DNA from: Pseudodesulfovibrio mercurii
Lineage (GTDB): Bacteria; Desulfobacterota; Desulfovibrionia; Desulfovibrionales; Desulfovibrionaceae
Assembly (NCBI RefSeq): GCF_000189295.2
Contig: NC_016803.1
Location: 840,001 to 872,000 of the forward strand
Direction: 5' to 3'
Length of the DNA: 32,000 bases
Shown here: positions 1-32,000 of the stretch, piece after piece
Numbering within the stretch: the first letter of the stretch is position 1
How the letters are laid out: every line of letters begins with the position of its first letter
Position numbers and translations under genes: made by a program
Notes under the pieces: model-generated
Seen by the model: only the letters and a program-made list of their open reading frames with translations
What the model was told of the DNA's origin: nothing
The model's database searches: none

Positions 1-1074
1 GAAGGGTTCATTCCCCTGCACGCCCCGGTCTTCACCGGGCGGGAAAAGGAATACCTGGCCCGCTGCATCGACACCACCTTCGTGTCCAGCGTGGGCGAAT
101 ACGTGACCCGCTTCGAGGAGATGACCCGCGACTTCACCGGCGCGGCCAGGGCCGTGGCCGTGGTCAACGGCACCTGCGGCCTGACCGCCGCGCTCTCCCT
201 GGTCGGCGTGGGCCACGGCGACCTGGTCCTGAGCCAGGCCCTGACCTTCGTGGCCACGGCCAACGCGATCTCCAACACGGGCGCGACCCCGATCTTTCTC
301 GACTCCGACCCGGACACCCTGGGCATGAGCCCGGACGCGCTGCGGGCCTGGTTCGCGGCCAACCCCGAAAAGATCGCGCGCGTCAAGGCGTGCGTGCCGG
401 TCCACATCCTGGGCCACGCCTGCCGCATCCGCGAGATCTGCGCCGTCTGCGACGAGCACGCCATCCCGGTGGTGGAGGACGCGGCCGAGGGGCTGGGTTC
501 CTTCCTGAACGGACAACACCTGGGCACCTTCGGCAGGCTCGGCGTGCTCAGCTACAACGGCAACAAGACCATCACCACCGGCGGCGGGGGCATGATCCTG
601 GCCGGCGACGAGGACTTCGGCAACCTGGTCAAGCACCGGACCGCCACGGCCAAGGTGCCGCACCGCTGGGAGTTCCGCCACGACGCCGTGGCCTGGAACT
701 ACCGCATGCCGAACATCAACGCGGCGCTGGGTTGCGCCCAGATGGAAAAGCTCGACGAGATCCTGGCCGACAAGCGGGTCGTGGCCGCCGCCTACCGCGA
801 CTTCTTCGCGGACGTGGACGGCGTGGACTTCGTGGACGCGCCCCCCGGCTGCCTGTCGAATTTCTGGCTGAACACCGTGCTCTTCAGGGACCGCGAGGCG
901 CGCGACGCCTTCCTGGCCCTGTCCAACGACGCGGGCGTCATGACCCGGCCCCTGTGGGCCCTCATGGCCGACCTGCCCATGTACGCGGACAACGACAACG
1001 ACGGGCTGAAAAACGCCCGCGAGCTGTCGGCGCGGGCCGTGAACCTGCCCAGCGGGCCGAGACTCAAGGCGTAG
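1..1074 (+). CDS. legC: DegT/DnrJ/EryC1-family PLP aminotransferase, LegC-like (5' end outside window)
   Basis: Frame is open from base 1 (EGFIPLHAPVFTGREKEYLARCIDTTFVSSVGEYV...) and ends at TAG 1072-1074. SYNGNKTITTGGGGM block contains the expected PLP lysine. Stop lies 2 nt before a NeuB-type synthase gene. Confidence 0.8.
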   Translation, partial: EGFIPLHAPVFTGREKEYLARCIDTTFVSSVGEYVTRFEEMTRDFTGAARAVAVVNGTCGLTAALSLVGVGHGDLVLSQALTFVATANAISNTGATPIFLDSDPDTLGMSPDALRAWFAANPEKIARVKACVPVHILGHACRIREICAVCDEHAIPVVEDAAEGLGSFLNGQHLGTFGRLGVLSYNGNKTITTGGGGMILAGDEDFGNLVKHRTATAKVPHRWEFRHDAVAWNYRMPNINAALGCAQMEKLDEILADKRVVAAAYRDFFADVDGVDFVDAPPGCLSNFWLNTVLFRDREARDAFLALSNDAGVMTRPLWALMADLPMYADNDNDGLKNARELSARAVNLPSGPRLKA

Positions 1075-1076
1075 CC

Positions 1077-2093
1077 ATGCAGCGCGAACCGATCTTCCTC
1101 ATCGCCGAGGCGGGCGTGAACCACAACGGCGACCTGGACCTGGCCAAACAGCTCATCGACCTGGCCGCCGAGGCCGGGGCCGACGCGGTCAAGTTCCAGA
1201 CCTTCCGGGCCGAGGAGATCGTCACCGACACGGCGCAGAAGGCCGCCTACCAGAAGGAGACCTCCGGGGCCGGGGAATCGCAGTTCGCCATGCTCAAGCG
1301 GCTCGAACTGGACGTGAACGCCCACAGGCTGCTCATGGACCACTGCCGCAGGCGCAACATCGCCTTTCTGTCCACCCCCTTCGACGCGCAGAGCCTGGAC
1401 ATGCTCATCGACATGGGGCTGCCACTCATCAAGGTCCCGTCGGGCGAGATCACCAACCTGCCCTACCTGCGCAGGGTTGGGGCCAAGGGGCTGCCGGTCA
1501 TCCTGTCCACGGGCATGGCCACGCTCGACGAAGTGCGCGCGGCCGTATCCGTGCTGACCAAGGCGGGGACCCCGGCCGGGCAAATCACGGTGCTGCACTG
1601 CAACACCCAGTATCCCACGCCCGTGGAGGACGCCAACCTGCGGGCCATGACCACCCTGGCCGAAACGTTTCCCGAATGCCGCGTGGGCTGCTCGGACCAC
1701 ACGCCGGGCATCGCCTGCGCCGTGGCCGCGGCGGCCATGGGGGCGGCCGTGATCGAAAAGCATTTCACCCTGGACAAGTCCCTGCCCGGCCCGGACCACG
1801 CGGCCTCCATGGACCCGGACGAGCTCAAGGCCATGGTCCGGTCCGTGCGCGAGGTGGAGCGGGCCCTGGGCGACGGGGTCAAGAAGCCGAGCCCCTCGGA
1901 GCGGGCCAACATCGACGTGGCCCGGCGGTTTCTGGTGGCCACCGCGCCCATCAAGGCGGGCGAACCGTTCACCGAGGCCAACGTGGCGGCCCGGCGCACG
2001 GGCTGCGGCGGCGTGTCGCCCATGCGCTGGGACGAGGTCATGGGGTTGACCGCCAAACGGAATTTCCAACCCGGCGAGGGCATCGAGCTGTGA
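1077..2093 (+). CDS. legI: NeuB-family nonulosonic acid synthase (legionaminic acid synthase LegI-like)
   Basis: ATG 1077 lies 2 nt after the upstream stop. N-terminal IAEAGVNHNGDLDLAKQLIDLAAEAGADAVKFQTF block is typical of NeuB/sialic acid synthases. C-terminal SAF-like domain (VATAPIKAGEPFTEANVAARR). The ORF-track entry 390..2093 has a spurious R/G/P-rich N-terminal extension. Confidence 0.9.
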   Translation: MQREPIFLIAEAGVNHNGDLDLAKQLIDLAAEAGADAVKFQTFRAEEIVTDTAQKAAYQKETSGAGESQFAMLKRLELDVNAHRLLMDHCRRRNIAFLSTPFDAQSLDMLIDMGLPLIKVPSGEITNLPYLRRVGAKGLPVILSTGMATLDEVRAAVSVLTKAGTPAGQITVLHCNTQYPTPVEDANLRAMTTLAETFPECRVGCSDHTPGIACAVAAAAMGAAVIEKHFTLDKSLPGPDHAASMDPDELKAMVRSVREVERALGDGVKKPSPSERANIDVARRFLVATAPIKAGEPFTEANVAARRTGCGGVSPMRWDEVMGLTAKRNFQPGEGIEL

Positions 2094-3265
2094 AAATCTG
2101 CGTCTTCACCGGCACCAGGGCCGAATACGGCCTGCTCACCCCGCTCCTCAAGCGCATCCAGGACGACCCGGATACGGAACTGCGCCTGCTGGTCAGCGGC
2201 TCGCACCTGTCGGAGCGCCACGGGCACACCGTGGACGCCATCCGGGCCGACGGCTTCCCCATCGGGGCCGAGGTTCCCCTGCCGCTGAAGGACGACTCCC
2301 GGCTGGGCGTGGCCCTGGCCATGGGCGAGGCGGTGTCCGGCTGCGCCCGCGCGCTCGACGCCATCGCGCCCGACCTGCTGGTCCTGCTCGGCGACCGCTG
2401 GGAGTGCCTGGCCTGCGCCGAGGCGGCGGCCCTGCTGCGCATCCCCGTGGCCCACATCCACGGCGGCGAGACCACCGAGGGGGCCGTGGACGAACAGTTC
2501 CGCCACGCCGTGACCAAGCTCTCGCGCCTGCACTTCACCGCCTGCGAGGCCTACCGCCGCCGGGTCATCCAGCTGGGCGAATCCCCGTCCACGGTCTTCG
2601 ACGTGGGCGCGCTGGGCGTGGAGAACGTCCGCACCGTGCCGCTCATGGACAGGCAGGCCCTGGAAGCGGACCTCGGCTTCGCCTTTGGCGAGCGATTCCT
2701 GCTGGTCACCTACCACCCGGCGACCCTGGCCGGGGACGGCGCGGCCGAGGCCGAGGCCTTCTTCGCCGGACTCGAGACCGTGCTGGCCGGGGACGAGACC
2801 CTGACCGCCGTGATCACCGGGGCCAACGCCGACCCCGGCGGCTCCCTGGTGGACGCCCGCGCCGCGGCGCTGCACGAGAAATTTCCCGGACGCACCCTGG
2901 TCACGCCCTCTCTGGGACTGGTCCGCTACCTGTCGGCCCTGCGGCTGTGCGCGGCCGTGGCCGGCAACTCCTCCTCCGGCATCCTGGAGGCCCCGAGCTT
3001 CGGGGTGCCCACGGTCAACGTGGGCGACCGCCAGAAGGGCCGAGTGCGGGCCGAGAGCGTCCTCGACTGCGCGCCCGCCCCGGAGGCCGTGGCCGGAGCC
3101 CTGCGGTTGGCCCTGTCGTCCGAGGGGGCGGCCGTTGCCAAGCGGGCCCGGAACCCGTATGAAAAAAAGGACACCAGCAGGCGCATGCTGGCTATCCTGA
3201 AACAGGGCGCGCCCGCGGGCGCCAAGCCCTTCTTCGACATCGACCACTGCCCATCCAAGGACTGA
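2090..3265 (+). CDS. legG: Hydrolysing nucleotide-sugar 2-epimerase (NeuC/LegG-like)
   Basis: GTG 2090 overlaps the legI stop (GTGA). KICVFTGTRAEYGLL and HIHGGETTEGAVDEQFRHAVTKLSRLHF blocks are typical of NeuC-type hydrolysing 2-epimerases. Confidence 0.85.
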   Translation: MKICVFTGTRAEYGLLTPLLKRIQDDPDTELRLLVSGSHLSERHGHTVDAIRADGFPIGAEVPLPLKDDSRLGVALAMGEAVSGCARALDAIAPDLLVLLGDRWECLACAEAAALLRIPVAHIHGGETTEGAVDEQFRHAVTKLSRLHFTACEAYRRRVIQLGESPSTVFDVGALGVENVRTVPLMDRQALEADLGFAFGERFLLVTYHPATLAGDGAAEAEAFFAGLETVLAGDETLTAVITGANADPGGSLVDARAAALHEKFPGRTLVTPSLGLVRYLSALRLCAAVAGNSSSGILEAPSFGVPTVNVGDRQKGRVRAESVLDCAPAPEAVAGALRLALSSEGAAVAKRARNPYEKKDTSRRMLAILKQGAPAGAKPFFDIDHCPSKD

Positions 3266-3273
3266 GGAATATA

Positions 3274-4338
3274 ATGAAAAGTTGGAGAAACGCCATCATC
3301 CCGCTCTCGGCCACGGTCCGCGAGGCCGCCGAGACCCTGAACCGAACCTCCCTCCAGATCGTCATGCTCGCCGGGGAGGACGGCAGGCTCATGGGCGTGG
3401 TCACGGACGGCGACATCCGGCGCGGCCTGCTGGCGGGCAAGACCCTGGAATCCCCGGCGACCGAGATCATGGAAACCAAATTTTTCTCGGCCGTGCCCAG
3501 CGACGACCAGGCCGCCCTGCTCCGGACCATGCGCGAACGGAACATCCGCCAGGTGCCCCTGCTGGACCCCAACGGCCGGGTCATCGGCCTGCGCACCCTG
3601 TTCGACATTATCAGCCCGGCCAAACGGGACAACTGGGTGGTGCTCATGGCCGGGGGGTTGGGCCAGCGGCTGCGCCCCCTGACCGAGGACTGTCCCAAGC
3701 CGCTCCTGAACGTGGGCAACAAGCCTCTGCTCGAGACCATCCTGGACCAGTTCGCGGACTACGGCTTCGCCAGGTTCTACATCTCGGTCAACTACCGCGC
3801 GGACATGGTCGAGGAGTACTTCGGCGACGGCTCCAAGCGCGGCGTGGAGATCCGCTACCTGCGCGAGGACAGACAGCTCGGCACGGCCGGAGCCGTGGGC
3901 CTCATCGAGGACAAGCCGGACGCGCCCATCTTCGTCATGAACGGCGACCTGCTGACCAAGGTGGACTTCCCGGGCATGCTCGCCTTCCACCACGAACAGG
4001 GGGCCAAGGCGACCATGGCCGTGCGCCGCTTCGACATCCAGGTGCCCTACGGCGTGGTCAAGGTGGAGGATCACCGCATCGTCCGGCTCGAAGAGAAGCC
4101 GACCCACAAATTCTTCGTCAACGCGGGCATCTACGTGCTCGAACCGGACGTGGCCGCGGCCATCCCCGCCAACGAGTACCTGGACATGCCCAGCCTGTTC
4201 GGCAGGCTCATGGACCAGGGCGAGACCACGGCGGCCTTCCCCATCCACGAATACTGGATGGACATCGGCCGCAAGCAGGATTTCGACCAGGCCAATTGCG
4301 ACTACGATCTGCACTTCCGCATGCGCAAGGAAGGCTAG
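3274..4338 (+). CDS. ptmE: CBS-pair + sugar-phosphate nucleotidyltransferase (PtmE-like, GlcN-1-P guanylyltransferase type)
   Basis: GAGGAA SD upstream of ATG 3274. N-terminal CBS-like region followed by VVLMAGGLGQRLRPLTEDCPKPLL nucleotidyltransferase motif. Same domain order and operon position as C. jejuni Cj1329. Confidence 0.8.
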   Translation: MKSWRNAIIPLSATVREAAETLNRTSLQIVMLAGEDGRLMGVVTDGDIRRGLLAGKTLESPATEIMETKFFSAVPSDDQAALLRTMRERNIRQVPLLDPNGRVIGLRTLFDIISPAKRDNWVVLMAGGLGQRLRPLTEDCPKPLLNVGNKPLLETILDQFADYGFARFYISVNYRADMVEEYFGDGSKRGVEIRYLREDRQLGTAGAVGLIEDKPDAPIFVMNGDLLTKVDFPGMLAFHHEQGAKATMAVRRFDIQVPYGVVKVEDHRIVRLEEKPTHKFFVNAGIYVLEPDVAAAIPANEYLDMPSLFGRLMDQGETTAAFPIHEYWMDIGRKQDFDQANCDYDLHFRMRKEG

Positions 4339-4341
4339 CCC

Positions 4342-5253
4342 ATGCACGCCCTGATCATCGGCTACGGCTCCATCGGAGCCCGGCACGCGCGCCTGCTCAA
4401 GGACATGGGCCATGCCGTGGCCTGCGTGACCCGCAACCGGGAGTGTCCCTACCCGACCTTTTCGAACATTCAAGCGGCGCTTGAAGAAACCGCGCCGGGC
4501 CTGGCCGTGATCTCCACGGCCACGGTGGAGCACGCCACGAACCTGCGCGCCCTGATCGAGGCCGGGTTCACGGGCCGCATCCTGGTGGAAAAGCCGCTCT
4601 TCGACCACCCGAAGGAACTTACTCCCGCGCCCGGCGACAACGTCTTCGTGGCCTACAACCTGCGCTTTCACCCCTTGGTCGCGCGCACACGGGAGCTGCT
4701 GGCCGGGCACACCATCCTGAACGCGCGCTTCGCCGTGGGCCAGTACCTGCCCGACTGGCGGCCGGGCACGGACTACACCAAGAGCTATTCGGCGAGCCGG
4801 GCCCGGGGAGGGGGCGTGCTGCGCGACCTGTCCCACGAGCTGGACCTGGCCCTGTACCTCCTGGGCGACTGGAAGCGTGCCACGGCCATGGGCGGGCACT
4901 ACAGCGACCTGTCCATAGACTCGGACGACCAGTTCGCCGTGCTCATGGAGACCGCGCACTGCCCCGTGGTCGGGGTGCACATGGACTACCTCAGCCGGTC
5001 CGTGCACCGGGGGTACGACATCACCTGCGCGGACATGACCCTGCGGGCCGACTTCATGGCGGGCATGCTCACCGTGGACGGGACCATGGAGGAATTTCCC
5101 TCCGAGCGCGACGCGACCTACCGCCGCCAGCTGGAAGCCATGGCCGGGGACGACCCCACGCCGTGCACCTACGCCCAGGGACTGGCCCTGTGCGAACTGA
5201 TCGAGACCCTGGAAACCTGCGCCGAAAAGCAGGTATGGATGACCGCGTCATGA
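4342..5253 (+). CDS. ptmF: Gfo/Idh/MocA-like NAD(P)-binding oxidoreductase (PtmF position)
   Basis: AAGGAAGG SD inside the end of the upstream gene. Rossmann-type start MHALIIGYGSIGARHARLL. Occupies the position of Cj1330 in the collinear Campylobacter locus. Confidence 0.65.
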   Translation: MHALIIGYGSIGARHARLLKDMGHAVACVTRNRECPYPTFSNIQAALEETAPGLAVISTATVEHATNLRALIEAGFTGRILVEKPLFDHPKELTPAPGDNVFVAYNLRFHPLVARTRELLAGHTILNARFAVGQYLPDWRPGTDYTKSYSASRARGGGVLRDLSHELDLALYLLGDWKRATAMGGHYSDLSIDSDDQFAVLMETAHCPVVGVHMDYLSRSVHRGYDITCADMTLRADFMAGMLTVDGTMEEFPSERDATYRRQLEAMAGDDPTPCTYAQGLALCELIETLETCAEKQVWMTAS

Positions 5254-5939
5254 AACGCTACGGATTCATTTTCGCCCGGGGCGGCTCCAAGGGCGTGCCC
5301 GGCAAGAACATCCGGCCGCTGAACGGGGTGCCGCTCATCGGCCACGCCATCCGCGCGGGCCGGGATTCCGGCCTGCTCGACCGGATCATCGTCTCCACGG
5401 ACGACCCGAAGATCGCGGCCGTGGCCGAGGAGTACGGGGCCGAGGTCCCGTTCATGCGCCCGGCCGAACTGGCCCGCGACGACGCGCCCGAGTGGATGGC
5501 CTGGCGGCACGCGGTGGACGCCATGGAGGCCGAGGGCCACTTCGACCTGTTCGTCTCCCTGCCGTGCACCGCCCCCCTGCGCATCGGCCAGGACGTGCGC
5601 GACTGCATCGCACTGTTCGAACGCGGCGGCTGCGACATGGTGGTCACGGCCCGGCCCGCCGAGCGCCACCCGTCCTTCAACATGATCACCATGAACGACG
5701 ACGGATTCGCCGCCATCGCCATGCCGCCGAGCGCGCGCATCACCCGCCGCCAGGACGCGCCGCCCATCTTCGACCTGACCACGGTCTGCTACGTGACCAC
5801 CCCGAGTTTCATCAAACGGTACGAAGGCGCGTTCCAGGGACGCGTCAAGGCCGTGATCATCCCGCCCGAGCGCGCCCTGGACATCGACACCGAACAGGAC
5901 TTCGCCTTTGCCGAATTCCTGATGGAGCGAAACAAATGA
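5250..5939 (+). CDS. legF: Acylneuraminate cytidylyltransferase family (CMP-legionaminic acid synthetase LegF-like)
   Basis: ATG 5250 overlaps the upstream stop (ATGA). FARGGSKGVPGKNIRPLNG motif of the CMP-NeuAc synthetase family. Confidence 0.85.
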   Translation: MKRYGFIFARGGSKGVPGKNIRPLNGVPLIGHAIRAGRDSGLLDRIIVSTDDPKIAAVAEEYGAEVPFMRPAELARDDAPEWMAWRHAVDAMEAEGHFDLFVSLPCTAPLRIGQDVRDCIALFERGGCDMVVTARPAERHPSFNMITMNDDGFAAIAMPPSARITRRQDAPPIFDLTTVCYVTTPSFIKRYEGAFQGRVKAVIIPPERALDIDTEQDFAFAEFLMERNK

Positions 5940-6739
5940 GGAACATCAAGGAGTTGGTGGACCTGACCGGCCGAACCGCCATGATCACCGGCGGGGCCGG
6001 GCACATCGGCCAGGCCTTTTGCGACGCCCTGGCCGAGGCCGGGGCCGACATCGCCGTCCTGGACATGGACGCGGACCGCGTGGAGGACACCGCCGTGCGC
6101 GTGGCCGAGGAGTGGTCGGTCAGGACCCTGGGGCTGACCCTGGACCTGGCGGACGAGGCCACCCTGGTCACGATGCCGGGCGAGGTGGCCGAAGCCCTCG
6201 GTTCCCTCGACATCCTGATCAACTGCGCCGCCTTCGTGGGCACCTCCAAGCTGACCGGCTGGGGCGTCCCCCTGGAGGAGCAGTCCGTGGCCACCTGGCG
6301 CGCGGCCCTGGAGACCAACCTGACCGCGCCGTTCGCCCTGACCCAGGCGGCCATCCCCTTTCTGCGCCGGACCGGGCACGGCTCGGTGGTGAACATCGGC
6401 TCCACCTACGGCGTGGTCGGCCCGGACATGTCCCTGTACGACGACACCAAGATGGGCAACCCGGCGGCCTACGGGGCGTCCAAGGGCGGCCTCATCCAGC
6501 TGACCCGCTACCTGGCCACGGTGCTGGCCCCGGACATCCGGGTCAACGCCATCAGCCCCGGCGGCGTGGCCCGGGGGCAGGACCCGAAATTCGTGGAGCG
6601 GTACGTGGCCAGGACCCCCATGGGCCGCATGGCCACCGAGGAGGACATGAAGGGCGCCCTGCTCTTCCTGGCCAGCGACCTGTCCGCCTACGTCACCGGC
6701 CAAAACCTGATGGTCGATGGCGGTTGGACGGCCTGGTAG
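5936..6739 (+). CDS. ptmA: Short-chain dehydrogenase/reductase (PtmA position)
   Basis: ATG 5936 overlaps the upstream stop (ATGA). ITGGAGHIG cofactor motif and YGASK (YxxxK) catalytic motif. Last gene of the operon, as Cj1332 is in C. jejuni. Confidence 0.75.
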   Translation: MRNIKELVDLTGRTAMITGGAGHIGQAFCDALAEAGADIAVLDMDADRVEDTAVRVAEEWSVRTLGLTLDLADEATLVTMPGEVAEALGSLDILINCAAFVGTSKLTGWGVPLEEQSVATWRAALETNLTAPFALTQAAIPFLRRTGHGSVVNIGSTYGVVGPDMSLYDDTKMGNPAAYGASKGGLIQLTRYLATVLAPDIRVNAISPGGVARGQDPKFVERYVARTPMGRMATEEDMKGALLFLASDLSAYVTGQNLMVDGGWTAW

Positions 6740-7015
6740 CGTCCCGGTCGGACAGAGACCGTCAGCCGGGGGCCGGACGGCATCCCGTATCCGCCCCGCA
6801 TCGAGCGGGAACCATGCCGTGGACGCCACGCGCGGGGGCCCGGCCGCAACGGGCGCTAAGTCCGCTCCGTCCCGAGCGTGTTTTCACCATTGTGGAAGAA
6901 AGAGGTGGAACGCAGGCTGAACGGCCTGCGCGCGGCCGAACCGAACTGCCGGAGGTGGATGTCAGGGCGTTGTGCCTGGACATCTTTCCGGTCACATCCC
7001 GACCGATCAGGGCGG

Positions 7016-7219
7016 CTACTTGTCCCGATTCTTGCGGTCGTCCTGGCGATTCTTGAAGGTGATGGACGCGAGACAGCCCGCCAGGCCGCCCAGGGCCACG
7101 GCCTTGCCCGGAGCCATCATGCCGGTCAGGCTGAAAAGATAGCCGATGGCGCAGCCCGCGATGATGCCCTTGGCCAGGACATCGATCCACCGCATGAATT
7201 CCCTGCCGTCGTCATCCAT
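7016..7219 (-). CDS. Small two-helix membrane protein (GlsB/YeaQ/YmgE-like glycine-zipper pattern)
   Basis: 67 codons; ATG preceded by GGAG about 9 nt upstream. Two hydrophobic G/A-rich segments around an MAPGK turn, with a basic tail. Divergent from the feo promoter region. Confidence 0.45.
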   Translation of the reverse strand: MDDDGREFMRWIDVLAKGIIAGCAIGYLFSLTGMMAPGKAVALGGLAGCLASITFKNRQDDRKNRDK

Positions 7220-7382
7220 GATCCGCTCCGTGACTGGGTTGATGTTTGCTGTTGCCGGACGCGAACAATACCATTATCATCCGCTCTCGACCGCTGGCAT
7301 ATGACCATAAATCACAGCGGAAGACAAGGAATACCGGGCTCTTCAGCCCTGCGGGGCGGTCCGCGTATTTTTTCGGACATTC

Positions 7383-7401
7383 ACTTGACATTGATTCTCA
7401 A
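7383..7401. promoter_or_regulatory. Degenerate copy of the Fur-like dyad, overlapping -35/spacer
   Basis: CTTGACATT-G-ATTCTCAAC matches the perfect dyad at 7659-7677 at 13 of 18 arm positions. The right arm TTCTCAAC is an exact 8-mer match. Confidence 0.4.
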
Positions 7402-7412
7402 CATCACTATCA
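7384..7412 (+). promoter_or_regulatory. Sigma70-like promoter for the Cys-rich peptide/feoAB operon
   Basis: TTGACA 7384-7389, 17-nt spacer, TATCAA 7407-7412, in the only AT-rich stretch upstream of 7460. Confidence 0.45.
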
Positions 7413-7459
7413 AGTGTGTGTCCGGCACTGCTGCCGGGAAAAACTTTGAGGGAATCCAC

Positions 7460-7642
7460 ATGCTCGACACCATCATCGTCGGGGCCATCGTTGCCGTAGC
7501 GGCCTTTTTCGTGGGCCGCAGGCTCCTGCGCTCCTTCTCGGCAAAGCACCCTTCCTGCGGCTGTAGCGGCTGCGGGCAGTCCGGTTCATGCTCCGGCATG
7601 AAGGACGGCCCGGACAGGCGCGATTGTTGCGGCCCCAGGTAA
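7460..7642 (+). CDS. FeoB-associated Cys-rich membrane protein
   Basis: 60 aa. N-terminal TM helix (MLDTIIVGAIVAVAAFFVGRRLL) followed by a Cys/Gly-rich tail (CGCSGCGQSGSCSG...DCCG), the pattern of the FeoB-associated Cys-rich family. Lies immediately upstream of feoA. The ORF-track entry 6878..7642 is over-extended. Confidence 0.7.
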   Translation: MLDTIIVGAIVAVAAFFVGRRLLRSFSAKHPSCGCSGCGQSGSCSGMKDGPDRRDCCGPR

Positions 7643-7658
7643 TTTTTTTTGACGAAAC

Positions 7659-7677
7659 GTTGAGAACAGTTCTCAAC
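7659..7677. promoter_or_regulatory. Perfect 19-bp dyad, Fur-box-like operator
   Basis: GTTGAGAAC-A-GTTCTCAAC is a 9-1-9 perfect palindrome. Its core TGAGAAC-A-GTTCTCA matches the classical 7-1-7 Fur motif TGATAAT-N-ATTATCA at 5 of 7 positions per arm. Located 25 nt upstream of feoA. Confidence 0.55.
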
Positions 7678-7701
7678 CAACGCTTTTGAGGATGCAAGAA
7701 A

Positions 7702-7944
7702 ATGGCGCAAGACATGTGTTTACGCAAAGCCAGGGTCAATCAGAAACTCAAGATCCGCACGGTGACCGCTGAGGGCGAACTCGGCCGCCGCATCCGTGAC
7801 CTGGGGCTCATCCCAGGCACCGAGGTCACGGTCATCGGCAAGGCTCCCCTGCGCGACCCCGTGGCCCTCCGGCTGCGCGACTTCACCCTGACCCTCCGCA
7901 ACAGCGAGGCCGACCACATCACCGTCACCCCCCTGGAGGACTAG
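7702..7944 (+). CDS. feoA: Ferrous iron transport protein A (FeoA, SH3-like)
   Basis: 80 aa; GAGGA SD upstream. LGRRIRDLGLIPGTEVTVIGKAPLRDPVALRL is a FeoA-domain pattern. Stop lies 4 nt before feoB. Confidence 0.85.
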   Translation: MAQDMCLRKARVNQKLKIRTVTAEGELGRRIRDLGLIPGTEVTVIGKAPLRDPVALRLRDFTLTLRNSEADHITVTPLED

Positions 7945-7948
7945 GCGC

Positions 7949-10084
7949 ATGGGTAAATACACCATCGGCATCGCGGGCAATCCGAACTGCGGCAAGACCA
8001 CCATGTTCAACGCCCTGACCGGGGCGCGGCAGCACGTGGCCAACTGGCCCGGCGTGACCGTCGAAAAGAAGATCGGCCACATCCACACGGGGGCCGACGA
8101 CGTGGAGCTCGTGGACCTGCCCGGCACCTATTCCCTGACCGCCTACACCCAGGAGGAGCTGGTCGCCCGGAACTTCCTGGTGGAGGACCGTCCCCAGGCG
8201 GTCATCGACATCATGAACGCCGACGCGCTCGAACGGAACCTCTACCTGGCCGTGCAGATTTTGGAGCTCGGCGTGCCCCTCATCCTCGGCCTGAACATGA
8301 TGGACGAGGTGCGCAAGTCCGGCAAACGCATCGACAGCGCGCGCCTGGAGGAGCTGTCCGGCTGCGCCGTGGTCGAGACCGTGGCCCGCTCGGGACAGGG
8401 AGCCCAGGAGCTGCTCCGCTCGACCATCGAGGTGGCCGAGAAGCACACCGGCGAGTGGAAGCCCCTGAACATCTCCTACGGCCCGGACCTCGACCCGGTC
8501 CTGCGCGAGATGGAGACGATCATCCGCGAGGCCGGGTTCCTGACCGACAAGGCGCCCGCCCGCTGGACCGGCATCAAGTACCTCGAACGCGACGAGGACG
8601 TCATCATCAAGGGCCGCATGGCCAACACCGCGCTCTCGGACAGGCTCGAGGCCATGGCCCGCGAGGTGGCCGACCACACCCAGAAGACCCTGAACATGCG
8701 GCCCGACGCGCTCATCGCCGACTACCGCTACGGGTTCATCGCCGCCATGATCAAGGACGTGGTCACCTACCCCGCCTCCAGCGCCGACCGCATCAGCCGG
8801 TCCGACAAGATGGACAAGGTCCTGACCCACCGGTTCCTCGGCCCTCTGATCATGCTCGGCATCGTCTATCTCATCTACGAGGTGACCTTCACCGTGGGCG
8901 AGATCCCCATGGGCTGGCTGGAATCCCTGTTCGGCCTGCTCGGCGACACGGCCACCCGGCTCATCCCCGAGGGGCACCTGCAATCGCTCATCGTCTCCGG
9001 CATCATCGACGGCGTGGGCGGCGTGCTCGGCTTCGTGCCGCTGATCATGTTCATGTTCCTGATGATCTCGGCCCTGGAGGACTCCGGCTACATCGCCCGC
9101 ATGGCCTACATGCTCGACCGCATCTTCAAGGTCTTCGGCCTGCACGGCACCTCGGTGCTGCCCTTCATCGTCTCCGGCGGCATCGCGGGCGGCTGCGCCG
9201 TGCCCGGCGTCATGGCCACCCGCACCCTGCGCTCGCCCAAGGAGAAACTGGCCACCCTGTTCGTCACCCCGTACATGACCTGCGGGGCCAAGGTGCCCGT
9301 CTTCCTCATGCTCGCCGCCGCCTTCTTCCCCGAGGACTCGGCCACCATCATGCTGGTCATCACCCTGTCCGCCTGGGCCATGGCCCTGCTCGTGGCCCGG
9401 CTGCTGCGCTCCACGGTCATCCGTGGCGCGTCCACCCCGTTCGTCATGGAGCTGCCGCCCTACCGCATGCCCACCCTCCAGGGCGTGCTCATCCACACCT
9501 GGGAGCGGACCTGGGAATACGCCAAGAAGGCCGGCACCGTGATCCTGGGCATCTCCATCCTCATCTGGGCCATGATGACCTTCCCCGAACTGCCCGCCGA
9601 CCGCGTGGCCCAGTACGAGGCACAGCGCGCCGCGGCGCAGAGCGAGGAGCAGGTCACCGCCATCGACAACGCCCAGGCCGAGGAGGCCGTCCGCCACACC
9701 CTCGCGGGCCGCATCGGCACCGCCCTGGAACCCGTCACCGAGCTGGCGGGCTTCAACTGGCGCGTGAACATCGCCCTGACCGGCGGCTTCGCGGCCAAGG
9801 AAGTGATCGTCTCCACCCTGGGCACGGCCTACTCCCTGGGCGAGGTTGACGCCGAGGAATCCCAGCCCCTGTCCGACCGGCTGGTGGCCGACCCGGCCTT
9901 CTCCCCGGCCACGGCCATCGCCCTGATCATCTTCACCATGCTCTACGCGCCCTGCTTCGTCACCGTGGTCACCATGGCCCGCGAATCCAGCTGGCGCTGG
10001 GCCGCCTTCAGCGTGGTCGGCTCCACCACCCTGGCCTTCGTCATGGCCGTCCTCGCCTACAACGTCTCCAAGGCGTTCCTGTAG
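7949..10084 (+). CDS. feoB: Ferrous iron transporter FeoB (N-terminal GTPase + Gate/FeoB_C membrane domain)
   Basis: GGAGGA SD 8 nt upstream. G1 motif GNPNCGKTT and G3 motif DLPG. Long polytopic C-terminal part with Gate-type repeats. Confidence 0.95.
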   Translation: MGKYTIGIAGNPNCGKTTMFNALTGARQHVANWPGVTVEKKIGHIHTGADDVELVDLPGTYSLTAYTQEELVARNFLVEDRPQAVIDIMNADALERNLYLAVQILELGVPLILGLNMMDEVRKSGKRIDSARLEELSGCAVVETVARSGQGAQELLRSTIEVAEKHTGEWKPLNISYGPDLDPVLREMETIIREAGFLTDKAPARWTGIKYLERDEDVIIKGRMANTALSDRLEAMAREVADHTQKTLNMRPDALIADYRYGFIAAMIKDVVTYPASSADRISRSDKMDKVLTHRFLGPLIMLGIVYLIYEVTFTVGEIPMGWLESLFGLLGDTATRLIPEGHLQSLIVSGIIDGVGGVLGFVPLIMFMFLMISALEDSGYIARMAYMLDRIFKVFGLHGTSVLPFIVSGGIAGGCAVPGVMATRTLRSPKEKLATLFVTPYMTCGAKVPVFLMLAAAFFPEDSATIMLVITLSAWAMALLVARLLRSTVIRGASTPFVMELPPYRMPTLQGVLIHTWERTWEYAKKAGTVILGISILIWAMMTFPELPADRVAQYEAQRAAAQSEEQVTAIDNAQAEEAVRHTLAGRIGTALEPVTELAGFNWRVNIALTGGFAAKEVIVSTLGTAYSLGEVDAEESQPLSDRLVADPAFSPATAIALIIFTMLYAPCFVTVVTMARESSWRWAAFSVVGSTTLAFVMAVLAYNVSKAFL

Positions 10085-10105
10085 CCCGGCGAAAAACACA
10101 CCTTC

Positions 10106-10136
10106 AAAGGGAGCCCCTCGGGGCTCCCTTTTTTTG
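10106..10136 (+). terminator. Rho-independent terminator of feoB
   Basis: GGGAGCCCC (10109-10117) / GGGGCTCCC (10120-10128) stem followed by T7 (10129-10135). Confidence 0.85.
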
Positions 10137-10138
10137 TT

Positions 10139-10254
10139 GCCTCCGGCGGCCGGGGGAAGGGGGAGGGGAAACCCTTTGAAAAGGGCTTTCCCCTCCCCCT
10201 TCCCCCGGACCCCCTTCCCCCTTCCCTTCCTAAACTTTTTATCGCCGCTTCGCG
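10139..10254 (+). repeat. Intergenic repeat family, copy A (head - long purine/pyrimidine hairpin - tail)
   Basis: Head GCCTCCGGCGGCC. Near-perfect hairpin CCGGGGGAAGGGGGAGGGGAAACCCTTT GA AAAGGGCTTTCCCCTCCCCCTTCCCCCGG (10150-10208). Tail CCCTTCCTAAACTTTTTATCGCCGCTTCGCG. Head and tail recur at 12815 and 21628. Confidence 0.85.
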
Positions 10255-10410
10255 AAGGGCGGTGGTTGGCGGGGGTGTGTGCGTCTTTGCGTGACGAAGA
10301 CAGGGAAGGAGTGTTGAGGAAGGGATGCGGGATGGCGACAAAAAGGGTGGAAGGACCCTTTTCTTTTGCGGAAGCATACCCTATCCTCCGCACGGTAAAG
10401 GAGCCCCGCC

Positions 10411-11376
10411 GTGGCGAAACTGTTCACGACCCTCAAGGCCATCTTCCACGAAACCGTAGACGCCTGCCTGCAACTGTTCAAGATCATGATTCCGGTGCTC
10501 GTCCTGGTCAAAATCCTCCAGGAATTCGGCCTGATCAAGTACCTGGCCTGGCCCCTGGAGCCGGTCATGGGCGTGCTCGGGCTGCCCGCCGAGATGGGGC
10601 TGGTCTGGGCCACCACCCTGATCAACAACATCTACACCGGCATGATCGTCCTGGCCTCGTTCACCGGCGACGCGCCCCTGACCTCGGCCCAGGCCACGGT
10701 CCTCGGCGTGCTCATGCTCGTGGCCCACGGCCTGCCCGTGGAGACCGCCATCGCGGACCGCTCCGGGGCGCGCTTCCTGTTCCAGTGCTGTGTGCGCATG
10801 GCCGGGGCCTTTGTCCTGGCCTGGCTGCTCCACCTGATCTACTCGGCCACCGGCACCCTGAGCGGCCCGGCGGTCATGCTCTTCAAGACCGACCCCACGG
10901 CCGGGACCGGCTCCATAGCCGCCTGGGCCCTGGGCCAGGTCCGCAACCTGGCGTCCATCTTCTGCATCATCTTCACCCTGATCACCATCATGCGCGTGCT
11001 CCGCGCCGTGGGGGCCATCGACCTCATGAACCGCGTCCTGCGGCCCGTGCTCGACCTCATCGGCATCGGGCCCAAGGCCTCGGCCATCACCGTCATCGGC
11101 CTGACCATGGGGCTGTCCTACGGCGGCGGGCTGATCATCGGCGAGGCCCGCAACGGGGCCCTGAGCCGGGAGGACGTCTTCTATTCCCTGACCTTCATGG
11201 GCTTGTGCCACTCGCTCATCGAGGATACCCTGCTGATCATACTCATCGGCGGGCACCTGAGCGGCGTGCTCTGGGGACGGCTCCTGTTCGCCGTGCTGGC
11301 CATGGCCGCCATCGTCCAGATCGTCCGCCACGTGCCCGAAAGGGTGCGCACCGCCTACCTGTGGGCCGACAAATAA
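10411..11376 (+). CDS. Nucleoside-recognition (Gate) domain membrane protein
   Basis: GTG start with AAAGGAG SD 7 nt upstream. Polytopic. KILQEFGLIKYLAWPLEPVMGVLGLPAEMGLVWATTLI resembles the Gate-domain segment of FeoB (LEDSGYIARMAYMLDRIFKVFGLHGTSVLPFIV). Confidence 0.7.
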   Translation: MAKLFTTLKAIFHETVDACLQLFKIMIPVLVLVKILQEFGLIKYLAWPLEPVMGVLGLPAEMGLVWATTLINNIYTGMIVLASFTGDAPLTSAQATVLGVLMLVAHGLPVETAIADRSGARFLFQCCVRMAGAFVLAWLLHLIYSATGTLSGPAVMLFKTDPTAGTGSIAAWALGQVRNLASIFCIIFTLITIMRVLRAVGAIDLMNRVLRPVLDLIGIGPKASAITVIGLTMGLSYGGGLIIGEARNGALSREDVFYSLTFMGLCHSLIEDTLLIILIGGHLSGVLWGRLLFAVLAMAAIVQIVRHVPERVRTAYLWADK

Positions 11377-11396
11377 CCCGCGACAAGGAGAACAAC

Positions 11397-11780
11397 ATGT
11401 CCGATATCCAGCTCATCCACACCGACAAGGCCCCGGCCGCCGTGGGTCCCTACTCCCAGGCCACCGCCGTGAACGGCACCCTGTACGTGTCCGGCCAGCT
11501 CGGCATCATCCCGTCCGAAGGCAAGCTGGCCGAGGGCTTCAAGGCCCAGACCCGCCAGGCCCTGGAGAACCTGAAGGCCATCCTCGAAGAGGCCGGATCG
11601 TCGCTCGACAAGGTCATGGCCGTGGACGTGTTCATCATGGACATGGGCCGGTTCGCCGACCTCAACGCCATCTACGCCGAGTACTTCTCCGCCCACAAGC
11701 CCGCGCGCGCCGCGGTCCAGGTGGCCGCCCTGCCCCTGGGCGGACTGGTCGAGTTCAAGTGCACGGCCGTCATCGACTAG
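11397..11780 (+). CDS. ridA: RidA/YjgF/TdcF-family reactive intermediate deaminase
   Basis: AAGGAG SD. 127 aa. TDKAPAAVGPYSQA...GTLYVSGQ and C-terminal AARAAVQVAALPLGGLVEF are typical of the family. Only the last 127 codons of ORF 10134..11780 are credible. Confidence 0.9.
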   Translation: MSDIQLIHTDKAPAAVGPYSQATAVNGTLYVSGQLGIIPSEGKLAEGFKAQTRQALENLKAILEEAGSSLDKVMAVDVFIMDMGRFADLNAIYAEYFSAHKPARAAVQVAALPLGGLVEFKCTAVID

Positions 11781-11802
11781 CTGCGCGCCGCGAAATCTCC
11801 GC

Positions 11803-11832
11803 TTGACAGTTCTCGCGCAAAACGGCTACCTC
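11803..11832 (+). promoter_or_regulatory. Possible promoter of the aroA' leader
   Basis: TTGACA 11803-11808 and, after 18 nt, TACCTC 11827-11832. The -10 is weak. It would place the transcription start close to ATG 11839. Confidence 0.3.
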
Positions 11833-11838
11833 TGACGC

Positions 11839-11913
11839 ATGCACAGCAACACCGCCCGTTTCTTTTTCTTTTTTAGCTTTATCAGGAACGCCTGCGGTCT
11901 TGGTGTGCGCTAG
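11839..11913 (+). CDS. Phe-rich leader peptide MHSNTARFFFFFSFIRNACGLGVR (attenuator sensor ORF)
   Basis: ATG 11839 to TAG 11911-11913, read directly. Codons 8-12 are TTC TTT TTC TTT TTT and codon 14 is TTT. Too short for the ORF track. Lies between ridA and an aromatic-pathway gene and is followed by alternative helices. Confidence 0.6.
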   Translation: MHSNTARFFFFFSFIRNACGLGVR

Positions 11914-11951
11914 TCAATAAACAACGAAGAACAAACCAAGAGGCCGCGGGC
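11890..11951 (+). promoter_or_regulatory. Putative antiterminator helix
   Basis: GCCTGCGGTCTTGG (11890-11903) can pair with CCAAGAGGCCGCGGGC (11936-11951): 6 bp, a 2-nt bulge, then 8 bp including one G-U. This sequesters the 5' arm of the terminator. Confidence 0.5.
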
Positions 11952-11975
11952 AAAGTCCGCGGCCTCTTTCTTTTC
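11938..11975 (+). terminator. Intrinsic terminator / attenuator upstream of aroA'
   Basis: Perfect 12-bp stem AAGAGGCCGCGG (11938-11949) / CCGCGGCCTCTT (11957-11968) with a 7-nt loop, followed by TCTTTTC. Lies 40 nt before the aroA' start, so it is not at the end of any gene. Confidence 0.8.
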
Positions 11976-12013
11976 GGGCCGCGCCGCAGCCGGAACCAGC
12001 AAGGAGCAACGCC

Positions 12014-12805
12014 ATGCATCTCGGAAAAGCCATTCGGATGGAACGGATCATGAACCGCAACGACGGCCGGACCATCGTAGTCCCCCTGGACCACGGCGTG
12101 ACCGTGGGCCCCATCTACGGCATCGTGGACCTGCGCGAGACCGTCAACCAGGTGGCAGAGGGCGGGGCCAACGCCGTGCTCATGCACAAGGGCATTCCCC
12201 GCTGCTCCCACCGCGCGGGCGGCAAGGACATCGGCCTGATCATCCACCTGTCCGCGTCCACCTCGCTCTCGCCCTTCCCCAACGCCAAGACCATGGTCGG
12301 CACCGTGACCGACGCCCTCAAGCTCGGCGCGGACGCCGTGTCCATCCACGTCAACCTCGGCGACGAGACCGAGCCGCAGATGCTCGCCGACCTCGGCAGG
12401 CTCTGCTTCGAGGCCGCCGAATGGGGCATGCCCGTGCTGGCCATGATGTACGCGCGCGGCCCCAAGATCAAAAACGAGTACGACCCGCAGGTTGTGGCCC
12501 ATTGCGCCCGCGTGGGCGTGGAGCTCGGCGCGGACATCGTCAAGGTCAACTACACCGGCGACCCCGAATCCTTCGCCCGCGTGGTCGAGGGATGCTGCGT
12601 GCCCGTGGTCATCGCGGGCGGCCCCAAGCTCGACTCCGAACGCGACCTCGTCCAGATGGTCTACGACTCCATCCAGGCGGGCGGCTCCGGCCTGTCCGTG
12701 GGCCGGAACATCTTCCAGCACCCCCACCCGGCCAAGATCGTGGCCGCCCTCAACAAGGTCGTCCACGAAAACTGGACCGTCGACGCCGCCATGGAGCTGC
12801 TGTAG
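12014..12805 (+). CDS. aroA': Class I aldolase of the DeoC/LacD superfamily, 2-amino-3,7-dideoxy-D-threo-hept-6-ulosonate synthase type (MJ0400-like AroA')
   Basis: AAGGAG SD 7 nt upstream. [33 protein letters not shown] and DIVKVNYTG (Schiff-base Lys context) blocks match the archaeal-type aro aldolase found in Desulfovibrio. Confidence 0.8.
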
Positions 12806-12814
12806 GCAAGGAAT

Positions 12815-12980
12815 GCCTCCGGCGGCCGGGGAGAGGAGAGGGAAACCCTTTGAAAAGGGTTGTCCCTCTCCCCTATCGCGGCTGTCGCCATCTCTAAGGC
12901 TCGAAGACTCGCCAAGAGCTGCCGCTCCCCCGGCCCCCCATCCCCTCTCCCTTCCTAAACTTTCTGGCGCCGCTTCGCGG
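12815..12980 (+). repeat. Intergenic repeat family, copy B
   Basis: Starts 10 nt after the aroA' stop. Head GCCTCCGGCGGCC. Imperfect hairpin 12828-12873 around AAACCCTTTGAAAAGGGTT. About 50 nt of extra sequence, then tail CCCCCGGCCCCCCATCCCCTCTCCCTTCCTAAACTTTCTGGCGCCGCTTCGCG. Confidence 0.8.
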
Positions 12981-13080
12981 GGTGCAAGGGAGATGGGAAG
13001 GCCTGTCGCCTTGCCTGACGATATGCGAAGAGAAAGATTTGACCGCAATAAAGCACGGCCAAACGCGAACGCACGCCCCT

Positions 13081-13167
13081 GCCGAAGGCACACAAAAAGT
13101 TTGGGAGATTCTTAAGAACCTTTTTCAAAAGGTTCTTAAGCCGTCGGAGACGCCCCGCCGGCGAGGC
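13081..13167 (-). repeat. Intergenic repeat family, diverged inverted copy D with perfect 14-bp hairpin
   Basis: Minus strand reads GCCTCGCCGGCGGGG...CTTAAGAACCTTTT GA AAAAGGTTCTTAAG...CTCCCAAACTTTTTGTGTGCCTTCGGC, i.e. the same head/hairpin/tail order. Starts 12 nt after the stop of the minus-strand Hpt gene. The hairpin (13111-13140) probably acts as a bidirectional terminator. Confidence 0.6.
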
Positions 13168-13178
13168 GCGCTTCCGTC

Positions 13179-13487
13179 CTAGCCGTCGAATTCGACCTGG
13201 ACGGTGTCGAGGTAATGGGCGAGAGTGTTCATGTGCCGTTCCAACGCGCCGGGATCGCGCTGCTGGGCGGCCAGCTCGATGTCGTGGCCGATGCGGCCCA
13301 TGCCCTTGAACCCGTACCCGCTGCCGGTGCCGCGAGTGGTGTGACCCAGCCGGACCAGGGTTTCGAAATCCCGGACGTTCAGGGCGTCGCGCATCTGTTC
13401 GAGGTCCTGTCGCGACACGGCAAAGAACCGATCCAGCAATTGCTCCAGATCGGGCGGTATCCGCTCGACTTCCGGGTACTCGGGCAT
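13179..13487 (-). CDS. Hpt (histidine phosphotransfer) domain protein
   Basis: ATG 13487 has an AAGGAA SD 9 nt upstream; the ORF-track start at 13511 is a GTG without SD. All-helical, about 100 aa, with LGHTTRGTGSGYGF resembling the Hpt HxxKG phospho-His motif. Confidence 0.5.
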   Translation of the reverse strand: MPEYPEVERIPPDLEQLLDRFFAVSRQDLEQMRDALNVRDFETLVRLGHTTRGTGSGYGFKGMGRIGHDIELAAQQRDPGALERHMNTLAHYLDTVQVEFDG

Positions 13488-13522
13488 GGGTCTATTTCCT
13501 TGGTGCAGCACGCTGCACTTGG

Positions 13523-13551
13523 TTGAACATGTGAAAATCCGAACGTATAAT
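13523..13551 (+). promoter_or_regulatory. Near-consensus sigma70 promoter of mltC
   Basis: TTGAAC 13523-13528, 17-nt spacer, TATAAT 13546-13551. Confidence 0.65.
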
Positions 13552-13609
13552 CCAGGCGGACATTAAGGATCACCGAAACACTGTCAAACAAATTATTCAT
13601 TATAACGAT

Positions 13610-14767
13610 ATGACACCAAGGATTCTTCTTCTGGCCCTGCTCTGCCTGCTGGGCGCCTGTTCCCGATACGACGCGGTGCGCATCGCCCGGGCTGCGGCCA
13701 CGGGCAGCCCGACGGCTGCGGCCGAAGCCCTGGCCAGGGACAAGGCCATCGGCTACGCCACCAATCCCGCCGCCATCGGCAACGACCTGAAAAGCTTCCA
13801 GAAGCTTGTCCAGAACTTCATCGAAACCGTGACCGGCGTCTGGGGCGAGGACGACGTCCGGATGCCCGCGCCCAAACAATACGTCAAGTACACTGACAAT
13901 TATCTTTCGCGGGCCAGTGTGGACTTCGACACCGGGGTCATCGTGGTCGAGACCGTGGCCGACAAGGAGCCGCTCATGAGCCTGCGCAACGCCATCGTGA
14001 CCACCCTGCTCACCCCCGGCGACCCGCGCGCCGTGGACCTCTATTCGGCCAGGACCGTGGAGCTCGGGGAGACCCCGTTCCTGCTGGGCGAGGTCAAGGA
14101 CGCGGACGGCAAGGACATCCGCTGGGCGTGGCGGGCCGAACGGTACGCCGACCATCTCATCAAGAACGACCTGCGCACGCGCGAGGTCAAGGGCAGGACC
14201 GCCCGCTCCGTGAGCTTCCACATGATCCGGGACCACCTCACGGTGCGCGCGGCCAAGTACCGGGAGCTGGTGGAGAAGACCGCCGAGCGGTTCGCGGTCA
14301 GCCGCAACCTGGTCTACGCGATCATGAAGGTGGAGTCGGACTTCAACCCGTTCGCGGTCAGTCAGGCTTCGGCCGTGGGGCTGATGCAGGTGGTCCCGTC
14401 CACGGCGGGCGGCGACGTCTACCGCCTGCTGCACGGCAGGGCCGGGGAGCCGTCGCGCGGGGACCTCTTCGAGCCGCCGACCAACATCGTCTACGGCACG
14501 GCCTACCTGCACCTGCTCGACACCCGCTTCCTGGGCGGGGTCAAGGACCCGGTGTCCAGGGAGTACTGCGTCATCGCCGGGTACAACGGCGGCGCGGGCG
14601 GAGTGCTCAAGACCTTCGACGGGGACAGGACCCGCGCGGTGAAAAAGATCAACGCCCTGCCGCCCGCCGGGGTCTACGACACCCTGCGCCGGGGACTTCC
14701 CTTCGAGGAGACGAAACGATATCTTGGCAAGGTTCTTGAAGCCAAGAAGGAATTCGTCAACTTCTAG
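13610..14767 (+). CDS. mltC: Membrane-bound lytic murein transglycosylase lipoprotein (MltC-like)
   Basis: Signal peptide with lipobox LLGAC. C-terminal SLT domain with catalytic Glu block AIMKVESDFNPFAVSQASAVGLMQVVPSTAG and AGYNGG. Confidence 0.85.
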   Translation: MTPRILLLALLCLLGACSRYDAVRIARAAATGSPTAAAEALARDKAIGYATNPAAIGNDLKSFQKLVQNFIETVTGVWGEDDVRMPAPKQYVKYTDNYLSRASVDFDTGVIVVETVADKEPLMSLRNAIVTTLLTPGDPRAVDLYSARTVELGETPFLLGEVKDADGKDIRWAWRAERYADHLIKNDLRTREVKGRTARSVSFHMIRDHLTVRAAKYRELVEKTAERFAVSRNLVYAIMKVESDFNPFAVSQASAVGLMQVVPSTAGGDVYRLLHGRAGEPSRGDLFEPPTNIVYGTAYLHLLDTRFLGGVKDPVSREYCVIAGYNGGAGGVLKTFDGDRTRAVKKINALPPAGVYDTLRRGLPFEETKRYLGKVLEAKKEFVNF

Positions 14768-14779
14768 TCATCGCGAGCC

Positions 14780-15706
14780 ATGAACCTCCAGGAACTCCTC
14801 TCCGCCGCCGGGACCCGACTCGACCGGCTCACCGCCCAGCTCTTCCCCGGCGTGTCCCCGGACCACCTCCGCCTGGCCGGGGGCGTCCTGCTCGGGCTGC
14901 TCGCCCTGATCCTGCTGCTCGTCGGCCTGCGCCTGTTGCGCCGCCCGGCGCACAACTCCCAGTCCACGCGCACGGGCATCCCGCGCACCCTGCAACAAAA
15001 GGGCGTGGTGGTGGACGTGCTGGCCGGGCCGGACGACGAGTCCGTGGCCGTGCGCTGCGTGATCACGGCGGTCAAGTCCAACGCCATCCGCTGCGAGATC
15101 ATCGAGCGGCTCGACGTCATCAGGACCAGGCCGGGCAACGACCTGGTCTGCGTGTTCGCGCCCATGAAGACGCGCAGGGGGCGGATCAATTCCTTCACGG
15201 CCACCCTGACGGAGTCGGACCGAGGGGGTCGCAGGGCCGACCAGCTGCTCCTTGCCGGGCCCACGGACTACGGGCTCATCCCGCGCCGCAAGCACCAGCG
15301 CAAGCGCGTGGCCGACCAGCAGTTCATCCGGGTCAAGCTGTGGACCGCCTCGCCCGAAACTTCGGAGCTGGCCTTCGAGGACGCGGCCCCGCAGATCGGG
15401 GTCAACTCCTTTGCCTCGGACGGCCCGGACCAGAGCGCCAACGCGGTCATCAACATCTCCGGCGGCGGGCTCGGCCTGTCCGTGCTCAACCGGCTCATCC
15501 CCGAGACCTGCACCGTGTCCACGCCGGTGGTCATCAACCTGTTCATGTTCCATTTCCGGGAAAAGACCTTCAAGCCCTACTGGTACGCGGGCGAGGTACG
15601 CTCCCTGGAGGACGGCCGCCCCGGCTTCACGCGCATGGGCATCGAGTTCACGGCCACGGCCCGGCCGGACCGGGATTCCGGCCGCCTGCACTGGATCGAC
15701 CTGTAG
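14780..15706 (+). CDS. Membrane-anchored PilZ domain protein (putative c-di-GMP receptor)
   Basis: 12 nt after mltC. One N-terminal TM segment (LAGGVLLGLLALILLLVGLRLL). RRKHQR (RxxxR) and NISGGG (NxSxxG) PilZ signature motifs. Confidence 0.7.
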   Translation: MNLQELLSAAGTRLDRLTAQLFPGVSPDHLRLAGGVLLGLLALILLLVGLRLLRRPAHNSQSTRTGIPRTLQQKGVVVDVLAGPDDESVAVRCVITAVKSNAIRCEIIERLDVIRTRPGNDLVCVFAPMKTRRGRINSFTATLTESDRGGRRADQLLLAGPTDYGLIPRRKHQRKRVADQQFIRVKLWTASPETSELAFEDAAPQIGVNSFASDGPDQSANAVINISGGGLGLSVLNRLIPETCTVSTPVVINLFMFHFREKTFKPYWYAGEVRSLEDGRPGFTRMGIEFTATARPDRDSGRLHWIDL

Positions 15707-15729
15707 GACCGCCCCACCTCCCCGAAACG

Positions 15730-15760
15730 AAAAGCCCCGGCCTTGCGACCGGGGCTTTTT
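15730..15760. terminator. Bidirectional rho-independent terminator
   Basis: AAAAGCCCCGG (15730-15740) / CCGGGGCTTTT (15749-15759). The A-run and T-run flanks serve both convergent genes. Confidence 0.85.
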
Positions 15761-15781
15761 CAGCGTCCTGTGGGAAAGGGC

Positions 15782-16138
15782 TCACCCTTTCTTGTTCACG
15801 AACCGCTCCTTGGCCAGCCGGGGCATGTTCCCGGCGCCGAAGCTGTAGCCCGCGATGCGCCGGTTCTGGCGCTTCATGCTGCTCAAATCCTTTTTCAGGG
15901 ACTGCCGCAGGGTGCGGGCCTCGTCCGTGATCCGGTCGTGCAGGGACTTCATTTCCACGAGCCTGTCGGCCAGCGGCTCCAGGTTCTCCCCGGCCAGACC
16001 GTCCACGGCCCGGTCCAGAATCTCTTCCCTGGAACGGGCGAGCCGTTCGGCCTCGAACACGTCTCCGGCCATCAGGGAATGGAGTTCCTTCCGGCCGATG
16101 GCCAGCGCCTCGTCGAGCATGCGGCTGCGTTCGGCCAT
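15782..16138 (-). CDS. Coiled-coil hypothetical protein (118 aa)
   Basis: ATG 16138 lies 2 nt after the stop of the upstream gene (16141). Charged heptad-like sequence. Size and composition are reminiscent of FlgN-type chaperones, but I recognise no diagnostic motif. Confidence 0.55.
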   Translation of the reverse strand: MAERSRMLDEALAIGRKELHSLMAGDVFEAERLARSREEILDRAVDGLAGENLEPLADRLVEMKSLHDRITDEARTLRQSLKKDLSSMKRQNRRIAGYSFGAGNMPRLAKERFVNKKG

Positions 16139-16140
16139 GC

Positions 16141-16743
16141 CTATTTCTTCACCTTGCGGATGTCGTCGCGCAGGGCCTTGATGACTTTTTTCCATTTTTC
16201 CACCGCGGGCAGAAATTCGTATTCCAGCAGGTCCGCCAACAGGATCCAGTCCTCGTTCTCGAGCACGGTGCTCATCTCGGTGAACATGGTGTTGAGTTCC
16301 TCGGCGCTCTCCAGGTAGTCCTTGTGATCCTTGAGGGAGTATTCGTCGCGCAGGATGCCGATCATGTTCAGGAAGTTGCGCATGACGTCGATCAGGTCCT
16401 GGTAGGTCTCCAGGGCCTCGGCGTCGTCGGCCTGGCGGAACAGGGCCGCCACGCGCTTGCCGCCCTCGCTCATGAGGTTGACCACCTTGTAGAGCTCCAG
16501 GGTGATCTCCACGGCCATGTCCTCGGTGGCCATGGTCACGATCTCCACGGACTCGACCTCGGACATGTCGATGTCCTCGGCCTGGTGGGGATAGATCTCG
16601 GTGAACGGCTCCTTGTTGACCATGACGTCGGTCACGATGCGGTCTTCCAGGTGCCCGTCCTCGACCACCTTGTTGAAAACCTGCTCCAGGTTCTCGAAAT
16701 TCTGTGCTCCGATATCATATTGTTTGCCATCGATGATGATCAT
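16141..16743 (-). CDS. Highly acidic hypothetical protein (200 aa)
   Basis: ATG 16743 has a GGAGGAG SD; the ORF-track start 16809 is a TTG without SD. Starts MIIIDGKQYDIG, followed by a helical D/E-rich region. Family not recognised. Confidence 0.6.
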   Translation of the reverse strand: MIIIDGKQYDIGAQNFENLEQVFNKVVEDGHLEDRIVTDVMVNKEPFTEIYPHQAEDIDMSEVESVEIVTMATEDMAVEITLELYKVVNLMSEGGKRVAALFRQADDAEALETYQDLIDVMRNFLNMIGILRDEYSLKDHKDYLESAEELNTMFTEMSTVLENEDWILLADLLEYEFLPAVEKWKKVIKALRDDIRKVKK

Positions 16744-16821
16744 GCTGACCTTCTCCTCCGTGAGTAGATAAAATTTGCCGTTTTCTCCGGTGCGAACCGG
16801 ATAATTCAAGATTCATGCCGC

Positions 16822-18369
16822 TCAGGCGAGGTCGTCGAGCAGGCCGGTGAGCAGAGCGGAGTGACGCTCGGCCACCGTCAGGAGGGAGGCGAGGTCGTCG
16901 CCTTGGCGCTGACTCTCGAACATCCACAACAACGCCAATATATTAAGGTAATTATTAGATGACAAGATGTTTTGCACCCGCTGCCAGGAGGCCAGGAACT
17001 TGGTTTTGGCCTGGGGCCGGGGGTTGATGCGCAACAGCGCGCCCTGCTGGGAGAGCAGGAAAAGCATGTCCCGCGCGCTCGTCAAAGTTTTGGACAGTTC
17101 CCGGCGCAGGGCTTCCCCCGGACGCGGGCCCGTCCCGGTCCGGCCCTCCGCAGTCCTTCCGTCCAGGAAGGCGCTGAAATGCGCCCGTTGCAGGCCGATC
17201 CACGCGGCCCTGTCCGTGGTCTCGTGCCCGGACAGGGAGTCGAGGTCCATGAACCCGTCCGGACCGACGCGCGTGCGCCAGATGCGCGCGCCGGGCACGG
17301 GGGCCGGTTCGCCGCCGTGCACCAGGGCGCGGGCGCAGCCGTACACGGCCTCCGGGGTCACCGCCCGGCGGCAGGCCTCGTCATGGGGGCAGGTCGTGCC
17401 GAACCCGCACGGATGGCAGTCCAGGTCCGGCTCCAGGCAGATGTTGCCCGCCCGGTACGGCCCGGTGTCCCAGGGCTGGGCCGTGGCCAGGAAGACCGCG
17501 CACAGTGGCACGCCCAGTCCGGCGGCCAGGTGCATGGTCCCGGTGTCGTTGGTCAGGAGCACCCGGCAGCGGCGCAGGACCCCGGCCAGTTCGGTCAGGG
17601 AGGTCCGGCCGATGCAGTCGATGAACGGGAACTCCGCGCCCTCGGCGAAGCGCGCGCCCAGTCCGGCCTCTCCTTTGCTGCCGAGCAGGACCGGTACCAG
17701 GCCGTCGCGCTCGTGAAGCATGCGGGCCGTCTCGATGAAATTTTCCACGGGCCAGCGGCGGCGGTCCTCGCTGGCCCCCAGTTGCAGGGCGGCAAATCCG
17801 TCCGGTCCGGCCTGTGCGGCCAGCAGCTCGTCGGCCCGCGCCAGGGCGTCCTCGCCGGGATCGGCCAAACCCAGGCCGTCGCCGCCGCCCGTCAGTCCGG
17901 CGGCCCGCAGAAAGAGATCGCAGACGTTGAACGGGCTGGCCCCCCGGTTGGCCCCGGCCATCTGCAGGAAGGCGGCCCAGGACGAGGTGTCCGCGTTGAA
18001 GCCGAACTCGTCCACGGTGAAGCCCGTGGTCACCCCGCCGGGCGGGGTCAGTCCGTAGGCCAGCAGCCGGGAGGCCACCGAGGGCGTCAGGTTCACGGTC
18101 TCGTCCGGCGCGAAGTCGGCGAAGACCGTGCGCCGGAACCCGTCCAGGTCGCGCACGGCCAGCCGCCAGTCCCGGTCCAGGCCGGACAGGAGTCCCGCGC
18201 CGGGAAAGGCGAAGACCCGGTCCACGCCCCGCAGCAGGGTGGCCGCCGTGGCGAAGTTGACCAGGCAGACCAGCCCCACCCGGTCCCCTCGGTCCTTGAA
18301 ACCGGCGATCACGGGCTGGGTCTGGATCAGGTCGCCGAAGCGGGTCAGGTTGATGATCAGGACGTTCAC
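16822..18369 (-). CDS. Glycosyltransferase family 9 (heptosyltransferase-like) with about 185-aa C-terminal helical extension
   Basis: GTG 18369 with a TAAGGAT SD. NVLIINLTRFGDLIQTQPV N-terminus and TNDTGTMHLAAGLGVP block are typical of GT9. Cys cluster CLEPDLDCHPCGFGTTCPHDEAC. The upstream 339 codons of ORF 16822..19386 are an R/P/G-rich artefact overlapping the DUF294 gene. Confidence 0.75.
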   Translation of the reverse strand: MNVLIINLTRFGDLIQTQPVIAGFKDRGDRVGLVCLVNFATAATLLRGVDRVFAFPGAGLLSGLDRDWRLAVRDLDGFRRTVFADFAPDETVNLTPSVASRLLAYGLTPPGGVTTGFTVDEFGFNADTSSWAAFLQMAGANRGASPFNVCDLFLRAAGLTGGGDGLGLADPGEDALARADELLAAQAGPDGFAALQLGASEDRRRWPVENFIETARMLHERDGLVPVLLGSKGEAGLGARFAEGAEFPFIDCIGRTSLTELAGVLRRCRVLLTNDTGTMHLAAGLGVPLCAVFLATAQPWDTGPYRAGNICLEPDLDCHPCGFGTTCPHDEACRRAVTPEAVYGCARALVHGGEPAPVPGARIWRTRVGPDGFMDLDSLSGHETTDRAAWIGLQRAHFSAFLDGRTAEGRTGTGPRPGEALRRELSKTLTSARDMLFLLSQQGALLRINPRPQAKTKFLASWQRVQNILSSNNYLNILALLWMFESQRQGDDLASLLTVAERHSALLTGLLDDLA

Positions 18370-18432
18370 GGGCCAAATCCTTATACATATGGAGGATGCG
18401 CCGTCGGAAAACCGCCGGACCGCGAGATCGTT

Positions 18433-18447
18433 GCAAAAAGGGAGCCG
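18433..18447 (-). promoter_or_regulatory. Sigma54-like -24/-12 element upstream of the GT9 gene
   Basis: Minus strand reads CGGCTCC-CTTT-TTGCA against consensus TGGCACG-N4-TTGCW. The GG-to-GC spacing is correct and 9 of 12 defined positions match. Starts right after the DUF294 stop. Confidence 0.3.
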
Positions 18448-18449
18448 AA

Positions 18450-19544
18450 TCAGAGGCCGGAACCGGCCTGGACAAGACGGACGAGCTTTTCCACGGCGTG
18501 GATGGCCGCCTTGAGCCTGCCCCGTTCGGCCTGGTCCAGGGCCGCCGGGTTGACGTAGTTGTGCGGCGGCAGCCCGGTGCGGTCGCACTCCAGGCCGATG
18601 TCGAGCCGCTTGCGCTGGAGGTATTCCCAGCCGTCCAGCAGGGCGCGGCCGTGCTGTTCGGCGATGTGTCCGGCCCCGGCCAGGGCGCGGATGCGCTCGC
18701 AGGTGTTGTGCGGGTGCACGCCGTACTTGAGGGCCAGGATGCGCGCGCTGTTGGTCAGGTGGGCCAGGACCGACTTCTTGATGTTCAGGTACCCGTGCCA
18801 CGGCCCCTCGCGCTCGGTGACGAAGGCCCCGAACAAGGTCAGGGGCAGCCGGTAGTCGGTCAACTCGCGGACCAGCAGGGACAGGGCGATGGGCTTGGTG
18901 CGGACGTACTCCCACAGCCGCTCGCGCATGCGCCGAACCTCGTCCTCGGCCCCGAACACGGCCTGGAAGTCGAGGATCAGCCCGGACTGCCACGGCCCCT
19001 TCTCCGCCGGATTGGACAGCCATCCGGTCAGCCGGGCGAGCCAGGTGTCGAAGTCCCCCCGCCACTCGGGGTTGGAGACCATGACCCCGCCGTCGCACAG
19101 GGCCAGCCCGGCCCCGTCCAGGGCGATGACGATGGACTGGGTGCAGTCGTCCATCTCGGCCTCGTCCACGGCCTCGTCCACGGCTTTCGGCACGAGCAGC
19201 CCGTTGTCCTGGTCCGAGCCGGGGACCATTTCCTCGCGGCCGCCCGAGCCGAACTCCATGAAGGTGCACCGGGCGAGCCATGGATATTCCGCCACGTGGG
19301 CTTCGAGCACGGCCGTGACCACGTCGCGGTTGAACCGGGTCAGCCGCCGACAGGTCTCCTCGGCGCCCGCCCCCCGGTCGAGCCACTCCCCGACCAGGTC
19401 GAGCCGGGTCCGGCGCAGTCCCGCCAGCTTGCCCTCGCGGGCCATGACCCGCAACTCGTCCAACAGGCCGTCCGGGACGCCGAAATCGCCGTTCACGGGG
19501 CTGTCGCCGTTCAAATTCACGTCCAAATCCTTGCTCCGTGGCAA
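18450..19544 (-). CDS. DUF294-type putative nucleotidyltransferase (DUF294 + DUF294_C), no sensor domains
   Basis: FGSGGREEMVPGSDQDNGLL is a Pol-beta-type NTase motif (GS...DxD). The helical C-terminal half is as in DUF294_C. The start is uncertain: 19544 is a TTG without SD, and GTG 19520 has an AAGGA SD 7 nt upstream and is more likely. Confidence 0.65.
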   Translation of the reverse strand: MPRSKDLDVNLNGDSPVNGDFGVPDGLLDELRVMAREGKLAGLRRTRLDLVGEWLDRGAGAEETCRRLTRFNRDVVTAVLEAHVAEYPWLARCTFMEFGSGGREEMVPGSDQDNGLLVPKAVDEAVDEAEMDDCTQSIVIALDGAGLALCDGGVMVSNPEWRGDFDTWLARLTGWLSNPAEKGPWQSGLILDFQAVFGAEDEVRRMRERLWEYVRTKPIALSLLVRELTDYRLPLTLFGAFVTEREGPWHGYLNIKKSVLAHLTNSARILALKYGVHPHNTCERIRALAGAGHIAEQHGRALLDGWEYLQRKRLDIGLECDRTGLPPHNYVNPAALDQAERGRLKAAIHAVEKLVRLVQAGSGL

Positions 19545-19586
19545 AAAGTCCGACCGTTGACCGGGAGAAACCGCCCGTTCGCCGCC

Positions 19587-19624
19587 GGGGCGATCCGCCC
19601 CGAACCCGCGACCGTCCGGGTTCG
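19587..19624. other. Two adjacent GC-rich hairpins in the divergent intergenic region
   Basis: GGGGCG-atc-CGCCCC (19587-19601) and CGAACCCG-cgaccgtc-CGGGTTCG (19601-19624). Confidence 0.4.
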
Positions 19625-19714
19625 ACCGCTTACCTGAAAACGGATGCTCCCCTTGTTTTCCCTACTGTAAAAGGGCTCCAACGGCAAACTTTCAACCGTA
19701 TGGGGGTAACCATC

Positions 19715-19981
19715 ATGGAACAGATCGAGAGAATTCGTAAACGACAACTGCAATTCGCGCTGGGCGTCGGCATTCCCTATTTCGCCTTCGTCATCGGCAT
19801 CTTCCTGCTCGTCTACCTGGCCAGCGCATGGGTAACCGGCATTTCCATCCTCGGTTTCCCCCTGCACTACTGGCTGGTGGCCGTCGCCATCTACCCGATC
19901 ACCTGGGGACTGTTCATCTGGTACGTGGGCAAGGCCAACCGCATCGAAGACGAAATAGCCGACACCGTCGAAGGAGAATAA
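19715..19981 (+). CDS. DUF4212 small membrane subunit of a sodium:solute symporter
   Basis: 88 aa with two TM segments. Its stop lies 1 nt before the symporter ATG. The pattern matches the small-subunit partner of VC_2705-type symporters. Confidence 0.7.
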   Translation: MEQIERIRKRQLQFALGVGIPYFAFVIGIFLLVYLASAWVTGISILGFPLHYWLVAVAIYPITWGLFIWYVGKANRIEDEIADTVEGE

Positions 19982-19982
19982 C

Positions 19983-21557
19983 ATGGAACTCGGATATCAG
20001 ATACCGGTCACGGCCCTGCTGCTCATCGGCTGCATGCTGGCCTTCACCGTGGTCACCACCTTCATGTTCCGTAGCCAGAAGACCTCGGCCGACTACTACC
20101 TGGCCGGACGCAAGGTCAATTCGTTCATCAACGCCTCGGCCATCTCCTCGGACTACCTGTCCGCGGCCTCCTTCCTGGGCGTGGCGGGCGTGGCCTTCCT
20201 GTTCGGCTTCGACGGCATCATCTACGCGCTGGGCTTCTTCGTGGGCTACATCGCCCTGCTCCTCTTCCTGGCCAGCCCCCTGCGCAAGTTCGGGCGCTAC
20301 ACCGTGCCCGACTTCGTCTCGGAGCGGTTCCACTCCAAACCCGCCCGCGTGCTCGGCGTGATCGGCGTGCTGTTCATCTCCCTCTTCTACATGGCCCCGC
20401 AGATGCTCGGCGCGGGCAAGGTCATGGGGCTGCTGCTCAACCTGGACTACTCCACGTCCATCGTCATCATCGCCTGCATCATCACCTTCTACGTCACCGT
20501 GGGCGGCATGAAGGCCACCACCGTCAACCAGCTGGTCCAGTTCTGGATCCTGTTCGGCGCCATGTTCCTGCTGGCCTTCATCCCCTTCATGATCAAGGGC
20601 TACACCTACACCGACGTGGTCAAGTTCCTGCACGACTTCAAGGGCGCCGCCCCCATCTCGGGCAAGGAGTTCGACGGCGCGGCCTACACCAGCCCGGCCT
20701 ACTGGCTGACCAGCCTCAAGGACACCCTGTCCCTGCTGCTCGCCCTCATGTTCGGCACCGCCGGACTGCCGCACATCCTGGTGCGCTTCTACACCGCCCC
20801 GGACGGCAAGGCCGCCCGCCGGACCGTCATCTACGTGCTCTTCCTCATCGGCATGTTCTACATCATGAGCCCCTACGTGGGCCACGTGATTCGCTACGTC
20901 TTCCTCAAGGGCGAGGCCATGGGCGTTTCCCCGCACCTCATGCAGTGGCTGGCCGACAACGGCAAGAACCTGGCCGTGCCCGTGGCGGGCTCCTACTTCG
21001 GCGGCCAGATCCTCCTCGGCATCGTGGTGGCCGGGGCCTTCGCCGCCATCCTGTCCACCGTGGCCGGGCTGATCATCGCCTGCGCCGGGGCCATCGGCCA
21101 CGACCTGGTGGTCAACGTCTTTAACCCGGACATGCCCGAACGCTCCCGCGTCAAGGTCGCCCGCATCGCCTCGGTCTGCGTGGGGCTGCTCGGCATCCCC
21201 CTGGGCTTCTGGGCCGAATCCATGCAGATCGCCATCCTCGTGGGACTCGCCTTCGCCATCGCCGCCTCGACCTTCTTCCCGGTCCTGGTCATGGGCGTGT
21301 GGTGGCCCAAGATGACCAAGGGCGGGGCCTGCGCTGGCCTGGTCACCGGCATCATCGGCTCCTTCGCCATGATCCTGGGCAAGTCCATGCTGCCGCACTT
21401 CCTGCAATACAACAATCCCGGCGGATTCGTCATGATCCTGACCTTCATCGCCATCTACGCGGTCTCCAAGATGGAGTACGCCGCCAAGGGCGAGGCCGCC
21501 CTGCCGCCCGACACCATGGAGGTCATGACCCTGCTCCACGGCCCCGAAAGAGCGTAA
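19983..21557 (+). CDS. Sodium:solute symporter family protein (VC_2705 / ActP-like large subunit)
   Basis: AAGGAGA SD. Polytopic, 524 aa. YYLAGRK near the N-terminus and VGGMKATTVNQLVQF are SSF-type blocks. Confidence 0.85.
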   Translation: MELGYQIPVTALLLIGCMLAFTVVTTFMFRSQKTSADYYLAGRKVNSFINASAISSDYLSAASFLGVAGVAFLFGFDGIIYALGFFVGYIALLLFLASPLRKFGRYTVPDFVSERFHSKPARVLGVIGVLFISLFYMAPQMLGAGKVMGLLLNLDYSTSIVIIACIITFYVTVGGMKATTVNQLVQFWILFGAMFLLAFIPFMIKGYTYTDVVKFLHDFKGAAPISGKEFDGAAYTSPAYWLTSLKDTLSLLLALMFGTAGLPHILVRFYTAPDGKAARRTVIYVLFLIGMFYIMSPYVGHVIRYVFLKGEAMGVSPHLMQWLADNGKNLAVPVAGSYFGGQILLGIVVAGAFAAILSTVAGLIIACAGAIGHDLVVNVFNPDMPERSRVKVARIASVCVGLLGIPLGFWAESMQIAILVGLAFAIAASTFFPVLVMGVWWPKMTKGGACAGLVTGIIGSFAMILGKSMLPHFLQYNNPGGFVMILTFIAIYAVSKMEYAAKGEAALPPDTMEVMTLLHGPERA

Positions 21558-21564
21558 CGCTCCT

Positions 21565-21690
21565 GTACCCTCTCCCCTCAAAGGGCGGGTCCGGCACCCC
21601 CGGCCCGCCCTGCTTTTTTGGGGGAGGGCCTCCGGCGGCCGCGGCACCGCCCCGGACCGCGCGCCGGAACCTTTTGGCGCCGCTTCGCGG
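21565..21690 (+). repeat. Intergenic repeat family, rearranged short copy C
   Basis: Pyrimidine arm CCCTCTCCCCTCAAAGGG and purine arm TTTTTTGGGGGAGGG bracket the terminator. Then head GCCTCCGGCGGCC (21628) and tail CTTTTGGCGCCGCTTCGCGG (to 21690). Confidence 0.65.
21583..21619 (+). terminator. Rho-independent terminator of the symporter operon
   Basis: GGGCGGG(t)CCGG / CCGGCCCGCC C stem with one bulge, followed by TGCTTTTTT. Confidence 0.75.
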
Positions 21691-21835
21691 AGGAGCTACG
21701 AAAATGAAAAAACGTGCGGAAGCGAAAGGACGTGCGGCTTCGCCCTTCATCGGCGTGCAAGGGAAGGGCTCTTCTTGACATGAACGGCGGGGGTACCTAC
21801 TTAAGGACGCACCACAACTTTCCAAGGAGAGCGAC

Positions 21836-22159
21836 ATGAATTACGATATTCGGCTGGTCAAACTGGTGAGCGGCGAGATGGTTGTCGGCAACTTCGTCGG
21901 CAGCGACATCGAGGACCCCGCCATCCTTCAGGCCATGCCCACCCAGCAGGGCACCCAGATGATCCTGCTGCCCTACGGCTACCCCTTCGACCAGGAGATG
22001 CAGGGCAAGATCGCCCAGGCCCACGTGCTCTTCGAGTACAAGAACTGCCCCGAGGAACTGAAGACCAAGTACATCGAGGCCAAAACCAACATCTCCATGT
22101 CCAGCGGCGGGCTCGACCTGTCCGGCCTGGGCGGCGGCGGTGGCCTCGATCTCGGCTAG
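21836..22159 (+). CDS. Hypothetical small protein with Gly/Leu/Asp repeat tail
   Basis: AAGGAG SD 8 nt upstream. 107 aa with ordinary codon bias. C-terminus SSGGLDLSGLGGGGGLDLG. Family not recognised. Confidence 0.6.
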   Translation: MNYDIRLVKLVSGEMVVGNFVGSDIEDPAILQAMPTQQGTQMILLPYGYPFDQEMQGKIAQAHVLFEYKNCPEELKTKYIEAKTNISMSSGGLDLSGLGGGGGLDLG

Positions 22160-22185
22160 CCGACCCGCGCGAAACCTGCTATCCC

Positions 22186-22227
22186 GGACGGGGCCGGTTC
22201 CACCGAACCGACCCCGTCCTTTCCGTT
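22186..22227 (+). terminator. Strong hairpin with weak T-tract between the small ORF and the radical SAM gene
   Basis: 15-bp stem GGACGGGGCCGGTTC / GAACCGACCCCGTCC (one mismatch), 4-nt loop, then TTTCCGTT. Confidence 0.5.
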
Positions 22228-22246
22228 CAACGTCAGCCCCGCGACC

Positions 22247-24789
<2,543 letters not shown>

Positions 24790-24793
<4 letters not shown>

Positions 24794-25242
24794 CCGAAGA
24801 ATCCCCTGCCCTTGCCGATGGTCACGGTCACCTGCCGGTAGACGTCCACCTCGCCGCCCGCCTCGGGGCTCATGCGGATGAGCACGTCGGTCGCGCCCTC
24901 GGCCAAGGCCGTGAACAGATAGCGCGCCCTGGGCTCGCCGTCGTCGTCATATTCCAGATACCGCTCCATGCGCAGCATCTCCGGGTCGAAGGCCGCCCCG
25001 GTGATGCGATACCCCTTGGCCGTCGGCCTGAGCACGTCCAGGGCGAAAACATCGTCCTTTTCCACGCTCAGTGCGGTGGCGTAGCCGTCGTCCAAAACAA
25101 TTGTTTCAACAGGGGATAACCCGCCATTCACTGAAGAAGAACCGGAGCATGCCGATAAAGCCAGAATAAAAAACGGACAAATCGCGAAAAATAGAATTTT
25201 TTTGAACAAGATTCGCTCCCACATGTGCGTCGTCAAATTCAT
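24790..25242 (-). CDS. Lipoprotein, possibly chagasin/I42-like inhibitor fold
   Basis: Signal peptide with lipobox LALSAC, then a small beta-rich domain. Resemblance to inhibitor I42 proteins is weak (PTAKGYRI, YLFTALAEGATDVLI). The start is either 25242 or 25224. Confidence 0.55.
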
Positions 25243-25432
25243 TACGCTATTGTTAAAGGCGTTCGAAGCGTGTATGACTGTTTTGTTTTCGTTCGGAAAA
25301 ACTACGCTGTCCCGGGGGATTTTCGCAACCCCCGGAAGAACGGGTTTTTTCGGACCGCGTCGTGTGGACGCAAGAGAGGTATGGTACGCGCCTGTGCTGG
25401 CGCAATCGGATCAATTTATGGAGGAATCACCT

Positions 25433-27058
25433 ATGAAAGTGTCGACGTTCAAAACCGCCGGCAAGTTCTCCCTGCTCGTTCTCTCGCTGCTGGTCGCCGC
25501 GCTGATGCTGGTCGGCTGCAGCGGCGAGGAGAAGAAAGAGGCAGCCGAGAAAGCCGCCCCCGCTGCCCCTGAAAAAGTCACCCTCAAGCTCGCCATGGAT
25601 GCCGATCCGGTATCCCTCGACCCGCATGTCCAGCTGTCCGGCGGCATGCTCCAGTTCTCCCACCTGGTCTTCGATCCGCTCGTCCGCTACGACAAGGACA
25701 TGAATTTCGTGCCCCGTCTGGCCGAGAGCTGGGAACGCATCGACGACCTGACCATGCGCTTCCATCTGCGCAAGGGCGTCAAGTTCCACTCCGGCAACGA
25801 CTTCACCGCCAAGGACGTGGTCTTCACCCTCGACCGCCTGAAGAAGTCCGACGACTTCAAGGGTCTCTTCGAGCCCTTCTCCGGCGCCGTGGCCGTTGAC
25901 GACTACACCGTGGACCTGGTCACCAAGAAGCCTTACGGCCTGGTGCTCAACATGGCCACCTACGTCTTCCCGCTGGACAGCAAGTTCTACAGCGGCACCG
26001 ACGACAAGGGCAAGGCCAAGGACGCCATCGTCAAGACCGACTACTCCTTCGCCAACGAGAACGAGTCCGGCACCGGTCCCTTCGTGGTCACCAGCCGCGA
26101 GCAGGGCGTGAAGACCGTCTTCACCCGGTTCAAGGACTACTGGAACAAGGACACCGGCAACGTCGAGGAGATCATCCTCGCCCCGATCAAGAACGACGCC
26201 ACCCGCACCGCCGCGCTCATGTCCGGCGACGTGGACTTCGTCATGCCCGTGCCTCCGCAGGACCTGGACCGCATCAAGTCCACCGATGGTCTCCAGCTCG
26301 TGACCATGTCCGGCTCGCGCATCATCACCTTCCAGCTGAACCAGAAGCGCAACCCGGCCCTGGCCGACACCAAGGTCCGCCTGGCCATGGCCTACGCCTA
26401 TGACAACCAGGGCGTGGTCGAGAAGATCATGAACGGCTTCGCCACCGCGGCCGGCCAGATGTCCCCCAAGGGCTACGTCGGCCACCTCGACACCCTGGTG
26501 CCCCGCTACGACCTCGACAAGGCCAAGGCCCTGATGGCCGAGTCCGGCTACCCCGACGGCTTCGAGGCGACCATGATCGCCCCGAACAACCGCTACGTGA
26601 ACGACGAGAAGATCGCCGAGGCCTTCGCCTCCATGATGTCCAAGATCGGCATCAAGATCTCGCTGAAGACCATGCCCAAGGCGCAGTACTGGGATCAGTT
26701 CGACGCCCAGGTGGCCGACATCCAGCTGATCGGCTGGCACTCCGACACCGAGGACTCCGGCAACTTCTACGAGTTCCTGTCCATGTGCCGCAACTCCGAG
26801 ACCGGCTACGGCCAGTACAACTCCGGCAACTACTGCAACCCCAAGGTTGACGAGTTGACCCTGGCCGCCCAGACCGAGACCGATCCGGCCAAGCGCGCCG
26901 CCGACCTGCAGGAAGTGGAGAAGATCCAGTACGACGAAGCCGGCTACATCCCGCTGCACTGGCAGAACCTGTCCTGGGCTTCCAAGGCCAACATGAACAC
27001 CGAAGACATCGTGAACGTCATGAACTTCCCGTACTTCGGCGACCTGGTCATCAACTAA
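25433..27058 (+). CDS. ABC transporter substrate-binding lipoprotein, family 5 (peptide/nickel/opine type)
   Basis: GGAGGA SD 7 nt upstream of ATG 25433. Lipobox LVGCSG. LDPHVQLSGG...LVFDPLVRYD...VPRLAESWE is the family-5 SBP N-terminal pattern. Confidence 0.85.
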   Translation: MKVSTFKTAGKFSLLVLSLLVAALMLVGCSGEEKKEAAEKAAPAAPEKVTLKLAMDADPVSLDPHVQLSGGMLQFSHLVFDPLVRYDKDMNFVPRLAESWERIDDLTMRFHLRKGVKFHSGNDFTAKDVVFTLDRLKKSDDFKGLFEPFSGAVAVDDYTVDLVTKKPYGLVLNMATYVFPLDSKFYSGTDDKGKAKDAIVKTDYSFANENESGTGPFVVTSREQGVKTVFTRFKDYWNKDTGNVEEIILAPIKNDATRTAALMSGDVDFVMPVPPQDLDRIKSTDGLQLVTMSGSRIITFQLNQKRNPALADTKVRLAMAYAYDNQGVVEKIMNGFATAAGQMSPKGYVGHLDTLVPRYDLDKAKALMAESGYPDGFEATMIAPNNRYVNDEKIAEAFASMMSKIGIKISLKTMPKAQYWDQFDAQVADIQLIGWHSDTEDSGNFYEFLSMCRNSETGYGQYNSGNYCNPKVDELTLAAQTETDPAKRAADLQEVEKIQYDEAGYIPLHWQNLSWASKANMNTEDIVNVMNFPYFGDLVIN

Positions 27059-27094
27059 CGCCCAGACGGCTTGCATTAACCGGAAAATAACCAT

Positions 27095-27129
27095 AAAGGG
27101 GAACCCCGGCTTCGCCAGGGTTCCCCTTT
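27095..27129 (+). other. Intra-operon stem-loop after the SBP gene
   Basis: AAAGGGGAACCC (27095-27106) / GGGTTCCCCTTT (27118-27129), 12-bp perfect stem, 11-nt loop, no T-tract. A second palindrome CGGCCCCCGGGGCCG follows at 27141-27155. Confidence 0.6.
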
Positions 27130-27228
27130 CATACAAAACACGGCCCCCGGGGCCGGAACCGTTGCGGTCCACCCCCTTGCCCGGTCCACAATCCCGTGGC
27201 CGGAGAACATAAACGTCAACGAGTCAAC

Positions 27229-28206
27229 ATGTTTGCATTCACCGTAAAGCGAATCCTGCAAGCCGTGATCGTCATGCTGATCATCAGCTTCATCGGGTTC
27301 GCCATCAAACACAATTTCGGCGACCCGATCCGCGACCTGGTGGGTCAGCGGGTCACCGCGTCCGAGCGGGCGGAGATCCGCGAGCGCCTCGGCCTGAACG
27401 ATCCCTTTCCGGTGCAGTACGTGCGCTTCCTGCGCGATGCCCTGCACGGCGACCTGGGCCAGAGCTACTTCTTCAAGAAACCGGCCACCGAGGTCATCGT
27501 CAAGAAGGCCCCGGCCACCCTGGAGCTGGTCTTCTGCGCCGCGATGATCATCGTGCTCCTGTCCATCCCGCTGGGCATCTACGCGGCCATCCGGCCCAAG
27601 AGCCTCTTTTCCCGGTTCGTCATGGGCGGGTCCATCGTCGGCGTGTCCATGCCCGTCTTTCTCACGGCCATCCTGCTCATCTACATATTTTCCGTGGAGC
27701 TGCACTGGCTGCCCTCCTACGGCCGGGGGCAGACCGTGCTCCTGTTCGGCTGGTGGGACAGCGGCCTGGTCACGGCGGACGGCCTCAAGCACCTGATCAT
27801 GCCGTCCATCGCCCTGTCCTCGATCATGCTCCCGCTATTCATCCGGCTCATCCGCTCCGAAATGATGGAGGTCCTGGAGAGCGAATACGTCAAGTTCGCC
27901 TGGGCCAAGGGCCTCAAGCCCTGGCGCGTCTGGCTGGTCCACGCCTTCAAGAACACCCTGCTGCCGGTCATCACCGTGGGCGGCGTGCAGCTCGGCATCA
28001 TGGTGGCCTTCACCATCCTGACCGAGACCGTGTTCCAGTGGCAGGGCATGGGCTCCATGTTCATCGAGTCCGTGGAGCGGTCCGACACCTCGCTCATGGT
28101 CGCCTACCTGGTCTTCGTGGGCATCGTCTTCGTGCTCGTGAACACGCTGGTGGACATCATCTACGGCCTGGTCAACCCCACGGTCCGCGTGGCAGGGAGG
28201 CAGTAG
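27229..28206 (+). CDS. ABC transporter permease (DppB/OppB-like)
   Basis: MFAFTVKRILQAVIVMLIISF N-terminus is typical of DppB. Six-TM pattern. Start chosen at ATG 27229 rather than GTG 27196. Confidence 0.85.
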   Translation: MFAFTVKRILQAVIVMLIISFIGFAIKHNFGDPIRDLVGQRVTASERAEIRERLGLNDPFPVQYVRFLRDALHGDLGQSYFFKKPATEVIVKKAPATLELVFCAAMIIVLLSIPLGIYAAIRPKSLFSRFVMGGSIVGVSMPVFLTAILLIYIFSVELHWLPSYGRGQTVLLFGWWDSGLVTADGLKHLIMPSIALSSIMLPLFIRLIRSEMMEVLESEYVKFAWAKGLKPWRVWLVHAFKNTLLPVITVGGVQLGIMVAFTILTETVFQWQGMGSMFIESVERSDTSLMVAYLVFVGIVFVLVNTLVDIIYGLVNPTVRVAGRQ

Positions 28207-28207
28207 C

Positions 28208-29125
28208 ATGAGATCCCGCTGGCAACGCTTCAAAGACTCGTACATGCTCTACAGCTTCCTGCGCGACCCCATGGCCATGACCTGCTTCGTCATCCTGGCC
28301 GTGCTCTTCGTCACGGCCTTCGCCGCGCCGATCATCGCGCCGCACGACCCCTACAACACCAAGACCATCGACATCATGAACGCCCAGCTCCCGCCCATCT
28401 GGGAGCACGGCGGCAACTCCGACTTCCTGCTCGGCACCGACGCCCAGGGCCGGGACATGCTCTCGACCATGCTCTACGGCATGCGCGTGTCCATCATTAT
28501 CGGCATCGGCGCGGTCTGTCTCCAGGCCTTCCTCGGCATCGTGGTCGGCCTGCTCTCCGGATACATCAAGCGGCTGGACAACATCCTCATGCGCATCGCC
28601 GACGTCCAGCTCTCGTTCTCCACCTACATGGTGGCCATCTTCATCGGCGCCATCGTCCAGACCGCCTTCGGCGTGGCCGGGTACGACCGGGTCGCCGTGC
28701 CCCTGATCATCGTCATCATCGGCCTGGCCGAATGGCCGCAATACGCCCGCACCGTCCGCGCCTCGGTGCTGGCCGAGCGCAAGAAGGAATACGTGGAGGC
28801 GGCCCGGGTCATCGGCCTGTCCAAGTCCCGGATCATGTGGCGGCACATCCTGCCCAACACGCTCTCCCCGGTCCTCGTCATCTCCACGGTCCAGGTGGCC
28901 AACGCCATCATGAGCGAGGCGGCCCTGTCCTTCCTGGGACTGGGCATGCCCGTGACCAAGCCCTCGCTGGGATCCCTGATCACCGCCGGTTTCGAGTACA
29001 TCTTCTCCGGCTCCTGGTGGATCACCATCTTCCCCGGCATCCTGCTGGTCAGCCTGATCCTGGTCATCAACCTCCTGGGCGACTGGGTCCGGGACTTCCT
29101 CAACCCCAAACTCTACAAGGGGTAA
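28208..29125 (+). CDS. ABC transporter permease (DppC/OppC-like)
   Basis: ATG lies 1 nt after the upstream stop. LGTDAQGRDMLS motif and an EAA-like loop (EYVEAARVIGLSKSRIMWRHILPN). Confidence 0.88.
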   Translation: MRSRWQRFKDSYMLYSFLRDPMAMTCFVILAVLFVTAFAAPIIAPHDPYNTKTIDIMNAQLPPIWEHGGNSDFLLGTDAQGRDMLSTMLYGMRVSIIIGIGAVCLQAFLGIVVGLLSGYIKRLDNILMRIADVQLSFSTYMVAIFIGAIVQTAFGVAGYDRVAVPLIIVIIGLAEWPQYARTVRASVLAERKKEYVEAARVIGLSKSRIMWRHILPNTLSPVLVISTVQVANAIMSEAALSFLGLGMPVTKPSLGSLITAGFEYIFSGSWWITIFPGILLVSLILVINLLGDWVRDFLNPKLYKG

Positions 29126-29128
29126 GGC

Positions 29129-30100
29129 GTGGAAAAACTCATCGACATCAAGAACCTGCGCGTTGACTTCGCCCTACGCGCCGGCAGGGTCCGGGCCGTG
29201 CGCGACGTCAGCCTGGTGATCAACAAGGGCGAACGGCTGGGCATCGTCGGCGAGTCCGGCGCGGGCAAGTCCGTGCTCGGCTTCTCGCTCATCAACCTCA
29301 TCTCCAAGCCCGGCAAGATCACCGGCGGCCAAATTCTCTTCGACGGCCGCGACCTGACCAAGCTCAACGCGGACCAGATGCGCCACATCCGGGGCAACGA
29401 GATCTCCATGATCTTCCAGGACCCCATGATGACGCTCAATCCGGTGCTGACCATCGGCACCCAGATGAAGGAGACCATCCTGGCCCACATGGACGTCTCG
29501 GACAAGGAAGCCGAGGCCATCTGCCTGGACAAGCTGCGCAAGGTCTACATCCCCTCTCCGGAGAAGCGGCTCAAGCAGTATCCGCACGAATTCTCCGGCG
29601 GCATGCGCCAGCGCATTGTCATCGCCATCTCGCTGTTGACCAGCCCCAAGCTGATCATCGCGGACGAGCCGACCACGGCGCTGGACGTGACCATCCAGGC
29701 CGAGATCATGGACCTGCTCCTGGAGCTCTGCGAAAAGGAGAACATGGGGCTCATCCTGATCACCCACGACCTGGCCGTGGTCTCCGAGGTGACCCAGCGC
29801 ATCGCCGTGCTCTACGCGGGCAAGGTGGTCGAACTCGGGGCGGCCAGAGAACTCATCGAGAACCCGCAGCATCCCTACACCAAGGGGCTCATCCAGGCCC
29901 TGCCGCAGATGGCGGGCGGGGCGAAGCGGCTCAACCAGATCCCCGGCATGATGCCCTCGCTGCTGAACATGCCCAAGGGATGCCCCTTCGAGCCGCGCTG
30001 CACCGTGAGCTGCGAGCGGTGCAAGACCGAAATTCCCAAACTCCATGAACTCGGGAACGGCACCCAGGTCGCCTGTTTCATGTGCGAAGGAGGCGAGTAG
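29129..30100 (+). CDS. ABC transporter ATP-binding protein (DppD/OppD-like)
   Basis: GTG start. Walker A GESGAGKS, signature FSGGMRQR, Walker B IIADEPTTALD. C-terminal oligopeptide-transporter motif HPYTKGL. Confidence 0.9.
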   Translation: MEKLIDIKNLRVDFALRAGRVRAVRDVSLVINKGERLGIVGESGAGKSVLGFSLINLISKPGKITGGQILFDGRDLTKLNADQMRHIRGNEISMIFQDPMMTLNPVLTIGTQMKETILAHMDVSDKEAEAICLDKLRKVYIPSPEKRLKQYPHEFSGGMRQRIVIAISLLTSPKLIIADEPTTALDVTIQAEIMDLLLELCEKENMGLILITHDLAVVSEVTQRIAVLYAGKVVELGAARELIENPQHPYTKGLIQALPQMAGGAKRLNQIPGMMPSLLNMPKGCPFEPRCTVSCERCKTEIPKLHELGNGTQVACFMCEGGE

Positions 30101-30102
30101 CC

Positions 30103-31110
30103 ATGAGTGCCATCCTCGAAGTCAAGGACATCGATAAACACTTCGACATATCGGGCTCGGTCATCGACCAGCTGCGCTTCACCGGCGGCCGGATTCACCG
30201 CCGGAAGACCGTGGTCAAGGCGGTCAACAGCGTCTCCCTGGACGTCCAGGCCGGCGAGACCCTGAGCGTGGTCGGCGAGTCCGGCTGCGGCAAGTCCACC
30301 CTGGCCCGCACGGTCATGGGGCTGTACCGGCCCAACAAGGGCGAAATACACTACCGGGGGGCGCGCATCGACAACCTCAGCTCCCACAGGATGCTCCCCT
30401 ACCGGACCAAGATGCAGATGGTCTTCCAGGACCCCTACGCCTCCCTCAATCCGCGCATGACCGTGCGTCAGATACTGGAGGAGCCGGTCCGCTTCCACAA
30501 CCCGAACATGAACCGCGACGAAGTCAGCGACCGCGTGGCCGAGGTCATGCGCCAGGTGGGCGTGGACCCGGTCTGGGCGACCAACTTCCCGCACGAGTTC
30601 TCCGGCGGCCAGCGCCAGCGCATCTCCATCGCCCGCGCCCTGGTCCTGGACCCGGAATTCATCGCGGCCGACGAACCCATCGCGGCGCTCGACGTGTCCA
30701 TCCAGGCCCAGATTCTCAACCTGCTCATGGATGCCCAGGAGCAGCGCGGCCTGACCTACCTGTTCATCAGCCACGACCTGAGCGTGGTCGAGCACATCTC
30801 CAACCGCGTGCTGGTCATGTACCTCGGCTGCGTCTGCGAACTGGCCTCGGCCAAGGAGCTGTTCTCCAACCCGAAGCATCCCTACACCCGGGCCCTGCTG
30901 TCGGCCATCCCCAAGCTCGGCGGCAAGGCCGGGGGCCACGTCAAGCTTTCCGGCGACGTGCCCACCCCCATCAACCTGCCCACGGGCTGCGTCTTCCACG
31001 GCCGGTGCCAATATGCCGACGAGCGCTGCTCGCGGGAAATTCCCAAGCAGCACACCCTGGCCAATGGCACGGTGGTCGCCTGCCACGGCGTGGAGGAAGG
31101 CCGGATATAG
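30103..31110 (+). CDS. ABC transporter ATP-binding protein (DppF/OppF-like)
   Basis: GAAGGAGG SD upstream of ATG 30103. Walker A GESGCGKS, signature FSGGQRQR, Walker B IAADEPIAALD, and HPYTRALL. Confidence 0.9.
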   Translation: MSAILEVKDIDKHFDISGSVIDQLRFTGGRIHRRKTVVKAVNSVSLDVQAGETLSVVGESGCGKSTLARTVMGLYRPNKGEIHYRGARIDNLSSHRMLPYRTKMQMVFQDPYASLNPRMTVRQILEEPVRFHNPNMNRDEVSDRVAEVMRQVGVDPVWATNFPHEFSGGQRQRISIARALVLDPEFIAADEPIAALDVSIQAQILNLLMDAQEQRGLTYLFISHDLSVVEHISNRVLVMYLGCVCELASAKELFSNPKHPYTRALLSAIPKLGGKAGGHVKLSGDVPTPINLPTGCVFHGRCQYADERCSREIPKQHTLANGTVVACHGVEEGRI

Positions 31111-31134
31111 CCCGGCACCCCGTTCCCCGAACGC

Positions 31135-31175
31135 AAAAAGACGGCGTACCCCGAGGGGTGCGCCGTCTTGTTTTG
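31135..31175. terminator. Bidirectional rho-independent terminator
   Basis: 15-bp stem AAGACGGCGTACCCC / GGGGTGCGCCGTCTT (one G-U), flanked by A5 upstream and GTTTT downstream. Confidence 0.8.
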
Positions 31176-31207
31176 GTCTGGTTGGCGGATCGGCCGTCGC
31201 GGGCGGA

Positions 31208-32000
31208 CTAGAAGTCCACGCCGTACTTCTTGATGGCCGCCATGCCGCCGTGGATGTTGGTCACGTCCTTGTAGCCCTTGTCGTCGAGCATGATCTGCGC
31301 CTCGTAGGAGCGCGCCCCGGTGTTGCAGACCAGGACGATGGGACGGTCCCTGGGGATCTCGTCCAGCCGGTCGTAGATCTCGCCCTGGGGCACGTTGTGC
31401 CAGCACCCGGGGTTGCGTTCCACGAAGGGGTCGGCGTCGCCCTTTTCCCGGCAGTCCAGGAAGAAGCAGGCGTCCTTGTCGCGGTTGTCCCACAGCTCCT
31501 TGAACCCGGCCGGGCCCACGCCCCGGTTGATGCCGTTCAGGGCGTTGTCGGCCAGGTTGGCCAGGGTGTTGAGGATGTCCATGGCCGCGGCGAACGGCGG
31601 GGAATAGGCCAGCTCCATGTTGGACACGTCGTCGATGGTCGGGGCGGACTTGAGTAGCGCGGCCACCGCATTGATGCGGCCGACCATGGCGTCGCCCGAG
31701 GAACCGAAGCCCTGCACGCCGAGCACGCGGCGGGTGGCCTTGTCCACGGTCATCTCCAGGGTCATCAGCTCCTTGGTCGGGTAGAAATGGGCCCGGTCGA
31801 GCTGGATGAGCAGCACGGACATGGCGTCGAACCCGGCCGCCTTGGCCGACTCCAGGCTCATTCCCGTGCCCGCCATGGAGGTCTCGAAGAGTTTGACCAC
31901 GAAGGAGCCGACCACGCCGTCGAACTTGGACGACCCGCCGGCCAGGTTGGTGCCGATGATCCGGCCCTGGCGGTTGGCCATGGAGCCCAGGGGCAGGAAG
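31208..32000 (-). CDS. FAD-dependent pyridine nucleotide-disulfide oxidoreductase (CoA-disulfide reductase/NADH oxidase type) with C-terminal rhodanese domain; N-terminus outside window
   Basis: The frame stays open to base 32000 (..LPLGSMANRQGRIIG..). Dimerisation-domain pattern, then a rhodanese domain with active-site loop VCNTGARS. Confidence 0.75.
   Translation of the reverse strand, partial: FLPLGSMANRQGRIIGTNLAGGSSKFDGVVGSFVVKLFETSMAGTGMSLESAKAAGFDAMSVLLIQLDRAHFYPTKELMTLEMTVDKATRRVLGVQGFGSSGDAMVGRINAVAALLKSAPTIDDVSNMELAYSPPFAAAMDILNTLANLADNALNGINRGVGPAGFKELWDNRDKDACFFLDCREKGDADPFVERNPGCWHNVPQGEIYDRLDEIPRDRPIVLVCNTGARSYEAQIMLDDKGYKDVTNIHGGMAAIKKYGVDF

Follow-up and report, generated by a model that had tools for sequence, protein, structure and literature searches.

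The aroA' gene of Pseudodesulfovibrio mercurii, at positions 12014–12805 of the 32,000-nucleotide stretch analysed here (referred to throughout as the window), encodes 2-amino-3,7-dideoxy-D-threo-hept-6-ulosonate (ADH) synthase, the entry enzyme of the ADH route, by which 3-dehydroquinate is reached independently of DAHP. Its product, which carries the Pfam DeoC domain, scores 401 bits against the ADH synthase equivalog TIGR01949, for which the cutoff is 299. A RidA-family gene (11397–11780) lies upstream, and between the two genes, on the same (+) strand as aroA', are a short ORF rich in phenylalanine codons and a terminator hairpin. From the U-tract of this hairpin to the aroA' ATG there are 38 nt, containing just the Shine–Dalgarno sequence AAGGAG (12001–12006, + strand), so aroA' must be transcribed through the terminator. 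The locus raises the question of what allows transcription to pass the terminator, and what part the phenylalanine codons play in this. The gene is monocistronic in the window, as the initial annotation of this DNA had stated; the next gene is convergent and encodes an Hpt-domain protein.

The leader ORF

The initial annotation had placed a phenylalanine-rich ORF at 11839–11913, and its coordinates, sequence and six Phe codons were all recovered. The ORF begins with ATG at 11839, comprises 24 codons followed by TAG at 11911–11913, and encodes MHSNTARFFFFFSFIRNACGLGVR. Five of the Phe codons are consecutive (codons 8–12, TTC TTT TTC TTT TTT), and the sixth, codon 14 (TTT), is separated from them by AGC, so that the regulatory codons extend from 11860 to 11880. 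In a six-frame translation of the entire 32 kb this run is the sole stretch of eight residues with at least five Phe, and the leader is the sole small ATG ORF with a Phe run. The choice of codon is also unusual. The G+C content of the window is 65.9%, and the TTT:TTC ratio is 3:78 in its real genes versus 4:2 in the leader (Fisher 2e-4). Across the homologous leaders described below the ratio is 99:65, against 13:52 in the adjacent aroA' genes. Slower wobble decoding of TTT, sharpening the stall of a ribosome on the run, is one possible explanation of this enrichment. The ATG at 11839 has no Shine–Dalgarno sequence, as had been noted before, whereas aroA' has one, and in the homologues, too, the start of aroA' follows GGAG or AGGAG.

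Scanning genomes with AroA' yielded 80 loci; the closest, from Pseudodesulfovibrio karagichevae, shows 96% amino-acid identity. The main comparison set consisted of the window and 24 Desulfovibrionaceae loci (L001–L023 and L025), giving 25 sequences. The same architecture is found before aroA' throughout this set: an ORF that contains a run of aromatic codons comes first, followed by a CCUGYGG segment, the stop codon, a spacer and a terminator. The leader ORF is 22–36 codons long, and a run of aromatic codons is present in 25/25 sequences and also in a further locus, L024. The distance from the ATG to the CYGYGG motif takes nine values between 47 and 77 nt, all of them 2 modulo 3 in 23 of 24 loci, and alignment gaps within the leader are multiples of three. 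In the leaders inspected by sequence, C interrupts the U-run at third codon positions only. Elsewhere the run includes Tyr and Trp codons, reading AYAFFWFYFWF in L022, YGYFYFWFYFWFGY in L024 and FWGFFYF in L025, and FYYFYYWY in Desulfoluna-type loci. As these residues are specified by UAY and UGG, it is the amino-acid class that is kept and not the RNA sequence. From these three lines of sequence evidence, namely the conserved frame, the confinement of C to third positions and the Tyr/Trp runs elsewhere, we infer that the leader ORF is translated. Its C-terminal sequence, xCGLGVR, is also conserved.

Terminator and antiterminator

The RNA downstream of the leader start can be described as four segments. 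Segment 1 (11841–11863, + strand) pairs with segment 2 (11884–11908, +) in the minimum-free-energy fold when the leader is not translated. The core of segment 2, 11890–11903 (GCCUGCGGUCUUGG), forms the 5' arm of the antiterminator. The leader stop is separated from segment 3 by a spacer at 11914–11935 (+), which is 58% A and 8% G; the corresponding spacers measure 20–32 nt in 25/25 sequences and are A-rich and G-poor in most. Segment 3 (11936–11951, +), the 3' arm of the antiterminator, overlaps the 5' arm of the terminator (11938–11951). Segment 4 (11955–11975, +) consists of the terminator 3' arm (11955–11968) and the U-tract TCTTTTC (11969–11975).

The terminator had been described as a stem of 12 bp, 11938–11949/11957–11968, followed by TCTTTTC. 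It is called as an intrinsic terminator by the scanner, which extends the stem to 14 bp (10 of them G-C) with a 3-nt loop, and the hairpin has a predicted free energy of −27.1 kcal/mol. A GC-rich terminator precedes aroA' in all 25 sequences. The competing helix proposed in the initial annotation, between 11890–11903 (GCCTGCGGTCTTGG) and 11936–11951 (CCAAGAGGCCGCGGGC), was reproduced exactly by RNAfold with the upstream RNA masked, as 6 bp, a 2-nt bulge and 8 bp with one G-U. The 146-nt region as a whole folds with −56.6 kcal/mol (z = −5.06), and none of 200 shuffled sequences is as stable. The minimum-free-energy fold of the full-length RNA combines the 1:2 and 3:4 hairpins. The classical 1:2 hairpin is an addition to the earlier description, which comprised the terminator and antiterminator. 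Its z-score is −3.6 in the window (11841–11863/11884–11908) and about −3.5 in close relatives; across the family it is 70.6% paired, with z ranging from +0.1 to −5 among homologues. The hairpin thus appears genuine in the window and in the sequences closest to it, and weakly conserved across the family.

Pairing was counted on a MAFFT alignment that had been fitted to no structure. Pairing in this alignment amounts to 93.9% for the terminator, where 6 pairs show changes on both sides, and to 88.2% for the antiterminator, where 8 pairs do so, a count reached by 5 of 500 shuffles; as the sequences are phylogenetically related, such shuffle controls overstate significance. When the antiterminator partner is slid out of register, pairing falls to 35–54%. 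L020 provides an example of compensation, CCUGCGG/CCGCAGG having become CCUGUGG/CCACAGG. RNAalifold applied to the alignment recovers the terminator alone and so cannot by itself show the alternative helix. Thus the Phe or aromatic run, both helices and compensatory substitutions in each, which the initial annotation had proposed to look for before aroA' orthologues, are found in the 25 sequences, with L024 conforming in addition.

Ribosome position and the choice of helix

The effect of ribosome position was modelled by folding each of the 25 transcripts up to the terminator loop after removal of the ribosome-covered RNA. When the first or middle aromatic codon occupies the A site, pairing of the 5' arm of the terminator to segment 2 is 0.63–1.0 in 25/25 sequences; in the window the value is 0.85, and the stalled-ribosome state, with the antiterminator formed, has a free energy of −27.2 kcal/mol, compared with the −27.1 kcal/mol of the terminator. 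A ribosome placed at the stop codon lowers this pairing to 0.0–0.62, and to 0.01 in the window. Compared with the folds obtained after shuffling segment 2, those of the antiterminator are more stable by about 4 sd, 0 of 200 shuffles being as stable in each of 7 loci. The mutual exclusion of the two helices, and the proposal that a ribosome stalled in the run and one arrived at the stop codon have opposite consequences, therefore hold in the individual folds of all 25 sequences. The Phe run occupies nt 22–42 of the predicted RNA of the window, the segment 2 core nt 52–65 and the stop codon nt 73, a geometry which in these models fits classical attenuation.

For a ribosome-free transcript that ends before segment 4, the antiterminator is the equilibrium fold too. 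Termination of untranslated RNA must therefore rely kinetically on the 1:2 hairpin, which is made earlier. In the modelled RNA, default termination thus depends on folding kinetics, which lie outside these equilibrium folds.

Promoter and predicted start of the leader transcript

Two promoter elements reported previously, TTGACA at 11803–11808 and TACCTC at 11827–11832 (both + strand), are present and separated by 18 nt. The −35 hexamer is perfect; the −10-like hexamer is weak and conserved in TA alone. A generic sigma-70 promoter scan of the window did not call the leader promoter, owing to this weak −10. Comparison with related loci adds to the picture. A perfect TTGACA is found in the window and in 24/25 related loci amid variable surrounding sequence, and the homologues, read by eye from the sequences, have a constant TA 18 nt after it. 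The distance from TTGACA to the leader ATG is 36–37 nt in 24/25 of the sequences which carry the hexamer and 39 nt in L007, and the −10 hexamer ends 6–7 nt before the ATG. From these spacings the transcription start would be expected at A11839 or one base before it, which would place the leader AUG at or next to the 5' end of the RNA.

Translation from a leaderless mRNA had earlier been raised as speculation. The fixed distance between TTGACA and the ATG supports the idea, the start itself being a prediction. The leaderless reading is further favoured by the lack of a Shine–Dalgarno sequence before the leader, the presence of one at aroA', and the leaders of the Desulfobacterales elements described below, which carry Shine–Dalgarno sequences and 5' UTRs. 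On this sequence evidence the balance tips modestly towards a leaderless leader ORF in the Desulfovibrionaceae.

A model for the control of aroA'

The locus displays the hallmarks of an attenuator: a cluster of codons for a pathway end-product, a terminator, a mutually exclusive antiterminator, an appropriate geometry and pathway genes downstream. The sequence features, conservation, covariation, reading-frame conservation and thermodynamic exclusivity on which this description draws were all established in silico. The checks suggested in the initial annotation that lend themselves to computation all came out in its favour. The element is very likely a ribosome-mediated leader-peptide transcription attenuator which couples aroA' expression to the supply of charged tRNA-Phe.

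The TTGACA promoter would start transcription at A11839 or right beside it, leaving the leader AUG at the 5' end of the RNA, where it would probably be read leaderless. If Phe-tRNA were scarce, the ribosome would stall on codons 8–12 (11860–11874) and cover segment 1, leaving 11890–11903 free. This sequence would then pair with the nascent 11936–11951, sequestering the 5' arm of the terminator and allowing read-through into aroA'. When Phe-tRNA is plentiful, the ribosome would pass through segment 2 to the TAG at 11911–11913; the terminator (11938–11968) with its U-tract would form and a transcript of about 135 nt would be released. Untranslated RNA, including that reading through from ridA, would fold into the 1:2 and 3:4 hairpins and would also be terminated. 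The expected outcome is read-through into aroA' that responds to phenylalanine.

Several points tell against this model. The sensing of Phe alone is odd for an entry step common to Phe, Tyr and Trp, the −10 sequence in the window, TACCTC, is poor and escapes the generic scan, the 1:2 hairpin is weakly conserved, and at equilibrium the truncated RNA forms the antiterminator even when free of ribosomes.

Relation to known attenuators

The initial annotation had likened the element to the enterobacterial pheL–pheA and pheM–pheST attenuators and had suggested a search of Rfam. The logic of the comparison stands: in the known systems, too, a short ORF carries a run of Phe codons, an antiterminator competes with an intrinsic terminator, and the position of the ribosome serves as the sensor, as described in the accessible text of the sources (PMC3082878; PMC11802643). 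Membership of the corresponding Rfam family does not. Phe_leader (RF01859) is the best Rfam match of the window region at a permissive threshold, with 35.7 bits and E = 0.0013 over 11843–11972, but the score lies below the gathering score of 55. Among 7 divergent homologous loci there was no Phe_leader match at E ≤ 0.1 and no relevant Rfam family. In the Rfam alignment, moreover, the U-run is matched to the A-rich spacer, a helix other than the conserved one here. From the sub-threshold score and the absence of matches in divergent homologues, the element is an analogue and not a member of the gammaproteobacterial Phe_leader. Its setting differs likewise. Phe_leader is found before pheA in Gammaproteobacteria, and as far as the accessible text goes pheL genes are catalogued in the gamma subdivision only (PMC3082878); here the downstream gene encodes ADH synthase and the closest relatives are Pseudodesulfovibrio. 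Whereas pheL and pheM regulate pheA or pheST, the regulated gene here is that of the ADH-route entry enzyme, and unlike the enterobacterial leaders the one in the window lacks a Shine–Dalgarno sequence and stands at the predicted transcription start.

In function the nearest analogue is the aroR leader of Corynebacterium glutamicum, which contains Phe-Tyr-Phe and precedes aroF, the gene for a DAHP synthase (Neshat et al. 2014, as presented in the accessible text of PMC11802643). Both are attenuators with aromatic codons in the leader placed at the first aromatic step. The aroR attenuator reportedly responds to limitation for Phe and not to the availability of Tyr (PMC11802643, same text), a response which parallels the Phe-only leader of the window. 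The differences are that aroR belongs to another phylum, bears no sequence relationship to the present element, controls a canonical DAHP synthase and has 3 regulatory codons against 5–8 here.

The predicted start of the leader also has a counterpart. Leaderless short ORFs serve as amino-acid attenuators in Actinobacteria, for example the mycobacterial poly-Cys sORFs. These too are regulatory sORFs at the 5' end of a transcript and without a Shine–Dalgarno sequence; the present case differs in that its leaderless start is predicted from promoter geometry, in that it occurs in Desulfobacterota and in that a different amino acid would be sensed.

An attenuator has been listed before in a related operon. 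A table published in 2005 enters a 'putative attenuator' before the D. vulgaris aroA' supraoperon (PMC1173090). This is an automated terminator/antiterminator call, and the searched portion of the paper names neither a leader peptide nor regulatory codons and reports nothing on covariation or distribution. L022, L024 and L025 combine an operon of the D. vulgaris type with the present element and leaders of mixed F/W/Y composition, and by analogy the attenuator listed in 2005 very probably belongs to the same element family. Relative to the D. vulgaris supraoperon, the window has an operon reduced to aroA' alone and a leader with Phe only. The paper of Rodionov et al. (2004) was considered as an earlier description and ruled out, as it does not mention the element; there is no mention of it in Naville & Gautheret (2010) either. 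A literature search for DVU0460 and for a D. vulgaris leader peptide or attenuation found nothing, and beyond the putative-attenuator listing no other description was found. An NCBIfam scan of 8 leader peptides gave no match, and an exact look-up of 10 leader peptides among ~15 billion proteins found none, from which it follows that the peptides are unannotated in the collections searched. The mechanism is a textbook one and a related operon already had an automated attenuator call in 2005, to judge from the accessible text of that paper; for specialists the interest lies in the leaderless start that the geometry predicts, in the bias towards TTT and in the way the leader is retuned with operon content.

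A wider family in Desulfobacterota

A covariance model was built on the 25 sequences with the terminator alone as its structure. It finds the element in L024, which was outside the training set, with 57.6 bits; here the element precedes two tandem aroA' paralogues. Further matches were obtained in Syntrophaceae and Desulfobacterales, at 38 bits in L041, 33 in L027 and 29 in L045. L048, L049 and L070 gave weaker matches. The related Desulfobacterales elements have leaders rich in Tyr, Phe and Trp. Their pairing register differs, GGUCUGCC pairing with the terminator loop, and for this reason the Desulfobacterales matches are left out of the antiterminator counts given above. In the folding models, most elements of this type obey the logic of stall versus stop. 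Elements of the Desulfoluna group have an extra hairpin.

L062, L038 and L049 each have a second copy of the element ~2 kb upstream. That of L062 precedes genes for shikimate kinase and chorismate synthase (aroK–aroC, assigned by Pfam), and in L038 and L049 the sizes of the downstream ORFs and the start of the first ORF match aroK–aroC of L062. In Desulfobacterales the operon downstream is aroA'-aroB'-pheA-aroE. In L022 and L024 it consists of two aroA' genes followed by aroB', pheA and the gene for EPSP synthase, the order reported for D. vulgaris, and in L025 of aroA'-aroB'-pheA. The leaders are Phe-only before a stand-alone aroA' (~21 loci) and mixed F/W/Y before the supraoperon (3 loci). 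These numbers, 3 loci against ~21, suggest that leader composition may track operon content. Among the sequences compared, the genes placed under predicted control are always those of the aromatic pathway and the run is always one of aromatic codons.

The element in the window is part of a broader Desulfobacterota family of aromatic-leader attenuators, a description of which was not found in the literature searched. A more far-reaching reading joins several of these points: an unrecognised attenuator family extending across Desulfobacterota and governing the ADH synthase/DHQ synthase II route and aroK–aroC, with a leaderless, UUU-enriched sensor ORF in Desulfovibrionaceae and with codons retuned as the operon broke up. 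This joint reading is offered tentatively, its chances falling slightly short of even. In its detail, the AUG would be at +1, 36 nt from a perfect −35. The retuning would run from F/W/Y before an aro-phe(-trp) supraoperon to Phe-only before a stand-alone aroA', with Tyr-rich leaders in Desulfobacterales.

Alternative explanations

The hairpin could be a constitutive terminator of ridA, with the Phe-rich ORF a chance U-rich tract and aroA' served by a promoter of its own. It is true that ridA ends at 11780 without a terminator of its own before the hairpin, that ridA is upstream of aroA' in 15/25 loci and that the hairpin scores as a terminator on the minus strand too. However, ridA is upstream in those 15 loci only, and the leader and terminator accompany aroA' in 10 loci without ridA, so that the element belongs to aroA' and not to ridA; elsewhere it precedes aroK–aroC. 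The 38 nt after the U-tract leave no room for a separate promoter, ridA and the leader have a conserved TTGACA between them, and neither the reading frame nor the aromatic codons would be conserved in a chance tract. This explanation, rejected because of the loci without ridA and the 38 nt to the aroA' ATG, is very improbable. Since ridA lacks its own terminator, RNA reading through from it would carry the leader ATG internally and without a Shine–Dalgarno sequence and would be expected to stop at the terminator of the attenuator. Halting such ridA transcripts is probably a side function of that terminator and not an alternative to attenuation. A trans-acting function of the terminated ~135-nt leader RNA, with control of aroA' secondary, is more improbable still. 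It has a precedent in the attenuator-derived rnTrpL of Sinorhizobium (accessible text of PMC6614838), and the terminated RNA is predicted to be stable and highly structured, but the cis switch explains all the conserved features, and a small RNA would be compatible with attenuation, not exclusive of it.

The remaining alternatives accept the regulatory nature of the element and concern what reads it. A terminator/antiterminator switch might respond to a protein, tRNA or metabolite, as do TRAP, PyrR, T-box and riboswitch systems, and not to the ribosome. The leader has no Shine–Dalgarno sequence, close relatives share segment 2 nucleotide for nucleotide, a sign of selection on the RNA, and the 2005 listing, so far as its text was searched, says 'putative attenuator' only. 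Against this, the spacing of promoter and ATG is fixed, the frame is open with indels in multiples of three, variation within the run is confined to third codon positions, and in other lineages the run changes to UAY and UGG, the codons for Tyr and Trp; nor does any Rfam family match at its gathering score. A switch of this kind is unlikely to account for the element. It is similarly unlikely that the leader is translated with the stall reporting something other than charged tRNA-Phe, be it translation capacity, the modification of tRNA-Phe or an arrest peptide made of poly-Phe/ACGLGVR. The strong enrichment of rare, wobble-read TTT (99:65 in leaders versus 13:52 in aroA' genes) and the conserved C-terminal xCGLGVR count in favour of such a signal, but the part of the leader that encodes the conserved C-terminus is also the RNA pairing segment and varies in step with segment 3, and the constancy of aromatic-pathway genes and aromatic codons speaks for the amino acid. 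This proposal, moreover, would refine the signal and leave the mechanism no different.

Significance

Attenuation by the ribosome in response to charged tRNA-Phe would link aroA', the archaeal-type entry into aromatic biosynthesis, to the supply of aromatic amino acids in sulfate reducers, and the attenuator lends regulatory support to the role annotated for aroA'. If the joint family reading is true, it would provide regulatory evidence that the ADH route is a working aromatic entry pathway. The element is a conserved cis-regulator without an Rfam model, and a covariance model for annotating it could now be made. The leaders form a natural series, from Phe-only through mixed F/W/Y to Tyr-rich, in which the evolution of attenuator specificity may be followed alongside operon content. 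Should the leaderless start prove true, a ribosome-sensing attenuator would work without a Shine–Dalgarno sequence in a Gram-negative lineage. Finally, Desulfovibrio genetics gains two candidate Phe-responsive parts, the leader and the terminator.

Variation on the attenuator theme in related loci

Among the related loci recovered in the genome scan with AroA', two from Desulfovibrionaceae carry tandem paralogues of aroA', encoding DeoC-family aldolases (L022, 4001-5638; L024, 3179-4801). In each, a single attenuator precedes both paralogues, which are followed by aroB'.

The Desulfoluna-type leaders (L044, L053, L057, L060 and L066), which lie ~170-260 nt upstream of aroA', read MIRFFSAFYYFYYWYHIGVPRHAL..., and these loci have an additional hairpin, GCCGUGGGUAGACC...GGUCCCACGGC, lacking a U-tract, between the leader and the terminator. 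Since the 3' arm of this hairpin is also able to pair with the 5' arm of the terminator, a switch of greater complexity is suggested. Four of the wider-family covariance-model matches (L027, L045, L048 and L070) have a tandem pair of terminator-like hairpins between the leader and aroA', ~25 and ~70 nt beyond the leader stop codon, which may constitute a double attenuator.

In Desulfobacterales, the attenuator preceding aroA' is accompanied by another belonging to its class, ~2 kb further upstream (L062, 1227-1355; L038, 1269-1397; L049, 1539-1672); the leaders of this second attenuator include ...GFYFSFYWRGPPMR, MGHIQTRRNLYFYFWRTSPPGV and MQTTRPAQTIYYFWYQRRGLPMG. The genes downstream of the second attenuator in L062 encode a shikimate kinase and a chorismate synthase, as assigned by Pfam.

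Genomic surroundings and phenylalanine content of AroA'

In the window, the 3' end of ridA is separated by a gap of 22 nt (11780-11803) from the -35 element of the leader promoter, and ridA lacks its own terminator; its transcripts are probably also ended by the attenuator terminator. An intergenic repeat is present after feoB (10138-10254) and again after aroA' (12814-12979), the two copies sharing three aligned blocks of 23, 47 and 54 nt which are 79-91% identical. A long hairpin rich in G and A is present in both, such as the one in which 12832-12851 pairs with 12855-12874, and the repeat looks like a REP/MITE-type element. Between aroA' and the convergent Hpt-domain gene lies a near-perfect AT-rich palindrome, TTCTTAAGAACCTTTT..AAAAGGTTCTTAAG (13109-13145), probably a bidirectional terminator; Rfam matches to plastid UTRs in the window arise from this palindrome and are spurious.

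The AroA' proteins themselves, that of the window (12014-12805) and its orthologues, are poor in phenylalanine, with 2-4 Phe codons in 263, albeit in a small sample, compared with a Phe share of 3.6% in the window's genes. Within the limits of so small a sample, this low content would fit an enzyme that must be synthesized during phenylalanine shortage.
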